In this document: positions 1-64,000 of the stretch, in pieces
Numbering within the stretch: position 1 is the stretch's first letter
Layout of the letters: each line of letters begins with the position of its first letter
NCBI GenBank assembly: GCA_020632395.1
Contig: JACKFQ010000001.1
Location: 136,762-200,761, forward strand
Direction: 5' to 3'
Source: Candidatus Nomurabacteria bacterium
GTDB lineage: Bacteria > Patescibacteriota > Dojkabacteria > SC72 > JAHDCA01
DNA: 64,000 nucleotides
Notes under the pieces: generated by a model
Told to the model about the DNA's origin: nothing
The model's input: only the letters and a program-made list of their open reading frames with translations
Databases searched by the model: none
Made by a program: the position numbers and the translations under genes

Positions 1-268
1 TAGGCTCTGATATTCTGTAGACTAATTTGTTTGCTATCAGGTATTCTTTATCTTGATATGTTGGATACATAGACAACCCATCAACTTGATGAGGGGTAAT
101 TAGTACAAGATAAAGTACTACTAGGATCGCGGAGAATATTACAAAATTTTGAAGGATAGAGAATGCACGAGAGGGTAGGGTTTGAAAGAAGTGGAGGACT
201 TTTTGTCCAAAAGTCTTAGGAGCTTCTTTTTTCAGATCATACATTCCGTTGTTATCTTCGGGATTCAT
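1..268 (-). CDS. lepB: Signal peptidase I paralog (partial, runs off the left edge); N-terminal region MNPEDNNGMYDL...VDGLSMYPTYQDKEYLIANKLVYRISE
   Basis: My translation of the minus strand of 1-268 gives a TM anchor followed by the S26 box SMxPT motif, closely parallel to the downstream paralog (VVGKSMDPSFKNGEYLIANKLAYRIGE). The ATG at 268-266 overlaps the TGA stop of the upstream lepB copy (ATGA). Confidence 0.6.
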   Translation of the reverse strand, partial: MNPEDNNGMYDLKKEAPKTFGQKVLHFFQTLPSRAFSILQNFVIFSAILVVLYLVLITPHQVDGLSMYPTYQDKEYLIANKLVYRISEP

Positions 269-882
269 TTATCTTGTATATAAGTTTGATGTTCTATCAA
301 TCTGAATTGGTTGAATGGGAAGTATACGATCCAAGCTTTACCTTTGATGTCGGTTTTCTCAATAGATCCGAAGGTTCTTGAATCAGAGCTATGGGGCCTG
401 TTGTCTCCTGCGACAAAATATTCTCCTTCGGGTACAACAAATGTCTCACCCTCCTTGAGTACTGCACCTCCATTTGTGTAAACAGCTGGGTCAAGATATG
501 CTGTCTCATCTAGCAATAGGCCATTTACATAAAATCTTCCATCTTTTAGACTGATCTCATCTCCAGAGAGACCAATTATCCTTTTGATGTAATCTTGTGT
601 GGCTGAGTGTCTAAAGATAATCACATCGCCACGTTGTGGCTCTCCTATCCTGTATGCCAATTTATTGGCGATAAGGTATTCGCCATTCTTGAACGAAGGA
701 TCCATTGATTTTCCAACTACCTCGTGTGGAGTTATGAGAAATAGGTACAGCACAGTGCAAACAGCTAAGGCTACAATTATGGCCTCAATGCTTTCTAGCA
801 CAAATGACACCAATCCCCCGATCAAGGAAGTTTCTTTTTCGATCTTTCTTAGATCTGCAATATCTGTAGTTACGCTTTCCAT
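265..882 (-). CDS. lepB: Signal peptidase I (S26 family)
   Basis: The ORF-track protein has an N-terminal TM segment, the GKSMDPSF (SMxP box B) motif and GDNRPHSSDSRTFG (GDNRxxSxDSR box E). Confidence 0.8.
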   Translation of the reverse strand: MESVTTDIADLRKIEKETSLIGGLVSFVLESIEAIIVALAVCTVLYLFLITPHEVVGKSMDPSFKNGEYLIANKLAYRIGEPQRGDVIIFRHSATQDYIKRIIGLSGDEISLKDGRFYVNGLLLDETAYLDPAVYTNGGAVLKEGETFVVPEGEYFVAGDNRPHSSDSRTFGSIEKTDIKGKAWIVYFPFNQFRLIEHQTYIQDK

Positions 883-907
883 TCAGTTAGGCAGTTAGAT
901 TATGCCG

Positions 908-982
908 TGGTACCGCCACGGGGGATCGAACCCCGATTGCCGGGATGAAAACCCGGTGTCCTAACCATTAGACGATGGCGGC
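908..982 (-). tRNA. tRNA-Glu (anticodon TTC)
   Basis: The reverse complement reads GCCGCCATCGTCTAATGGTTAGGACACCGGGTTTTCATCCCGG...GGTTCGATCCCC...GGCGGTACCA. It has a cloverleaf with a TTC anticodon in a 7-nt loop, a GGTTCGATCC T-arm and an encoded CCA. Confidence 0.7.
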
Positions 983-1006
983 ATCTCGAGTATTTTACTT
1001 CTTTAT

Positions 1007-1228
1007 TTACCTATTGTTAAGATACTCTCTCTCTTCATCAAAAGTCGCTCTTTTGTAAGTGTTTGTATCCAGATCAATAACATATCTTCGCTTACACTTA
1101 CACTGTAGCATTGCTTTGTTAGTTCTAAATTGATGGCGATCGCACTTATCCAATGGATGAGTACAACCAGGACACAACCTCCTTCGTAATAGAACTATTT
1201 GAAATGGCAATGTTATTTTTTTTATCAT
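1007..1228 (-). CDS. Small zinc-ribbon protein (CPGC...CDRH, CKCK) between two tRNA genes
   Basis: 73-aa ORF with CxxC and a second Cys pair. It sits in an otherwise tRNA-only spacer. No family was recognised. Confidence 0.3.
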   Translation of the reverse strand: MIKKITLPFQIVLLRRRLCPGCTHPLDKCDRHQFRTNKAMLQCKCKRRYVIDLDTNTYKRATFDEEREYLNNR

Positions 1229-1244
1229 TTTCTATATTTCTAAT

Positions 1245-1331
1245 TGGTGCCGAGGAGAGGACTCGAACCTCCACAGGATATACTCCCACATGGTCCTAAG
1301 CCATGCGCGTCTGCCAGTTCCGCCACCTCGG
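1245..1331 (-). tRNA. tRNA-Leu (anticodon TAG), long variable arm, CCA encoded
   Basis: The reverse complement reads GCCGAGGTGGCGGAACTGGCAGACGCGCATGGCTTAGGACCATG...GGTTCGAGTCCTCTCCTCGGCACCA. Anticodon loop CTTAGGA, 87 nt including the extra arm. Confidence 0.7.
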
Positions 1332-1336
1332 CAAGT

Positions 1337-2398
1337 TCATTCAAAGGTCAAAGTATTATACAACATATAATCGGTTTTTGGCTTCTTGTTAAGAGAGAAC
1401 CATTCGACCATGAATTTCTCTGTATACCATACATGATATAACTCTGCAGGTGTAGCTCCAAAATGATTAATGAATTTTTGTATGAAGGAGAAACGTTTAT
1501 CTTGGTCAAGCATTAGATCAGATAGATCCTCCTCACTCTTTAGCTGTACCAATTCCTCGATGAAAGAGTGGGCTACTACATATGCAGAAAGAGCTTGATC
1601 GAGATCTGAAGAATGTAACGCCTTGTCAACATCCTCCAATGTATTGAGGTTTGATGTCGATCTAAAGAGAGTTGGATCATAATGTAGGGACTGGGAAGAA
1701 TAGTATTCAGCTGTACCTTCTGTAAACCAGAGAGGTGAGGATAAAACGATAGATTGTTCTGAGTCGAACTGATAAGCATGAACCAGTTCATGGGTAATTA
1801 GGCGAACTAGATCTGCTTTATCATAATCCCTCTCAGGAGAGATCAAGATCATTATCATCCCAAGTTTTGTCAACCCAGCGTATTGTAGTTGAGAATCATA
1901 AAGAAAACCGAGTTCTAACTCATATTTTGATTGATCATCTGTGAGTATAAAGCTGATCGGATCTTCTAATTCTTTACGGAAGCGTATACTTAATCTTTCA
2001 TACTGATATTGGGTGTTCGCTAGGAGAAAGTTTTTTTCATAACCATACAACGAACCATTGGTATTATCATCAAAACTGAATTGAAAAGTTCTCTTTGAGG
2101 ATTCAAGGAATTGTGCAGTAAGTTCCTCGTCCGTATATGGATCAATAATGATATCGCCTAGATCAAGTGTGCTCTGTGGATCAAAGGTTTCTGTAATAAC
2201 TCGTTCAACATTTTGGCTAGGTGGATTAATTGGTTGTTCAGAAGAAAGTGGAAGAGAAAATGCTGTGATCATGAATAATGCACAGGAAGTGAAACATAGA
2301 AAAATCGGGATTATCGCAAGAAATAACGCAATCAATAGTGTTGTATCTATTGATCCGCCACTACCGGCAATATTAGTTGGGGCAGGTTCAGGAGTCAT
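1337..2398 (-). CDS. Membrane-anchored putative zinc metallopeptidase (HExxH motif: ITHELVHAYQF)
   Basis: 353-aa ORF with an N-terminal hydrophobic anchor and a single HELVH motif. No further family assignment is possible from sequence alone. Confidence 0.45.
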   Translation of the reverse strand: MTPEPAPTNIAGSGGSIDTTLLIALFLAIIPIFLCFTSCALFMITAFSLPLSSEQPINPPSQNVERVITETFDPQSTLDLGDIIIDPYTDEELTAQFLESSKRTFQFSFDDNTNGSLYGYEKNFLLANTQYQYERLSIRFRKELEDPISFILTDDQSKYELELGFLYDSQLQYAGLTKLGMIMILISPERDYDKADLVRLITHELVHAYQFDSEQSIVLSSPLWFTEGTAEYYSSQSLHYDPTLFRSTSNLNTLEDVDKALHSSDLDQALSAYVVAHSFIEELVQLKSEEDLSDLMLDQDKRFSFIQKFINHFGATPAELYHVWYTEKFMVEWFSLNKKPKTDYMLYNTLTFE

Positions 2399-2408
2399 AC
2401 TAACTAGA

Positions 2409-3518
2409 TTAATCTAAGTCACTAAATACCTCAAGCTTCTCCTTGTCTGTGTTCTTATCTTCCATCTCCTCATCTGGTGATCCTTTTATTAGGTAGTGTG
2501 TGCCTCTACCGACCCCCATCTGTTCGATAAAACCCTGTTTAAGAAGATCCTGTAGATCCCTGTAGGCTGTCATGAATGAGACACCCATCATCTTAGAATA
2601 CTCTTCTCTTGTGACACTTTTTGTGTGTTCTAGATGATCAAGAGCCTTTATCTGCCGATTGTTCAGTTTATCCTTCAAGTCCCCGTGTTTCTTCACCTTG
2701 TTTTCAAGGGTGTTTGTATAGATATCTTCCTGTTCTCGTATCTGGATCGACATAGCGTATAAGAACGCCTCTATAAAAGGTGTCACATCCCTTCTGGATT
2801 TTGATAGCTTGTACGCTTCAACGATCTCCTTTGATATGAATTGTATAGCTTTCACAATAGGGAAAGTGGCATATTGATCGAATTCCTTCTCTTTTGATAA
2901 GGTGACCAGAAGTGCTATAGAAGTAAGCTGATTGGCTATTAATAAAGGTGCTTTATCGATAATCTCATATAAGATCAGGGCGTATCGGATCGTTGGTTGT
3001 ATCCTGTTAGGGCGATTGATCAGTAGATCTAACAGCTCATCAAAATACTGTTCAAAATTCACGGATGTATAGTAATCTCTCAATTTGTACCAATCATCAT
3101 AGAAAGGCACAGGCTTTTCTGAGAAATTTCTGAATCTCCCAGACTCCCAATCTTCACTTAATCTATTACTTACTAATTTATTTAGATGTAATATCAATTC
3201 TGATGACGGTCGTACAAAGTGCCTAGGATCATAATTCTTCGCAAACTCCAACGCATTGCGATAATTACTATACAGTAAATGCTTAGATCGAGCAGACGGC
3301 AAAACCTTACCCAGATAGACTCTTTCAGCTTCATCCAGACCTATCGGCTCTCCCACTAGCATAGATAAGTGCATGATCTCGCTGATATGTAGATCTTGTA
3401 CAACTTTCTCATGATAATTTTTAGGAAGTTTTGTATGTCTGATCCGATCCAGCGAAAGCTCTATCTTGATCAGATACTGGATCATCAGATTTGTATTGGT
3501 GTACTTTGGGAGTGTCAT
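2409..3518 (-). CDS. Hypothetical protein with a C-terminal winged-helix DNA-binding domain
   Basis: 369-aa ORF. The C-terminus ...TREEYSKMMGVSFMTAYRDLQDLLKQGFIEQMGVGRGTHY is a wHTH-like pattern. No Fic HPFxxGNGR motif was found. Confidence 0.4.
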   Translation of the reverse strand: MTLPKYTNTNLMIQYLIKIELSLDRIRHTKLPKNYHEKVVQDLHISEIMHLSMLVGEPIGLDEAERVYLGKVLPSARSKHLLYSNYRNALEFAKNYDPRHFVRPSSELILHLNKLVSNRLSEDWESGRFRNFSEKPVPFYDDWYKLRDYYTSVNFEQYFDELLDLLINRPNRIQPTIRYALILYEIIDKAPLLIANQLTSIALLVTLSKEKEFDQYATFPIVKAIQFISKEIVEAYKLSKSRRDVTPFIEAFLYAMSIQIREQEDIYTNTLENKVKKHGDLKDKLNNRQIKALDHLEHTKSVTREEYSKMMGVSFMTAYRDLQDLLKQGFIEQMGVGRGTHYLIKGSPDEEMEDKNTDKEKLEVFSDLD

Positions 3519-3729
3519 TTGCGTAACAATAGTATAACAGGAGAGGGTGGTTGTCTAGAGCTACGCCACTATAAGTGGTATTTAGTTTGATGTGATAGAT
3601 TTTATTGATATCGGAACTGGGTTGACCGGTGTACTCTATGTTCACGACGGACCATAGAACGGGAGATCCTCACTGGTGGAATGTTCTGTGGATCATACTC
3701 TCCCTCCCTCCGCACTATAAGTTAGCGGG

Positions 3730-3805
3730 ATGGAGCTGGCGGTGTGATTCGAACACACGACCTAATCTTTACGAAAGATTTGCTCTACCAACTGAGCTAC
3801 GCCAG
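3730..3805 (-). tRNA. tRNA-Thr (anticodon CGT), CCA encoded
   Basis: The reverse complement reads GCTGGCGTAGCTCAGTTGGTAGAGCAAATCTTTCGTAAAGATTAGGTCGTGTGTTCGAATCACACCGCCAGCTCCA. Anticodon loop TTCGTAA. Confidence 0.75.
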
Positions 3806-3887
3806 CATACCGCCGTATATTATCACAATCGATAGATAGCTACTAGACAGCACTTTATATCATCACCACATCATGATAGATTGAAGT

Positions 3888-5456
3888 ATGACAGTATCTC
3901 AATATATCGCATCTTGGCTGATCAAGAGAGGAGTAAAAACAGTATATGGACTACCAGGAGAAGAAGATCTACATCTACTGGATGCCATCCGTGAAGCTAA
4001 GATCGAATTCATAAGAGTAGATCATGAAGCAACAGCAGGATTCATGGCAGCCGCAGAAGCACGGATCACAGGAGATATTGCTGTCGTACTAACAACCCTA
4101 GGACCCGGTGCAACCAACGTTCTTACCTCTATCGCTCATAGTCAACTAGCTGGAATACCTATACTTTTGATAACCGCTGATAAGGCGTTTAACGTACCAC
4201 ACTCAAGTTTTCAACAAATCGACGCTGTGTCACTTTTTAAACCAGTTTCAAATTTCTCAGAACGCCTTGAAAGAGCTGATCGTATACCATCAATGCTCGA
4301 AAGTGCATATCAATATGCCCTATATTCGACTAAACCCGGTGTTTCTCACATACAGATCCCGTACGATATATCCAAAAGCACAATAAGGATCGATAATATC
4401 GAGATAGGAAGCTACAGTAAGTCTATAGCCTCTGACGATACTATCAGTAGGGCGAAAGAATATATTATTAATTCAAAACATCCGTTGATCATTTCAGCAG
4501 GAGGTTCTCAGGATCGAAAAATATCACAGGTTCTGAACAAAATTGTTACTAAGTACAAGATACCACATATAAGTACGGCGATGGGTAAGGGTAGTATCGA
4601 TGAGATGGGTGAAAATTATCTCGGTACAATAGTCTCAGAATTTGATGATCCGTTGAACAAAGCGATAAATTTCTCTGATCTTATAATCACAGTAGGGTAT
4701 CAATCACATGAACGACCTTTCTCTTTGAATACAAATGGAGAAAAGAAAGTACTCTCCTTTAGCACACATTTTCTGGATCTTGATCCGTTATTTATGCCTG
4801 ATGTACAGCTTGTCGGCGATATTCCAGCTAATGTTGCTAAGGTATTTAGTGAAATTGAGGTCGAGTATGAAGAAGTTGACTTCTATTCTTCACTTAACAG
4901 ATTTGTGCAAGGGGTCGATATCGATCAGTATGAGATCTATCTTCGTTCAATGATCGAAGGTTTGAATTCTATACTCTCACCGGAAGATACCGTTGTGTTA
5001 GATAATGGCTCATACAAATGGGCATTTTCAAGATATTTCAGATGTAGAAGGACTGACCAAATCATATTAGATAATGCATTAGCAACTATGGGCGGTGGAA
5101 TTGCGATGGGAGCATCTATTTCGCGACTAATCCCTAAGAATAAAGTTGTAACTATAGTAGGCGATGGGGGATTCTTGATGTCTTCTTATGACCTTGGAAC
5201 CGTTCGGAGATTTGCAAATGATCAGTGCATAATTATGATACGAAATGAAAGATATGAGATGATAGCTCGTAAACAGAAAAAAGAAGGTCTTGAGGAGTTT
5301 GGGGTTGATCTTGATCTACCTGATGTTGGCAAGATAGTAGAAGGTTATGGTATCCCTTATAGTTGGATGCATATACGCGAGATCGAGCAGCTCCTGAAAG
5401 AGGTGAGTAGGGAGGGGTGTAGATTCATCCAGCTAACTTATAGTGAGAGTTATTAG
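3888..5456 (+). CDS. Thiamine-pyrophosphate-dependent enzyme (acetolactate synthase large-subunit-like)
   Basis: 522 aa. The N-terminal TPP-PYR region (GLPGEEDLHLLDA...GPGATN) and a C-terminal GDGGF TPP-binding motif are visible. Confidence 0.65.
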   Translation: MTVSQYIASWLIKRGVKTVYGLPGEEDLHLLDAIREAKIEFIRVDHEATAGFMAAAEARITGDIAVVLTTLGPGATNVLTSIAHSQLAGIPILLITADKAFNVPHSSFQQIDAVSLFKPVSNFSERLERADRIPSMLESAYQYALYSTKPGVSHIQIPYDISKSTIRIDNIEIGSYSKSIASDDTISRAKEYIINSKHPLIISAGGSQDRKISQVLNKIVTKYKIPHISTAMGKGSIDEMGENYLGTIVSEFDDPLNKAINFSDLIITVGYQSHERPFSLNTNGEKKVLSFSTHFLDLDPLFMPDVQLVGDIPANVAKVFSEIEVEYEEVDFYSSLNRFVQGVDIDQYEIYLRSMIEGLNSILSPEDTVVLDNGSYKWAFSRYFRCRRTDQIILDNALATMGGGIAMGASISRLIPKNKVVTIVGDGGFLMSSYDLGTVRRFANDQCIIMIRNERYEMIARKQKKEGLEEFGVDLDLPDVGKIVEGYGIPYSWMHIREIEQLLKEVSREGCRFIQLTYSESY

Positions 5457-5558
5457 CCTACAATCGGAAAGTAGTAATAACGATACCCATTTGTTCATAT
5501 CTGCTAGTAATTACTATACTTCAAATTTCGCAGACGACTGATAATAGCTAATTGTGAA

Positions 5559-6923
5559 CTACTCTATCCAGACGCTTTTAAGGTTGACAAACTCGTGTAT
5601 ACCAAATGAACCTAATTCCCTTCCATATCCTGATCTTTTGACACCACCAAAAGGAAGACGCGGATCCGATCTGACCATCTGATTTATAAAAACATTACCC
5701 GCTTCTATTTGAGGGATCAGCTGCTCAGCCCTTTCATGATCTTTAGTCCAGATAGATGCACCTAGTCCATATTCTGTATCATTTGCGATCTGTATAGCTT
5801 CATAATCTTGTGAAAAGGTCTGTATCGCTGCTACAGGACCAAATGTCTCTTCTCCCATGACGGGCATATCAGGTGTGACATCAACGATTACAGTAGGTGA
5901 ATAGTAGTTACCTGGTTTTTCGATCCTTGTGCTTCCAATTACTACTCTACCACCCATTTTGATACTTTGTTGGATCTGTAGGTCAATGCTTTCAAGGATC
6001 GATGCTGTAGCAAGTGGACCTAAGTCAGTATCTTCTTTTAAGGGATCCCCGACCTTCAATCTGTTCAATTCATCTAGAAAAGCATCAAGAAATCTCTGGT
6101 ATGCTTTCTCCTGGATTAGAAATCTTTTTGCAGCAATGCAACTTTGCCCGTTATTGATCATCCTTGATCTTACAGCTACCTCTGCAGCTTTACGGATATC
6201 TGCATCAGGAAATACAATGAACGGATCACTTCCACCCAGCTCCATAACACTCTTCTTTTGTACACTTCCAGCTATACTTCCAATAGCTGAACCTGCCTTA
6301 GTACCGCCTGTGACAGAAACACCTTTGATATAGTGGTTGTGTAACATCTGCTCAACGCCGACTCTATCTGTAAGCACATTTAGATAGAGATCTTCAGGAA
6401 ATTCTGATCGGGTGAATAGCAATTCAAGAAATTGACTGAATTGTGGGATATTTGAGGCATGCTTTATTACGATACTATTCCCAGCAAGTAGAGTAGGTAT
6501 AGCAAATCTCACAACCTGCCATAGTGGGAAGTTCCAAGGCATAACACCTAAGATCACACCTAAGGGTTCTTTTGTAACATAGGTACGAAAAGCCTCTGTA
6601 TCGATCCGTTCAATAGAGAGTAGCCCAGAAGCCCTTTCTGCATAATACTCAATACACCAGATGGATTTGTCGATCTCAGCAAAAGATTCTTTGATCGGTT
6701 TGCCCATTTCTAGACTGATCAATTCTGCGATCCCTTGTTTGTTATCAGATAGCACCTTAGAGAATTTTAATAGAAGATCCGATCGTGTTTTGATATTTTC
6801 TTTTTTCCATTTACCTTGTGCAAGTTGAGAGCGATCAAGTATCTGATCTATTTCTGAAGATGTGTGGGTCGGATATTCGCCTAATAACTCGTTATTATGT
6901 GGGTTAATACTTTTTTGTGTCAT
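5559..6923 (-). CDS. NAD(P)+-dependent aldehyde dehydrogenase
   Basis: 454 aa. It has the ELGGSDP motif, the catalytic Cys in NNGQSCIAAKRF and a Rossmann GxxxxG segment. Confidence 0.8.
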   Translation of the reverse strand: MTQKSINPHNNELLGEYPTHTSSEIDQILDRSQLAQGKWKKENIKTRSDLLLKFSKVLSDNKQGIAELISLEMGKPIKESFAEIDKSIWCIEYYAERASGLLSIERIDTEAFRTYVTKEPLGVILGVMPWNFPLWQVVRFAIPTLLAGNSIVIKHASNIPQFSQFLELLFTRSEFPEDLYLNVLTDRVGVEQMLHNHYIKGVSVTGGTKAGSAIGSIAGSVQKKSVMELGGSDPFIVFPDADIRKAAEVAVRSRMINNGQSCIAAKRFLIQEKAYQRFLDAFLDELNRLKVGDPLKEDTDLGPLATASILESIDLQIQQSIKMGGRVVIGSTRIEKPGNYYSPTVIVDVTPDMPVMGEETFGPVAAIQTFSQDYEAIQIANDTEYGLGASIWTKDHERAEQLIPQIEAGNVFINQMVRSDPRLPFGGVKRSGYGRELGSFGIHEFVNLKSVWIE

Positions 6924-7321
6924 AGTTCATTATACAACAGATAATTTAGATCTCACCTTTATGGAATAAGAATATTCAAATATTTGAGTGTATGGATTGG
7001 TTCTGTTTTATAAGGCAGTATGTAAATATAACTTAGTTGATTCGAAAAATAACGTAGAAACATCACCGCCAAATCAATTTGTAGTTGTTCTTAAACTGAT
7101 AGCAACTGTTTGAAATATTTAAGATACATTTGTAATCTACCACTAAATAGGTATTTGATAAAAATCAATGTTCTATATCCAATATTATTCATTATCAAAA
7201 CTTGATTTATTATTCAGCCTTTAAAATGCTACTTGCTCTGTTTATATCGAAATGTTGTATACGATCTATAACCCACAGTACAGATAAACAAAATCCACCT
7301 AAGGGTGGATCTAATTTCTCA

Positions 7322-7395
7322 TGGAGCGGGATACGAGAATCGAACTCGTATCTCTACCTTGGGAAGGTGGCATTTTACCATTAAACTAATCCCGC
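7322..7395 (-). tRNA. tRNA-Gly (anticodon CCC), discriminator U, CCA encoded
   Basis: The reverse complement reads GCGGGATTAGTTTAATGGTAAAATGCCACCTTCCCAAGGTAGAGATACGAGTTCGATTCTCGTATCCCGCTCCA. Confidence 0.7.
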
Positions 7396-7431
7396 ATTGT
7401 AGCTGTATATTGTTACAGCTACAAAGATTTA

Positions 7432-7794
7432 TTATGCCTGTAAGGCATCCTTTATCTTATTCCAATCTGCTTTAAGTTGAACTCCTAATTTCTTAGATGC
7501 TTCAGAAGTGATCTCTTTGTTGTTTTTCAGTTCAGCCAGAACACCATCGACTAACTCTTCGTATTTAACCTTGTCGATCTTCGTACCGAGCTTCTTTACT
7601 TCTGCAACCTTCTTGTCAAGAGACATTTTAGCCTTCTTGTAGACATCCTCAGCTTGAGTTTTTAGCTCTTGAGCTTTTTTCTTGATGTCATTGCGTGTTT
7701 CTTTTCCTGATTTAGGGGCAAATAATACGCCTGCGACAGTCCCAGCGATGGCACCTGCAACTGCACCTTTTACAAATGAAGTTCCTTTACTCAT
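7432..7794 (-). CDS. YtxH/DUF948-like small protein (N-terminal Gly/Ala-rich TM segment plus Lys-rich coiled coil)
   Basis: ORF 7432-7839. The likely start is the internal MSKGTSFVKGAVAGAIAG... Confidence 0.45.
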   Translation of the reverse strand: MSKGTSFVKGAVAGAIAGTVAGVLFAPKSGKETRNDIKKKAQELKTQAEDVYKKAKMSLDKKVAEVKKLGTKIDKVKYEELVDGVLAELKNNKEITSEASKKLGVQLKADWNKIKDALQA

Positions 7795-7920
7795 TGTGTA
7801 GTTTAGTTTCAATTTAATGTTCAATATTACTATGAACATAACTACTTTACCAGTAGAACATTACACCTTACTGATTAAGGTTGGATCATAAACTCATTCA
7901 TCAGATAAATTGCATTGAGT

Positions 7921-8571
7921 CTATAATTGGAGTTTTTTGATCATTAGATAACCGATAAACAGAAATGTTCCAATTGATAATATGATTATTAACAGCTGAA
8001 AGGCACTTACTTCCGGGCGTTCGTATGTATTCTTTTCTTCATCGAGAACTTCAGACAGTCTGATAGGCTCTTCATCTGATGTGGTCGCATTATCGGTGGT
8101 GGTATTTTCCTCGTTGGATGTGTCTAGCTTGGTCGAATCAGGCAGGTTCTCAGAATCATTGGGTTGCTCGGTATCGTTAGGGTCTTGCACCTCTGTTGGC
8201 TCGTCTAGTGGAAGAGCGATACCTGCATTCGCAAAAAGTAACCTCTCAATATCACTTGCTCCTTGATAACAAGTGGAATCAACTACAAGGGTTGGTACTA
8301 TCTGATCATTGTCATTACAAGTCTCAAGATCATTAAGTAGTAATTGTTTGTTTTCGTCTGGAGTAACCTCGATTACTGTGACGTCTAGGATTTCCAATAC
8401 CCCAGAGGGTTCAGCCTCTTCTAATAACTTTTGACAATGCGGACAGCTGTCTAGGACATAAAGGGTATACTTTGAATTCAGATTGTCTTGCGCATATATT
8501 CTTGCGTTGGTCAGGAAAAGAATTCCGTAGAGTGATATTATTATTAATAATGTTTTGATGACTGACTTCAT
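7921..8571 (-). CDS. Membrane-anchored thioredoxin/glutaredoxin-like protein (CPHC motif) with an acidic C-terminal tail and a C-terminal TM segment
   Basis: 216 aa with an N-terminal signal/TM segment, a DSCPHCQKL CxxC motif, an Asp/Glu/Thr-rich tail and a hydrophobic C-terminal segment. Confidence 0.5.
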   Translation of the reverse strand: MKSVIKTLLIIISLYGILFLTNARIYAQDNLNSKYTLYVLDSCPHCQKLLEEAEPSGVLEILDVTVIEVTPDENKQLLLNDLETCNDNDQIVPTLVVDSTCYQGASDIERLLFANAGIALPLDEPTEVQDPNDTEQPNDSENLPDSTKLDTSNEENTTTDNATTSDEEPIRLSEVLDEEKNTYERPEVSAFQLLIIILSIGTFLFIGYLMIKKLQL

Positions 8572-8609
8572 ATATTTTTCAGCTTCTCTAAATATAATTA
8601 TCTTATTAT

Positions 8610-9257
8610 ATGATAAATACAGATATACAACTAGAAAAGAAGCTTTGGGATGAGGGGTTTAAATATATTGTCGGCTTAGATGAGGCTGGACGCGGACCTT
8701 GGGCTGGTCCTGTCGTAGCAGGTGCAGTATTAGTACTTCAGGATCACATACCAGATATTGCTGTAACTGATAGTAAGAAGATGACAGAAGCAAGAAGGCT
8801 CATCGCCTATGAAAAGATCATTAACTCGTCCTATCATAAATGGGGTGTGGGTGTTGTAGAGCCGTCTGTTATTGATACTCTAGGAATAAATGCAGCAATT
8901 CGTATAGCAATGGAGTCAGCAGTAAAGGGTATAGAAACTGAGATCAATAAGCTTGTAGAATATCTACTGATAGATGGTCAGAATGTACAGAGTATTCCTT
9001 TGTATAAGCAATACAAAGTCAATAAAGGTGATGGTTTGCATTATTCCATCGCTGCTGCATCAATCATTGCAAAAGTCACTCGAGATCGAATAATGGAAGA
9101 GTATACGCAGAAATACCCAGAATTCAGATTTGATAAACATAAAGGTTATGGCACAAAACAGCATCAAGAGGAGCTAAAACAACATGGGGTCACAGCAATA
9201 CATAGAAAGACATATGCACCGATTTCAGATATCCTCAAGCATCAGGACTCACAATAA
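8610..9257 (+). CDS. rnhB: Ribonuclease HII
   Basis: 215 aa. The VGLDEAGRGPWAGPVV catalytic-site motif is typical of RNase HII. Confidence 0.85.
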   Translation: MINTDIQLEKKLWDEGFKYIVGLDEAGRGPWAGPVVAGAVLVLQDHIPDIAVTDSKKMTEARRLIAYEKIINSSYHKWGVGVVEPSVIDTLGINAAIRIAMESAVKGIETEINKLVEYLLIDGQNVQSIPLYKQYKVNKGDGLHYSIAAASIIAKVTRDRIMEEYTQKYPEFRFDKHKGYGTKQHQEELKQHGVTAIHRKTYAPISDILKHQDSQ

Positions 9258-9606
9258 GTCTACCTCCACAAAAGGGAAGGTATTTGAAGATATTGTAGAA
9301 AAAGTGTTATGTGATAAGGGATGGAAAGTTCTCGTAAGAAATTTCCATTCGCATCAGGGTGAGATCGACAGATTATTCCAGATGAATGATGAATACATTA
9401 TCGTCGAGGTCAAAGGTGTTTCAGCTAATATCCATTCGTACATAGAAAGCTCTTTCGATATTCGGAAGATCAGAAGAATATTAGGAACTTACGATTATTG
9501 GTGTTACAAAAATGGGGTCTTTGATAAGGATGCTAGATTGGTTTTAGCAATTGTCACAAAGAAAGATGGACTTTTTATTGTAAAACTCCTAAACATTAGA
9601 GTATAA
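9184..9606 (+). CDS. yraN: YraN-family (UPF0102) endonuclease-like protein
   Basis: FEDIVEKVLCDKGWKVLVRNFHSHQGEIDRLF...IIVEVKG matches the UPF0102 pattern. It overlaps the rnhB 3' end, and the true start may be the internal Met at 9214. Confidence 0.55.
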   Translation: MGSQQYIERHMHRFQISSSIRTHNKSTSTKGKVFEDIVEKVLCDKGWKVLVRNFHSHQGEIDRLFQMNDEYIIVEVKGVSANIHSYIESSFDIRKIRRILGTYDYWCYKNGVFDKDARLVLAIVTKKDGLFIVKLLNIRV

Positions 9607-9618
9607 TCTCGCAGTTCT

Positions 9619-9694
9619 GGGCCGCTAGCTCAATTGGCAGAGCATCGGGCTTTTAACCCGCAGGTTCAGGGTTCGACTCCCTGGCGGCTCACCA
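9619..9694 (+). tRNA. tRNA-Lys (anticodon TTT), CCA encoded
   Basis: GGGCCGCTAGCTCAATTGGCAGAGCATCGGGCTTTTAACCCGCAGGTTCAGGGTTCGACTCCCTGGCGGCTCACCA. Confidence 0.8.
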
Positions 9695-10393
9695 TATCCA
9701 TTTCACTATACATTAATCCTTGTTTACTCCTGAATAATTTAGATTGAATACTAATTTTAACGATATAATTACCATGAAAGATTTTTGGAAAGGTGCGTCA
9801 ATTGTATTGAATCTCTTTGGATTTTTAAGTCTTGTGATGCTGTTAATTCTATTCGCAGAAACTAACACTTATCTAGATAGTCCATATTGGGCTGTACATG
9901 CAGCATCAGCGTTCATACTTTTTTCATAAGCATTTTTTCGTTAGTTCTTGCGGCAAATTTACGACGGTTATCAGTCCCAGAAAAACTATTAGAGAAGTTA
10001 AAGAGTGAAGGAGTGGAAATTGAGGAGTAGATTAATTCTCAAACTAAGAGAGTTTTGTTCCTAATTCTTCACATAAATACGTTAGATTGATATGTTATTG
10101 TTTGCAGATAAAGTTTTTCGTCCTATCTACGCCAGATTTATCACAAATATTTGTTCCATTTGTGTAACTGCTACAACTCAAACACCGCTTCCTTCTTTAA
10201 ATATCATTCCAATGTTCCAATTAGTGCAATTCGTTATTGATATTTATCTAAGAATGCTACGGTTTTCTATTCTTGATGCAATGTCTGCAAATCGAGTAGC
10301 TTTCGAATTCATCAACTCAACTCTGAAAATCATTCATCACATCTATCAGATAATGTATAATCGTACATATCTAAGTTTTTCGTTTTATTAGTT

Positions 10394-11221
10394 GTGGAAT
10401 TATTTATTCTATCCTGTTTCGGTTTACCATCGTTTATTCTGCTTATCATGCTACTTACAAATATCAGGCAGATCAATGAATATCAAAGAGGAATACTATT
10501 TGTGATGGGTAAATATAAAAGAGTAGTAAATAGTGGTTGGACATTCATTATTCCAATATTTCAATCTATGAAGATCGTTGATGTTCGTACCAAAACTATT
10601 GATCTTGCTGATCAGGGTGGTATGACTGCAGATAATGTTTCTGTAAAGATTGGTGCCGTAGTATTCTTTAAAATTGTTGATGCCTCTAGAGCTGTTCTAG
10701 AAGTAGAGAATTATCAGTGGGCTATCTCACAGTTGGCTGAGACCACAATGCGAACAGCTGTTGGTGAGGTTGAATTGAACAAACTTTTAAGTGGAAGAGA
10801 TGAAGTTGCAAATAATATTGAAGCTATAATCGAATCAAAGGCTACAGACTGGGGATTACATATTATTGGAGTAGAATTAAAAGATATAGTTCTTCCTGAT
10901 GATATGAAGCGAACAATGGCTAAGCAGGCAGAAGCTGAAAGAGAAAAATTATCTGTCATAACAAAAGCAGAAGGTGAGTTGATAGCAGCAGAGAATCTCT
11001 CAAAGGCTGCAGAAATGATGTCGAAGTCACCAGGAGCACTACATCTTAGAACCTTGAGTACTTTGAACGACCTATCTTCTGACCAATCGAACACAGTGAT
11101 ATTTGCTATCCCGATCGAAGTATTACGGGCTTTTGAGAAGGTTGGAAGTGGTAGCAATCTATCTCTGGATGATATGGCAACTAAGATATCCGGTATGATC
11201 AAAGGAGCGACAAACAAGTAG
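10394..11221 (+). CDS. SPFH/band-7 (stomatin/HflC-like) membrane protein
   Basis: 275 aa. It has an N-terminal TM segment, an SPFH core (YQRGILFVMGKY...VDVRT...) and a C-terminal coiled coil with an AEAEREK repeat. Confidence 0.75.
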   Translation: MELFILSCFGLPSFILLIMLLTNIRQINEYQRGILFVMGKYKRVVNSGWTFIIPIFQSMKIVDVRTKTIDLADQGGMTADNVSVKIGAVVFFKIVDASRAVLEVENYQWAISQLAETTMRTAVGEVELNKLLSGRDEVANNIEAIIESKATDWGLHIIGVELKDIVLPDDMKRTMAKQAEAEREKLSVITKAEGELIAAENLSKAAEMMSKSPGALHLRTLSTLNDLSSDQSNTVIFAIPIEVLRAFEKVGSGSNLSLDDMATKISGMIKGATNK

Positions 11222-11334
11222 TCACATTCTTAGTGCATCAGTAAGGAGCATACTGCATCTTTTGATAAGATCAGCTATCGATAGGTGGCTGATCTGTCAT
11301 TTTGTATGCAGAAACATAACTAAACATATTTTTT

Positions 11335-12297
11335 ATGAAATTCACTAAAGAACAGAAACGAATTGTTAAGAAGATCCTTGAGTATTCGATCTATGCGATT
11401 GTTGGATATTTCATATACTCAAAGTTGGGTGGTAATCTAGAGCAGATCAGAAACGTAGAGATAGATTATCCTTATTTATTAGCTGCAACACTTCTATTTT
11501 CTACTCATAATATATGGAATGGTCTGAATTGGGATTATCTGATCGAACGATCTGGCGAGCAGACAAAATTAGATCAGCAAATGAGGGTTTATCTGAAATC
11601 TTATCTGATGCGATATGTTCCCGGAAATGTCGTAGGAATAATGGGAAGGGCGATCCTCAATAAGCCTTACGGAATACCAATGTTTAAGAGTTTATGGGGA
11701 TGGTTCTTTGAGAATATCGTATATCTAGCATTAGGGATCTTCATTGGGAGTTATGCCGTACTAAAAACACAATTTGCTTCATATAGCGTACTGGGATTGA
11801 TGGTCGTGGCTTTTGTTGTTGGTTTGTTCATACTTCTGAGGAACGATCTTTTAGAAAGAGTATTCGAAGGCAAAATTGCCAAAAAGCTACCTGAGGCAGC
11901 TAAAAAGGAAGCCACACCGTTGAGACTCTCTCCAAAGGTCCGTATAGAAATGCTTGGCAGATATACTCTCTCCTGGATCATATACTCCTTGAGTTTTGTA
12001 CTGGTAGTAAGTTCTGTAATTGATCTAAACGCCTTGAACATACCGAGTCTGATCTCTGTAAATGCACTCGCATATTCTGCTGGATACCTTGCAATTGTCA
12101 CTCCAAGTGGAGCTGGTGTACGAGAGAGTGTTATGGTATTTGCTTTAACTAATGCATTAGGTTATTCAATAGAAAATGCCGTAGTGATAGCCTTAGCGGC
12201 TCGAATAGTATTCATACTGGGTGAATTGACCGGCTTTGTAGGGTATTATTTGTATTATTTCTTAATGAAACGAAATGGAGAAGAATTATCAATATGA
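11335..12297 (+). CDS. UPF0104/LPG-synthase-TM-like polytopic membrane protein (flippase candidate)
   Basis: 320 aa with multiple TM helices. It overlaps the GT2 gene by 23 nt. Confidence 0.45.
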   Translation: MKFTKEQKRIVKKILEYSIYAIVGYFIYSKLGGNLEQIRNVEIDYPYLLAATLLFSTHNIWNGLNWDYLIERSGEQTKLDQQMRVYLKSYLMRYVPGNVVGIMGRAILNKPYGIPMFKSLWGWFFENIVYLALGIFIGSYAVLKTQFASYSVLGLMVVAFVVGLFILLRNDLLERVFEGKIAKKLPEAAKKEATPLRLSPKVRIEMLGRYTLSWIIYSLSFVLVVSSVIDLNALNIPSLISVNALAYSAGYLAIVTPSGAGVRESVMVFALTNALGYSIENAVVIALAARIVFILGELTGFVGYYLYYFLMKRNGEELSI

Positions 12298-13243
12298 TGT
12301 AAGTATTATACTTCCGAGTCTTAATGAAGGCGAATCTGTAAAAGTCCTTCTTGAGGAGATATACAATGAAATGCGTAAACTCAATAAGAGTTTTGAGATA
12401 ATTGCGATCGATACTCCTTCTGATAATCCCAGCTATCCAGTTTATGTTGAGTATGCCAAGAAGTATGATAATTTCACAGGGATCAGGCTATCTGATAGAC
12501 GAGTAGCCGGAAGTGGCAAGACAGTTCAGTATATGATCGGTTTTCATAGAGCAAAGGGAAGATACATAATCCAGATGGATTCTGATTATCAGGATAACCC
12601 CGCCGATATTCATAAATTCATCCAAAAGCTTGATGAAGGTTACGATCTGGTAGTCGGACATAAACAGAAGAGAAAGGATGGTGCATTTTATGTTCTCCAA
12701 TCATATGTAGGCAATGCATTTACAAGATTGATCACAGGTACAGATGTTCATGATATGAATTGTGGGTTTAAGGGTTATCAGTCTTATGTCGCAAAACGAT
12801 TGAATTTAAAAGGTAGGTGGTACAGATATATTCCTTCATTGTTACAAGCAAAAGGTTATAAGATCACAGAAGTTCCTATCGAAAATCGTAAAAGGATCTT
12901 TGGTAAGAGTAATTTCAATTTGAAAAATCGCATACAAGCTGGCTTATTTGATATGTCAGTTGTTGCACTGTATAACTTCTTCTCTGAAACACCGGTTTAC
13001 CTATTTGGATGGATCAGTATCATAAGTCTTTCATTAGCTTTTGTTACAGCAATTTGTACTCTGATCTTTTGGGGTGGAGAGCTATCGATCTTACTGGGAG
13101 TTGCAACCTTGATGTTAGGCTTTTTTGCAGGGGTATCGTTACTGTTTGGAGTAATGATCGAATTTATTCGCATGAGCTCTCGTACCGAAATTACAGAATA
13201 CGGTATACGCGACATTGTTACCGGTCAACAGGCCGATCGTTGA
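12275..13243 (+). CDS. GT2 polyprenyl-phosphate glycosyltransferase (DPM1/ArnC-like) with a C-terminal TM pair
   Basis: VSIILPSLNEGESV, the DxD region DSDYQD, and two C-terminal TM helices. Confidence 0.75.
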   Translation: MEKNYQYDVSIILPSLNEGESVKVLLEEIYNEMRKLNKSFEIIAIDTPSDNPSYPVYVEYAKKYDNFTGIRLSDRRVAGSGKTVQYMIGFHRAKGRYIIQMDSDYQDNPADIHKFIQKLDEGYDLVVGHKQKRKDGAFYVLQSYVGNAFTRLITGTDVHDMNCGFKGYQSYVAKRLNLKGRWYRYIPSLLQAKGYKITEVPIENRKRIFGKSNFNLKNRIQAGLFDMSVVALYNFFSETPVYLFGWISIISLSLAFVTAICTLIFWGGELSILLGVATLMLGFFAGVSLLFGVMIEFIRMSSRTEITEYGIRDIVTGQQADR

Positions 13244-14978
13244 AGATGACCAGGTGTGTTCTCCCGATCTTTACACTGTCATTACCTATCTCATACAGTC
13301 TTTGAAGTTCTAGGATCTCACTATTTACTTTAGATGGCTTGGGATAAAGATCTTCTTTTGATATGACTATTGCATCAGAGTAGATGAAATTCATAGGATC
13401 CCTCGTGATGATAAGATCAGGGTTATCTGTTATGTATCGTTGAATGCGGATCTCATTCTGTTCCCAATCGAAATTGCTATCTCGCACGAATCTATATCCT
13501 TCTCCGGGTTCTCCTGTGATCACGTTGAAATATTCAAGATAATAAGGATACTGCCTTGCTAGGGCGATGATATTTCCTGTGATTAGTATGATGATAATGA
13601 TATTGAATAGCTTTGGGTTAAGTTGGCCAGAAAGCCATATCAAAACACCTAAGAATAAAAATGGATATACCGGTAAGAAATGTCTGATCCCTAAATTTAT
13701 CGAACTAGATAGAGACAAGAAGGCTAACAGGATCGGTACTGCTACCATTACTGTTTTTCTGTTTATGATAGAGTTCTTATGTGAATTTCTTGATCTACTC
13801 AGATATTTGTAGAGGTATGTAATTAGTCCTGTCAGTACAACAATAACTACACCTATATACTCTTTTACAATGAAAGTGACTGGGAAATAGTATACCCACC
13901 CCCGTTTACTGAATTGACCAAGCAGAAATGAGTCATGACCGAAGATATTGTGTTTAAAGACGTTCTCATAGAAACCATTGATGTACTGAGGGAATGGTAG
14001 GGGAATATGGTAGAAGAGGAATTTCAACGGCCTTTCTAGAAAAGGAAGTACCTGATAAAAGATCCTAAATCCATCGACATTCGCAAATACTTTTGCCTGA
14101 TTTCCGTAGGTCATGTCAAACATACTACCGATCTGAAACGAGTATGCAGTAAATATCAACAGAAAGATTGGAAATAGTAGTCCATAGAGATGTTTGACCG
14201 TCAGAGATATCTTTTTTTTGAAACCACCTTTCGTAACTCTCCAATTTTTTAACAAAAATATGATCAGTATCAAAGAAACAGAGAAAACAGCGGTATATTT
14301 CGTTAGAAGTGCTGTAGTAAGAACTGATACGAGAAGAACTGTTTTTGTACGATCCCATTTATTTGGAAAATCTTTTATCAACTCGGCTGAAACAAGTGTT
14401 GAAATAAAGATCATATACATTGCGGGGGCGTCTGTTGTCACAAGTGCCGAATGAGCAATGACTGTAGGGCTTAATGATAGGAATGCCAATAGTATAAGAG
14501 AGATCTTATATCCATACGATCTTTCGACTAATCGAAAAATCACATAAAGCAAGAATGCAGAGGTCATAATTGCTAGTGCTCTGGGTCCGAACAGTACATT
14601 TTGTGAAAAAAGTACCTTGCCACCGTTCATTTTCACTAGCTCATCAGAGATAGAATCTTTTTGAGCGTTGACCCATAAAGGGTCTGTTTCAGAAGGAATT
14701 ACTAGGTCGTCGTCAAATAATGTAGGAATTGCATAGTAAGTGTTGAATAACATAGGGTGGTGCTGATTGATCCTTGGATCTCCTGTGTTTAGATACATGA
14801 TACCTCGGGTTAGATGGTACTTTTCATCTGTGGTCCCTGACATATCAGTTATCATTGATAAACCGAGAAATATGAAGACACCAATAAATAGAACTGCGGG
14901 TAATGACCTGCGTGTTCTATATGTTATCCACTGCTTGAACTTTACTTGTAGCTCTAAAGCTGTTTTAATTCTGTTCAT
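13218..14978 (-). CDS. GT-C fold membrane glycosyltransferase (ArnT/PMT family-like)
   Basis: 586 aa with at least 10 TM helices. The first-loop DEKYH signature (DExxH/Y) is present. It overlaps the GT2 3' end. Confidence 0.6.
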   Translation of the reverse strand: MNRIKTALELQVKFKQWITYRTRRSLPAVLFIGVFIFLGLSMITDMSGTTDEKYHLTRGIMYLNTGDPRINQHHPMLFNTYYAIPTLFDDDLVIPSETDPLWVNAQKDSISDELVKMNGGKVLFSQNVLFGPRALAIMTSAFLLYVIFRLVERSYGYKISLILLAFLSLSPTVIAHSALVTTDAPAMYMIFISTLVSAELIKDFPNKWDRTKTVLLVSVLTTALLTKYTAVFSVSLILIIFLLKNWRVTKGGFKKKISLTVKHLYGLLFPIFLLIFTAYSFQIGSMFDMTYGNQAKVFANVDGFRIFYQVLPFLERPLKFLFYHIPLPFPQYINGFYENVFKHNIFGHDSFLLGQFSKRGWVYYFPVTFIVKEYIGVVIVVLTGLITYLYKYLSRSRNSHKNSIINRKTVMVAVPILLAFLSLSSSINLGIRHFLPVYPFLFLGVLIWLSGQLNPKLFNIIIIILITGNIIALARQYPYYLEYFNVITGEPGEGYRFVRDSNFDWEQNEIRIQRYITDNPDLIITRDPMNFIYSDAIVISKEDLYPKPSKVNSEILELQRLYEIGNDSVKIGRTHLVIFNDRPVDR

Positions 14979-14995
14979 AAGATAATAATCATATC

Positions 14996-15673
14996 ATGAA
15001 TATCGCAATACTAGACTATGATAATACTCTTTCAGAAGGTTATTCAAGATACGAGCTTGGTTTTCTGATGGAAGAGAAGGGTTTGATCGAGCACGGTTTG
15101 AGAGAAGAGATCGAAGAAGTACAAGGAAATTATGAACAAGGATACATAGATTACAATACGAAGTTCCGAGATGATAAGAAGATTTTTGGAAGATATTATG
15201 AAGGGTTAAAAAGGACGGATATAGTGAGATTTGTTCGAGAGGAATTTGATATGACGAAACTTCTTTTCCCCTGGTCAAAGAAATTTATAAGTATTCTAAA
15301 GGATAATGGATATCTGACGATCGTTGTATCTGGGTGTTGGGATTTCTTGCTTGAAGAAGCACAGGACTTGTTGGACTTTGACTCATTCTTTGGTACTGAG
15401 TTTCATTTTGATGAGAATATAGCTACAGGCGATTTTACGACAATAATTGATGAGAACAAAAAGAGATCAGTCACAAAAAGCTTATTGCAAACTACTGAAA
15501 AAACATTTGGAATGGGAGATAGTGTTGCAGATTTTGAGATACTGGATCAAGTCGATATCTCCTTCCTTTATGAGCCCAAATATGATGCGGAGGAGTTGGC
15601 GAAAAAGAGGAATTACCTGATAGTAAATAGAGATAACGTTCTCGATAGATTAAACGAAGCTTTAGCTGATTGA
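14996..15673 (+). CDS. HAD-superfamily hydrolase (subfamily IB, SerB-like)
   Basis: IAILDYDNTL motif I (DxDxT) and GDSVADFE motif IV. Confidence 0.6.
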   Translation: MNIAILDYDNTLSEGYSRYELGFLMEEKGLIEHGLREEIEEVQGNYEQGYIDYNTKFRDDKKIFGRYYEGLKRTDIVRFVREEFDMTKLLFPWSKKFISILKDNGYLTIVVSGCWDFLLEEAQDLLDFDSFFGTEFHFDENIATGDFTTIIDENKKRSVTKSLLQTTEKTFGMGDSVADFEILDQVDISFLYEPKYDAEELAKKRNYLIVNRDNVLDRLNEALAD

Positions 15674-17890
15674 ATCCAGAAACCTGCTGACACCGGACTT
15701 TGGTGCAATTATGCGTAATCTGTGCAAGGCTCTTGTGAAAGATACGTATAGTAAACGAGCTTCTTCTTCGTTATCATAAAATTCCTTTGCTAGATCGACT
15801 ACGATAACAGACGAGAATTCTAATCCCTTAGCCATGCGCACAGGAAGTACCTGTATACCATCATGAAAATTTTCCATCTGATGAGAATATACCTGCAATC
15901 CGAGATCTTCTTGTGAAATGAGAGAATATAGAAGATCAGAATGTATGTCATCTCTACATATAACCGCTACAGAGGGAGCTTTTGTTTCTATCTCTTCTTT
16001 GATAGCTTTGAGAAGCGACTTAAAAGCCTCTGGATCATTCTTTATGATATCATCAGTTCTATCAATGATAACATCGTCACCGGTACGCAGGACAGCTTCA
16101 GGAAGCTTGTATGTTTTAGGGAATTCTGAAGCTAATATCTTAGTTGAAAATTCGATGATCTGCTGTGTTGAACGATAACTCTTATTTAGGTCATGGTATT
16201 GCACTTCTAGCCCGGCAATATTCGAAAGGAATTCGATCAAACCCGACCACTCTTTGTAGTGGAAAGGAGGAATGATAGATTGTGCGGTGTCACCAGCTAT
16301 CGTGACATTACCCTTTTTCGCATGAACAACTAATGTAGCTATTTGAAACGGACTGAGATCCTGAGCCTCATCGATGAGTATGTGATCGTACATATCATTG
16401 AGAGTACCAAATAGAAAATCCCGTATCATAACAAGTGGTGCAAGGTCAGATGTTGCATAACCCATAAAACCTTTGTTCTTTCGTGTTGTTTGGGTCGAAG
16501 CTCGGGTTATCAACATCCATTGTTCATTGGTAAGTGGTGTGTTGTTAGGATGTTTATCCTTGAAAGATGCGAGATAGATGTTATATACGTTCAAATTCGA
16601 ACGAATATAATCCTTTATATGTTTCTCACGTTCTTTATCCGCTCCTGATCTGGATAGTGACTCTGAAAAGGATCGGTTGAGAGTTCTAGTTGAAAATACT
16701 GATTCTACAGCGAGATCAACAAGTTCCTTAAATGGTAATTCCGGATGTTTTTCCCTGATCTCATAAAAAGATTCTTCCACATAAGGTGCAGCTGTCGTAG
16801 GCATATTTGCAAAGAATTTCTCAATGAATTGCTCAAGATAAGACTTGATATGTTCATAGTAAAGTATTGAACCTTTGATGCTTTTAACTTCTATCGGTTC
16901 TGTATCATCTATGACATGCTTGTCACTTAAAGCAACTAGCTCCCTTGACCAGAAAAGATATGTATTTTGTTGCATTCCTTTCACACCAAGACTCGGAAGG
17001 ACATCAGAAATATAATCAATGAAAAGCTTGTTTGGTGCTATCACTAAGGACCTCTTAGGTAATATCTTTTCAGGATAGGCATACATAAGATAGGCCATCC
17101 TATGAAGTATGATCGTGGTCTTTCCTGATCCTGCTACTCCCTGTATAAGTAACGGTGAGTCAATATCTGCTCGGATTATGTTGTTCTGTTGTGCCTGTAT
17201 GGTTGAAACTATCTCCTTGAGCTTTTCGCCGGATCTCTGCTTAAGTTCTTTTAATAAAAATTCATCTACAGCAATGTTTCCACTTTCTGTTTTGTAGATC
17301 TCTCGAATACGACCCATGGATACATCAAATTGCAGTTTTTCAGTCAGATCCCCATGCTGAGTTCCAACAGGACTAACAAAAGAGACACCTTTTTGAGGAC
17401 CGGAATTATTGTAGTAGAGATTTGCAATAGGCGAACGCCAGTCTGATATAAGCGCTTTGCCCGTTGATTTATCGAAATAGCCAAACTTGCCAATATATGC
17501 AGGCATAGTTGTCTTTGAGAACCCCTCACCGGCTTTTCGTTCAAAGATCACCTTACCGAAATAGGGTGTATCGAGAATATCAAACAAGCGATTTAATCTA
17601 TCGACTAGATCCTGCATCTGTTGTATAAGCTTGTTGTAAAGACCTATAGCTTCAGTCTTATCATCTCCTGTCTCATTATCGATAACCCAGATCATATGCT
17701 CTATCTGTTCCGATAGGTTATCAATATGAGATACACCAGCCTTTAGATCCTCAGCCAAGGGCAATATAACATCCTTTAGGTATTCAAATTCAACTTTTTC
17801 TAAAGGATTTTTTGGAGAAAGGTCAGAAGTATCGGATATCCTCTCCAGAGAGGAGTGGATCGGGTTCAGATATTGATAAAAGTCTTGCAT
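15662..17890 (-). CDS. UvrD-like superfamily 1 helicase with an N-terminal extension (HelD / helicase IV-like)
   Basis: Walker A in IQGVAGSGKTTIILHRMAY, plus DEAQD and downstream helicase motifs. ORF 15662-17947. The probable start is MQDFYQ at 17890. Confidence 0.7.
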   Translation of the reverse strand: MQDFYQYLNPIHSSLERISDTSDLSPKNPLEKVEFEYLKDVILPLAEDLKAGVSHIDNLSEQIEHMIWVIDNETGDDKTEAIGLYNKLIQQMQDLVDRLNRLFDILDTPYFGKVIFERKAGEGFSKTTMPAYIGKFGYFDKSTGKALISDWRSPIANLYYNNSGPQKGVSFVSPVGTQHGDLTEKLQFDVSMGRIREIYKTESGNIAVDEFLLKELKQRSGEKLKEIVSTIQAQQNNIIRADIDSPLLIQGVAGSGKTTIILHRMAYLMYAYPEKILPKRSLVIAPNKLFIDYISDVLPSLGVKGMQQNTYLFWSRELVALSDKHVIDDTEPIEVKSIKGSILYYEHIKSYLEQFIEKFFANMPTTAAPYVEESFYEIREKHPELPFKELVDLAVESVFSTRTLNRSFSESLSRSGADKEREKHIKDYIRSNLNVYNIYLASFKDKHPNNTPLTNEQWMLITRASTQTTRKNKGFMGYATSDLAPLVMIRDFLFGTLNDMYDHILIDEAQDLSPFQIATLVVHAKKGNVTIAGDTAQSIIPPFHYKEWSGLIEFLSNIAGLEVQYHDLNKSYRSTQQIIEFSTKILASEFPKTYKLPEAVLRTGDDVIIDRTDDIIKNDPEAFKSLLKAIKEEIETKAPSVAVICRDDIHSDLLYSLISQEDLGLQVYSHQMENFHDGIQVLPVRMAKGLEFSSVIVVDLAKEFYDNEEEARLLYVSFTRALHRLRIIAPKSGVSRFLDSIS

Positions 17891-17930
17891 ATGGACATTA
17901 TGCGAAGTAACAAAGCGAAATATACTACAT

Positions 17931-18998
17931 CTAAACGATCTTGGCAAGTCCTAAACACTCATTGCTACAATAAAAAACGACACTTTGACCAGGTGCAGGT
18001 GCCCATTGAGCATCTGAAAATGTCAGTAGATATCGCCCGTTGTTCTCAGCTAAGGGAGATATCTCCGTTCGACTTAGTTTTCCTCGATATCTTATCATCG
18101 CCTCAAGATCTTGTATCTTGGTCAGATCTGTACTAGTACTGATAGTATGGACTTCCTCTACGATTATCTGTTTCTGCCATAGAGTAGGGTGATCTCTGCC
18201 CATACCTACATAAAGGGTATTTGTTTTGACATCTTTGCCTACTACAAAGTACGGTTGCGATGTACCTCCGATCCCGATACCTCTCCGTTGACCCAATGTG
18301 TAAAACCACACTCCGTCATGTTCTCCAACTACATGTCCTGTATCAATATCCACGATATCGCCTTGTTTAACGGTTAGATTCATTGACAGGAATTGCTTGA
18401 TATCAACTTCACCAATAAAACAGATACCTTGGCTATCAGGTCGATCTGCTGAGGCTAGGTCGTTCTCATGTGCAATTTGACGCACCTCCTTTTTGGTCAG
18501 ATCTCCCAATGGGAATATAGTACTTGATAGCTGAATAGAATTAAGTGCAGATAAGAAATATGTCTGATCCTTTGTTGTATCGACAGCTTTGAACAATCGT
18601 CCCAGATCTGTTTTTGAGTAGTGACCTGTGGCGATCATATCGGCACCGTCATCTAGAGCTTTGTTTAGAAAAGCTTCAAATTTAATATATTTATTACAAA
18701 GAATATCGGGATTTGGGGTGTTGCCTAAACGATACTGCTCAAAGAAATCTTCGATGACAGCCTCCCTATACTCTCGCTCAAAGTTGTAGATCTTAAGCTT
18801 AATTTGTAATTTCTCGCATACAGCTGTGACAAATTGAATATCTTCCTCCCACGGGCAGTTGTCCTCAAGGCCATAACCTTCTCCTGACCAGTTCTTCATA
18901 TAGACACCGATAACCTCATAACCTTGTTTTAATAAGAGATATGCAGCAACAGAACTATCTACACCGCCTGACATCCCTACGTATACTTTCTTTTTCAT
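17931..18998 (-). CDS. mnmA: tRNA-specific 2-thiouridylase MnmA
   Basis: PP-loop SGGVDSSVAAYLL, together with length and architecture. Confidence 0.85.
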   Translation of the reverse strand: MKKKVYVGMSGGVDSSVAAYLLLKQGYEVIGVYMKNWSGEGYGLEDNCPWEEDIQFVTAVCEKLQIKLKIYNFEREYREAVIEDFFEQYRLGNTPNPDILCNKYIKFEAFLNKALDDGADMIATGHYSKTDLGRLFKAVDTTKDQTYFLSALNSIQLSSTIFPLGDLTKKEVRQIAHENDLASADRPDSQGICFIGEVDIKQFLSMNLTVKQGDIVDIDTGHVVGEHDGVWFYTLGQRRGIGIGGTSQPYFVVGKDVKTNTLYVGMGRDHPTLWQKQIIVEEVHTISTSTDLTKIQDLEAMIRYRGKLSRTEISPLAENNGRYLLTFSDAQWAPAPGQSVVFYCSNECLGLAKIV

Positions 18999-19025
18999 TG
19001 ATATGATTATATCATCAGTTCAATC

Positions 19026-19538
19026 ATGAAAAGCAGTACATTTATAAAGCTCCTGTTTGTTGTAACTGTAGTTTTCATAATTTCTCTATTAGTACTTATC
19101 TACTCGAAACAGCAGAGTAGGGTAGTCAACCCTGAGGTTATAAGTAGTATAGATATAGTCACAATAAGAACAGCAGATAAGGATCTTGATGTGAATGTCG
19201 AGATCGCTAGAACAGATGCCCAACGTCAGAAAGGATTGATGGGCGTTACTGATTTATCTACTGATGAAGGTATGTTCTTCATATTTGAGAGTGATATTCG
19301 ACACGGATTTTGGATGAAGAACACGCTAATACCTTTGGATATGATCTTTATCGACCAGAATTTAAGGATCGTAGATATAAATAAGAATGCACAACCGTGT
19401 GAGCCGACAATCCAATGTACTTCCTATGTACCACCCATGCATTATCGATATGTTTTAGAGTTGAACGGAGGGCTATCTGATCTTTGGGGAATAAAAATAG
19501 GGGACAGTTTGAATGTCCCTTTTGTACTATCAGACTAA
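19026..19538 (+). CDS. DUF192-family secreted/membrane-anchored protein
   Basis: N-terminal TM segment plus the IPLDMIFIDQN signature. Confidence 0.5.
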   Translation: MKSSTFIKLLFVVTVVFIISLLVLIYSKQQSRVVNPEVISSIDIVTIRTADKDLDVNVEIARTDAQRQKGLMGVTDLSTDEGMFFIFESDIRHGFWMKNTLIPLDMIFIDQNLRIVDINKNAQPCEPTIQCTSYVPPMHYRYVLELNGGLSDLWGIKIGDSLNVPFVLSD

Positions 19539-19551
19539 TGCTTATGGTAAT

Positions 19552-20163
19552 TTACATTGAATCTATTGCATTCATAACACCTTGTACTTTTTCTCCCCAT
19601 GTAGGACATTGATAACAGTAGTATTTTTCGATCTCTTCAGGTGTGTCAGCCCCTTTATCAAAATATCCAGCTCTTAAGAATGTAGCATGAAATTCTATCG
19701 CTTCATCATAATTCGCAAAAGATTTTGCATTTCCTTGACCGCCCATCCCTGCATAATTGTAGGGTCTGTAGTTATATTTCCCACCACTAGACTCAATTAT
19801 TGAGATAGCTGGCATGAGGTTATAAGGTAGATCGTACTTCTTAGCCATTCGTACAAATGTTTCAGCATGAGCAGATAAAGGAGCACCTCTTTTTTCAAGA
19901 TAGGCTCTGATCTTTTCGACCTGTACTTTGTTCAGGTCGATATCTCTCAAACGTAGTTCGATCTCAGCAGAGTTCTTGGTCTCGTAAGCCACCTTATATT
20001 CTTCTAGCGCTATAGTTGCCTCGTAGGCATCGATAGCATACACAGGTTGTGATGAGTAGAACCTATTATTCTGTGGATTTTCTATACCTAAGGAGGCAAA
20101 GTTACCAAGTATCAGTGTACCTGCAGTGATTGATAATATTCTCTTTTTTAGTGATAATGTCAT
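19552..20163 (-). CDS. Secreted glucosaminidase/lysozyme-like cell-wall hydrolase (paralog of 30605-31267)
   Basis: Signal peptide. The ISIIESSGGKYNY...TPEEIEKYYCYQCPTWGEKV block aligns with 30605-31267. Confidence 0.4.
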   Translation of the reverse strand: MTLSLKKRILSITAGTLILGNFASLGIENPQNNRFYSSQPVYAIDAYEATIALEEYKVAYETKNSAEIELRLRDIDLNKVQVEKIRAYLEKRGAPLSAHAETFVRMAKKYDLPYNLMPAISIIESSGGKYNYRPYNYAGMGGQGNAKSFANYDEAIEFHATFLRAGYFDKGADTPEEIEKYYCYQCPTWGEKVQGVMNAIDSM

Positions 20164-20269
20164 CGTTGGATCTCTTACAAAAGTAATATACCAACTTCAT
20201 ATTATAGCATACTATGGGTTATCTGTCACCTGCTATATAATTCAAAAATACTTTAATAACGATATAATT

Positions 20270-21193
20270 ATGAGAAATTTCTTGAACGGCTTTCTTATGG
20301 GTGCAGCTGAGATACTTCCGGCTATCAATGGTTCGATTGTCGCATTGCTTTTAGGAGTATACGAGAAGAGGATCGAACAGATCGCGGTGATAATGAATTC
20401 GTTTAAGAAGATCCTTTCTGATCTACGAAAAGGAAAGATAACAAAATTATCCGAAATCATTAAAGGATGGGACATCACATTCATAGGAGCTGCTACTGTG
20501 GGACTTGTTATCGGTACGATCGCGCTTACATTTGTGGTTATGGGAATCTTTGAGAATACCCCGCACTATGCACTAGCGTTCATCATGGGGCTTGTGGTAG
20601 CGGTTATTCCTATTCCGATACATTACATTGATAAAAAATACGTTTTGTATCTTTTTACTGCTGTTTTTGCAGTATTGTCGTGGTACTTATTAGGTATGCA
20701 AAATGTTGATATATCACAGCCAAGTCCAATATACTTAGCTTTCGCCGGGTTTACAGCTCTTTCCGGGATGATCGTACCCGGACTCAGCGGGTCGTTTATT
20801 CTTTTGGTACTTGGGGTCTATTACAGCGTGATATCCAATATCAAAGACATCATTACTTTCAATTTCGACCTACAAATAATTATCAATATCACAGCTTTTT
20901 CACTAGGTTCTATAAGCGGATTAGCAATATCCTCAAAATTGATCAAGCACCTCATGGATAATCATATAGCAGTTTTCATGTCTGTGATATTGGGATTGGT
21001 GATCGGATCGTTCAGAGAGGTATACCCGTTTGTGATAAATACAGCTCAAGATGGCTTGGAATTAGAAAAAGTAGCAATCAATTCATTTGATAGTAAGCAA
21101 TTGGTATTCATGGCGATCTTATTTCTGATCCCTGCTGTTTCTCTCGGATATTCCAATATAAAGAAGATACGTTCTGGTGAATTTAATGTCTAA
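20270..21193 (+). CDS. DUF368-family polytopic membrane protein (polyprenyl-phosphate transporter-like)
   Basis: ORF 20126-21193. The likely start is the internal MRNFLNGFLMGAAEILPAINGS... Multiple TM helices. Confidence 0.5.
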   Translation: MRNFLNGFLMGAAEILPAINGSIVALLLGVYEKRIEQIAVIMNSFKKILSDLRKGKITKLSEIIKGWDITFIGAATVGLVIGTIALTFVVMGIFENTPHYALAFIMGLVVAVIPIPIHYIDKKYVLYLFTAVFAVLSWYLLGMQNVDISQPSPIYLAFAGFTALSGMIVPGLSGSFILLVLGVYYSVISNIKDIITFNFDLQIIINITAFSLGSISGLAISSKLIKHLMDNHIAVFMSVILGLVIGSFREVYPFVINTAQDGLELEKVAINSFDSKQLVFMAILFLIPAVSLGYSNIKKIRSGEFNV

Positions 21194-21386
21194 TGAACAC
21201 TATTTCAGATATAAAGCTCACGCATGGGGTTGGAAATCCAAACCAATTCCAGAGATCAGCATCTTCTCTTCTATAACCGTAGGATCCATCTAAAAATACT
21301 ATTAAAGATCCATTAATAACTAATCAGCTTTAGTTAAGAAATTGAAAAACCTTATTAGGGAAAGAGTAACTGAAAACTCCTACCGA

Positions 21387-22955
21387 CTATAAGTTAGCTG
21401 GTAGGAGGGATCGCCCCATCATCTCATCTGGTTTCCTGATATTCATAAGATCCAATATCGTAGGAGCAATATCTGATAATTGACCGTATGGGAGGTTGTC
21501 CTTCTTCAAAGAGCTATTTATGATCATAAACGGTACGGGATTGAGTGAATGCTCAGTATCGATATCATTTGTACCAACTTTGATCACCTCCTCCACATTC
21601 CCATGATCAGCTGTTAAGATAACAGTGCCACCAAGTGAGGTGAACTGCTTTACGAGCTGATCGACGACATGATCCACGACTTGTACGCTTCTGATGCACG
21701 CTTGAAGATTTCCTGTGTGTCCGACCATATCAGTATTTGCTAGATTTAGGACAACAAAATCATAGATGTTCAGATTCAGTCGTTGTTTAAGGATCGTAAG
21801 GATCTCCATAGCACTCATCTCGGGTTTTCGATCGTAAGTAGGTACATTTGGTGATGGTACCTCGATCCTATCTTCACCGGAATACTTGATAGAAAGACCA
21901 CCATTGAAGAAATAAGTCACATGTGGGAACTTTTCGGATTCGGCGATACGTAGTTGTCTCATTCCATTCTCAGAAATGATCCTACCTAATGAAAGATTTA
22001 CATATTCTTTTGGCATGATCACATGATTTGGATAATCTTTTCGGTATGAGACCATAGATGCAAAGAAGATATTTTGTAATGCTTTTGTCTGGAATGAATC
22101 AAATCTTTCAGATAAGAACGCCTCAGTTAATTGTAATGCCCTATCAGCACGATAGTTCAAGAAAAGAATAACGTCATTACTTGTGATGACAGGCACATTT
22201 TGGTCTTTTTTGATAATTGAGGGCTTGATATATTCGTCTGTAAAACCTTTGAGATATGAATTATTAAGAGCATCTTCCCAATTGTTGAACAATTCTCCTT
22301 TACCAAGAGTGAGTAGGTCATATGCTAATTTTGTTCTATCCCAATTGTTATTTCGATCCATAGCATATGCTCTCCCTATTATCGAAGCAATATGTCCAAA
22401 TCCCGTATCATTGATCTGCTTGTTAAGGATCTGGAAGAATCTTCGTGCTTCTTTTGGAGGGCTATCTCGTCCATCAGTAAAGCAGTGGAAATATATGGGG
22501 TTTTTTACTGCTCTTTGTACAAAGAATTTGTGAGTAGCTAAAAAGTGATCTATATGGGAATGTACTCCACCGTCGCTGAAACATCCTATGATATGTATGT
22601 TCGAACCATTTGTTTGGGCGTGTTGTAGTGCTGAAAGAAGTGTTGTATTGGAATAATATGCCCCAGTCTCGATAGCGCGATTTATCTTGGGTAAGTTTTG
22701 TAATATGACCTTTCCTGCACCGATGTTAAGATGGCCAACCTCACTATTGCCGTATATTCCCTCCGGTAATCCTACAGCTGGCCCGGAGGCTTGAAGATAT
22801 GTATGTGGATACGAATCCCAGTATCTTATGAGATTTTCAGGTCTGGCAAGAGTCACCGCATTCCCTTTATCTACAGGGGCAGCACCTAATCCGTCCATAA
22901 TTATTAGCATCACTTTTTGGGAAAGTAGACCTTCATTCATATAGCATTCCGACAA
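21387..22955 (-). CDS. gpmI: 2,3-bisphosphoglycerate-independent phosphoglycerate mutase
   Basis: 522 aa with LIIMDGLG, GNSEVGHLNIGAGK and ADHGN motifs. Confidence 0.85.
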   Translation of the reverse strand: MSECYMNEGLLSQKVMLIIMDGLGAAPVDKGNAVTLARPENLIRYWDSYPHTYLQASGPAVGLPEGIYGNSEVGHLNIGAGKVILQNLPKINRAIETGAYYSNTTLLSALQHAQTNGSNIHIIGCFSDGGVHSHIDHFLATHKFFVQRAVKNPIYFHCFTDGRDSPPKEARRFFQILNKQINDTGFGHIASIIGRAYAMDRNNNWDRTKLAYDLLTLGKGELFNNWEDALNNSYLKGFTDEYIKPSIIKKDQNVPVITSNDVILFLNYRADRALQLTEAFLSERFDSFQTKALQNIFFASMVSYRKDYPNHVIMPKEYVNLSLGRIISENGMRQLRIAESEKFPHVTYFFNGGLSIKYSGEDRIEVPSPNVPTYDRKPEMSAMEILTILKQRLNLNIYDFVVLNLANTDMVGHTGNLQACIRSVQVVDHVVDQLVKQFTSLGGTVILTADHGNVEEVIKVGTNDIDTEHSLNPVPFMIINSSLKKDNLPYGQLSDIAPTILDLMNIRKPDEMMGRSLLPANL

Positions 22956-23040
22956 TAGTTAAATTCATTGTGGCACATTTCTGTAAATTATTCTATAATC
23001 TCCCCAATCCGTTAGTAGATAAGATATTTCCAGAAAGATA

Positions 23041-23532
23041 ATGAACACAGATATCATTAATACAGTTCAAAAAACTCAACTGCAAGATCGTCCTGATATG
23101 CAAGTAGGCGATACAGTGAAACTTCATATGAGGATCACAGAAGGTGAAAAATCCAGGATCCAGATTTTTGAAGGGATCGTATTAGCTATAAAAGGTAGTG
23201 GGATGGATCAGACAGTGACAGTTCGAAAGATTTCTTTTGGTGTAGGTGTGGAAAAAATAGTCCCTGTTCATTCTCCAACATTAGAAAAGATCGAGGTAGT
23301 TAAGCGTGGTAAAGTAAGACAATCAAAGATCTACTATATGAGAGATCGTATCGGTAGAAAAGCAATGAAGATAAAAGGTTCAGAGCTTATGCCTATAGAT
23401 GACCAGAAAATTGTCGAAAAAGAACAAGAACTATCAGATCAGACAGAAGCTCAAGATCAAGCAGAAGTTGTTGCAGAAGAAGTCGGATCTACATCCGATA
23501 CATCTTCACAAGAACCTGTCAGTGAAGAATAA
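23041..23532 (+). CDS. rplS: Ribosomal protein L19 with an ~45-aa acidic/Ser-Thr-rich C-terminal extension
   Basis: The L19 core (GDTVKLHMRITEGEKSRIQIFEGIVLAIKG...) is followed by QTEAQDQAEVVAEEVGSTSDTSSQEPVSEE. Confidence 0.85.
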   Translation: MNTDIINTVQKTQLQDRPDMQVGDTVKLHMRITEGEKSRIQIFEGIVLAIKGSGMDQTVTVRKISFGVGVEKIVPVHSPTLEKIEVVKRGKVRQSKIYYMRDRIGRKAMKIKGSELMPIDDQKIVEKEQELSDQTEAQDQAEVVAEEVGSTSDTSSQEPVSEE

Positions 23533-23550
23533 TCGCAGGATCGATAATAT

Positions 23551-23624
23551 GCGGGAGTAGTTCAATTGGCTAGAATGTCTCCCTTCCAAGGAGAAGGTTG
23601 CGGGTTCGACCCCCGTCTCCCGCT
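23551..23624 (+). tRNA. tRNA-Gly (anticodon TCC)
   Basis: GCGGGAGTAGTTCAATTGGCTAGAATGTCTCCCTTCCAAGGAGAAGGTTGCGGGTTCGACCCCCGTCTCCCGCT. Confidence 0.8.
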
Positions 23625-23747
23625 TTTTGAGAATTTTTACTCTAAAGATTTTCAAAATGAAATGAGACCTATCAGTGGGATCTTGGTGGAATTGTTGATG
23701 CGGTCTGCAACTTAAGAGCTTAGTAATTTAATTCTTAATAATCTAAT

Positions 23748-24242
23748 ATGAATAAAAATACTATTATGTTTGGGATCTCAGTTATCGGTCTTACAGGACT
23801 TGTCTTCTACCTACTTCTAAATACAAATATCCAAACTCCTGCACAACAAGGTACGAATGTCGACAATACAACAGATTCAACTAGGTCTACTACTGATACA
23901 CCTCAAGGCGAGGATGTAGAAGAACTACTTACAGAAATCATAACAGAGGGTAATGGAGAAGAAGCAAAAGAGGGTGACACAGTAACAGTTCACTATACTG
24001 GTACTTTGCTCAATGGCTCAAAATTTGATAGCTCTCTGGATAGAGATCAACCTTTTTCATTCACATTGGGATCTGGTCAAGTGATCCAAGGTTGGGAACA
24101 AGGTGTATTGGGTATGAAAGTAGGAGAAGTAAGGAAGATCACTATACCTTCTGAACTTGGTTATGGTCCCGAGGGTAGACCTCCTGCAATTCCTGGAGGA
24201 TCTGCACTTGTGTTCGAAATAGAGCTACTTTCTGTAGAGTAA
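23748..24242 (+). CDS. FKBP-type peptidyl-prolyl cis-trans isomerase with an N-terminal TM anchor
   Basis: [21 protein letters not shown]...[26 protein letters not shown]. Confidence 0.8.
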
Positions 24243-24305
24243 GTATAATCCTGTATCTTAGAGCCATTTTTTGCTATAATAAAGTACTAAATATTAGTAC
24301 TTGTT

Positions 24306-25829
24306 ATGAAAGATATAAAACTTCCTACAGTTACTAAGAAAGCAAACTCATCTGATGATTTTGCCACAAATGTCACTATCCAAAATAGTAGTAATACTCC
24401 TTTGAGAACAGTTAAGCCACCTTCAATTACCGGCAAAACTAACGATGATCCTTCACAAAATGTTCCCAAATCTCCTACTGTATCGATCTCAACAAAAAAA
24501 AGTTCCGCTCTAGTAGATGATGCACGACCAAAAAAGGGCGGAACCTCTTCAAAGATCCAATCCGAAGAAAAAAATACTGCTGAATTTCAGAATGACCAAG
24601 CCTCAGTTGCCGACAATAATAATGATACCAATCACCTGAATATTATTACTGATCTACAAAATCCAGATACCAACTCTTCTCACCAAGTCTCAAGTAGTGA
24701 TGATCAGCAACAAGACGCTATACAGCCAAAAACTAATGCCCAACAAAATACCTCTACACAACAACAAACCAACCCACAGGCCACTCCACAGCAACAGATA
24801 GATCAACAACCAGTCTCTAACCACCAGCAAACCGCTACCCAGAAAGCCCCCAATCAGCAAGTACACAATCAGCAAGTAAACAATCAGCAAAACCAAAGTC
24901 AGCAACAACGATCAAGTGGTGCACAGATGCAACAAGGTACTGTAGGGAATATGGGTCTTGGAGGGTTTGGTGGAGGATTGGGTGGAGGATTGGGTGCAGG
25001 ATTTGGTGGAGGCAATACAGGAGGTTTTAGAAATGATCTCGGCGGAGGTGGATTTGGTTCCAATTCCATAGGTGCAGATCCGTGGGCAGATCCGTGGTCT
25101 GACCCTTGGAGCGCAGATCCCCGAGGAGGTCAGCAAAATTGGGGTAATCCTAATGCAAATCAACCACCAAAACAGCTGACACCTGCTGAAAGGGTTGAAA
25201 TGATCGAAAAAGTATATCAGGATGTGTTAAATAGAAAGCCAGATACTCGTGATATTAACTACTATAAATACAGCACACTTGGAGAGAATGAGATCATAGC
25301 TCAACTACTGGTAGGTAAAGAGCACGTCCAATTATTGCAGGATGGGAAGGATTATAAAAAGATGAAGGATAGAGCGGAACAAGCTGAGACTAGAGTGAAA
25401 ATGCTAGAGGGACAAATAAAAGATCAGCTAGAAGAATTCAGTAGTCTCGCAGATCTTCTTGAGGAAAAGAATCGATTAATACAACAGTTACGTAGAGATC
25501 AAAACAATCCATACAGCTTCCAAAGCCCCAAATCCTCAATACCACAGTTTATAGAGAATCATGATACTGGTAAAAAGCTCGATGTTGAGTCAACAACAAA
25601 CGACCAATACGAATCACTCCCGACTGATGATTCTAATACAACGACTCTTGATCCGGATAATCGATCTGGTTCAGATCCAGTTGGTCTACATACAGAAAAG
25701 GAGGTTGACACTTCATCAGTAGCCGGTTTCTCAGTTCCGATGTTTTCTGACAGTATTGGGAGTTCAGCGATTAAAAAACGAACAAAAAGCTTGAAAGACA
25801 AGATAATAGAACTTTTCTCTGTGCAGTGA
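24306..25829 (+). CDS. Low-complexity protein (Q/N-rich, Gly-rich GLGGFGGG tract, DPW repeats) with a DUF4214-like domain and a coiled coil
   Basis: 507 aa. Residues ~130-210 are Q/N/T-rich. A G/F/L-rich tract comes next, then DPWADPWSDPWSADP, then IEKVYQDVLNRKPDTRDINYYKY (DUF4214-like). Confidence 0.5.
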   Translation: MKDIKLPTVTKKANSSDDFATNVTIQNSSNTPLRTVKPPSITGKTNDDPSQNVPKSPTVSISTKKSSALVDDARPKKGGTSSKIQSEEKNTAEFQNDQASVADNNNDTNHLNIITDLQNPDTNSSHQVSSSDDQQQDAIQPKTNAQQNTSTQQQTNPQATPQQQIDQQPVSNHQQTATQKAPNQQVHNQQVNNQQNQSQQQRSSGAQMQQGTVGNMGLGGFGGGLGGGLGAGFGGGNTGGFRNDLGGGGFGSNSIGADPWADPWSDPWSADPRGGQQNWGNPNANQPPKQLTPAERVEMIEKVYQDVLNRKPDTRDINYYKYSTLGENEIIAQLLVGKEHVQLLQDGKDYKKMKDRAEQAETRVKMLEGQIKDQLEEFSSLADLLEEKNRLIQQLRRDQNNPYSFQSPKSSIPQFIENHDTGKKLDVESTTNDQYESLPTDDSNTTTLDPDNRSGSDPVGLHTEKEVDTSSVAGFSVPMFSDSIGSSAIKKRTKSLKDKIIELFSVQ

Positions 25830-25851
25830 TTAAGTTAATGGTATCGGTTGG

Positions 25852-26160
25852 ATGGAAATTCATATCGGCGAAAAAATAAAAGAATATAGGGAAAAAGCTG
25901 GAGTATCACAAAAGAAATTGGGTATGTCTCTTGGATTATCTGATAAAGCTATAAGCGCATATGAAAGCGGAAGAACACTTCCACCACTCGAAACCCTTAA
26001 TCGTATTGCTGTAGAACTTAAACGGCCCTTATCCTTCTTCTTATCTGACAGCAACAATATACGCTTAGACGAGAGATTAGAAAGTATCGAGAATACACTA
26101 AAAAAGCTTACAAAGGAGATAAACAAGCTGAAAAAGGAATTGCGATACCCCGAAGAATGA
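25852..26160 (+). CDS. XRE-family HTH transcriptional regulator with a C-terminal coiled coil
   Basis: QKKLGMSLGLSDKAISAYESGRTLP is a canonical HTH_XRE. Confidence 0.6.
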   Translation: MEIHIGEKIKEYREKAGVSQKKLGMSLGLSDKAISAYESGRTLPPLETLNRIAVELKRPLSFFLSDSNNIRLDERLESIENTLKKLTKEINKLKKELRYPEE

Positions 26161-26163
26161 GCA

Positions 26164-26991
26164 TCATTCTGTACCGTTTGTGAAAGAGTCGAGTTCAGCA
26201 GAGGACAACGGCTCTTTTTCTTGTCTTTGAGTGGTTATACTGTCGATCTCCGTTCGTAACTGATTGGCTTTGGCTTCATCCTGAGCTTCAATTGCAGAGT
26301 ATAATTGCACATTTGTATCCCAGTATGATCTGATAAGCTGTAAATACTCCCTTGTGACAGTTAAATGTGCACTATATGGTTCAATGATCAGACGCGCATC
26401 ATCTAAAAGTCTATGGCATTTAGTGACTTCTGATGAGATGATCGCCGAAGTTTCTTTAAGATCGATACCATCATAACAGGTAAGTGCGCTCTGATAGGAA
26501 TTGTTGAAATCGATCGTAAACCTCTCCCTATCTATCCGTTCAAGAGTTATACGGTATTTTTCTGTGGCACTATCAAGTCGTATCAATTGATTTTCAGCAT
26601 CAAATATATACTCATCAGCTAGATCTAGAGTGGCGATCTGCTCGTATTCATAATATATCTGTTCGTTTATCAGGATGGCTTGAGTATAAAGCGCAGAAAG
26701 ATCAGCCAGTAAGTTCTTTCTCTCATCAAGATCAGATGCTGAAACAAGGGTCTCGTTCAAAGAGGTGATATTGTCATCGATCAGATTAAGCTTTTCATTT
26801 CCATCTGATATCTGTGAGGAAAGCTGTTCGTAAGTTTCCACATCAACCGTGATAAGTCCATCCTGACGATCTATGACCCATACAATTAGTGCGATCACAA
26901 AGGCTGTAAATATCAGAGTCGTGAGATAAATTACAACCATCAATCTTCGATTCATTATATTTGGGGTGGTTTGAGCCAGATCTTGAGCCAT
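26164..26991 (-). CDS. Membrane-anchored coiled-coil protein (operon gene 5)
   Basis: 275 aa. N-terminal TM (LMVVIYLTTLIFTAFVIALIVWVI) followed by a long helical region. It overlaps the upstream gene by 37 nt. Confidence 0.4.
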   Translation of the reverse strand: MAQDLAQTTPNIMNRRLMVVIYLTTLIFTAFVIALIVWVIDRQDGLITVDVETYEQLSSQISDGNEKLNLIDDNITSLNETLVSASDLDERKNLLADLSALYTQAILINEQIYYEYEQIATLDLADEYIFDAENQLIRLDSATEKYRITLERIDRERFTIDFNNSYQSALTCYDGIDLKETSAIISSEVTKCHRLLDDARLIIEPYSAHLTVTREYLQLIRSYWDTNVQLYSAIEAQDEAKANQLRTEIDSITTQRQEKEPLSSAELDSFTNGTE

Positions 26992-27644
26992 GTTAAGAAC
27001 TTTTTCCCTAAGAAATAGATAATAACGAGAAAAACTATGGCAAGTAATATCAACACGATAACTCGAATGATCACCAACATAACTCTATTGGGATGACTTG
27101 GAGTGACTAAGAGGTTCTCATCTATGTCGATACGTACAGTGTCTGTTGAGGAATAGTTTCTACCATAGCCCCAATCTGTCACGTTGACCGTTATGGTATA
27201 TGGACCTGATTGAGCTGGTTTGAGGTAACCCGTGACTGTGGTCTCTGTATCTTTTGGTAGTGGGAAGAAATTCTTATACTTTGTATCGTCTATACTCACC
27301 CCATATCCATATTCCCATGTTACCTCTGTCCTGCTAGCGTCGATCTTTGAACGGATCGTTACTGTCAAAGGAACTTTTCCATTCCATGGTGATTGTGGAC
27401 CAACAGATATATCAACAAAAAATGGGTCTAGGATCTTACCATTCTCGTCTGTGGTTGTATCAATACTATCCATCTGTTCTGGAATATCAGGTGAATTATC
27501 GTAGACATTTTGATCTTGAAGAATTTCTTCCGCACCATCAGGTGGCGTATCATCTTTCTGTGCGGAAACAATAGAAGGATCAAACACCGTATTGAGCAAG
27601 ACTAAAAGTATCGGTATCGCTAACAGTAGAGACAAATTTTTCAT
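26955..27644 (-). CDS. Secreted PKD/Ig-like domain protein with a C-terminal TM anchor (operon gene 4)
   Basis: Signal peptide, PKD-like WEYGYG...TITVNVTDWGYG, and C-terminal TM VMLVIIRVIVLILLAIVFLVIIYFL. Confidence 0.45.
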   Translation of the reverse strand: MKNLSLLLAIPILLVLLNTVFDPSIVSAQKDDTPPDGAEEILQDQNVYDNSPDIPEQMDSIDTTTDENGKILDPFFVDISVGPQSPWNGKVPLTVTIRSKIDASRTEVTWEYGYGVSIDDTKYKNFFPLPKDTETTVTGYLKPAQSGPYTITVNVTDWGYGRNYSSTDTVRIDIDENLLVTPSHPNRVMLVIIRVIVLILLAIVFLVIIYFLGKKFLTWLKIWLKPPQI

Positions 27645-27654
27645 AACTATTTTC

Positions 27655-28077
27655 TTATAATAACTTACCTACAGCTTTTGCAAATGTATAAAGTAGTTCC
27701 GAAACTTCGCTTTTATTAGGTGCGTACTGCTCATGTACTACCTTGTTTCGTATCTTGTGAGCATCCCATATCTTATTATACTCGATAGAAGTGAATAAGT
27801 ACTTTGCTTTTTTTAGATTATCTCCAAAAGTACCTGAATTTCCGAAATATGAATGAAAAGAATCAGCAGTTATATTATCCGCTCTTATTACAAGATCTCT
27901 TAACTCAGCTTCTGAAGTAGCATTGATAGAAGATAGGGCGCGTAGCATATCTAGCTTATCGAGTATGAGCCTCTTTTTGGGAGAAGCTTTTTTCATAATG
28001 AAACCCAGAAATACTCCACCACCAACTATTACTAAAAGTAGTATAAGGATTACATTATTTACGAGTAAGCCGTCCAT
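27655..28077 (-). CDS. Small membrane-anchored protein with a C-terminal HEPN/DUF4145-like Rx4H motif (IRNKVVHE) (operon gene 3)
   Basis: 140 aa. N-terminal TM, then a soluble helical domain containing KIRNKVVHEQY. Confidence 0.35.
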   Translation of the reverse strand: MDGLLVNNVILILLLVIVGGGVFLGFIMKKASPKKRLILDKLDMLRALSSINATSEAELRDLVIRADNITADSFHSYFGNSGTFGDNLKKAKYLFTSIEYNKIWDAHKIRNKVVHEQYAPNKSEVSELLYTFAKAVGKLL

Positions 28078-29902
28078 AGATCTTCTCGGAGAATAATTGA
28101 ATTAAAAATATCATTCCTACAAATAGTATCAGATTGATAATATTTATCATATGACCCCACCACCATGGAAATGAGATCTGAGGTGTCACAGAAACAAAGT
28201 CTTGTAATGTTGTACCGCGATCACTTACAGTATTCACCTGGATGTCTAGATCTTCAGGAGCTTTTGTAGAAATGGGTATACTATGTGTGAAAGTCTGACC
28301 GGGTAGGATGATAAGATCCGGTAGCGTCTCTTTCAGAACCCCATCTATAAGGATATTTGCAGATCTGACTATTGTGCTTCCATTATTCAATATCTCAATA
28401 GTAAATGATGAATTTGTATCAAATATGCTTGCTTCTTGGGTATAAGCGGATAATCCTATCGAATCGATAGGGGAAAAGGGTTGGTTCAATGGTGTTAACG
28501 AAAGCTCCTTAATGGTGTAGCTGTTGAATTGTGGATATGTAGGATCCAAACCTCTATACATCAGGTTGATCCTACTTAGTACAAAGTCATTGCTTTTGTT
28601 ATTACCATAAAGCTCAGCTTCATAAGTATCTAACTGCATCCATCCTGTGAGAGGATCCCAATACTCGACCCAAGTATGAGTAGTGCCAGGAGTTTTGTCA
28701 TCCATGATATCAAGTGTGTAACCAATCACTTGTCGTGAAGGAACTTTATTTTCGCGAAGGAGGCTTAGAGTGAGATCGACATAATCTTGTGGAGTAGCCT
28801 CAGTATTTCCTTTCAAGAGAACATCTCCACCCAAGCGATAAGTAAGCTCAGTTGATCTCGAAATGTCTAAGGACTCTGTCACCTTTGAGTTCACAGAATC
28901 GATAAATCTACTCCTCTCACCCTGCGTACTTTCACCCCAGTTCGTGATCGTAGGGAGATCTTCAATGTTAGGATCGGTTATTGACCAATAACCAGTTTCT
29001 ATGCTGTATAAAGGATTCAAGAACGGATTTGATAGTAGAGGTTCTGAGATGATCTTTTTAGTAATATTACCCAAAATAGATACTGATACTGTAGAAGAAG
29101 GCTGTAGAGTATACATCAGATCGAGATTACCCTCGCTATCTTCGTTTGATGAATCAGGAAGGGGGGTTATCTGCGTGATCGACAATAATTGTGATCTGTC
29201 TGACGGAGGAAGTGATATATGAAAACTTTTAGAAATACTGTCTGGATTGGTCAGTTCATGCGTTAATATGAATTTATACGGAATACTTTCGCCAGTCAGT
29301 AGATAGATATTCCATCTCGGTTCCTCGATGAAGTATTTTGTATAGTCAGTACGTGAGGATCTATCAGAGTAAGGACTGAGTAGATGAAGCTCGGTAGGCT
29401 CGGGGATCAATATCTCAGCTGAGGAGATCGAAGTACCTCCGAAATTAGTTGGAAGAGTGATCATTGTATCTTGTGGATCGTCCTTACTACTAAATTCATA
29501 GGTTGTTTGGATCAGTATGGGATCATTCTTTCGTGCGATCTCATTATTTAGATCGATCGTCACCTCAGTACCACTTGTGATCGGTTTAAGTTTTGTTTCT
29601 AAATATTTTGAAGATCTTCTCACCAAAATCTTAGATGGGGATGTGGTAGGCAACGTGATGGTTATGGTACGTATTGGAATTGGTGAATCACTACTATTTG
29701 AGACCACAGTTAGAAGAGTTCCATCGACTGTACCTCCAGGATCCCTTAGGTCATAGGTTAATGAGGATGAGATCGTCACACTATCTTCTACAGCAACTAC
29801 TTGTTGTGGAAGGATGTAAAAGAGTATTAAAAACAGAACGGAAAGACCTTTAGATCTCAATAGTGATCCCAGAATTTGCATATAACCATTCAAATTTTTC
29901 AT
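28055..29902 (-). CDS. Cysteine-free transglutaminase-like-domain surface protein with a C-terminal TM anchor (operon gene 2)
   Basis: 615 aa, no Cys anywhere. The HTWVEYWDPLTGWMQLDT block matches the TGase-core His/Asp region. N-terminal signal, C-terminal PWWWGHMINIINLILFVGMIFLI. Confidence 0.45.
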   Translation of the reverse strand: MKNLNGYMQILGSLLRSKGLSVLFLILFYILPQQVVAVEDSVTISSSLTYDLRDPGGTVDGTLLTVVSNSSDSPIPIRTITITLPTTSPSKILVRRSSKYLETKLKPITSGTEVTIDLNNEIARKNDPILIQTTYEFSSKDDPQDTMITLPTNFGGTSISSAEILIPEPTELHLLSPYSDRSSRTDYTKYFIEEPRWNIYLLTGESIPYKFILTHELTNPDSISKSFHISLPPSDRSQLLSITQITPLPDSSNEDSEGNLDLMYTLQPSSTVSVSILGNITKKIISEPLLSNPFLNPLYSIETGYWSITDPNIEDLPTITNWGESTQGERSRFIDSVNSKVTESLDISRSTELTYRLGGDVLLKGNTEATPQDYVDLTLSLLRENKVPSRQVIGYTLDIMDDKTPGTTHTWVEYWDPLTGWMQLDTYEAELYGNNKSNDFVLSRINLMYRGLDPTYPQFNSYTIKELSLTPLNQPFSPIDSIGLSAYTQEASIFDTNSSFTIEILNNGSTIVRSANILIDGVLKETLPDLIILPGQTFTHSIPISTKAPEDLDIQVNTVSDRGTTLQDFVSVTPQISFPWWWGHMINIINLILFVGMIFLIQLFSEKIYGRLTRK

Positions 29903-30581
29903 GCTTACGTAGTATCTGTTTTATTAAGGGGGTTTTCAACGTGATCCCGTAATTTTGTACTATTTTTTCCCAAACAACTTTCCTATAACTAACAACATCT
30001 TTGTATAACGGATTTCGTACAACTTCCTGTTTTGCATTCTTTCTGATTACATAATATGCCATACCATTCATCTCGTCTAGAACTGGTGTAAGTTTCGCAT
30101 CCATAGGTATAACCTCTGAGATGATGAAAGATGATTGTCGTGTGTTTATAAGTGATACAGCATAACCCTTTGGTATGAGGATCTTCTGATCACGTTTGAC
30201 CTTAGAAACGATAACATCATTCTCTCCTTTAATGTAATTCTGGACAATGATCGTACCTCCTCCAGAAAGAACCTCCATGATCCTAGGAGTATCTGCGCGA
30301 AGTGCTCGTGTTTTGATGAATTCGATGCCTGCTAGATTTTGTGGGATTACATATATGTTTACTTTGAATCCCTTCTCCTCAAACACCCCCTCATGATCTA
30401 ATGAGTAAAATTTCGTATAACAGTGCTCGGGATAAGAAAGCTCTCGATTTAGAAGTTGTTCTCGAATATCGTCGATCGAGAACATTTTAGATCTTTTCAC
30501 AGTGAGGTCTTGAGATATCAACGAGCCCTGATCATATACTAGGTCAAAACCTGCAGACTTTTTAAGGTCTATTTTAGCCAT
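29850..30581 (-). CDS. Hypothetical protein (possibly cupin-like), first gene of the five-gene minus-strand operon
   Basis: 243 aa, overlaps the next gene by 53 nt. No diagnostic motif. Confidence 0.35.
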   Translation of the reverse strand: MAKIDLKKSAGFDLVYDQGSLISQDLTVKRSKMFSIDDIREQLLNRELSYPEHCYTKFYSLDHEGVFEEKGFKVNIYVIPQNLAGIEFIKTRALRADTPRIMEVLSGGGTIIVQNYIKGENDVIVSKVKRDQKILIPKGYAVSLINTRQSSFIISEVIPMDAKLTPVLDEMNGMAYYVIRKNAKQEVVRNPLYKDVVSYRKVVWEKIVQNYGITLKTPLIKQILRKHEKFEWLYANSGITIEI

Positions 30582-30604
30582 GTGTGTATTATATCACAAT
30601 GGGA

Positions 30605-31267
30605 CTATAGGTCTTTTGTATATGAGTCAAGTTCGATCATGAAATTGTTGACACCGTTAGCCCAAGCATGTGCTGGATTTAGGCCACATGGAGGACAGTA
30701 TGTTGCTTCAATATCAAAAGGTGTTAGATCTGTCCCGTATCCTATGGCTAAACGCTGTGTGACAGTCGTGATACCTTGTCGCCAACTAGTGAAATAGCTC
30801 CAATCCCGCGTAGGATCGCCTTTCCACCCCCATGCATTGTTAGATCTATATGGAATGAGATTGCCAAATGCTGATTCAACACCTGAAATAGCAGCTACCA
30901 ATCGCCAATCCAATCCAACCTTATCTGCTTCAGTGACAAATACATCTGCATAAGGATACATAGGGCTTTGATAATCTATAAGGAAGTTTCTCATTGCAAT
31001 GATCCGTGGATCTGTTGTAATTATTTGAGGAAGGTCGTTAGGATCTACTGCTTGACGATTTGTGATCCCAGCTACTGCTTCTGCAGAATTTTCACGATCT
31101 GCGATAGCAGATAGGTACTGAGTAGATGTCGACCTTTTTTCTGAAGCTAGAGTTATCAGGACTGATTCGATCCGTGGTTTGAGATTTGGAGACCAAAATT
31201 GAACGAATGTTATGATAAGGATAAATATCAGTATGAAGTTTTTTGCTATTGCGACTATCCTACGCAC
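30605..31267 (-). CDS. Secreted glucosaminidase/lysozyme-like cell-wall hydrolase (paralog of 19552-20163)
   Basis: N-terminal TM/signal. ISGVESAFGNLIPY...TPFDIEATYCPPCGLNPAHAWANGV aligns with 19552-20163. Confidence 0.4.
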   Translation of the reverse strand: MRRIVAIAKNFILIFILIITFVQFWSPNLKPRIESVLITLASEKRSTSTQYLSAIADRENSAEAVAGITNRQAVDPNDLPQIITTDPRIIAMRNFLIDYQSPMYPYADVFVTEADKVGLDWRLVAAISGVESAFGNLIPYRSNNAWGWKGDPTRDWSYFTSWRQGITTVTQRLAIGYGTDLTPFDIEATYCPPCGLNPAHAWANGVNNFMIELDSYTKDL

Positions 31268-31337
31268 AGTAGAGTCAGGGTCATTTTAAATTGAGTGGTA
31301 TATTATCACTTTTGTATGCATAGTATAACAGAATGGT

Positions 31338-34300
31338 TTGACTCTTATTCAATATCAGTATAATGAATTATACGAATTTATGAAATTTACACATCTACAT
31401 CTACATACAGAATATTCTTTGCTTGATGGGACGATAAAGATCCCTGCATTGATCGAGAAACTTAAAGCCTCAGGTATGGATGCTTGTGCTATCACGGACC
31501 ATGGTGTGATGTATGGAGCCTACAAGTTTTACAAGATGATGAAGGAAGCGGGTCTAAAACCGATCATAGGTTGTGAGATATATGTCGCCCCTAGAGATCA
31601 TCATATGAAAGAAGCCGGAATAGACAATAAGTACAACCATATGGTTTTACTTGCAAAGGATCTCGAGGGTTATAAGAACCTTATAAAGATACTCTCTATT
31701 TCTCATTTGGAAGGCTTCTATTACAAACCTCGAATAGATGTAGAGCATCTCCGAAAGTATTCGAAAGGATTAATTGCCACATCTGCATGTCTTGGAGGTG
31801 TTGTTGCCAAAGATCTATTGAACGGACAGTACGATAAGGCTAAGAACAATGCCATTATGTACAAGGAGATGTTTCCCGATAGATTCTATATCGAGATCCA
31901 GCGAAACGGTCTAAAAGAACAAGATGATGTGAATCCACAGTTACTTCAAGTAGCGGAGGAACTTTCACTTCCTATTGTTGCCACCTGTGATGCTCACTAT
32001 CTGGATAGGGATGATTCAATGATCCAGGAGATACTATGGTGTATTGCTGACGGAAAAACATTAGATGACCCGACACGTAGAAGTTATGGAACTCAGGAAC
32101 TGTATCTAAAAACTTCAGAGGAGATGGAAGAGCTTTTCTCAGATCTTCCTGAAGCCTTAGAAAATACTCAAAAGATAAAAGAGCAGATAGAAGAATTTGA
32201 TATCACCTTCGGTAGGGTAGAACCGATATTTGATGAATTACCAGAAGGAGAGAACTCTGAGACTTTCTTGCGTAAGCTAACATACGAAGGAGCAGAGAAG
32301 AAATACGGCAAGATAACTCGAGAGTTGCAAGAAAGGATAGATTTTGAGCTATCTGTAATCAATGACAAAGGATATAACGATTATTTCTTAGTAACGAGGA
32401 TGTTCGTGAAATTCTGCAGGGATAATGGAATTGTTGTCGGAATGCGAGGCTCAGGATGTGGATCTGTTGTTGCTTACTGTACTGATATTACCCATCTTGA
32501 GCCGATATCGTGGGAGCTATACTTCGAGAGATTCTTAAATCCTGAGAGAAACTCACCACCAGATTTTGACCTTGACATTGCTGATGCAAGACGCGACGAA
32601 GTGATCCAATTTGCGATCGATCATTTTGGAGAAGAGAATGTAAAACAGATAGGTACATTCAGTAAATTACAGACAAGACAAGCTATCCGTGATGTATCTC
32701 GAGTATTAGGGATAGATCTTAAGGTCGCCGATCAGCTAAGTAAAATGGTAGAGATCCTTTTCGGTAAGGCTAGGAGCATCGATTATATGATCGAGAACAA
32801 CATTGAGTTTGCAGATCTTATCAATTCATCACCTGAACTTCAAAGAATGGCTGAAATAGTTCGGAAGATCGCTGGACTATGCAGAGGTGTGTCCACTCAT
32901 GCTTGTGGTGTTGTTATTACTCCCACACCAGTATCTGACTACGTACCTCTACAGAGAGATTCAAAGAACGAAGGTATCGGAATGACACAATATGAGATGT
33001 TCGACCTTGAACCTGTTGGTCTGATGAAGTTTGACTTCTTAGGATTGAGGAATTTAGCTGTAATTGGTGAAGCATTAGAAAAAATTAAAGATACCAGAGG
33101 TATTGATGTAGACCTAATGAGTGTTGACCCAAATGACGAAGATACGTTCAAGATAATTCAACGAGGACATACGGTAGGTATTTTCCAACTTGAGAGTGAA
33201 GGTATGAGAAAAACTATAAAAGGTTTGAAACCAGCTACTCAGGAAGAGATCTGTTACCTCCTTGCGGCATATCGACCAGGTCCAATGCAATTTATCCCAG
33301 AGTACATCTCTGTAAAGGATGGAGATAAGGAAGCCGAATATCTAATGCCTGAACTAGAGCCGATCTTGAGGATCACAAACGGAGTTATCACGTATCAGGA
33401 ACAGGTCATCAGAATAGCGGTAGATATTGCAGGATATTCGATGGGTGCTGCCGATATGCTTAGAAAAGCTATGGGTAAAAAATTGATGGATGTAATGGAG
33501 AAGGAAAAGCCGAAGTTTATATCAGGAGCGGTTGAAAAAGGTTTTAATCAAGCAAGTGTTGATGCTCTTTGGGAAAGACTTTTACAATTTGCAAATTATG
33601 GTTTTAATAAAGCTCATAGTGCATCTTATGCCTTGGTTTCGTATTGGACAGGTTACCTTAAAGCACACTATCCGCTAGAGTTCATGGCCGCACTACTAGA
33701 AGGGGATCTGGACAATTTCGATCGTGTTGTGATCGATCTGCAGGAGTGTGAGAGATTGGGAATCGCTGTTTTACCACCGGATATAAACTTGAGTGATGCA
33801 AAATTCACTATCGAAGATGAAGAGAACATTAGATTTGGAATGGCAGCGATAAAAAATGTCGGAGAGGACGTTATTCACCAGATCGTTAAAGAAAGAAAGC
33901 AGAACGGACCATTTCTCAACTTTGATGACTTCTTGTTCCGTATAGTCAAAAAACGTATCCAGAAGCGAACAATCGAATATCTTATACAAGCCGGTACAAT
34001 GGATACCCTTGGTGATCGCAATCAACTGATCTTTAATCTGAGTAATTTGTATGAAAGATATAAGTCAGAATATCAAGACGCTGAGCGAGGTCAGTTCGAT
34101 CTTTTTGGTAATGGTGAAATAAAGACACATATCGAAACCCCTACAGTTCTGCAAGAAGCGGAGCCAACGACTGTTCATCAACGTTTAGAATGGGAGAAAG
34201 AACTTCTCGGGCTGTATCTTACTAGTCACCCTCTTGATGATCTGCATGATTTTTTCGAATCAAAAGGTGTTATCCAGATCTCGAGGTTGATACACGAACC

Positions 34301-34781
34301 ACCCTCAAGGAAGATTTATATAGTAGGGGGTATCGTAGCAAATATAAAGCGAATAACCACAAAGAAAGGCGACTATATGGCTTTTCTTACAGTTGAAGAC
34401 AAAACAGGTAGTATAGAGATGGTCGTATTCCCATCCTCTTATGACGAATTACAAGATGAACTTCAGCCCAATAAACCAACTTTATTTGCCGGTCGATTGA
34501 ATCAGAGAGATAATAATGAGATAAGTTTTGTACTTGAGAAGGCAAAAGTTGTTGATGAAGAGAAACACGGGACCAATTTTCAAGGCATCACATTCAAAGT
34601 GACGAGTAAGCATTCTGTTGAGGAAATTAATGAATTAAAGCAGTACATTCGCGAACATCCGGGTGATGTTCCTGTTAAGATCACTATAGTTGATGAGGAT
34701 AGTAGTGAAAGATCGGTGTATCTTGACCGTCCAGTACAGGTCGATGAGCAGACTGAAGCTTATCTTAAAAAATTCTCTTAG
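31338..34781 (+). CDS. dnaE: DNA polymerase III alpha subunit (DnaE). The start may instead be the ATG at 31380 (MKFTHLHLHTEYS)
   Basis: PHP domain HLHLHTEYSLLDG, polymerase core, and a C-terminal OB fold. 1147 aa. Confidence 0.9.
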   Translation: MTLIQYQYNELYEFMKFTHLHLHTEYSLLDGTIKIPALIEKLKASGMDACAITDHGVMYGAYKFYKMMKEAGLKPIIGCEIYVAPRDHHMKEAGIDNKYNHMVLLAKDLEGYKNLIKILSISHLEGFYYKPRIDVEHLRKYSKGLIATSACLGGVVAKDLLNGQYDKAKNNAIMYKEMFPDRFYIEIQRNGLKEQDDVNPQLLQVAEELSLPIVATCDAHYLDRDDSMIQEILWCIADGKTLDDPTRRSYGTQELYLKTSEEMEELFSDLPEALENTQKIKEQIEEFDITFGRVEPIFDELPEGENSETFLRKLTYEGAEKKYGKITRELQERIDFELSVINDKGYNDYFLVTRMFVKFCRDNGIVVGMRGSGCGSVVAYCTDITHLEPISWELYFERFLNPERNSPPDFDLDIADARRDEVIQFAIDHFGEENVKQIGTFSKLQTRQAIRDVSRVLGIDLKVADQLSKMVEILFGKARSIDYMIENNIEFADLINSSPELQRMAEIVRKIAGLCRGVSTHACGVVITPTPVSDYVPLQRDSKNEGIGMTQYEMFDLEPVGLMKFDFLGLRNLAVIGEALEKIKDTRGIDVDLMSVDPNDEDTFKIIQRGHTVGIFQLESEGMRKTIKGLKPATQEEICYLLAAYRPGPMQFIPEYISVKDGDKEAEYLMPELEPILRITNGVITYQEQVIRIAVDIAGYSMGAADMLRKAMGKKLMDVMEKEKPKFISGAVEKGFNQASVDALWERLLQFANYGFNKAHSASYALVSYWTGYLKAHYPLEFMAALLEGDLDNFDRVVIDLQECERLGIAVLPPDINLSDAKFTIEDEENIRFGMAAIKNVGEDVIHQIVKERKQNGPFLNFDDFLFRIVKKRIQKRTIEYLIQAGTMDTLGDRNQLIFNLSNLYERYKSEYQDAERGQFDLFGNGEIKTHIETPTVLQEAEPTTVHQRLEWEKELLGLYLTSHPLDDLHDFFESKGVIQISRLIHEPPSRKIYIVGGIVANIKRITTKKGDYMAFLTVEDKTGSIEMVVFPSSYDELQDELQPNKPTLFAGRLNQRDNNEISFVLEKAKVVDEEKHGTNFQGITFKVTSKHSVEEINELKQYIREHPGDVPVKITIVDEDSSERSVYLDRPVQVDEQTEAYLKKFS

Positions 34782-36286
34782 TGGCAAAATTATCTATCGA
34801 AAGGCAACTAGACAAGATCCCCAACACATCAGGGATATACAAATTCATAGATAAGTCAGGAAAACTTCTGTATGTAGGAAAGGCAAACAATCTCAGAACT
34901 CGAGTGAGATCATATTTCACCCAGATCCATGATGATCGACCTCATATCATTCCGATGATCGAACAGATCGAAAAGATCGAAGTAACTGAGACAGAAAATG
35001 AGATAGAGGCATTAGTTTTAGAGAGTGCATTGATCAAAGAAAATCAGCCTCACTACAATATCATGCTGAAAGATGACAAATCTTACGCATGGATATACAT
35101 AAACACAAGAGATGAACTACCAACAGTGTCTATCCTCAGATCAATAAATCTCAAAGATTATAAAAAGGGTAGATTATTTGGACCATACCCAAATAGTCGA
35201 GCTACCCGACAGATATTCAGATATATTCGTCAGATCCATCCTTTCTGTACATGTGATTCTCCGAGTGAACCGTGTTTGTATTATCGAATGAAATTATGCA
35301 ATAACCCCAAATTTGGAGACCATACCTTGTCTCAATACCAGCAGAGTATAGAAGGAGTCATTAAGTTCCTTGAGGGTAGTAAGCGTAATCATATAAAAGA
35401 ATTAAGGAAACAGATGGATCAGCTAAGTCAGGATCGTGATTATGAAAATGCAGCGATACTAAGGGATAAGATATATGACCTTGAGCATCTTGGAGAGGAC
35501 ATTCCTTACTATCAGAGTGAATCAGATTTCATAATTCAAAAGAAGACACAGAATCATAAGATCATTCAGAAATATCAGAAAGATTTTGCTATCCCACTTC
35601 CTGAACGCATCGAATGTTATGACATATCAAATCTACAAGGAGATCACGCCTATGGCTCCATGACAGTAGCTATTGATGGGGAGCTTAGACCAGATCAATA
35701 TCGAGTATTTAAAATACGCAAGGGGAAAACTCCAGACGATTTCGAAATGCTCAATGAGGTGATATCAAGGCGGATAAAACATCTTTCGATATCCGATGAC
35801 GTCTCACTATCCAATAAACCAAACTTGATACTGATCGATGGTGGGAAAGGACAGATATCTGCAGTTGCAGAGGAGATACCGACTGAGATAACGCTTATGG
35901 GAATAAGCAAGGGAAGGAGTCTAAGAAAACGCGGTAAAAGGAGAAAAGATATGTTCTGGTTACATCGGGAAGATAGTACAGAACAGGTATTTACTAAAGA
36001 GCCAAGACTTCTAGTGGTACTACGTGATGAGGCGCATCGTTTTGCTCTGAAGCACCACAGGATCGCTAGGGCAAAAGGGATGAAAGGCTCGCTACTAGAT
36101 AGGGTTGAAGGTGTTGGGCCTAAGATCAAGAAAAAGCTTATGAAAAAGTTTGGATCAGTAGCTAATATGCATGGTCTGAGTATTGATGAGTTGAATGAAG
36201 TTGTTTCTAACAGATCAACATCATTGAAATTACATGATGCCCTTAAAGATTCAACAAATACAAAGAAGCAAAGCAAGACAAAGTAA
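34781..36286 (+). CDS. uvrC: Excinuclease ABC subunit C (compact form)
   Basis: GIY-YIG motif SGIYKFIDKSGKLLYVGKANNLRTRVRSYF, a UvrBC-interaction motif and a C-terminal HhH. The start overlaps the dnaE stop. Confidence 0.8.
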   Translation: MAKLSIERQLDKIPNTSGIYKFIDKSGKLLYVGKANNLRTRVRSYFTQIHDDRPHIIPMIEQIEKIEVTETENEIEALVLESALIKENQPHYNIMLKDDKSYAWIYINTRDELPTVSILRSINLKDYKKGRLFGPYPNSRATRQIFRYIRQIHPFCTCDSPSEPCLYYRMKLCNNPKFGDHTLSQYQQSIEGVIKFLEGSKRNHIKELRKQMDQLSQDRDYENAAILRDKIYDLEHLGEDIPYYQSESDFIIQKKTQNHKIIQKYQKDFAIPLPERIECYDISNLQGDHAYGSMTVAIDGELRPDQYRVFKIRKGKTPDDFEMLNEVISRRIKHLSISDDVSLSNKPNLILIDGGKGQISAVAEEIPTEITLMGISKGRSLRKRGKRRKDMFWLHREDSTEQVFTKEPRLLVVLRDEAHRFALKHHRIARAKGMKGSLLDRVEGVGPKIKKKLMKKFGSVANMHGLSIDELNEVVSNRSTSLKLHDALKDSTNTKKQSKTK

Positions 36287-36297
36287 CCTCAACATTA

Positions 36298-37443
36298 TCA
36301 TTCCAGAGCTCCTATGCTATTATCTTTCTGCCTTAGATTATTCCTAAGGAAATCAAAGAAAGTATCGTTCTCACTATCATAATAAAGTCCATAATAGTAG
36401 GAAGAACGCTCATTTGCGAGTATTGCTATGGAAGAAATCTTTCCACCGTTTACAACTGTTGCCTCCAACTCTCCGTTCTCATTATATACACTGTTGAGGA
36501 TGGCGTACTTCCCACCATTCTCACTTCTACTATTTAGGATGTCGACAAACAGCTCTAGTGCCTTGTCAGGATAACTATTTTCCAAAGGGGCTATCGGTTC
36601 AAGGATATACTCACGACTATCTGTGATCGAAGATATTTTCAATGCCTGTAATTCTCCCTCATCAGTGGCATAGTATGATGTCACATACTCTACAGGAACT
36701 TTCAAAGTCCAAGGAAAATCTGGCAATAAATCTGTACCTTCAGATGATGCCAGAACCAATTCTCTTTCTATCTCCTGTTTTGCAAGACGACTTAGCCCTT
36801 GTTTAGCATCTGATATTGATAATCGCTCATACCAGATATCGTTAACCCTTTCATATATCCTCAAACCGAGATCTTTACTTGGATTTTCCCAATAATCTCC
36901 ATACATCTCATCCTTTTGTGTTCTGGGAACAAATTTGATGTGGTTCCATCCTCGTTCTGGTAATTCAATCTTGTAATAATCGTATACTGATTGTATATCT
37001 GTACCTAGAGGTATCCTATAGATCGATCGGCCAGATGAAACAAACGTTTCTACTATGGCCTCATCAGAACTATTCGAGAATACATATTCACTAGTCGGGA
37101 ATACAGGTACTGAGTCAAAACCTATAACTGACGTAAGATCCTGTTCGACTACCCCTTTTGATGCTCGCAAACTAATTACCCAGTTGATAGCAGTGTATGA
37201 AGAAACTAATAATCCTAGAACCAACGATAGGTATAAGAAAATTTTCAGTATGCTTCTAAAATATTGACGAAATATACCTCCTCTATAGATCTTTTTCTTA
37301 CCCCTCGTTTTATTTGACCTAGTTAGGATCGATCGACGTCTAGTTTTATAGCTTCCATTTGACTGTTTTTTGGAAAACATAACACTTCGGTCTCGATCAT
37401 CACCTTTTCTTTGTTGTTTTTTTTCTAATTTGAATAATTGCAT
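36298..37443 (-). CDS. Membrane protein with a strongly basic N-terminal tail and an extracytoplasmic domain
   Basis: 381 aa. The N-terminal tail is K/R-rich, followed by a single TM segment (IFLYLSLVLGLLVSSYTAINWVI). Confidence 0.4.
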   Translation of the reverse strand: MQLFKLEKKQQRKGDDRDRSVMFSKKQSNGSYKTRRRSILTRSNKTRGKKKIYRGGIFRQYFRSILKIFLYLSLVLGLLVSSYTAINWVISLRASKGVVEQDLTSVIGFDSVPVFPTSEYVFSNSSDEAIVETFVSSGRSIYRIPLGTDIQSVYDYYKIELPERGWNHIKFVPRTQKDEMYGDYWENPSKDLGLRIYERVNDIWYERLSISDAKQGLSRLAKQEIERELVLASSEGTDLLPDFPWTLKVPVEYVTSYYATDEGELQALKISSITDSREYILEPIAPLENSYPDKALELFVDILNSRSENGGKYAILNSVYNENGELEATVVNGGKISSIAILANERSSYYYGLYYDSENDTFFDFLRNNLRQKDNSIGALE

Positions 37444-37519
37444 GATATAAGAACATATTATAGAATATCATCGTCTTTGTGGAGTGTTTCTGATTTTTAT
37501 TAAAAATACCACTTAACAT

Positions 37520-37590
37520 TGCGGGATCGTCTAATGGTAGGACACCGGCCTTTGAAGCCGAGAATCGGGGTTCGAGTCCCTGTCCCGCAA
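37520..37590 (+). tRNA. tRNA-Gln (anticodon TTG), U1-A72 first pair, no encoded CCA
   Basis: TGCGGGATCGTCTAATGGTAGGACACCGGCCTTTGAAGCCGAGAATCGGGGTTCGAGTCCCTGTCCCGCAA. D-stem GTCT/GGAC, anticodon loop CTTTGAA, T-arm CGGGG-TTCGAGT-CCCTG. Confidence 0.65.
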
Positions 37591-37592
37591 GT

Positions 37593-37830
37593 TGATATCA
37601 TGTCCTATGGACATGATAAGCAACTTGCATACATAGAACGAAAACCCTCGAGCGAAGCTCGAGCAAGGTGAGCCAGTCCCGCACATCCGAAGGATGGCGG
37701 GGAGTCCCTGTCCCGCAAGTGTCCCAAGAGCGTAGCGATTGGCAGACACTCGTGGATCCCACAAGGCGAAGCGTCGCGGCGATCCCGAAACCAGGGTGTC
37801 CTGTACAAGCATAATGGTTGACCATCTATA
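37593..37830 (+). ncRNA. GC-rich (~58% versus ~37% background) hairpin-dense non-coding segment carrying an 18-nt direct repeat of the tRNA-Gln 3' end. Candidate structured RNA or att-site remnant. The strand is not established
   Basis: A perfect 9-bp hairpin sits at 37603-37623. GAA-triloop hairpins follow (CTCGAGC-GAA-GCTCGAG; CATCC-GAA-GGATG). The repeat AGTCCCTGTCCCGCAAGT occurs at 37575-37592 and again at 37703-37720. Three mutually overlapping minus-strand ORFs are probably artefacts. Confidence 0.35.
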
Positions 37831-38129
37831 ACATAGGTTCGAGCAATGCCAACTCCCCTTAAATGAAAATAGAATAAAATTCCATTTTAAAAATATCTGT
37901 TACGCAAATATAAATGCTTTTCAGCACTTTTATACTCACACATAGCTTTAAGCCCTTGATAAATAAGCATTTAATTATGATTTAGATAGGAATAATTTCC
38001 GATTAAAATAAGTAGTCCAGTTGAATGTTACCCTTGGTATACGTATACTTGTTAACGAATGGAGATGAAAATGTTAATCAGTACACAGGTTCAAGGTTAT
38101 ATCAAAGAAAATAGTAATACCTAAAATAT

Positions 38130-39356
38130 TTGGCGAAACCTCTGATGAACAATATGAAAGAGATCTACAAAGTCAATGTTGAAGGTACAAACATCACAGT
38201 ATGTGTTGAAACGTACGATAGATCATATCCTGTAATCTTGTTTATCGCTGGTACCAGTGGGAATTCACTATCTGACAGATTTGATGGACTATCAGAAATG
38301 CTTATAAACGAAAGATTCACATTTGTACGATTCAATTTTCGTGGGCATGAGGAAGGTAGAACAATAGATGAGTACTCACTTAATGACGAACTCAAAGATA
38401 TGAAAGAGGTGATCGAACTACTCGAACATGAAGGATACAATACTCAAAATCTCAGCATACTAGCTAAGAGTTTCGGAGCAGTCAAAGCATTTTGTCTCAA
38501 CAGAGAGTATGGCCTAATAGGTTTACTTTCACCAGCTGTTTTTTTCTCAGAGCGTGGAAATTTAGGACCTATCAGCTCAAAAGAATATAAGAATATAGCT
38601 AGTATTGAAGATATTAATATCCCACTAGATGTACTCCGTAACATTACTGCCCCTGTGTGTATTGTACATGGAGAAAATGACAGTACTATTCCGATAAGTA
38701 ACTCGTCAGAGATCTTCTCAAATTTAGCAACAGTTCATGAAAAAAAAGAACTACATAAAATTCCTGGAGCGAATCACTCGATGTTGGATAAAGCTCAATA
38801 TTCAGAAGCGTATAAACTGATCACAAGCTTCTTCAGAAAATATAGGGATTCGATCTGGTCATATCATTCAATTGTTTGGAAGTTTAAGGATAAAGAGTAT
38901 CTTTTCGATGTAATCACATCATCAAATTTTAAGAAGATAAAAAATATCAGACAAGTATATACCCTCATGTTAAGTAAAGATAAGGATAAAATTATGCTAG
39001 TACATAATACTCAAGGTATATGGATATTACCGGGAGGGGGAGTTGAGAGAGGAGAATCACACATCGATACGATTGTGCGAGAAGTGAGAGAAGAAACAAA
39101 TTGTGATATTGACCTGTCAACTGTAGAGCCGTTGTATTATCAATTGACATATGTTAAGAAACCGTCTGGTAGATGGGAATATCATTCTGCGCAGTTAAGA
39201 TATAAAGCTGTTGTGAAAAAGGAAAGAAAGTTTGTGGAAGACCCAGATAATGGAGATATTGATGAGGTTAGATGGGTTAGTATCGATGAAATTCATAGAT
39301 ATCTTGATTGGGGAAAAACTGTCGATATAATCAAGGAATTACTTCTGGAAAAATGA
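38130..39356 (+). CDS. Alpha/beta-hydrolase - NUDIX hydrolase fusion protein
   Basis: The N-terminal part is an abhydrolase (ILFIAGTSGNS..., HGENDSTIP). The C-terminal part has a canonical NUDIX box PGGGVERGESHIDTIVREVREETNCDI. Confidence 0.6.
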   Translation: MAKPLMNNMKEIYKVNVEGTNITVCVETYDRSYPVILFIAGTSGNSLSDRFDGLSEMLINERFTFVRFNFRGHEEGRTIDEYSLNDELKDMKEVIELLEHEGYNTQNLSILAKSFGAVKAFCLNREYGLIGLLSPAVFFSERGNLGPISSKEYKNIASIEDINIPLDVLRNITAPVCIVHGENDSTIPISNSSEIFSNLATVHEKKELHKIPGANHSMLDKAQYSEAYKLITSFFRKYRDSIWSYHSIVWKFKDKEYLFDVITSSNFKKIKNIRQVYTLMLSKDKDKIMLVHNTQGIWILPGGGVERGESHIDTIVREVREETNCDIDLSTVEPLYYQLTYVKKPSGRWEYHSAQLRYKAVVKKERKFVEDPDNGDIDEVRWVSIDEIHRYLDWGKTVDIIKELLLEK

Positions 39357-39455
39357 ATTTTTTAATCATCTATGATTTATTGTTCTGTACGATCTTATGA
39401 TATAAGACACTACAAATCCGAATATTCCAATGCCACAATTATGTCCCTCCATTCC

Positions 39456-40058
39456 TCACTTCCTACGAGTATAAAGAAAAAGGGTTAAAGAAGAACCAAT
39501 AAATATACCAAGAAGATTTAATACAAAGATAATTATGTACTGCAATGCGAGAGTATAATTATCTGTTGTCATTCCAGCAGTAAAATATGCTATCGGCGGA
39601 ACCAGAGATATAGCTATAGCTACTCCTGCACTTGTATTAGAGGTCCTGTGCCATAACCAAAGAAGCGCACCAACGATTCCCATCAGTATGGCAACTCCTA
39701 GCACGTCAAAAATATTTGGATCTGGTTTAATGATCACATAATCCTTCAGCTGTCCAGCAATCCTCAAAAATGTCCAAAATCCAAAACTAACCAAAAAAGA
39801 TATCGATATCGCAATAAAAAGTGATCTAAACGCTTTCCTAAACCCTACAAGGTCTTTAGAAGTGATATACACAATAGTTGATATCAAAGGATCAAATAGG
39901 GGTGAGACAAGCATTGAACCGATAATGATGAAATCATTATTCATCTTGATCCCAAAAACCGCGAGTAGGCTTGCGACAACGGTGAGTATGATCAGGTCTT
40001 GATCTAACTTCGATTCATTTCTTGCTTTATCTACGAGATATTTTTGAGCCTCATTCAT
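39456..40058 (-). CDS. DUF389-like polytopic membrane protein
   Basis: 200 aa, 5-6 TM helices. The assignment is weak. Confidence 0.35.
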   Translation of the reverse strand: MNEAQKYLVDKARNESKLDQDLIILTVVASLLAVFGIKMNNDFIIIGSMLVSPLFDPLISTIVYITSKDLVGFRKAFRSLFIAISISFLVSFGFWTFLRIAGQLKDYVIIKPDPNIFDVLGVAILMGIVGALLWLWHRTSNTSAGVAIAISLVPPIAYFTAGMTTDNYTLALQYIIIFVLNLLGIFIGSSLTLFLYTRRK

Positions 40059-40186
40059 GTGTCTGATACTAAATTTAATTTAAATTAAAAGAACTTAAGC
40101 GTCGTAACAAATTGCGGTATCAAATTTCTGATATTTTCGAGTAATCTATTGTATTCATACCAAAAACCGCTTCAAAAGCACAACCG

Positions 40187-42172
40187 TTAGATCAGTTCCT
40201 TTAGATCGTCTATCTGGTCTCGTAGTTCAGCTGCCTTTTCAAACTGTAGGTTACCCGCAGCAACAAGCATCTTTTCTTCAAGATCTTTGATCAATCTTCT
40301 AATATCTTTCTCCGGAGGATGATTCTTCTCAACCCATTCTGTGTAATTATTGGTTGTTTCTGGCTTGTCAACTAGCTTTTCCCTGATCTCCTTTATGATA
40401 GTAGTTGGTTCGATCCCATGCTTAGTATTGTACTCCGCCTGATAATCCCGCCTCCTAGCCGTCTCGCTGATGGCGTATTTCATACTATCTGTCTGTTTAC
40501 TTGCATACATAATAACTCTACCTTCTACATGCCTTGAAGCTCGTCCGATCGTTTGTACCAAACTGGTTTTACTTCTTAGAAATCCTTCCTTGTCTGCATC
40601 TAGGATTATCACAAGTGATACCTCAGGAAGATCCAAACCTTCTCGGAGTAGATTTATCCCTACTACAACGTCATATACACCAAGTCTCAGATCTCTAAGA
40701 ACTTCTACTCTTTCAACTGTATCTTGATCAGAATGTAAATAATGAACTTTGACCCCATGATCCTTGAGAAATGTAGATAGATCCTCTGCCATTCGCTTAG
40801 TTAGTGTGGTGATAAGAACTCTCTGCTTTTTAGATAGAGTTTTTCGAACCTCATCGATAACGTCATCTATCTGATCCTCTGTTGGTCTGATCTCAACAAT
40901 CGGATCTAGTAGTCCTGTGGGACGTGTAAGAAGTTCGGTTACTTTTTTCTGACTATCATTCATCTCCCATTCATTTGGTGTTGCGGAAACATAGGTGGTG
41001 TATCCTTGCTTTGCTCTAAATTCTTCGAAATTTAGGGGACGATTGTCTAAAGCAGAATGTAGTCGGAATCCATAATCTATGAGTGTTTGTTTTCTGATAC
41101 GATCGCCATTGTACATCCCTCCAACCTGAGGGATAGTGATATGAGATTCGTCAATGAACATTAGGTAATTTGAGGGGAAATAATCTAGTAGTGAGTATGG
41201 AGGAGAACCAGGAGGTCTCCCCTCGAAGTATGCAGAATAATTCTCCATCCCTTTGCAGTAGCCGACCTCACGTAGCATTTCGATATCATAGATCGTTCGC
41301 TGTTCAAGTCTCTGTGCTTCCAACTCCCTGCCAAATCTCCTGAAGTAATCAAGTCTATCCTTGAGATCAATTTCCATCTGATCTGTAGCTTTCTGGATGA
41401 TGTCCTTATCAAAAATGAAGTTCTTTGCAGGAAAGATCTCCACCTCAGACACAGATCTTAACTTTTGTTTGGTAAGGGGATCTATCATGTGGATCTCCTC
41501 AAGTTCTTCACCCCACAAGATCAGACGATACGGAAAATCATTATAGGGAACAAATATATCAATAACATCGCCATTTATGCGAAACGATCCTGGTACAAGG
41601 TCAGTAAGATCCCTTTGGTATTGCATGAACACCAATTCTCGCGAGAGTTCTGAGATCCTAATGGTGTCACCAACCCTTAACTCAAATGCACGCTTCTCAT
41701 AATCATCTGGACTACCAATATTATAGATACAAGAAACTGAAGCAACGATGATCACATCATTTCGTGTGCGTATAGCGTTCATGGATGATAGTCTAAATCT
41801 TTCGATCTCTTTGTTGATATCAGCCTCTTTCTCTATATACATATCTTTCCCAGGAATATATGCCTCTGGTTGATAGTAATCGTAGTAAGACACAAAATAT
41901 CTAACAGCGTTTTCAGGGAAGAACTCCTTAAACTCCTCATATAATTGGGCTGCTAAAGTTTTATTATGAGAAAGAATTAGGGTAGGTCGATCTAGCTTCT
42001 CAATGATATTTGCCATAACATATGTCTTGCCAGAACCCGTAACCCCAAGGAGTACCTGCTTTTCGATACCACTCTCAATATTTGTTGAGATCGAATCAAT
42101 TGCGATACGTTGATCATCGCTAGGTGTATAGTTACTTACGAGTTTTAGCTTTTTTGAAGCCCTATCTATCAC
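40187..42172 (-). CDS. uvrB: Excinuclease ABC subunit B
   Basis: Walker A GVTGSGKT, helicase motifs, and a C-terminal UVR domain (NLQFEKAAELRDQIDDLK). Confidence 0.9.
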   Translation of the reverse strand: MIDRASKKLKLVSNYTPSDDQRIAIDSISTNIESGIEKQVLLGVTGSGKTYVMANIIEKLDRPTLILSHNKTLAAQLYEEFKEFFPENAVRYFVSYYDYYQPEAYIPGKDMYIEKEADINKEIERFRLSSMNAIRTRNDVIIVASVSCIYNIGSPDDYEKRAFELRVGDTIRISELSRELVFMQYQRDLTDLVPGSFRINGDVIDIFVPYNDFPYRLILWGEELEEIHMIDPLTKQKLRSVSEVEIFPAKNFIFDKDIIQKATDQMEIDLKDRLDYFRRFGRELEAQRLEQRTIYDIEMLREVGYCKGMENYSAYFEGRPPGSPPYSLLDYFPSNYLMFIDESHITIPQVGGMYNGDRIRKQTLIDYGFRLHSALDNRPLNFEEFRAKQGYTTYVSATPNEWEMNDSQKKVTELLTRPTGLLDPIVEIRPTEDQIDDVIDEVRKTLSKKQRVLITTLTKRMAEDLSTFLKDHGVKVHYLHSDQDTVERVEVLRDLRLGVYDVVVGINLLREGLDLPEVSLVIILDADKEGFLRSKTSLVQTIGRASRHVEGRVIMYASKQTDSMKYAISETARRRDYQAEYNTKHGIEPTTIIKEIREKLVDKPETTNNYTEWVEKNHPPEKDIRRLIKDLEEKMLVAAGNLQFEKAAELRDQIDDLKELI

Positions 42173-42246
42173 ATTGTGATTCTACCAGTTATCGTTCAGC
42201 TTTTCATCCGTAAATAGCACAACTTATGTGGTAAAATCACATACAT

Positions 42247-44094
42247 ATGAATCGAGAAATTATTCAATTACCACAGGAGATCATAAATAAAATAGCTGCA
42301 GGAGAGGTAGTAGAACGACCAGCTTCTGTGGTTAAGGAGTTGGTTGATAACAGTATCGATGCCGGATCGACGAGCATACAGATCTCGATCAAAGATGGAG
42401 GACAGAAACTGATCGAAGTTATCGATGATGGGATTGGTATTCCCGAGGATCAGATCTCTAATGCCTTTATTCCCCATGCTACTAGTAAGATCCGGGATTT
42501 TGAAGATCTAAATACATTGCTAACGCTGGGTTTCCGTGGGGAAGCATTATCAACTATTGCATCCGTTAGCCAGATTGAGGTGATCAGTAAGGTTCAAGAT
42601 GAGAAGCATGGGTATATAGCCCATATCTCTAATGGAAGTGTAACAGAGATTAAACCGAATCCTAGAGAGGTAGGGACTACTATCCGTGTACGAGATCTTT
42701 TTAAAAATATTCCTGCAAGGTCAAAATTCCTGAGAAAAGCTCAAACCGAATACAAATATATTTTAGCTATATTAATGCAGTATTTTCTAATCAATCCATC
42801 TATACGTTTCAAGCTATTTAATGAAGATAAGCTGATTTATGACCTACATCCCTCTGAATCAGAGGGTAGATTTTCAGATAAGAGGATAGATGATGTATTA
42901 CAAAGTGATTTCTCCCAAGAAATGATCGAGTTATTCTATGATGGTGCCGGAATTAACATTTCTGGATTTATCGCACACCCCAAGTACCATGTATCAAGAA
43001 CAACCCATACATACATATTTGTGAATGGTAGACCTGTAACGGATAGAGGGGTGATAAGATCTATAATTCAAGGGTGCGGTTCATTTATACCAAGAAGCGA
43101 AAAAGTTCCTTTTGTGATCAATATTGACATATCACCAAGTTCTGTAGATGTAAATGTCCATCCACGAAAGGAAGAGGTGCGTTTCCTAAATCCGTATAGA
43201 GTATATTCTGCTATCGAAAACGCTGTCAACAAAGCATATGAGCGTGAATTAGGAACTTCTCGATATATCGACAATGTAATGGATGCTCAAGACGCAGCCC
43301 TTGTAAGATTCCGTGATACTGAAACACCCGATCGTTCTACTATCAGTTCAGATGGTTTAGAACATCAAGAGTATCAAGCATCATTCACATCTGGATCATT
43401 AAATGGCGTTAATGGAACTGATCGGTCATCATTGTTTGGTAATCCAACAGACGTTCACATATCCCATCAAAATACCGCTATGGTTGAGATGGATCATGTT
43501 TCAGGAGCACTGCACGAACAACCTGTAAATGTTTTTCAAATATTTAAGAAATATTTAGTGTATGAATTCGAAAATGAATTATGGTTACTTGACCAGCATG
43601 CTGCCGCAGAGAGGATCACTTTTGAGCGGTTAAAGGCTAATCTGGAAGAAAGTACTAAAGAAGTGCAGGAGCTTCTGCTTCCTGAAGAGATCAAACTGAG
43701 CAAGAGTGAGATCGAATATCTTCGTGGAATATCCGAACAGTTGCTGGGTATGGGGTTTACATTCGAGCTAAAGGATGATTCTATACAAATTAGTGCAGTT
43801 CCTGCTGAACTAGCAACAACAGACCTAAAGGGATTGGTCAATGAGCTAATTGATGAACAATTATCGGATGATATTGATGATATAACCGTAAGAGAGAGAT
43901 CAGATTCTATCATTGCTACAGTTGCGTGTCATAATAGTATACGTACTGATCAATCCCTTCATAAAGAAGAGATCCTCTCAATATTAGCGCAATTATTCAA
44001 ATGCACGAACCCGTATAGCTGCCCACATGGACGACCAATTATATGGAAAAGTACCTTAGAACAGATAGATTCTAACTTTGAAAGGACATATTAG
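42247..44094 (+). CDS. mutL: DNA mismatch repair protein MutL (endonuclease-proficient type)
   Basis: GHKL ATPase N-terminus (ELVDNSIDAGS, GFRGEALSTIA). The C-terminus has DQHAAAERITFE (DQHAx2Ex4E) and a CPHGRP motif. Confidence 0.85.
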   Translation: MNREIIQLPQEIINKIAAGEVVERPASVVKELVDNSIDAGSTSIQISIKDGGQKLIEVIDDGIGIPEDQISNAFIPHATSKIRDFEDLNTLLTLGFRGEALSTIASVSQIEVISKVQDEKHGYIAHISNGSVTEIKPNPREVGTTIRVRDLFKNIPARSKFLRKAQTEYKYILAILMQYFLINPSIRFKLFNEDKLIYDLHPSESEGRFSDKRIDDVLQSDFSQEMIELFYDGAGINISGFIAHPKYHVSRTTHTYIFVNGRPVTDRGVIRSIIQGCGSFIPRSEKVPFVINIDISPSSVDVNVHPRKEEVRFLNPYRVYSAIENAVNKAYERELGTSRYIDNVMDAQDAALVRFRDTETPDRSTISSDGLEHQEYQASFTSGSLNGVNGTDRSSLFGNPTDVHISHQNTAMVEMDHVSGALHEQPVNVFQIFKKYLVYEFENELWLLDQHAAAERITFERLKANLEESTKEVQELLLPEEIKLSKSEIEYLRGISEQLLGMGFTFELKDDSIQISAVPAELATTDLKGLVNELIDEQLSDDIDDITVRERSDSIIATVACHNSIRTDQSLHKEEILSILAQLFKCTNPYSCPHGRPIIWKSTLEQIDSNFERTY

Positions 44095-44800
44095 ATTGAC
44101 GACACTTTATCTACTTCCAACACCAATGGGAGATATCGACACTGTTCTTTCTGACACCTATAGCAGTATCGGAAAGCTAGATTTTGATATACACATAATC
44201 GAGACAGAGAAGATCGCACGTACCCATCTAAGACTTCTCTATCCTAAAAAAGATATAAGAAATGTTAACAGGATCGAGCTGAATGAGCATTCCCGACCTG
44301 AGGATATGAAAGAACTACTCATTGCGATGAATGATAAGAAGTCTGTTCTAATGCCTGATGCGGGTGCTCCAGGTATCGCTGACCCAGGAACAGCGCTGAT
44401 CAGAGAATCACATCGAAAAAACTACATTATAAAGCCACTCCTCTTTTCATCCTCTGTCACTGCTGCAATTGCGTGTTCAGGTTTAAACGGTCAATCCTTC
44501 ACTTTTCACGGATATCTTCCAAAAGAGCAAAGCTCACGTCAAGATACAATAAGACTCTACGAACGAATATCAAAGAAAAACGGTTATACCCAAACATTTA
44601 TTGAAACTCCTTATAGGAACAAACATCTCTGGAGAGATCTAATTAGCGTTCTTGATGAAGCTACAGACCTTTCTATCTCAGTTGAATTATTTACTGAGTG
44701 TAGTATCATAAAGACCGCCTCAGTAAGTGATTGGAAGAAAATGAAGTGGCCAGATCTGAGCAACAAGAATGTAGTTTATTCATTAAATGCAAAGGTATGA
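44078..44800 (+). CDS. rsmI: 16S rRNA (cytidine1402-2'-O)-methyltransferase RsmI (tetrapyrrole-methylase fold)
   Basis: LYLLPTPMGDID...MPDAGAPGIADPG...GYLP. It overlaps the mutL stop by 17 nt. Confidence 0.7.
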   Translation: MKGHIRLTTLYLLPTPMGDIDTVLSDTYSSIGKLDFDIHIIETEKIARTHLRLLYPKKDIRNVNRIELNEHSRPEDMKELLIAMNDKKSVLMPDAGAPGIADPGTALIRESHRKNYIIKPLLFSSSVTAAIACSGLNGQSFTFHGYLPKEQSSRQDTIRLYERISKKNGYTQTFIETPYRNKHLWRDLISVLDEATDLSISVELFTECSIIKTASVSDWKKMKWPDLSNKNVVYSLNAKV

Positions 44801-45558
44801 GTAAGGAAAAGGTAATTACAGTTAAGAATCTGTTCAAGAAATATGGAGATTTTATCGCCGTTAATGGCATCTCATTTGATGTCTATAGAGGGGAGATCTT
44901 TGGACTTTTAGGTCCAAATGGAGCAGGTAAGACTACTACACTAGAGATAATTGAAACTCTGAGAGATGAAACATCAGGAGATATTGAAGTATTAGGTAAA
45001 TCAGTGAATAAGGATCCGCAGTACATTAAAGAAAGGATAGGTGTACAGTTGCAACAAGCGGGTTTTTATCCAAACACGAAAGTATGGGAGATAATCAGAC
45101 TTTTCGCAGAACTATACGATACAACAGCAGATGCAGAAGAACTATTAAAAAAAGTAGACCTTCTTGATAAGAAAGATTCAAAGGTAAAAGATCTCTCTGG
45201 AGGTCAGCGACAAAGATTCTCTATCGCTACTACACTGATAAATCAACCAGAGATCATTTTTCTGGATGAACCAACCACAGGACTTGATCCACAAGCTCGA
45301 AGGAATCTGTGGGATCTGATCCTAGATATCCGCAAAAGTGGTACTACAGTCGTATTAACTACGCACTACATGGATGAGGCCGAGTACCTCTGTGATAGAG
45401 TAGCGATCATGAATAATGGTCAGATCTCAGCTATCAATTCTCCCGACGGTTTGATCAACGAGCTACTATCTCGAGGCTTTAAGAAGGAGAAAGTCACAAA
45501 ACAAGCAAGTTTAGAGGATGTTTTCCTCGATCTGACAGGTACTAAATTGAGAGATTGA
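44797..45558 (+). CDS. ABC transporter ATP-binding protein
   Basis: Walker A GPNGAGKTT, signature LSGGQRQR, and Walker B IIFLDEPTTGLD. ORF 44731-45558. The start is probably MSKEKVIT at 44797, overlapping the rsmI stop. Confidence 0.8.
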   Translation: MSKEKVITVKNLFKKYGDFIAVNGISFDVYRGEIFGLLGPNGAGKTTTLEIIETLRDETSGDIEVLGKSVNKDPQYIKERIGVQLQQAGFYPNTKVWEIIRLFAELYDTTADAEELLKKVDLLDKKDSKVKDLSGGQRQRFSIATTLINQPEIIFLDEPTTGLDPQARRNLWDLILDIRKSGTTVVLTTHYMDEAEYLCDRVAIMNNGQISAINSPDGLINELLSRGFKKEKVTKQASLEDVFLDLTGTKLRD

Positions 45559-45562
45559 CCTC

Positions 45563-46654
45563 ATGAAAACTATACGACAAATACTCGCTATAACAATGAT
45601 AGATCTTAGAGCCACTTTCCGTCGGGGTGAGACAGTCTTTTTTGGATTACTTTTCCCTATGATATTTATATTTGTATTTGGATCATTAGGTCAGGGTAGT
45701 GCGACATATAATATCGCGGTACAGGACGGTTCCGATACAAATAATCCCCTGTATCAGGCAATTTCAGAGGTTAAATCATTCGAACTAGACGATACTCTTT
45801 CTAACGAAGAAATTACAAAGAAGCTAGAAAGAGGAGAATTAGAGGGATCCTTATATATTGAAAATACGACAGTAAATCAGATCCCTTCATACAACATAAC
45901 CCTAAGTACGAGTGCTGTGGATATTGAAGAGGGTGCGATAATCAAATCGGTTGTGACAGGCATAATAGATAAATTGAATCTTGCTATTTCAGGAGTAGAA
46001 TCACCACCCTTATCATTGAATTATAAAGAAATACAGGGTCGTGAGTTTAAGCAGATAGACTTCATATTACCAGGACAGTTGTCGTTTGCTTTGTTGAGTT
46101 CTGGAGTTTTCGGCACTTCGTTCTTGATAGTATCACTAAAAGAAACACTAGTTTTAAAGCGATTCTTTGCAACTCCGATGAGAAAACGATCGATAGTGCT
46201 AGGATTAGCTTTGAGCAAACTTGTGTTCGGTCTACTTCAGGCAACAGTTCTGATCTTAGCTGGAAAGTTCATTTTCGGCTTTACCTTGGTAAATGGTCTC
46301 TCTACATTCTTTGAGATCATGGTTCTTTCAACGTTTGCGTTATTTGTGTTCCTAGGATTTGGGCTTGTGATATCTAGTATCGCAAAGGATCAGAATTCTG
46401 TATCTCCTATAGCAAATATTGTCACATTACCACAATTCCTATTAGCTGGGACTTTCTTCCCAATAACACTCTTTCCAGACTGGCTCCAGCCTATTAGTAA
46501 GATACTTCCTCTCACCTATCTCAATGAAGCTCTACGATCTGTGGCATTTGACGGAGAATCTATCTTCTCTCAAACCAATGCCATCATTGCACTTATCATC
46601 TGGGGGATATTGGTCTACGGATTGACAGTGAAATATTTTTCATGGGATAACTAG
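45563..46654 (+). CDS. ABC-2 type transporter permease
   Basis: 363 aa, 6 TM helices. It has a large first extracytoplasmic loop and lies immediately downstream of the ATPase. Confidence 0.7.
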   Translation: MKTIRQILAITMIDLRATFRRGETVFFGLLFPMIFIFVFGSLGQGSATYNIAVQDGSDTNNPLYQAISEVKSFELDDTLSNEEITKKLERGELEGSLYIENTTVNQIPSYNITLSTSAVDIEEGAIIKSVVTGIIDKLNLAISGVESPPLSLNYKEIQGREFKQIDFILPGQLSFALLSSGVFGTSFLIVSLKETLVLKRFFATPMRKRSIVLGLALSKLVFGLLQATVLILAGKFIFGFTLVNGLSTFFEIMVLSTFALFVFLGFGLVISSIAKDQNSVSPIANIVTLPQFLLAGTFFPITLFPDWLQPISKILPLTYLNEALRSVAFDGESIFSQTNAIIALIIWGILVYGLTVKYFSWDN

Positions 46655-46702
46655 GTTCACCAATACCGTTGTTATTATACGATCACAGATCTTTCAGTTT
46701 GA

Positions 46703-47284
46703 TCAGGTACTTTTCAATCTTAGCGCAACGTCACTCCAATTAACGATATTCCAAAATGCTTCAATGTAATCTGCTCTTCTGTTCTGATAATCAAGATAGT
46801 ATGAGTGCTCCCACATATCCAGCACCAGAATAGGTGTTCCTGTCGGAGGGTGATTGAGATTCTGTTTTTCGGCCTGATAGATCACAAGGTTTCCGTCAAT
46901 TTTTGAAAGGATAGCCCACCCAGAGCCCTCTACAGAAGTAGCTATAGAGGTGAACTCACTCATAAATATCTTCAGAGAAGGGTAGGTAGGTTGGATCAAT
47001 TTTTCTACCTCTTCTTGGGCTGGTCGATCTGAACTTGGTGAAAGATTTTTCCAGAATATTGAATGAAGTTGGTGTCCTGAAACATTGAAACTAAGATCTC
47101 GTAAAACAGCTTTGTATGATGAGCGATCTTCGGAACTTCTCAATGACTCGATCTTTTTTAGAGCAGAGTTGGCACCATCTACATATGCCTGGTGATGTTT
47201 GGAATGGTGTAATTCCATTACTTGTCTTGAGAAGTACGGCTCTAACGATTCATAGGAGTAGTCTAACTTTGGTAATTCATACAT
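46703..47284 (-). CDS. sod: Fe/Mn superoxide dismutase
   Basis: LPKLDYSYESLEPYFS..., the HHSKHH metal ligands and DMWEHSYY. Confidence 0.85.
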   Translation of the reverse strand: MYELPKLDYSYESLEPYFSRQVMELHHSKHHQAYVDGANSALKKIESLRSSEDRSSYKAVLRDLSFNVSGHQLHSIFWKNLSPSSDRPAQEEVEKLIQPTYPSLKIFMSEFTSIATSVEGSGWAILSKIDGNLVIYQAEKQNLNHPPTGTPILVLDMWEHSYYLDYQNRRADYIEAFWNIVNWSDVALRLKST

Positions 47285-47413
47285 ATTTTAATAGAGTAAT
47301 ATCTTACTGTTCCATTTAACGAAATCTCATACAGAATGTAAAGGTATACCAATTCTGGTTATAGGTGTTTGACCTTTATCTGTCAGCTGTCTATTATTTA
47401 AAAGAACAAACTT

Positions 47414-47872
47414 ATGATCACAAATACTATCTCGATAATCTACGCATCATCTTCTGGGAACACTCTTTTCGTTTCTGAATTTGTTGCAGGTAAACTAGAT
47501 GAGCAGGGTTTTACAACAGACCTGATAAATGCAGATATTTTCGACCCTATGGATCTAAACAAGATGGATAATGTTCTATTTGCAACATCTACATGGGAAC
47601 ACGGTGAGATACATCCTTTCTTCCACAATACGATTAAAAGATTGGATCAAATTGATCTACAAGGTCGAAAAGTAGCCTTCATAGGTACTGGAGATAGACG
47701 ATATGAACCGATCCTTTTTTGCGGTGGTATGGAGATCTTAAGAAAAGAAGTTCTATCACGCGGAGCAGATGAGATATTATCCCCACTACGCCTTGATGGT
47801 GATCCAAGACCAAATGCAGATAGTACAGTAAGTAAATGGGTAGATAAACTTTTGACAGTACTGGAGGCATAA
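47414..47872 (+). CDS. Flavodoxin
   Basis: IIYASSSGNT, FMN-binding S/TxTGxT-like loop, 152 aa. Its stop (TAA) overlaps the ATG of the next gene (TAATG). Confidence 0.7.
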   Translation: MITNTISIIYASSSGNTLFVSEFVAGKLDEQGFTTDLINADIFDPMDLNKMDNVLFATSTWEHGEIHPFFHNTIKRLDQIDLQGRKVAFIGTGDRRYEPILFCGGMEILRKEVLSRGADEILSPLRLDGDPRPNADSTVSKWVDKLLTVLEA

Positions 47873-49602
47873 TGAGGTATACGTTACGAATAACAGGTGA
47901 ATCTGGGCAAGGGATAAATTCTATTGGAGAGATACTGACTAAGGCACTAAAGAACTCAGGTTACTATACTTTTGGTTATCGTGAATATCCCTCATTGATC
48001 AAAGGAGGGATTGCAATGTATCAACTCGAAATATCTGATGAGCCTGTGAATTCAACTACAACATATGCAGATCTGATGTTCTCCCTCAGTAGGTATTCTA
48101 TGCACCATTATGCAAGGACACTAAAACCCGGATCGCATATATTCCATACATTTTCAAGAAATATGTGGCCTAAGGAAGTCAGCGCGGATATTAAAAGTAT
48201 AGAGCCTAAGGTTTATGAATTGAATGCTGAAGAACAAACGATCCTTGCAGGAGGTACAAAGTTGATGGTAAATGTCTACATCATGGGATACATATGGGAT
48301 CTTTTAGGACAAGAATTGGAGAAACTTACCGAGCAAGTAATGATTCATTATGCAAAAAAACCTGAATTGATGGAGGCAAATATTTCTGTTCTAAACTCGG
48401 GATATTCTACAGAAAAAGAAACAGGAAGATATCAATTGACACCTTCCTCCGAAAGTACTGATAAATACGCTGTCATGACAGGTAATCAATCTGTCGCTTT
48501 AGGTGCATATTCAGCAGGGTGTAGAGCATTTTATGCTTATCCTATGACACCAGCCTCATCAGTTCTTACAACATTAGCAGAAATGTCACATGAGACAGGT
48601 ATGCTGATAAAACAAGCAGAGGATGAGATCACAGCTGCACAAATGATGTTGGGTTCGATGTATGTCGGTACGAGAGCAATGACAGGAACTAGTGGTGGAG
48701 GATTCGATTTGATGACCGAGTCTCTCTCATTAGCGGGAATGGCGGAGATACCTGCTGTATTTCTGCTCGCACAACGCCCTGGACCTGCTACAGGACTTCC
48801 TACATGGACATCGGCTTCAGACCTCGATCTAGCGATTTATTCTGGGCATGGAGAATTTCCCAGAGTCGTTTTAACACTCTCGGACACGAAAGATTCTTTT
48901 CATCTGACAAGAAAGGCTTTTGATATAGCTGAAAAGTACCAGTTGCCGGTCATTATTCTTACTGACAAACACCTTGCCGAATCTCTTTATCTAACTGATG
49001 AACTTCATGCCGATAGTGAAATTGAAAGAGGTTTAGAAGTAGACGTTCCAGAGAATTCTTACCGGTATGTCTTTACCAAAGACGGTATATCACCTAGATG
49101 GTTACCAGGTACATCCGAGCAGGTGTATGTCACAAATAGTGATGAACACACAATGGATGGTAGCAGTACTGAGGATATGGAAGTAGCTAAGGCTATGTAT
49201 GATAAACGACTTCTAAAGATCGAGGCAGTATTGGATGCGTTACCAGAACCGATATTCACAGGAGATGGATCATCTAAGTATCTGGTCATCAGTTATGGAA
49301 GTCCCGTGACTGTTGTTAGAGAAGTTATTGATAAGATCAATAAAAAAAATGGAAATAGAGACATTGCATTACTTCAATATGAATATCTTTACCCATTGCG
49401 TACAGAAAAACTTCACGAGATTTGTAAAAGTGGTGTGAAGGTGATCTTTGTTGAGCAGAATGCTACCGGACAGTTTGAGAGATTGGTACATACGAAATTA
49501 AATACAGAACCAAATTTCGAGATACTTGATAGTTTCCGTAAATATGATGGTAAACCAATTTTTTTCGATGAGATGTATAACTTTTTGAGTAAATACCGAT
49601 GA
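47872..49602 (+). CDS. 2-oxoacid:ferredoxin (flavodoxin) oxidoreductase, alpha subunit (fused gamma+alpha domains)
   Basis: 576 aa. The N-terminal part is a POR gamma-like domain, followed by the alpha core. It overlaps the beta-subunit gene by 4 nt. Confidence 0.8.
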   Translation: MRYTLRITGESGQGINSIGEILTKALKNSGYYTFGYREYPSLIKGGIAMYQLEISDEPVNSTTTYADLMFSLSRYSMHHYARTLKPGSHIFHTFSRNMWPKEVSADIKSIEPKVYELNAEEQTILAGGTKLMVNVYIMGYIWDLLGQELEKLTEQVMIHYAKKPELMEANISVLNSGYSTEKETGRYQLTPSSESTDKYAVMTGNQSVALGAYSAGCRAFYAYPMTPASSVLTTLAEMSHETGMLIKQAEDEITAAQMMLGSMYVGTRAMTGTSGGGFDLMTESLSLAGMAEIPAVFLLAQRPGPATGLPTWTSASDLDLAIYSGHGEFPRVVLTLSDTKDSFHLTRKAFDIAEKYQLPVIILTDKHLAESLYLTDELHADSEIERGLEVDVPENSYRYVFTKDGISPRWLPGTSEQVYVTNSDEHTMDGSSTEDMEVAKAMYDKRLLKIEAVLDALPEPIFTGDGSSKYLVISYGSPVTVVREVIDKINKKNGNRDIALLQYEYLYPLRTEKLHEICKSGVKVIFVEQNATGQFERLVHTKLNTEPNFEILDSFRKYDGKPIFFDEMYNFLSKYR

Positions 49603-50474
49603 GTGACTGTTCGCTTTTACATACTGGATATAACTCGGATAATTTATACACATGGTGTACTAATTGTGGTAATTACGGGATACATGGGTCATTAAAAACT
49701 GCACTTGCAGAACAGGATCTTTTGCCACACGAAGTCGTATTATGTTTTGATATCGGTTGTCATGGGAACGGCGCTGATAAGATCCATGCTAATACAGTAC
49801 ATGGTTTACATGGAAGGGTAATACCCTTCGCTGTAGGTATACAACTGGCAAACAGAAAGCTAAAGGTAGTTGCGTCTGGTGGTGATGGAGCTACACTAGG
49901 AGAGGGTATAAATCATTTTATCCATGCGATCAGGTCAGACTATGATATTACATTTCTCCTTCATAATAATTCAAATTACGGACTCACTACAGGACAGGCA
50001 TCACCAACTACAACAGAAGGGGTCCCGATGAACTCATCTCCTGATGGTGTTTCTGCCACTCCGATCCATGTCTTAGATCTCGTCTTTAGCTTGAAACCCA
50101 CCTTTGTAGCCAGAACATTTTCAGGTGATATCAAACAGATGACCAGAGTGATCAAAGCTGGTATGAAACACAAGGGTTTTAGTGTTATTGAAATATTGCA
50201 ACACTGCCCGACATACAATAAGGCAACTCCACACGAATGGTACAGAGAGAGAGTTTATGATGTGAACAAGATAATGAATTATGATACGAGTGACATCGGA
50301 AATGCACAAAGAGTTTCAAAAGATATTACTGACAAGATAGCAACCGGTGTCATCTATCAGAGAGAATCAATGGATTTCTATTCAAAACAGTTGAACAGGA
50401 AAGATCGTACAACTGAACTGGTAGAGGAGGTTAATAGCTACCCTGTAGATGATCTATATCGAAGATTTATCTAA
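49599..50474 (+). CDS. 2-oxoacid:ferredoxin oxidoreductase, beta subunit (TPP-binding)
   Basis: Cys pair WCTNCGNYG and a GDGA TPP-binding motif. 291 aa. Confidence 0.8.
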   Translation: MSDCSLLHTGYNSDNLYTWCTNCGNYGIHGSLKTALAEQDLLPHEVVLCFDIGCHGNGADKIHANTVHGLHGRVIPFAVGIQLANRKLKVVASGGDGATLGEGINHFIHAIRSDYDITFLLHNNSNYGLTTGQASPTTTEGVPMNSSPDGVSATPIHVLDLVFSLKPTFVARTFSGDIKQMTRVIKAGMKHKGFSVIEILQHCPTYNKATPHEWYRERVYDVNKIMNYDTSDIGNAQRVSKDITDKIATGVIYQRESMDFYSKQLNRKDRTTELVEEVNSYPVDDLYRRFI

Positions 50475-52555
50475 TTCACATAAATCTTCACATCTACGGC
50501 AACACATCTATTTATCGTCACCATGGCAGGATTGATATCGATGGATTTTATCTCCGGATACCTTAGGATCATTCTTTGTAATCCCTCAAGTGTTTTGACG
50601 ATCTTGTCGGTCGGGAGTTTCTCTAAACCTCTGGCACCATGTAACACCCTGGACACCCTTGTTTCATCGATCATCTCCTCAAGCTCTTCGTGACCGGCAT
50701 ATACTAATCTTGTAGATGTGTCATTGTAAACTTCTGTATAGATCCCTCCTTTACCAAAAAGGATGATGTGACCGAAATTCTCATCATAATTGATACCCAG
50801 TATGACCTCTTCTTTTGCAAAAACCTGCTCTTGTATCAAGACATTTGGTTTTTTGTTTCCTGAAACCTGTTTGATCGTTTCTACAAGACTACGATAGTTT
50901 CTCTCAAGATCTTTTTCCTTGAAAATATTGAGATAGATCATACTCTTTTCGGTCTTATGTGGTATATCCTCTGCTGTTGCCTTAATAACTACCGGGTATT
51001 TACCTTTCTTGAAGTATTCAAGCAAACCGTCAAATGAATCTGAAACTACTTCTAATGGCGTGTCGATCCCTGCTTCCTCGATGAGAGATTTGGTGAGATC
51101 TCCGGGAAGGCCTAACTGTCCGTCTTTATGTGCTCTGACTACCCGACCCTTGAATTTACCCTCATTTGATCTGGGCTGTCGGACAGCTTTTTTTGTCCTG
51201 ATACGAGTTGAGAAATCAACAAGGTTCTTTAGAGCGCCAATTGCCTCTTCATCATATTGAAAAGCTGGAATATGATTTTCCCATAATCGTTGTAATCCAG
51301 GTTCAACATACTTTTCTCCAATAAAGATAGGGATCAAAGGAAAATCGCTCTCTTTATAGAAATCGATTATGACTTTTGCTGTTTCTTCGATCTGAGTGAC
51401 TAACTGTGGAGTAAGTATGACTAATATCGAGTCAACTCCAGGATCTTTAGATATGATCTTGATAGCTTTATCATATCTATCCGCTAAAGCATCACCCAGT
51501 AGGTCTACCGGATTGTTTGTACTTGCTGTATTAGGTAGAAATTCCTCCAAAAATTTTTTACTTTCTTCGGATAGAGTCGCGAGTTTCAAACCAGCAGAAG
51601 AGAGTATATCCGTGATAATTATTCCGGGTCCACCAGCATTGGTGATTACAGCAACGCGGTCACCCTGTGGATACGGACACCACGAGAACATCATCAGATT
51701 ACTATACATCTTTTCTATACTATCCACCTGGATGATACCTGCTTGTCTTAATGCCGTTTTGACAGCTCTGGCACTTCCGGCTAATGAACCAGTATGTGAT
51801 TGAACCGCCCTTTTCCCTGCCTCGCTTATTCCGGAATTTAGAACGATCGCTGGTTTGTTGCGATTCTTGGTGGCGAGTTCAGCCAATTTCCTTCCATCAT
51901 CAAATTCCTCAATATATGCACCGATTACTTTGATCTCATCGTCCTTGTACCATTCTTCGAAAAGGTCGATCTCATTGATATTTGCTTTGTTTCCGAGAGA
52001 AACAAAGTAGTTAAAACCCAGCATTTTGTTCTCCGCCAGATCAAGCATGGCAGTATTGAATGCTCCGGATTGTGAAAGGAAACCGATGTTACCTTTGTCA
52101 GGATGCTGAGCTGCAAAGGATGCATTTAAGTCATTTGCTGTACATATTATTCCCAGACAGTTTGGTCCTATCAGTCGCATATCGTTCTTCTCAACTATTT
52201 CAATCAACTGATCCTCCAATTCTGCACCAGATGGACCAACTTCCTTGAAACCAGCTGTGATTATAACTAGATTCTTGACTCCAGCCCTTACACAATCTTT
52301 AACTGAAGCAATAACAAACTCAGTTGGGATAACAATAACGACAAGATCAGGTGGATGAGGTATGCTTTTGATGTCAGAATAGGCTTGGTATCCATAAAGC
52401 TCTGAATATTTGGGATTGACAGGATATACAAGACCTTGGTAGCCATTCTTGAGGATATTATTGAAAATGACTGATCCTAGCTTTTTTGGATCAGATGAAA
52501 CTCCAACAACAGCTACTGATCTAGGATAGAAGATATCTTTAATATTTGTGGGCAT
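50471..52555 (-). CDS. Acetyl-CoA synthetase (ADP-forming), fused alpha-beta (CoA-binding + succinyl-CoA-synthetase-like + ATP-grasp)
   Basis: 694 aa. N-terminal CoA-binding region (SVAVVGVS...GYQGLVYPVNPK), a middle ligase-CoA domain and a C-terminal ATP-grasp. It is convergent with the OFOR beta gene. Confidence 0.8.
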   Translation of the reverse strand: MPTNIKDIFYPRSVAVVGVSSDPKKLGSVIFNNILKNGYQGLVYPVNPKYSELYGYQAYSDIKSIPHPPDLVVIVIPTEFVIASVKDCVRAGVKNLVIITAGFKEVGPSGAELEDQLIEIVEKNDMRLIGPNCLGIICTANDLNASFAAQHPDKGNIGFLSQSGAFNTAMLDLAENKMLGFNYFVSLGNKANINEIDLFEEWYKDDEIKVIGAYIEEFDDGRKLAELATKNRNKPAIVLNSGISEAGKRAVQSHTGSLAGSARAVKTALRQAGIIQVDSIEKMYSNLMMFSWCPYPQGDRVAVITNAGGPGIIITDILSSAGLKLATLSEESKKFLEEFLPNTASTNNPVDLLGDALADRYDKAIKIISKDPGVDSILVILTPQLVTQIEETAKVIIDFYKESDFPLIPIFIGEKYVEPGLQRLWENHIPAFQYDEEAIGALKNLVDFSTRIRTKKAVRQPRSNEGKFKGRVVRAHKDGQLGLPGDLTKSLIEEAGIDTPLEVVSDSFDGLLEYFKKGKYPVVIKATAEDIPHKTEKSMIYLNIFKEKDLERNYRSLVETIKQVSGNKKPNVLIQEQVFAKEEVILGINYDENFGHIILFGKGGIYTEVYNDTSTRLVYAGHEELEEMIDETRVSRVLHGARGLEKLPTDKIVKTLEGLQRMILRYPEIKSIDINPAMVTINRCVAVDVKIYVN

Positions 52556-52651
52556 AGTTCAGAATACAAAAGATGTATCGGATGGTCAATTCAAATAGTG
52601 TCATGGGAGGTGTACAATGGACATTGAAAAATAATATTTCACCAAGTTACT

Positions 52652-53767
52652 ATGTTTCATTTGTTTATTTCACCTATATATCAAAACTTTCTTAAACCAT
52701 TTCTATTTAAGAAAGATCCTGAGGAGGTTCATGATAATTTCATAAGGATCGGTGCATTTCTGTCATCACATAGGATCACGAGAGCGTTTACAGCATTGTT
52801 ATTCAACTATCATCATCATATTTTAGAGAGTAATGTGGATGGCCTAAAATATCTGAACCCAATAGGACTATCCGCAGGGTTCGATAAAGATGCTAATTTG
52901 CATAACATCATGCCAAAAGTAGGGTTTGGTTTCGAAGAGGTTGGATCGGTAACACTACGACCATATGAAGGAAATCCAAAACCACGTCTGTATAGATTAT
53001 TCAATAGTAAGGGATTAGTTGTTTATTATGGTTTGAAGAATATTGGAGTCGACAAGATCGTAGAGAGAGTGAAAGTGAGATTAGATCCAAACTTCATCTT
53101 AGGGATCTCGGTAGCCAAGACAAATTCGAAGGATTGCAGCACAGACGTTGGCGGTATAGATGATTATGTCGGCTCTTTGAAGATCCTTGAGAAGGCAAAT
53201 GTCGGAGACTACTACACAATTAACATATCATGTCCAAATACCTACGGTGGAGAGCCATTTACAACACCAGAACGACTCGATCCGCTCCTAGCTACTATCG
53301 ATGAGCTCGATATACAAAAACCTGTATATATAAAAATGCCTATAAACCACAAATGGGAGGAGTTTGATAAGTTGCTTCAAGTAGTAGTTAAACATCGTAT
53401 CAATGGCGTGGTTATTGGTAATCTGAATAAAGACAGGAGTTCTGAGCTGATAAAAGACGAGATACCTGAACATATAAAGGGAGGGATCAGTGGAGTACCT
53501 ACGCGTCAGCTTTCAACAGAACTTATACGTAAAACATATATGAATTATGGGAATGATCTTACAATAATCGGAGTAGGGGGAATATTCACAGCAGAAGATG
53601 CCTATGAAAAGATACTCGCAGGAGCTTCTTTGTTACAGATGATCACCGGTATGATCTTTGGAGGTCCGCAGACTATCGGAGAGATCAATCGTGGTCTAGT
53701 ATCCTTCCTCAAGCGCGACGGGTATGCTACCCTATCAGAAGCAATAGGTAAGGGAGCTATCAAATGA
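52652..53767 (+). CDS. pyrD: Dihydroorotate dehydrogenase (class 2-like, with an N-terminal extension)
   Basis: GFDKDAN, NISCPNT and IIGVGGI motifs. 371 aa. Confidence 0.8.
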   Translation: MFHLFISPIYQNFLKPFLFKKDPEEVHDNFIRIGAFLSSHRITRAFTALLFNYHHHILESNVDGLKYLNPIGLSAGFDKDANLHNIMPKVGFGFEEVGSVTLRPYEGNPKPRLYRLFNSKGLVVYYGLKNIGVDKIVERVKVRLDPNFILGISVAKTNSKDCSTDVGGIDDYVGSLKILEKANVGDYYTINISCPNTYGGEPFTTPERLDPLLATIDELDIQKPVYIKMPINHKWEEFDKLLQVVVKHRINGVVIGNLNKDRSSELIKDEIPEHIKGGISGVPTRQLSTELIRKTYMNYGNDLTIIGVGGIFTAEDAYEKILAGASLLQMITGMIFGGPQTIGEINRGLVSFLKRDGYATLSEAIGKGAIK

Positions 53768-54597
53768 TCAAAAAGATACAAAAGATAGATGGCGTTGTTG
53801 AGGACTTCAACATCTCAAAACTTAAAAGATCTATAAGAAAGGCTGGTGCACCAGAAGAACTTGTTGACGGGATTGCTCGTGAGATTTCCAAAGATAAGAA
53901 GATCCACTCCACAAAAGATATTCATTCGAAGGTCTATCAGGCACTTGTCAAAAGTAAACCCTCAGCAGCAGCACGTTACAGCCTCAAAAAGGCGCTACAC
54001 AGTCTAGGTCCTACAGGTTACCCATTTGAGAAATACATAGCCTCTATCTATCACTACATGGGATATCAAACGAAAGTAAATATCACGCTTCAAGGCTCAT
54101 GTGTTACTCACGAGATGGATGTTATTGCACGCACTGCGTCAGATCTCTTATATGTAGAATGTAAATATCATCAAAGTCAATCAGCAAAAAGTAACGTAAA
54201 AATCCCTTTATATGTACAGGCAAGGGCTGAAGATCTCATAGAATATCAGAAGAATGTCGAGCCAGATGGCACCAAGTTCCATTTCTTCATTGCTACAAAT
54301 ACAAAATTTACTACCGATGCTGTTCAATACAGTCGATGTAAGGGTCTAAAACTGTTAAGTTGGGAGCAACCTGAGGAGGATCCACTTCCTCAAGTTATTG
54401 ATAGATATGGTCTACATCCAGTTTCTAGTCTCACCTGCCTTACTAGAGCTCAATCAGTTCGGCTGATCGAGAATGGAGTGGTGATGGTGAGAAATGTTCC
54501 AGAAATGTATCGCGAGATGTCCAAAGCGGGTCTACATCCTGACGTTATAAGGAATGCGATCAAGGAATCTGAAGATATCCTAGATATGATGTCTTAG
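53764..54597 (+). CDS. ATP-cone domain fused to an Mrr-like (PD-(D/E)xK) restriction-endonuclease domain
   Basis: N-terminal MIKKIQKIDGVVEDFNISKLKRSIRKAG...AAARY is an ATP-cone. The C-terminal FEKYIASIYHYMGYQ...HEMDVIA...LYVECKYHQ is an Mrr_cat-like D...ExK. ATGA overlap with pyrD. Confidence 0.6.
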   Translation: MIKKIQKIDGVVEDFNISKLKRSIRKAGAPEELVDGIAREISKDKKIHSTKDIHSKVYQALVKSKPSAAARYSLKKALHSLGPTGYPFEKYIASIYHYMGYQTKVNITLQGSCVTHEMDVIARTASDLLYVECKYHQSQSAKSNVKIPLYVQARAEDLIEYQKNVEPDGTKFHFFIATNTKFTTDAVQYSRCKGLKLLSWEQPEEDPLPQVIDRYGLHPVSSLTCLTRAQSVRLIENGVVMVRNVPEMYREMSKAGLHPDVIRNAIKESEDILDMMS

Positions 54598-54624
54598 CTT
54601 AATAATTACTTCTTCTCTACACAC

Positions 54625-57600
54625 ATGTTCTCAAAAAGAAGCAAGAATAAGTTCAAGGATATTAGATCTGATCATTCTAATTCAGCTAGTCGATCACCAA
54701 TCGCATCATTGGATCTCTCAGGTGGCAGTCTTGGACGCAGAAAGATCATGCGAAGTCTACCAAAAGCAATTTTTGGTTTAGTTCTTCTCTTAGGCGGTGT
54801 GATCATCATCAATGTATTATTGAATTACGACTTTGTGGGTTTAGGTGATTCAAAGGCATCAGGAGGAGCAGTTTCCGGAGATCTGGTTAAATGGCATACC
54901 GTCACTATTGATTTTCAAGGGCCTAATCTGTCTGAAGTCCAGAGTGATCCAAACCCATTCCTTGATTTTCGACTAAATGTACAATTCAAAGCCCCTTCAG
55001 GTAAAACTTACAATATACCTGGATTTTTTGCAGGTGATGGAAATGGAGGAGGAAGCGGAAAGGTCTGGAGGGCCAGATTTACTCCGGGCGAATCAGGGAA
55101 TTGGGAGTATACAGCATCATTTCGATCGGGTCCTCAAGTAGCAATTGATCTCTCTCCTACTGCAGGAGTATCTGACAGTTTTGATGGACAGACAGGTTCC
55201 TTTAATATCGCTCCCCTTGATACAAATGCCAAAGGATTCAGATCGATGGGCAGATTGGAATATGTCGGTTTATATTATTTGAAATTTGCAGATGGTCCAT
55301 ATTGGCTAAAAGGAGGTATTGATAGTCCAGAGAATTTCCTTGGGTATAAGGGATTTGACAATACAGTCGATCAAGGAGGTATCATTCCTAATTTCGTCCA
55401 TGAGTACTCCACCCATGTAGCTGATTTTCAACAAGGAGACCCTTTATTTACGAGTGCAGATACAGGATATGATTCAAAAGGTATCATTGGAGCCCTGAAC
55501 TATCTATCTTCGAAACATGTGAACTCTATATATTTCCTGCCTATGAACCTAGGAGGAGATGGACAAGAAACTTACCCCTTTGTTTCGCCCAATGATAAGA
55601 CTCATTACGATATTAGTAAACTAGATCAGTGGTACACAGTATTCGAACATGCTACAAGCAAGGAGATAGCACTACATTTTGTGTTAAATGAGCAAGAGGA
55701 GGGTAATAGGAATTGGTTAGACGGAGGAACTTTAGGGATTGAAAGAAAGCTGTACTATCGAGAGCTGATCGCTCGATTTGGACATAACTTAGCACTCAAG
55801 TGGAATATTTCCGAAGAAAATCGATTTGACACTAATACAACGATACAATTCGCTCAATATATAAATGATCTAGACGAGTATGATCATCCCATAGCTGCAC
55901 ATACTCACCCAAACGATTTTACGCAATACGAACAGCTAAAGGGGAACCCTAACTTCACTGCAACATCTATACAATACGATGTGAACCAAGCATCAAGTCA
56001 TGTTGAGTCATGGCGACAGAAATCCCTCGAATCAGGTCAAGTTTGGGTCATTGATATGGATGAAAATAATCCCGCAGGTGTTGGACTAACAAATCAGAAT
56101 GCATCTGAGCTGAGGAAGAGAGCTTTGTATGACATATATTTTTCAGGAGGAAATCTTGAGTGGTATTTTGGATATCATGACCTTCCTTTAGGCGGTGACA
56201 TGCGTACTGAAGATTTTCGTACTAGAGAAGAAATGTATAATTATATGTGGTATGCACGCAAGTTTATGCAGGATAATCTCCCTTTTTGGGAGATGGGACC
56301 TATCGATGGATTGGTTGATGGTGAGAATAATAGTGTCGGTAGTGCTCAAGTTCTAGCAAAACCAGGTTCGATCTATGCTGTGTATTTTCCTAGTAGTAAC
56401 GATGCAGATGATAGAACAAATGGTTTTCTTGATCTCTCTAATGCATCAGGCAACTTTACGTTGAAATGGTATAACCCTCGTACCGGAAACTTCGAAGGTA
56501 CTGAGTCAAGTATGACAGGAGGTTCTAAACAAACTATCCCCCCAGCCCCTTCAGATTTTGGTAATGACTGGGTTCTTTTGGTCACAGATGGTAGTTATAC
56601 ACCTGGACAGGGTATTGATCCTGTACCGACACCAGAACCAGGAGGTGATCCTGCATATATTGCAAATAACGGTCTTATTGTGATCGAGGTAGAGAAGTTG
56701 AACTATACTGACGGTTGGAATGAAGAAACTCTCATACCTGGATATACTGGTCAGGGTTATTTGCATTGGGTTGGTGGGGATTTCTTCAGTACACCCGGTA
56801 ATGGGATAATAGAGATCCCTATATGGATAGAAGAAGCTGGCACATATAATCTCAGACTAAGGAATTTTCATGATCACCCGGATGCTTCTGAGGAAAATGA
56901 TGTGTGGATAAAGATAGATGAAGGTAGATGGGTGAAAACATTTTCATCTGCAAAAGATGAGTGGACCTGGAATACTAGTTATGAATTCAGTGAGGATAAT
57001 AAAGTTCCTGCTTCCGATCAGTTGAGTGCAGGTAGACATGTAGTGTATTTCTCCGGTAGGGCAAATGGATTTAGGATAGATCGAATGCATATGTATCTTG
57101 ATTCAGTTCCTGATGCACTAAATCTCTCACTACCCGAATCCACGTTTGCAACTCCTGGTGGAGGAACAGGTCCTGCTGAGTGTAATATCACTGCACAACT
57201 TGAATGTAATTATGAATTAGATGATCCACCAGCTTTAAATGTCGCATGGAAGATCACCAATGATAATATTGAGTTCGGATCTGAACAAAACTCAGGTAAG
57301 ATCGTTGTAAGAATCAATAACATTGAGGATGGTTGGTTTACAGAGGGAAGTGATTATTGGTGGGCATCAAACTATCAAGAGTTTGCAAATACAGGAAAAG
57401 ACTTTAGAGACGCTGATTGGAACTATAATATACTCCCAGACACGATATATAGGGCATGGGTTTCAGTATATGCTAAAGACGACCCTGATAACATTGTTTG
57501 TGTGACAGATGAACTCCCTATAGCCTGTGAATCCCGGGACGATCCTGTTGACCCACCGGTAGATGATCCTCCTGATGATCCTATCGAACCACCGGATGTT

Positions 57601-57903
57601 CCAATCGACCCTCCAGTTGTCGTAGATGACCCTACAGGGAGTCCTGCTGATGATCCTACTGGTGACCCGAGTGTGACAGATTACCCATATCAAGATACAA
57701 CAAATAATAATACTTACTATGTAGATCCTACAACATACCAATATTATCAAACCTCAAATCTGCCAACTACTGCATTATCATCAGCGCAGAAACGGTTTGT
57801 GATCGGTTCAATAATGTTGATCTTGGGTAGTACGCTTTTCTTCTTCCCAAAGATCCGAAGTGTCATCTTCAAAAAGAACACAACCATGCGAGAAAGTGTC
57901 TAA
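54625..57903 (+). CDS. Large cell-surface protein: signal anchor, DUF5060-like Ig domain, DUF4038 (GH140-like) TIM barrel, malectin/CBM-like domain, Pro/Asp-rich stalk, C-terminal TM anchor
   Basis: 1092 aa. VTIDFQGPNLSEVQSDPNPFLDFRLNVQF...GFFAGDGNGG...WRARFTPGESGNWEY matches DUF5060. A Pro/Asp-rich linker sits near 57540-57660, and the C-terminus reads FVIGSIMLILGSTLFFF. Confidence 0.5.
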   Translation: MFSKRSKNKFKDIRSDHSNSASRSPIASLDLSGGSLGRRKIMRSLPKAIFGLVLLLGGVIIINVLLNYDFVGLGDSKASGGAVSGDLVKWHTVTIDFQGPNLSEVQSDPNPFLDFRLNVQFKAPSGKTYNIPGFFAGDGNGGGSGKVWRARFTPGESGNWEYTASFRSGPQVAIDLSPTAGVSDSFDGQTGSFNIAPLDTNAKGFRSMGRLEYVGLYYLKFADGPYWLKGGIDSPENFLGYKGFDNTVDQGGIIPNFVHEYSTHVADFQQGDPLFTSADTGYDSKGIIGALNYLSSKHVNSIYFLPMNLGGDGQETYPFVSPNDKTHYDISKLDQWYTVFEHATSKEIALHFVLNEQEEGNRNWLDGGTLGIERKLYYRELIARFGHNLALKWNISEENRFDTNTTIQFAQYINDLDEYDHPIAAHTHPNDFTQYEQLKGNPNFTATSIQYDVNQASSHVESWRQKSLESGQVWVIDMDENNPAGVGLTNQNASELRKRALYDIYFSGGNLEWYFGYHDLPLGGDMRTEDFRTREEMYNYMWYARKFMQDNLPFWEMGPIDGLVDGENNSVGSAQVLAKPGSIYAVYFPSSNDADDRTNGFLDLSNASGNFTLKWYNPRTGNFEGTESSMTGGSKQTIPPAPSDFGNDWVLLVTDGSYTPGQGIDPVPTPEPGGDPAYIANNGLIVIEVEKLNYTDGWNEETLIPGYTGQGYLHWVGGDFFSTPGNGIIEIPIWIEEAGTYNLRLRNFHDHPDASEENDVWIKIDEGRWVKTFSSAKDEWTWNTSYEFSEDNKVPASDQLSAGRHVVYFSGRANGFRIDRMHMYLDSVPDALNLSLPESTFATPGGGTGPAECNITAQLECNYELDDPPALNVAWKITNDNIEFGSEQNSGKIVVRINNIEDGWFTEGSDYWWASNYQEFANTGKDFRDADWNYNILPDTIYRAWVSVYAKDDPDNIVCVTDELPIACESRDDPVDPPVDDPPDDPIEPPDVPIDPPVVVDDPTGSPADDPTGDPSVTDYPYQDTTNNNTYYVDPTTYQYYQTSNLPTTALSSAQKRFVIGSIMLILGSTLFFFPKIRSVIFKKNTTMRESV

Positions 57904-57915
57904 GCAACTTAAAGA

Positions 57916-58716
57916 TCAGTTGATGTGATATTTGACGTTCCCTAGCGTTTTTAGTGGAACCCACCAATGTTTTCTTGTCAACCTAAAGTTGTCAAAGAAG
58001 ATTGAGTACTTTCTATCGACAGGTAGCTTTTCGTTCCAATCCAGATGATCTGTGTAATTGTTATCAATTACTTCGACCTTTGAAGTTATGTCGTGATCGA
58101 AAGGTATTGAACCCGAAATAAACTTTGATCTTCTTATAAGCGCTTGTGTATTTGGAAATATCGAGATCTGTCCACGAGGATATCCTGACATATTCCACAA
58201 GTTACTCTTATTACCAACAAATTGTGAGTCAGATACTTCTATTTTGGAATCAGGAACTAAATTATCAATAGCAGAACCTGTATGTCCTGCAGTATTATTT
58301 TCAAAATAGCATTTATCGAATATAACTACTTCTGTGGATTGATTTGAAACTGCTCCGCCACAGAAGACAGATGTATTGTTCGTAAAACGACAATTCTCAA
58401 ATATAACTGAGGATCTACCAGAAATAACAACTGCACCTCCATCAACTATTTCATATACGGTACCTTTCTTATAATGATAAGAAATATCTGTTCGTCTAAG
58501 AAATCTCAAAGACCCAGTATTACCACCAATGAAATGTAAATTTCTTATATGAAAATTCTCGCAGTTATGGATTGAAAGTAAATGAGTTACTTTATTATGA
58601 CCGTTGATGACAAAATTCTGACCATCAAATATTTGGTTATCACGATCTGATATAGAAAATGCATTGTATGAATAAGTATTTGCATGCCAATCAGAGGACA
58701 ATTTCATAGTAGTCAC
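57916..58716 (-). CDS. Right-handed parallel beta-helix repeat protein (pectate-lyase fold)
   Basis: 266 aa with repeating GG(N/A)... and NN(T/S) beta-helix rungs (FIGGNTGS, CGGAVSNQ, NNTAGHTGSAIDN). Confidence 0.45.
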   Translation of the reverse strand: MTTMKLSSDWHANTYSYNAFSISDRDNQIFDGQNFVINGHNKVTHLLSIHNCENFHIRNLHFIGGNTGSLRFLRRTDISYHYKKGTVYEIVDGGAVVISGRSSVIFENCRFTNNTSVFCGGAVSNQSTEVVIFDKCYFENNTAGHTGSAIDNLVPDSKIEVSDSQFVGNKSNLWNMSGYPRGQISIFPNTQALIRRSKFISGSIPFDHDITSKVEVIDNNYTDHLDWNEKLPVDRKYSIFFDNFRLTRKHWWVPLKTLGNVKYHIN

Positions 58717-59387
58717 TTATCAGTCAAATAAAGTAGTGACTTGATCGGAATAGGTATAAAACCGATTGTGATCTTGAATTCTTTAACGATAACCTTGTAG
58801 GCTTCAATATTTATACAGTTCATTAATGCTTGATGATCCAATGTACGTTTTTGTATATCATCTTTATATATTCGACCAAATGAATTATGAGTTAATTGTT
58901 TTACTGCATATAAAGATTCTGCTGATAGGCTATTGAATTTGATACCTAAAAGCTCTGTTTCGATCAACTCTTTTTCGGGAATTGATGCATAAAACTTCGG
59001 GAAGAGCTCTATCCTTAAACGACCTTTATCATATATGAATGGAGTAAATAAAATTTCTAGATCACATGAATCTTGCTTGAAGAAACGAGTATATCTGTTT
59101 GACGAATACCTAATTAAGATATTGGAGAAAGGCATGCTTCTACCTATAAATGTTGATCTGCTATAACCTCTTTCGATCAACTGATCCTCAATCTCGGATC
59201 TATATGCCATATCTGCAATGGTATCGATATCCTTGATCTTTCTATAGTAATTCACATTCTGGGTGTGAGATGTCAATCCAACCGATCCGAGTATGAGTAT
59301 ATTGGGTAAATTGGTTGTGATATTTGAAAAATCCTTAAGCGTTTGTAGCACTAATTCGTTCTGATCTTTGAAATCTTCTATATCCAT
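58713..59387 (-). CDS. Hypothetical protein, possibly nucleotidyltransferase-fold (GS...DID)
   Basis: 224 aa. ILILGSVGL...KDIDTIAD is weakly NTase-like. It overlaps the beta-helix gene by 4 nt and starts ~45 bp from the IS end. Confidence 0.3.
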   Translation of the reverse strand: MDIEDFKDQNELVLQTLKDFSNITTNLPNILILGSVGLTSHTQNVNYYRKIKDIDTIADMAYRSEIEDQLIERGYSRSTFIGRSMPFSNILIRYSSNRYTRFFKQDSCDLEILFTPFIYDKGRLRIELFPKFYASIPEKELIETELLGIKFNSLSAESLYAVKQLTHNSFGRIYKDDIQKRTLDHQALMNCINIEAYKVIVKEFKITIGFIPIPIKSLLYLTDK

Positions 59388-60259
59388 TGATATTTATTAT
59401 ACATCTGCTCCTTCTGTATACACAAATCGGGGTAACAAGACCCCCATTTTTTAGACAGTCCTAAATTTAGTTTTTGGAACTGTTTCCTAAACCCATAAGG
59501 GGAGGTTTTCAGAGAGGAATGTATCCGCTCCCTGTTGTAGTAGTTGATCGTGTGATCTATACCCTCGACAAAGGCTCCACTAGTAGGATACCTTTCAAAC
59601 TCTAACCCCAGATCAGTCTTGAAGTTTCCATAGAAACTTTCCTGATACCCATTCTCCCAAGGTGATGCCTTCTTAGCCATTGACACCTTGATCCCGAGTC
59701 CCTCAACTCGACCCAAATACTCCTGACTACAGTACTCTGCTCCCTGATCCGAATGTACAATATGTGGTACCTGAAACCCTGTGTTAAGAAATGTATCCAG
59801 AAAAGCCCCGATCACCAGATCTTTGGTATGCCTGTTTGATACATTCCAGCCTACAATCTCCCTCGTATACCGATCCATGAAGGTGGCCAGGTAGTAGAAC
59901 TTACTGTTGTATCTCACGTAGGTAAAATCTGATACGTAAGTATGACCCGGCATTACAGGACACCTGTCCTTGGTAAGGTTGGGGTATGGCATCTCTTTAC
60001 GTCTCTCGTCTCTGCGTTTTCTCCATCTGGCTTTACGCTTGTAGGCTTTGAGACCGTACTTCTTCATCACCCGCTGTGCTTTCTTCTTGTTGATCCCAAG
60101 TGCCAGGGCTACCCGTCTGTATCCGTACGCTGGATTGGAGGACATGACATCCACAATCTGCTCTCTCAGGGCTCCATCCTGAACTTCCTTCTTTCTCTTG
60201 TAGTACAGAGATGATCTGGACACACCCAGATCTCTTGCTAACTGGGTCTTACTCTCCAT
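59378..60259 (-). CDS. IS3-family transposase OrfB (DDE/rve integrase core). The ORF reads through the terminal IR into flanking DNA
   Basis: 293 aa with DDE residues (HSDQGAEY...ENGYQESF) and an rve-type core. Confidence 0.75.
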   Translation of the reverse strand: MESKTQLARDLGVSRSSLYYKRKKEVQDGALREQIVDVMSSNPAYGYRRVALALGINKKKAQRVMKKYGLKAYKRKARWRKRRDERRKEMPYPNLTKDRCPVMPGHTYVSDFTYVRYNSKFYYLATFMDRYTREIVGWNVSNRHTKDLVIGAFLDTFLNTGFQVPHIVHSDQGAEYCSQEYLGRVEGLGIKVSMAKKASPWENGYQESFYGNFKTDLGLEFERYPTSGAFVEGIDHTINYYNRERIHSSLKTSPYGFRKQFQKLNLGLSKKWGSCYPDLCIQKEQMYNKYQWI

Positions 60260-60620
60260 CTTCGGGGAAACTTGGTGGGCAAGACTACTTTTTTTTATGC
60301 TTGCTTAGTTCCATTGTGAGTACTCCTACCAGTTCCTTGAGCTGCTGGTTCTCACGTTTGAGACGGTTGTGCTCTGACTTGCTCACATCACTTACCTTTT
60401 CCTTGAGCCAACTGTAGATGGTTTGGATTGTCACTCCGTACTGATCTGCAACCTCCTGTACTCTGGCTCCCGATTTCTCCTTGCTCAGTATCTCCTCTTT
60501 TACCTCTTTTGCTATGGTTGCCATTTTCCCTGTATACTAAACTTAGATCGCAGGAACCTGTAGTCGACATTCTAATGCCGATTTACTAAAACTCCTACTG
60601 TCTAGTATATGGGGGTCACC
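59433..60620 (-). mobile_element. IS3-family insertion sequence (~1.2 kb) with imperfect ~35-40 bp terminal inverted repeats
   Basis: IR at 59436-59475 (CAAGACCCCCATTTTTTAGACAGTCCTAAATTTAG). Its partner at 60580-60619 is the reverse complement of GACCCCCATATACTAGACAGTAGGAGTTTTAGTAAAT. OrfA and OrfB overlap, with an A8G slippery run at ~60283-60292. Confidence 0.7.
60285..60524 (-). CDS. IS3-family transposase OrfA (HTH)
   Basis: 79 aa with an HTH (VQEVADQYGVTIQTIYSWLK) and a leucine-zipper-like tail. It is followed by the A8G frameshift site. Confidence 0.7.
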   Translation of the reverse strand: MATIAKEVKEEILSKEKSGARVQEVADQYGVTIQTIYSWLKEKVSDVSKSEHNRLKRENQQLKELVGVLTMELSKHKKK

Positions 60621-61001
60621 TCAATTCTCATCCATAAAAGATTTAAGTTCAGCTAAGTCTTTTTTGTCTTTATCATAATATAGCGTTGTAATCCCAACAG
60701 ATTTTGCACTTTCAACTGCTTCTGCATTATGTTCAAAGTAGACAACATCTTCTGCTCTGAGATCGTACTGTTTTAACATTAGTTTATAGTATTCTGGATC
60801 AGTCTTCTCAGGATCATGTTTCAATGTAAACACTTCATATGGCATTTTATCCAATCCAAACATTTTCATTTGTTCATCGTTTGCCCCCGTAAGAATAATT
60901 TTTCTATTTGGGTATGATTCGAGCAGATTGTGCATCTCTGTAAAAATACCTTCATCCTTTAAAACAAAAGCATTTATAGCATCAACTAATATAACTTTCA
61001 T
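60621..61001 (-). CDS. HAD-like small hydrolase (weak assignment)
   Basis: 126 aa with KVILVDAINAF...ILTGAND. Motif I is degenerate. Confidence 0.35.
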   Translation of the reverse strand: MKVILVDAINAFVLKDEGIFTEMHNLLESYPNRKIILTGANDEQMKMFGLDKMPYEVFTLKHDPEKTDPEYYKLMLKQYDLRAEDVVYFEHNAEAVESAKSVGITTLYYDKDKKDLAELKSFMDEN

Positions 61002-61021
61002 ATTATTTATAAATAAATTTA

Positions 61022-61677
61022 AATAATTCCCACAACTTTATTAAAAATTGCTTTACCCAATAATCCATGATTATCAGCATCTATATGAACACCATCAGAT
61101 CCAACTGTAACAAAATCGGAAGAAGATAAAAATTCACAACTGTTTCTTTTTGCAATATCCTTGTACATTACAGGTAAGTACTCGTTTAGTTCTTACGATC
61201 TGCTATATCTCTTTTGAGCATATTCCTTTGTAAGATCCAATATTGGTGGAGATATTAACAGCAGACTTGGAGTTTTATCTGAAAATTGGGATTCTCTATT
61301 CAGAATAATTTTAACATAATGGTTTTCAACTACTGAGGCAAATTGCTCATAGGTCGTTTGAAAAGAGTCCTTCAATTCATTTGTACCAAGCATAAGAATT
61401 ACTAAATCTACTGGATCATGTGTATCTAAGCAAGGTATTAAGTAGGTTGAGCCATTCCTTCCTTCTTTTCCTTCCTTTCCCTCTGGTCATCACTATTAAG
61501 AGTTCTGCTATTTAAGCCTTCTTCAATAACTTCATAGTTGTCTCCTAATTTTTGCTGTAATATACCTGTCCTTCTAGTATCAGCAGGGAATCGCTCATGC
61601 CCAGATGAGGGTATGTATCCCCATGTGTAGGAGTCACCGTAGCAAAGTATTCTTTTTAGGTTTGGTTTTGTGTTCAT
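61022..61677 (-). pseudogene. SGNH/GDSL hydrolase gene disrupted by two frameshifts (three ORF fragments)
   Basis: The fragment 61438-61677 carries LCYGDSYTWG (block I GDS). The fragment 61193-61393 is the middle part. My translation of 61022-61180 gives ...GSDGVHIDADNHGLLGKAIFNKVVGII (block V DGxH). A CT-rich slippery tract lies at 61450-61480. Confidence 0.55.
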
Positions 61678-62414
61678 TTTAAAGTATAACCCCCATCTAC
61701 ATAGATAATCTGCCCTGTCATTGCATCATTTTTAGCTAGAAAAACGAAAGCATCGGCAGTTTCTTCCAATGTAACCCATCTTTTAAGATATGTTCCGTTT
61801 AACCACTTTTCAATTTTTTCTTCTGGTTGATTATCATATACACGAGTCTTTACATAACCAGGTGCAACTGCATTTACTTGAATTTCGGGTGCAACGGACT
61901 TAGCTAATGTCCGTGTAAAACTATTAATTGCAGCTTTTGATACTGCATAGCCAACTGATCCACCTCCATACTCCCAACCCTTTATTGAAGATGTGTTTAT
62001 AATCTTTCCTGATTTTTGTTTCTTCATAACATCAATAGCATATTTAGAGCATAACATTGCATTGACGATATTTAGGTTGAATAAATCTAATATATCCTTT
62101 TGTTTCGCTTCAAAGTATGGAACTAACTCAGTTGGGGATGCACCGTTGTTGATTAAAATATCAACTGTGCCAAATTCCTTTACTACAGTTTCAAACAACT
62201 TTTTTATATCTTCTTCAACCGATAAATCTGCTTTTACGATTATCGACTCCACATTGTATTTTTTAATTTCTTGCTGAGTTTCTTTTGCTCCATCTTCATT
62301 TTCATGATAGTGAATGACAATCTTTGAACCTTCTTGTGCAAATCTTTTAGCTGTAGCTTGTCCAATCCCGCTAGAAGATCCTGTAATTAGTACAACTTTA
62401 TTTTTTAACTCCAT
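61674..62414 (-). CDS. Short-chain dehydrogenase/reductase (FabG-like)
   Basis: TGSSSGIGQATAKRF (TGxxxGxG), NNGA, and the S...YAVSKAA (YxxxK) catalytic motif. Confidence 0.8.
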   Translation of the reverse strand: MELKNKVVLITGSSSGIGQATAKRFAQEGSKIVIHYHENEDGAKETQQEIKKYNVESIIVKADLSVEEDIKKLFETVVKEFGTVDILINNGASPTELVPYFEAKQKDILDLFNLNIVNAMLCSKYAIDVMKKQKSGKIINTSSIKGWEYGGGSVGYAVSKAAINSFTRTLAKSVAPEIQVNAVAPGYVKTRVYDNQPEEKIEKWLNGTYLKRWVTLEETADAFVFLAKNDAMTGQIIYVDGGYTLK

Positions 62415-62433
62415 AATGTTTTTTGTTAATAAT

Positions 62434-63468
62434 TTATTTATCTAAAATTTCTGATTCAATAGCCTTATATTTTTCCTTAACCTCTTCACCACTATAAAAG
62501 TCCAGCAGATCCTTATCAGATAACTTCCCATCGGATAAAAATTTCTCTAGATATTCTTGATTAAACTGCATCAATAATAATGATTTTTCAAGTTGGTTTA
62601 AAATTTCATTGTTATTCCTAATATTTGTTTCAACGAGTGTCTTTATTGAGAAAAGAGTATCAATATCCTTTATTATTCTCTTTAATATAATTGTAAGAGT
62701 TTTATCATCAAAATCAACTTCCTTAGAGTTGAGAACAATGTCTCGAGCTAAATTATAGGCAATTGTTAGGTTAGAATAATCTCCCTTTTGAGAATCTACT
62801 ATCACAATAAATCCTACTCCTTGAATATATGCAACAGAATCTGTCAGCTTCAAAATACTGTTATCAACCAACGATATATCTAAAACTATAATTCCGACCT
62901 TTGCATTTCTATTAGCTTTGGCTTCAATTACTTGACTCCAAGCTGTATCGAATTTCTTTGTAAAAATATCTTTATCAGCAATGTCGCCAAGCTTTATTGA
63001 CTTATCAAACTTAGCCTCAATTGCAATCCTTTTATCTTCATTACCATCAACATAGCAAAGAATATCACCAGTCTTGTTCTTGTCGATCTCTCCTTGCATA
63101 GTACCAGTAGTTTCAGCTTTATCACCTAGTTTCTTTTCTTTGAAATAGTTATTTAAAAACTCAGTAATATCTTCCTCTGCCATCATTCCCTTAACTGTTG
63201 TTTTATAGAATATCTCCTTTTTCATTTCAAAGATCATTTTGAGGCTCTCTAGCTCTGTTCCTAACTCGTTTTGAGTCTTAGCAAGAAACGCTGATAACCT
63301 ATCCTCCATTTGAGCAAGTACTCCGATATATAGTGCTTGAAAGAATTTGTCATCTCTTTGTTCACTTGGTAATGAATCAAAGTAATTGAAGACAATCTCA
63401 TTATCAATTTCTGCTTTATTTATTTTCAGTTTTTTTAGTTTTTGATCAAGTGATACTAGATTTGCCAT
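62434..63468 (-). CDS. Hypothetical protein with a PD-(D/E)xK-like motif (ILCYVDG...RIAIEAKF), partner gene of the upstream OLD-family nuclease
   Basis: 344 aa, no Walker A. The D...ExK pattern sits in a predicted beta-strand context, flanked by coiled-coil-like N- and C-terminal regions. It starts 2 nt after the upstream gene's stop. Confidence 0.3.
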   Translation of the reverse strand: MANLVSLDQKLKKLKINKAEIDNEIVFNYFDSLPSEQRDDKFFQALYIGVLAQMEDRLSAFLAKTQNELGTELESLKMIFEMKKEIFYKTTVKGMMAEEDITEFLNNYFKEKKLGDKAETTGTMQGEIDKNKTGDILCYVDGNEDKRIAIEAKFDKSIKLGDIADKDIFTKKFDTAWSQVIEAKANRNAKVGIIVLDISLVDNSILKLTDSVAYIQGVGFIVIVDSQKGDYSNLTIAYNLARDIVLNSKEVDFDDKTLTIILKRIIKDIDTLFSIKTLVETNIRNNNEILNQLEKSLLLMQFNQEYLEKFLSDGKLSDKDLLDFYSGEEVKEKYKAIESEILDK

Positions 63469-63469
63469 G

Positions 63470-64000
63470 TTATTTGTAAATTAATTTAATTTTCTCTTTG
63501 AATGAATCGGTTAGTCTATAGTTCTCATTACTTACCTCTGTTAGAGCAATAAAAGGTTTATTCTTTTTATTTCCATCCGTGATACCAATTTCTTCTTCAA
63601 TATCATTTTCAAGAATAACTGTGCATCCTAAGCTACTATCTACAGAATCTTCAATTCTCTTTGAATCAGCATCAGCTTTACTCTTATCAGAATCTTTCTT
63701 ATTGCTTTGATGATCTTTATCATAAACCGCTACATAAGGGATTTTAAAGCTATTTAATAGGTGAATATATAGTGGAATACTACTTTTACCTCCACAGTCA
63801 ATTATTGTATATCCGTGTTTAAAAGCCTCAATTGATTTTGCCAAATACGGAATTATTGTCTTATCAGAAGGACCTTCAACTAAAATAGTTTTTTCTGAAA
63901 AGAATAGTTCTCCACGATCTGGGTTGATCCAGTAGGAGAGATTAAAGTGTTTTTTATCATCTATCTCACTAAATAAATCAGTTGTGCATTGGAAGCAGTC
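63470..64000 (-). CDS. OLD-family (overcoming lysogenization defect / GajA-like) ATPase-nuclease, C-terminal Toprim part only. The gene continues beyond the window edge
   Basis: My translation of the minus strand to the window end gives ...SEKTILVEGPSDKTIIPYLAKSIEAFKHGYTIIDCGGKSSIPLYIHLLNSFKIPYVAVYDKDH... This is a Toprim signature: EGxSD ... DxD. The ATPase N-terminus would lie outside the window. Confidence 0.55.
   Translation of the reverse strand, partial: DCFQCTTDLFSEIDDKKHFNLSYWINPDRGELFFSEKTILVEGPSDKTIIPYLAKSIEAFKHGYTIIDCGGKSSIPLYIHLLNSFKIPYVAVYDKDHQSNKKDSDKSKADADSKRIEDSVDSSLGCTVILENDIEEEIGITDGNKKNKPFIALTEVSNENYRLTDSFKEKIKLIYK

What the first reader, a model, noticed from the sequence alone, without database searches (positions are those of the whole stretch)
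62434..64000. Truncated two-gene candidate defence module: OLD-family Toprim nuclease followed by an unrecognised PD-(D/E)xK-like protein
The minus-strand ORF running off the right edge ends in a clear Toprim domain (ILVEGPSDKTIIPY...YVAVYDKDH), as in P2 Old / Gabija GajA / retron-associated OLD proteins. Known OLD-family systems pair the ATPase-Toprim gene with a UvrD helicase (Gabija, class 2 OLD), a reverse transcriptase, or nothing. Here the gene 2 nt downstream is instead a 344-aa protein with no ATPase or helicase motifs. It has a VDG...IEAK pattern compatible with a PD-(D/E)xK nuclease and long helical flanks. That pairing is not one I recognise. The pair lies in an AT-rich island next to an IS3 element and a decayed SGNH gene, a typical setting for defence cargo.
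Basis: partly seen in the sequence, partly recalled or inferred. Interest (0 to 1): 0.75.

Follow-up and report, generated by a model that had tools for sequence, protein, structure and literature searches.

The report
Portable nuclease gene behind OLD nuclease
The window ends in a three-gene anti-phage-type operon (small KTSC protein, OLD ATPase-nuclease, 344-aa restriction-enzyme-like nuclease), and the 344-aa gene is not an OLD-specific partner but an unusually conserved, unnamed nuclease that sits as the last gene behind at least ten different defence systems in many phyla.

Summary
Window 63470-64000(-) is the Toprim end of an OLD-family protein. Window 62434-63468(-) is a real 344-aa gene starting 1 nt after the OLD stop. 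On the source contig (Ca. Nomurabacteria) the OLD is complete (591 aa, ABC ATPase + Toprim) and follows a 71-aa KTSC-domain gene with a 4-nt overlap.

The "two-gene OLD + nuclease system" reading is only partly right.
- In 80 genomes with a PD homologue, OLD is the upstream gene in about 16.
- Other upstream partners are SIR2-HerA-KTSC (33), AAA_13/PDC-S06, PDC-S46, Lamassu-like SMC ATPases, BrxL, GmrSD and a DRT reverse transcriptase.
- PD is always last, co-oriented, and mostly 0-8 nt from the upstream stop.
- PD genes 88-93% identical in DNA follow unrelated genes.
- PD is more conserved than any partner (dN/dS about 0.04).
- Most close OLD relatives lack PD.

Best reading: a class-1-like OLD combined with a portable terminal nuclease module. 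I found no name for the PD family in the libraries and papers I could search. Mechanism is inferred, not shown.

The parts
63470..64000 (-). C-terminal 176 codons plus stop of a 591-aa OLD-family ABC-ATPase/Toprim nuclease. The N-terminal 415 codons and the preceding 71-aa KTSC gene lie beyond the window edge (source contig L001:8224-9999 and 8012-8227).
   Evidence: Translation. Pfam OLD-like_TOPRIM E=1.2e-18. Full gene and its Pfam domains on the source contig. Best PADLOC model is Old, E=1.7e-76. Closest solved structure is class 1 TsOLD 6P74, E=2.4e-28.
63713..63904 (-). Toprim domain of the OLD protein (fragment residues 33-96: ...ILVEGPSDK...YVAVYDKDH).
   Evidence: Pfam PF20469 match over residues 33-96 of the fragment.
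62434..63468 (-). 344-aa 'PD' gene: a restriction-endonuclease-fold (PD-(D/E)xK) protein with long helical arms. It is the last gene of the KTSC-OLD-PD operon and its ATG lies 1 nt after the OLD stop.
63010..63066 (-). Predicted catalytic core of PD: D135 (63064-63066), E151 (63016-63018), K153 (63010-63012).
   Evidence: These residues are invariant in three alignments: 20 close sequences, 50 sequences and 11 divergent sequences at 23-36% identity. Codons were read. D135 precedes strand 136-139, and E151/K153 lie in strand 147-153 of the model.

Best explanation
The right end of the window holds the last two genes of a three-gene operon, KTSC-OLD-PD.

The OLD gene is a complete ABC-ATPase/Toprim nuclease that is class-1-like by sequence. 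Such enzymes are known abortive or nucleolytic anti-phage effectors.

The 344-aa gene belongs to a strongly constrained family of PD-(D/E)xK nucleases with coiled-coil-like arms, for which I found no name. The family behaves as a portable terminal module. It is placed by recombination as the last gene, probably translationally coupled, behind many different defence modules. These include SIR2-HerA-KTSC, three OLD lineages, AAA_13/PDC-S06, PDC-S46, Lamassu-like SMC ATPases, BrxL, GmrSD and a DRT reverse transcriptase.

Inferred mechanism:
- PD is made together with whatever defence gene precedes it.
- It acts as an added DNA-cutting effector. It might also generate the DNA ends that such ATPases sense.
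- It works on nucleic acid rather than through a dedicated contact with OLD.
- KTSC, a small putative nucleic-acid-binding protein, belongs with the ATPase part rather than with PD.

Shown here: gene content, fold, motif conservation, modular distribution, gene-sized recombination boundaries and purifying selection. Inferred: nuclease activity, defence role, partner independence and translational coupling.
For: Operon and domains:
- Genes and Pfam domains on the source contig.
- KTSC Pfam hit, E=3.9e-27.

Nuclease fold and motif:
- D135/E151/K153 are invariant down to 23% identity.
- Close homologues pass PDDEXK_15.

Modularity:
- In 80 genome loci the large upstream gene is HerA in 33, OLD in 16, AAA_13 in 10, SMC-like in 7 and PDC-S46 in 3, plus single cases of BrxL, GmrSD and a UG39 reverse transcriptase.
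- PD is co-oriented with the upstream gene in 77 of 78 loci, and the gap is mostly 0-8 nt.
- Partner types are interleaved on the PD tree.
- PD genes 88-93% identical in DNA follow unrelated genes. Similarity starts within about 25 nt of the ATG and ends at the stop or 110-360 nt beyond it.
- L001 and L003 share KTSC (78% DNA identity) and PD (75%), but the OLD between them is a different lineage at 27% amino-acid identity.

Constraint:
- In the same pairs of loci, mean PD identity is 78% against 44% (SIR2), 52% (HerA) and 56% (KTSC). It is 72% against 48% for OLD and 75% against 39% for AAA_13.
- dN/dS is about 0.04.

Independence of OLD:
- OLD relatives at 50-59% identity mostly lack PD. Some are alone, some sit inside type II R-M loci, some have only KTSC, and some are followed by DUF2130 instead.

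Independence from KTSC:
- BrxL-PD, GmrSD-PD and WYL-like-AAA_13-PD loci have no KTSC.
- KTSC-OLD loci exist without PD.
- HerA-KTSC, PIN-KTSC and SLFN-KTSC fusions exist.

Independent annotation: Paracoccus plasmid pPZ02 is annotated as SIR2 / DUF87 / KTSC / hypothetical protein.
Against: - No experiment exists. Nuclease activity, defence function and co-translation are all inferred.
- In the five closest relatives (candidate-phyla-radiation genomes L001 and L003-L006) the upstream gene is always some OLD. Within this lineage PD could depend on an OLD-type ATPase.
- A partner-agnostic add-on does not by itself explain the very tight coupling to the upstream stop codon or the extreme sequence constraint.
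- The 80 loci are the best-scoring subset of 268. Many are MAG contigs, although complete isolate genomes and a plasmid show the same layouts.
- The NJ tree has no support values.
- The window protein itself does not reach PDDEXK_15.
- Foldseek against the PDB gave no significant hit.
Confidence: 0.6

Rival explanations
1. Dedicated two-gene (or three-gene) OLD system. PD is the obligate effector or partner of this OLD, as GajB is for GajA, which would define a new OLD class.
For: - The genes are 1 nt apart in the window.
- KTSC-OLD-PD recurs in about 16 of 80 genome loci and 4 metagenome loci.
- All five CPR relatives have an OLD of some lineage upstream of PD.
- When PD is absent, some OLDs are followed by DUF2130. 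That protein carries a GAD...WESK motif and could be an analogous nuclease.
Against: - Most PD genes follow non-OLD genes.
- Most close OLD relatives have neither PD nor DUF2130.
- Nearly identical PD genes follow unrelated partners.
- Three OLD lineages as little as 23-27% identical pair with about 72-79% identical PD. That pattern argues against a co-evolving interface.
Confidence: 0.12
2. Embedding model. KTSC and PD are the two constant genes of a base system, most often SIR2-HerA-KTSC-PD. The junction between them is a hotspot into which independent defence genes, here OLD, become nested, as described for Hma, BREX and type I R-M systems. Under this model OLD in the window is cargo, and PD works with KTSC and/or HerA rather than with OLD.
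For: - L059 and L081 read SIR2-HerA-KTSC-c5-OLD-PD.
- L001 versus L003: the KTSC and PD flanks are conserved while the middle gene is replaced.
- Genes found in the slot are the kinds reported as embedded elsewhere, such as ABC ATPase-Toprim, GmrSD-like and PIN proteins (bioRxiv 10.1101/2024.01.29.577857).
- The Aravind laboratory mentions HerA + KTSC + endoDNase systems as an unpublished observation (PMC9503650).
- Whole KTSC-X-PD blocks are themselves nested between hsdS and hsdR.
Against: - Most KTSC-X-PD loci, including the window's, have no SIR2-HerA nearby.
- PD occurs with neither KTSC nor HerA, behind BrxL, GmrSD, or WYL-like plus AAA_13 or SMC.
- KTSC-OLD occurs without PD.
Confidence: 0.2
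3. Selfish mobile nuclease gene. PD is a homing-endonuclease-like cassette that inserts itself at the 3' end of operons in defence islands and contributes nothing to defence.
For: - The shared DNA has gene-exact boundaries, and both flanks vary among 88-93% identical copies.
- The family is spread over many phyla with a low GC setting.
- PD-(D/E)xK homing endonucleases exist (general knowledge).
Against: - dN/dS is about 0.04 over the whole length, including the helical arms.
- PD is always co-oriented and within a few nt of the upstream stop.
- No conserved target or junction sequence was seen.
- Every resolvable upstream gene is a known or candidate defence gene.
- The family is nearly absent from phages (0 of 50,697 records), plasmids (1) and IMG/VR (3 contigs).
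Confidence: 0.08

Closest known systems
Class 1 OLD nucleases (P2 Old; Thermus scotoductus OLD, PDB 6P74)
   Same: [quoted passage not shown] 6P74 is the best solved-structure match (E=2.4e-28, against about 1e-12 for GajA) and 'Old' is the best PADLOC model.
   Different: Class 1 is defined as a stand-alone gene (PMC10568477). Here OLD overlaps a KTSC gene upstream by 4 nt and is followed 1 nt later by PD.
Gabija (GajA-GajB; class 2 OLD)
   Same: An OLD-type ATPase-Toprim protein sits in an operon with a second DNA-acting protein.
   Different: There is no UvrD/PcrA-like helicase. The partner is a PD-(D/E)xK protein with no ATPase motif. GajA models score far below the Old model.
SIR2-HerA (Nezha) defence systems
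   Same: This is the commonest upstream partner of the PD family (33 of 80 loci). Its SIR2 and HerA match PADLOC SIR2-HerA models at E=1e-113 and 1e-162.
   Different: Published SIR2-HerA systems are described as two-gene systems (abstracts listed). The loci here add KTSC and PD. The window's own locus has no SIR2 or HerA.
DUF4297/Cap4-like nuclease shared by HerA-DUF4297 and Lamassu (LmuA)
   Same: This is a precedent for one PD-(D/E)xK effector family being combined with different ATPases (HerA, SMC-like LmuB). PD likewise follows HerA and LmuB-like ATPases. The comparison rests on general knowledge and the abstracts listed.
   Different: PD matches no PADLOC LmuA/DUF4297 model. It is a separate gene at the 3' end. 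It is far more conserved than its partners and also follows non-ATPase systems such as GmrSD.
Defence genes embedded in other defence systems (Hma/HEC candidates; Payne et al. 2024 preprint)
   Same: OLD-like ABC ATPase-Toprim genes, GmrSD-like genes and PIN genes are nested inside other systems. Here KTSC-X-PD blocks are nested in type I R-M loci, and OLD is nested between KTSC and PD.
   Different: The constant element here is one small, highly conserved terminal nuclease gene rather than a multi-gene host system. It does not appear in that paper's candidates or in PADLOC v2.
Pfam PF24608 PDDEXK_15 ('Phage putative PDDEXK endonuclease')
   Same: Homologues about 67% identical to the window protein pass the family threshold over the nuclease core (28-31 bits against a cutoff of 27).
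   Different: The window protein gives no hit at E<=1. The Pfam model covers only about 100 residues. No PD-family homologue was found in 50,697 phage records.

Membership tests
OLD family nuclease | N-terminal ABC-type ATPase with Walker A/B motifs | tested here: met
   The full gene on the source contig has AAA_15 at E=4.7e-43, plus AAA_21 and AAA_23. Walker A reads GQNNHGKSN, and ...FILEEPELYLHP is Walker B-like. This part lies outside the window.
OLD family nuclease | C-terminal Toprim domain with conserved acidic residues | tested here: met
   PF20469 E=1.2e-18 on the window fragment. The motifs ILVEGPSD and VYDKDH are present.
Class 1 OLD | Stand-alone gene without linked partner genes | tested here: not met
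   The KTSC gene overlaps the OLD start by 4 nt and PD starts 1 nt after the OLD stop. By sequence, however, OLD is closest to class 1 TsOLD.
Class 2 OLD / Gabija | [quoted passage not shown] | tested here: not met
   No helicase domain was found in any called gene within 10 kb on either side. The downstream protein has no ATPase or helicase hit.
Class 3 OLD (retron) | Adjacent reverse transcriptase and ncRNA | tested here: not met
   There is no RT domain in the locus and no Rfam hit in L001:7000-13000. One relative (L062) does carry a UG39 RT between OLD and PD.
Class 4 OLD / PARIS | Separate AriA ATPase and AriB Toprim (DUF4435) genes | tested here: not met
   ATPase and Toprim are fused in one 591-aa protein.
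PD-(D/E)xK nuclease superfamily (344-aa protein) | Restriction-endonuclease-like alpha/beta core fold | tested here: met
PD-(D/E)xK nuclease superfamily (344-aa protein) | Conserved D...(D/E)xK catalytic residues on adjacent strands | tested here: met
   D135, E151 and K153 are invariant in alignments A1, A5 and A6. They are placed before strand 136-139 and within strand 147-153 of the model.
PD-(D/E)xK nuclease superfamily (344-aa protein) | Metal-dependent phosphodiester cleavage | not testable with these tools
   This needs purified protein and DNA/RNA substrates.
Pfam PDDEXK_15 (PF24608) | Score at or above the gathering threshold (27 bits) | tested here: inconclusive
   The window protein has no hit at E<=1. 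Homologues P0094, P0110 and P0084 score 28-31 bits.
   There were no Pfam hits apart from one weak, unrelated match, and no PADLOC hits at E<=1.
SIR2-HerA system | SIR2 and HerA genes in the operon | tested here: not met
   Both are absent within 10 kb in the window's genome, although present upstream of PD in 33 of 80 related loci.

The most novel reading that the evidence does not exclude
The 344-aa protein defines a new kind of defence component: a partner-agnostic, gene-sized nuclease cassette. It plugs into the 3' end of almost any defence operon by start/stop coupling and moves between operons by an unknown recombination mechanism. It supplies a common downstream step, such as degrading DNA or generating DNA ends, for otherwise unrelated sensors. 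Its extreme conservation would then reflect interaction with a universal cellular or nucleic-acid target rather than with its operon partners.
Probability: 0.3. Interest if true: 0.85.

Novelty: new variant of a known kind. Interest (0 to 1): 0.65.

Why it matters
OLD nucleases are sorted into classes by their gene neighbours, and this neighbourhood (KTSC-OLD-PD) fits none of classes 1-4.

The larger point concerns the 344-aa gene. It exposes a conserved family of nuclease genes, unnamed in the resources I could search, attached to at least ten known or candidate defence systems across Bacteroidota, Patescibacteria, Ignavibacteriota, Pseudomonadota and other phyla. PADLOC v2 does not include it, and the literature I could search mentions something like it only as an 'unpublished observation'.

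If the gene contributes to defence, several published 'two-gene' or 'single-gene' systems (SIR2-HerA, PDC-S06, PDC-S46, class-1-like OLD) have natural versions with an extra effector. That would affect how those systems are delimited and tested.

The gene-exact recombination boundaries and dN/dS of about 0.04 also make it a tractable case for studying how defence operons are assembled from modules.

Tried and rejected
Profile searches on the window's 344-aa protein:
- Pfam, NCBIfam and PADLOC gave nothing useful.
- PHROGs gave only weak, short hits.

Searches for relatives elsewhere:
- tblastn against 50,697 phage records found no match.
- Plasmids gave a single match.
- IMG/VR gave three contigs, with the same SIR2-HerA-KTSC-PD or KTSC-PD layouts.

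Structure and sequence comparisons:
- Foldseek against the PDB had a best E-value of 0.27, not significant.
- The afdb50 library was unavailable.
- A profile search of PDB sequences gave only noise.
- hhalign of PD against DUF2130 gave probability 9.9%, inconclusive.
- hhalign of KTSC against the 72-aa 'c5' small proteins gave probability 7%. Their KTSC-like appearance is therefore unproven.

Other features of the locus:
- Rfam found nothing in the operon region.
- Promoter and terminator scans were no better than shuffles.
- No conserved junction motif was seen upstream of the PD start.

Rejected ideas:
- The downstream SDR gene as a fourth member: it is not conserved next to PD elsewhere.
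- Shedu/DUF4263: no profile match.

Literature:
- Krishnan et al. 2020 (ABC ATPase classification) could not be read because it is not held.
- Searches for KTSC, PF24608/PDDEXK_15 and DUF2130 found no description of this arrangement beyond one sentence in PMC9503650.
Full report
**What is in the window**

The minus strand of the last 1.6 kb carries two ORFs. One is a 344-aa ORF at 62434-63468. The other runs off the right edge and stops at 63470-63472. A single base separates that stop from the ATG of the 344-aa ORF.

The truncated ORF's last 176 residues match Pfam OLD-like_TOPRIM at E=1.2e-18. They also match PADLOC Old and GajA models.

The 344-aa protein has no Pfam, NCBIfam or PADLOC match of its own. 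It does have 2475 homologues. One is a 100%-identical 'hypothetical protein' from a Candidatus Nomurabacteria genome.

- GC is 30-32% against about 40% further left.
- An IS3-type element (HTH_Tnp_1 plus rve) lies at 59378-60524.
- There are fragments of a GDSL/SGNH hydrolase gene, supported only by a sub-threshold hit.

**Completing the locus**

The identical protein lies on a 1.09-Mb contig, of which 21 kb was fetched as L001.

There the OLD gene is complete at 591 aa. It has AAA_15 (E=4.7e-43), AAA_21, AAA_23 and OLD_TOPRIM domains and a Walker A motif, GQNNHGKSN. Its best PADLOC model is Old (E=1.7e-76), ahead of AriA and GajA. Its best solved relative is the class 1 OLD of Thermus scotoductus, 6P74 (E=2.4e-28, against about 1e-12 for GajA).

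A 71-aa KTSC-domain gene (Pfam E=3.9e-27) overlaps the OLD start by 4 nt. The unit is therefore KTSC-OLD-PD, not a gene pair.

No helicase, reverse transcriptase, SIR2 or HerA gene is present within 10 kb.

**The 344-aa protein is a PD-(D/E)xK-fold protein**

- Homologues about 67% identical pass Pfam PDDEXK_15 just above threshold.
- Two AlphaFold models were made. The first used a 20-sequence alignment (mean pLDDT 69). The second used a more diverse 50-sequence alignment (mean pLDDT 82).
- Both models have an alpha/beta core at residues about 115-250, flanked by long helices at 35-111 and 255-343.
- Foldseek against the PDB was not significant.
- D135, E151 and K153 are invariant among close homologues, in the 50-sequence set, and in members only 23-36% identical. 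K132, Q179 and D197 are also invariant in all three alignments.

**The OLD-PD pairing is not the rule**

A scan of one genome per species found 268 loci encoding a relative, and the best 80 were fetched. I called ORFs, clustered them and annotated the clusters.

PD is always the last gene of a co-directional block. It shares a strand with the upstream gene in 77 of 78 loci, and the gap is mostly 0-8 nt.

The large upstream gene varies:

| Upstream gene | Loci |
|---|---|
| SIR2-HerA followed by KTSC | 33 |
| OLD, in three lineages | 16 |
| AAA_13 ATPase (PADLOC candidate PDC-S06) | 10 |
| LmuB-like SMC ATPases | 7 |
| PDC-S46 | 3 |
| BrxL, a GmrSD-like enzyme, OLD plus a UG39 DRT reverse transcriptase | 1 each |

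Further observations:
- A more distant PD homologue also follows GmrSD.
- SAP-domain variants of PD lie beside dndD/dndE.
- Of 68 loci with enough upstream sequence, 51 contain a KTSC-domain ORF.
- KTSC is also found fused to HerA, to a PIN domain and to a Schlafen/HATPase protein.
- The annotated Paracoccus plasmid pPZ02 shows SIR2 / DUF87 / KTSC / hypothetical protein.

**PD behaves as a gene-sized module**

- On a neighbour-joining tree of PD, partner types are interleaved.
- PD genes 88-93% identical in DNA follow PDC-S46, HerA-KTSC, SMC-like or OLD genes. The similarity begins within about 25 nt of the ATG. It ends at the stop codon or 110-360 nt beyond it.
- Downstream flanks differ as well.
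- The window's locus and the Dojkabacteria locus L003 share KTSC (78% DNA identity, starting at its ATG) and PD (75%, starting at its ATG). The OLD between them belongs to a lineage only 27% identical.
- In L059 and L081 a small c5 gene (see Limits) plus OLD lie between the KTSC and PD genes of an otherwise typical SIR2-HerA-KTSC-PD operon.
- In L062 and L076 the whole KTSC-X-PD block is nested between hsdS and hsdR.

**PD is far more constrained than its partners**

Mean amino-acid identity, compared in the same pairs of loci:

| Locus type | PD | Partners |
|---|---|---|
| SIR2-HerA-KTSC | 78% | SIR2 44%, HerA 52%, KTSC 56% |
| OLD | 72% | OLD 48% |
| AAA_13 | 75% | AAA_13 39% |

Among close PD alleles dN/dS is about 0.03-0.05.

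**The view from OLD**

A metagenome scan with the window's OLD returned 80 loci.
- Among those 50-59% identical over the full length, only L096, L100, L101 and L107 have PD downstream.
- Several have KTSC but no PD.
- Others are solitary.
- Some sit inside a BsaWI-type R-M locus.
- Some are followed by a DUF2130 protein with a GAD...WESK motif.

OLD and PD are therefore each independent modules that are sometimes combined.

**Interpretation**

The components are of known kinds: an OLD nuclease and a PD-(D/E)xK nuclease in a defence or mobile island. The neighbourhood fits none of the context-defined OLD classes 1-4.

The most economical reading is a class-1-like OLD combined with a portable terminal nuclease. 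That nuclease is co-expressed with whatever defence module precedes it and acts on nucleic acid rather than through a partner-specific contact.

Three alternatives remain:
- A dedicated OLD-PD system, disfavoured by the distribution data.
- An 'embedding' model in which KTSC and PD flank a cargo slot. Some loci support it, but it does not cover loci that lack KTSC.
- A selfish homing-type gene, disfavoured by the strong purifying selection, the strict co-orientation and the exclusively defence-type neighbours.

**Literature**

I found only one sentence describing something similar: HerA coupled with a KTSC protein and an endoDNase, given as an unpublished observation (PMC9503650). Searches for KTSC, PF24608 and DUF2130 in a defence context found nothing else. 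The embedding concept comes from a 2024 preprint.

**Limits**

- Everything about activity and function is inferred.
- The 80 loci are a top-scoring subset, and many are MAG contigs.
- The tree lacks support values.
- Homology of PD to DUF2130 and of the small 'c5' proteins to KTSC could not be established.
- The extreme constraint on PD and the way so many unrelated genes come to end a few bases before its ATG remain unexplained.

Noticed in passing
window 59378-60524 (-): IS3-family insertion sequence: orfA with HTH_Tnp_1 (60285-60524) and orfB with rve domains (59378-60259). Its GC is 46-49%, inside a 31-35% GC stretch.
   Followed up: partly
window 61019-61677 (-): Three short consecutive ORFs look like a broken GDSL/SGNH hydrolase gene. 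The first fragment (CYGDSYTWGY...) hits Lipase_GDSL_2 at E=0.0014, below threshold.
   Followed up: partly
window 61674-62414 (-): A short-chain dehydrogenase gene (adh_short_C2, E=5e-56) starts 20 nt after the PD stop on the same strand. It is not found next to PD in other genomes, so it is probably not part of the system.
   Followed up: yes
L001:339-5457 (beyond the right edge of the window): The source contig carries tRNA-Pro plus genes with weak Phage_rep_O and Replic_Relax hits upstream of the operon. The operon may therefore sit in an integrated mobile element next to a tRNA gene.
   Followed up: no
L099:5773-6927, L109:1604-2911, L115:973-2286: In some close OLD relatives a DUF2130 protein takes the place of PD after OLD or after OLD-KTSC. 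It has an N-terminal zinc-ribbon-like motif, coiled-coil-like low-complexity sequence and a GAD...WESK motif. Homology to PD is unproven.
   Followed up: partly
L012:5896-7992; L008:5254-6219; L068:773-2617: The KTSC domain occurs fused to HerA, to a PIN_8 nuclease domain, and to a Schlafen AlbA_2/HATPase_c_4 protein. All are in PD-containing loci.
   Followed up: partly
L088:6046-7494: Divergent PD-family members of 460-495 aa carry an N-terminal coiled coil and a C-terminal SAP (DNA-binding) domain. They lie at the end of a cluster with dndD- and dndE-like genes.
   Followed up: no
L010:52-339, L076:5425-5673 and similar: Small stand-alone WYL or WYL-like proteins (83-96 aa) and a 72-aa 'c5' family open many of the ATPase-PD operons in place of, or next to, KTSC. 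Only the 83-aa type reaches Pfam WYL (E=2.5e-9).
   Followed up: partly
L078:3052-8000: In Lacinutrix neustonica the HerA gene upstream of KTSC-PD appears broken into short ORFs, one of which is a 208-aa HerA_C fragment. KTSC and PD remain intact.
   Followed up: no
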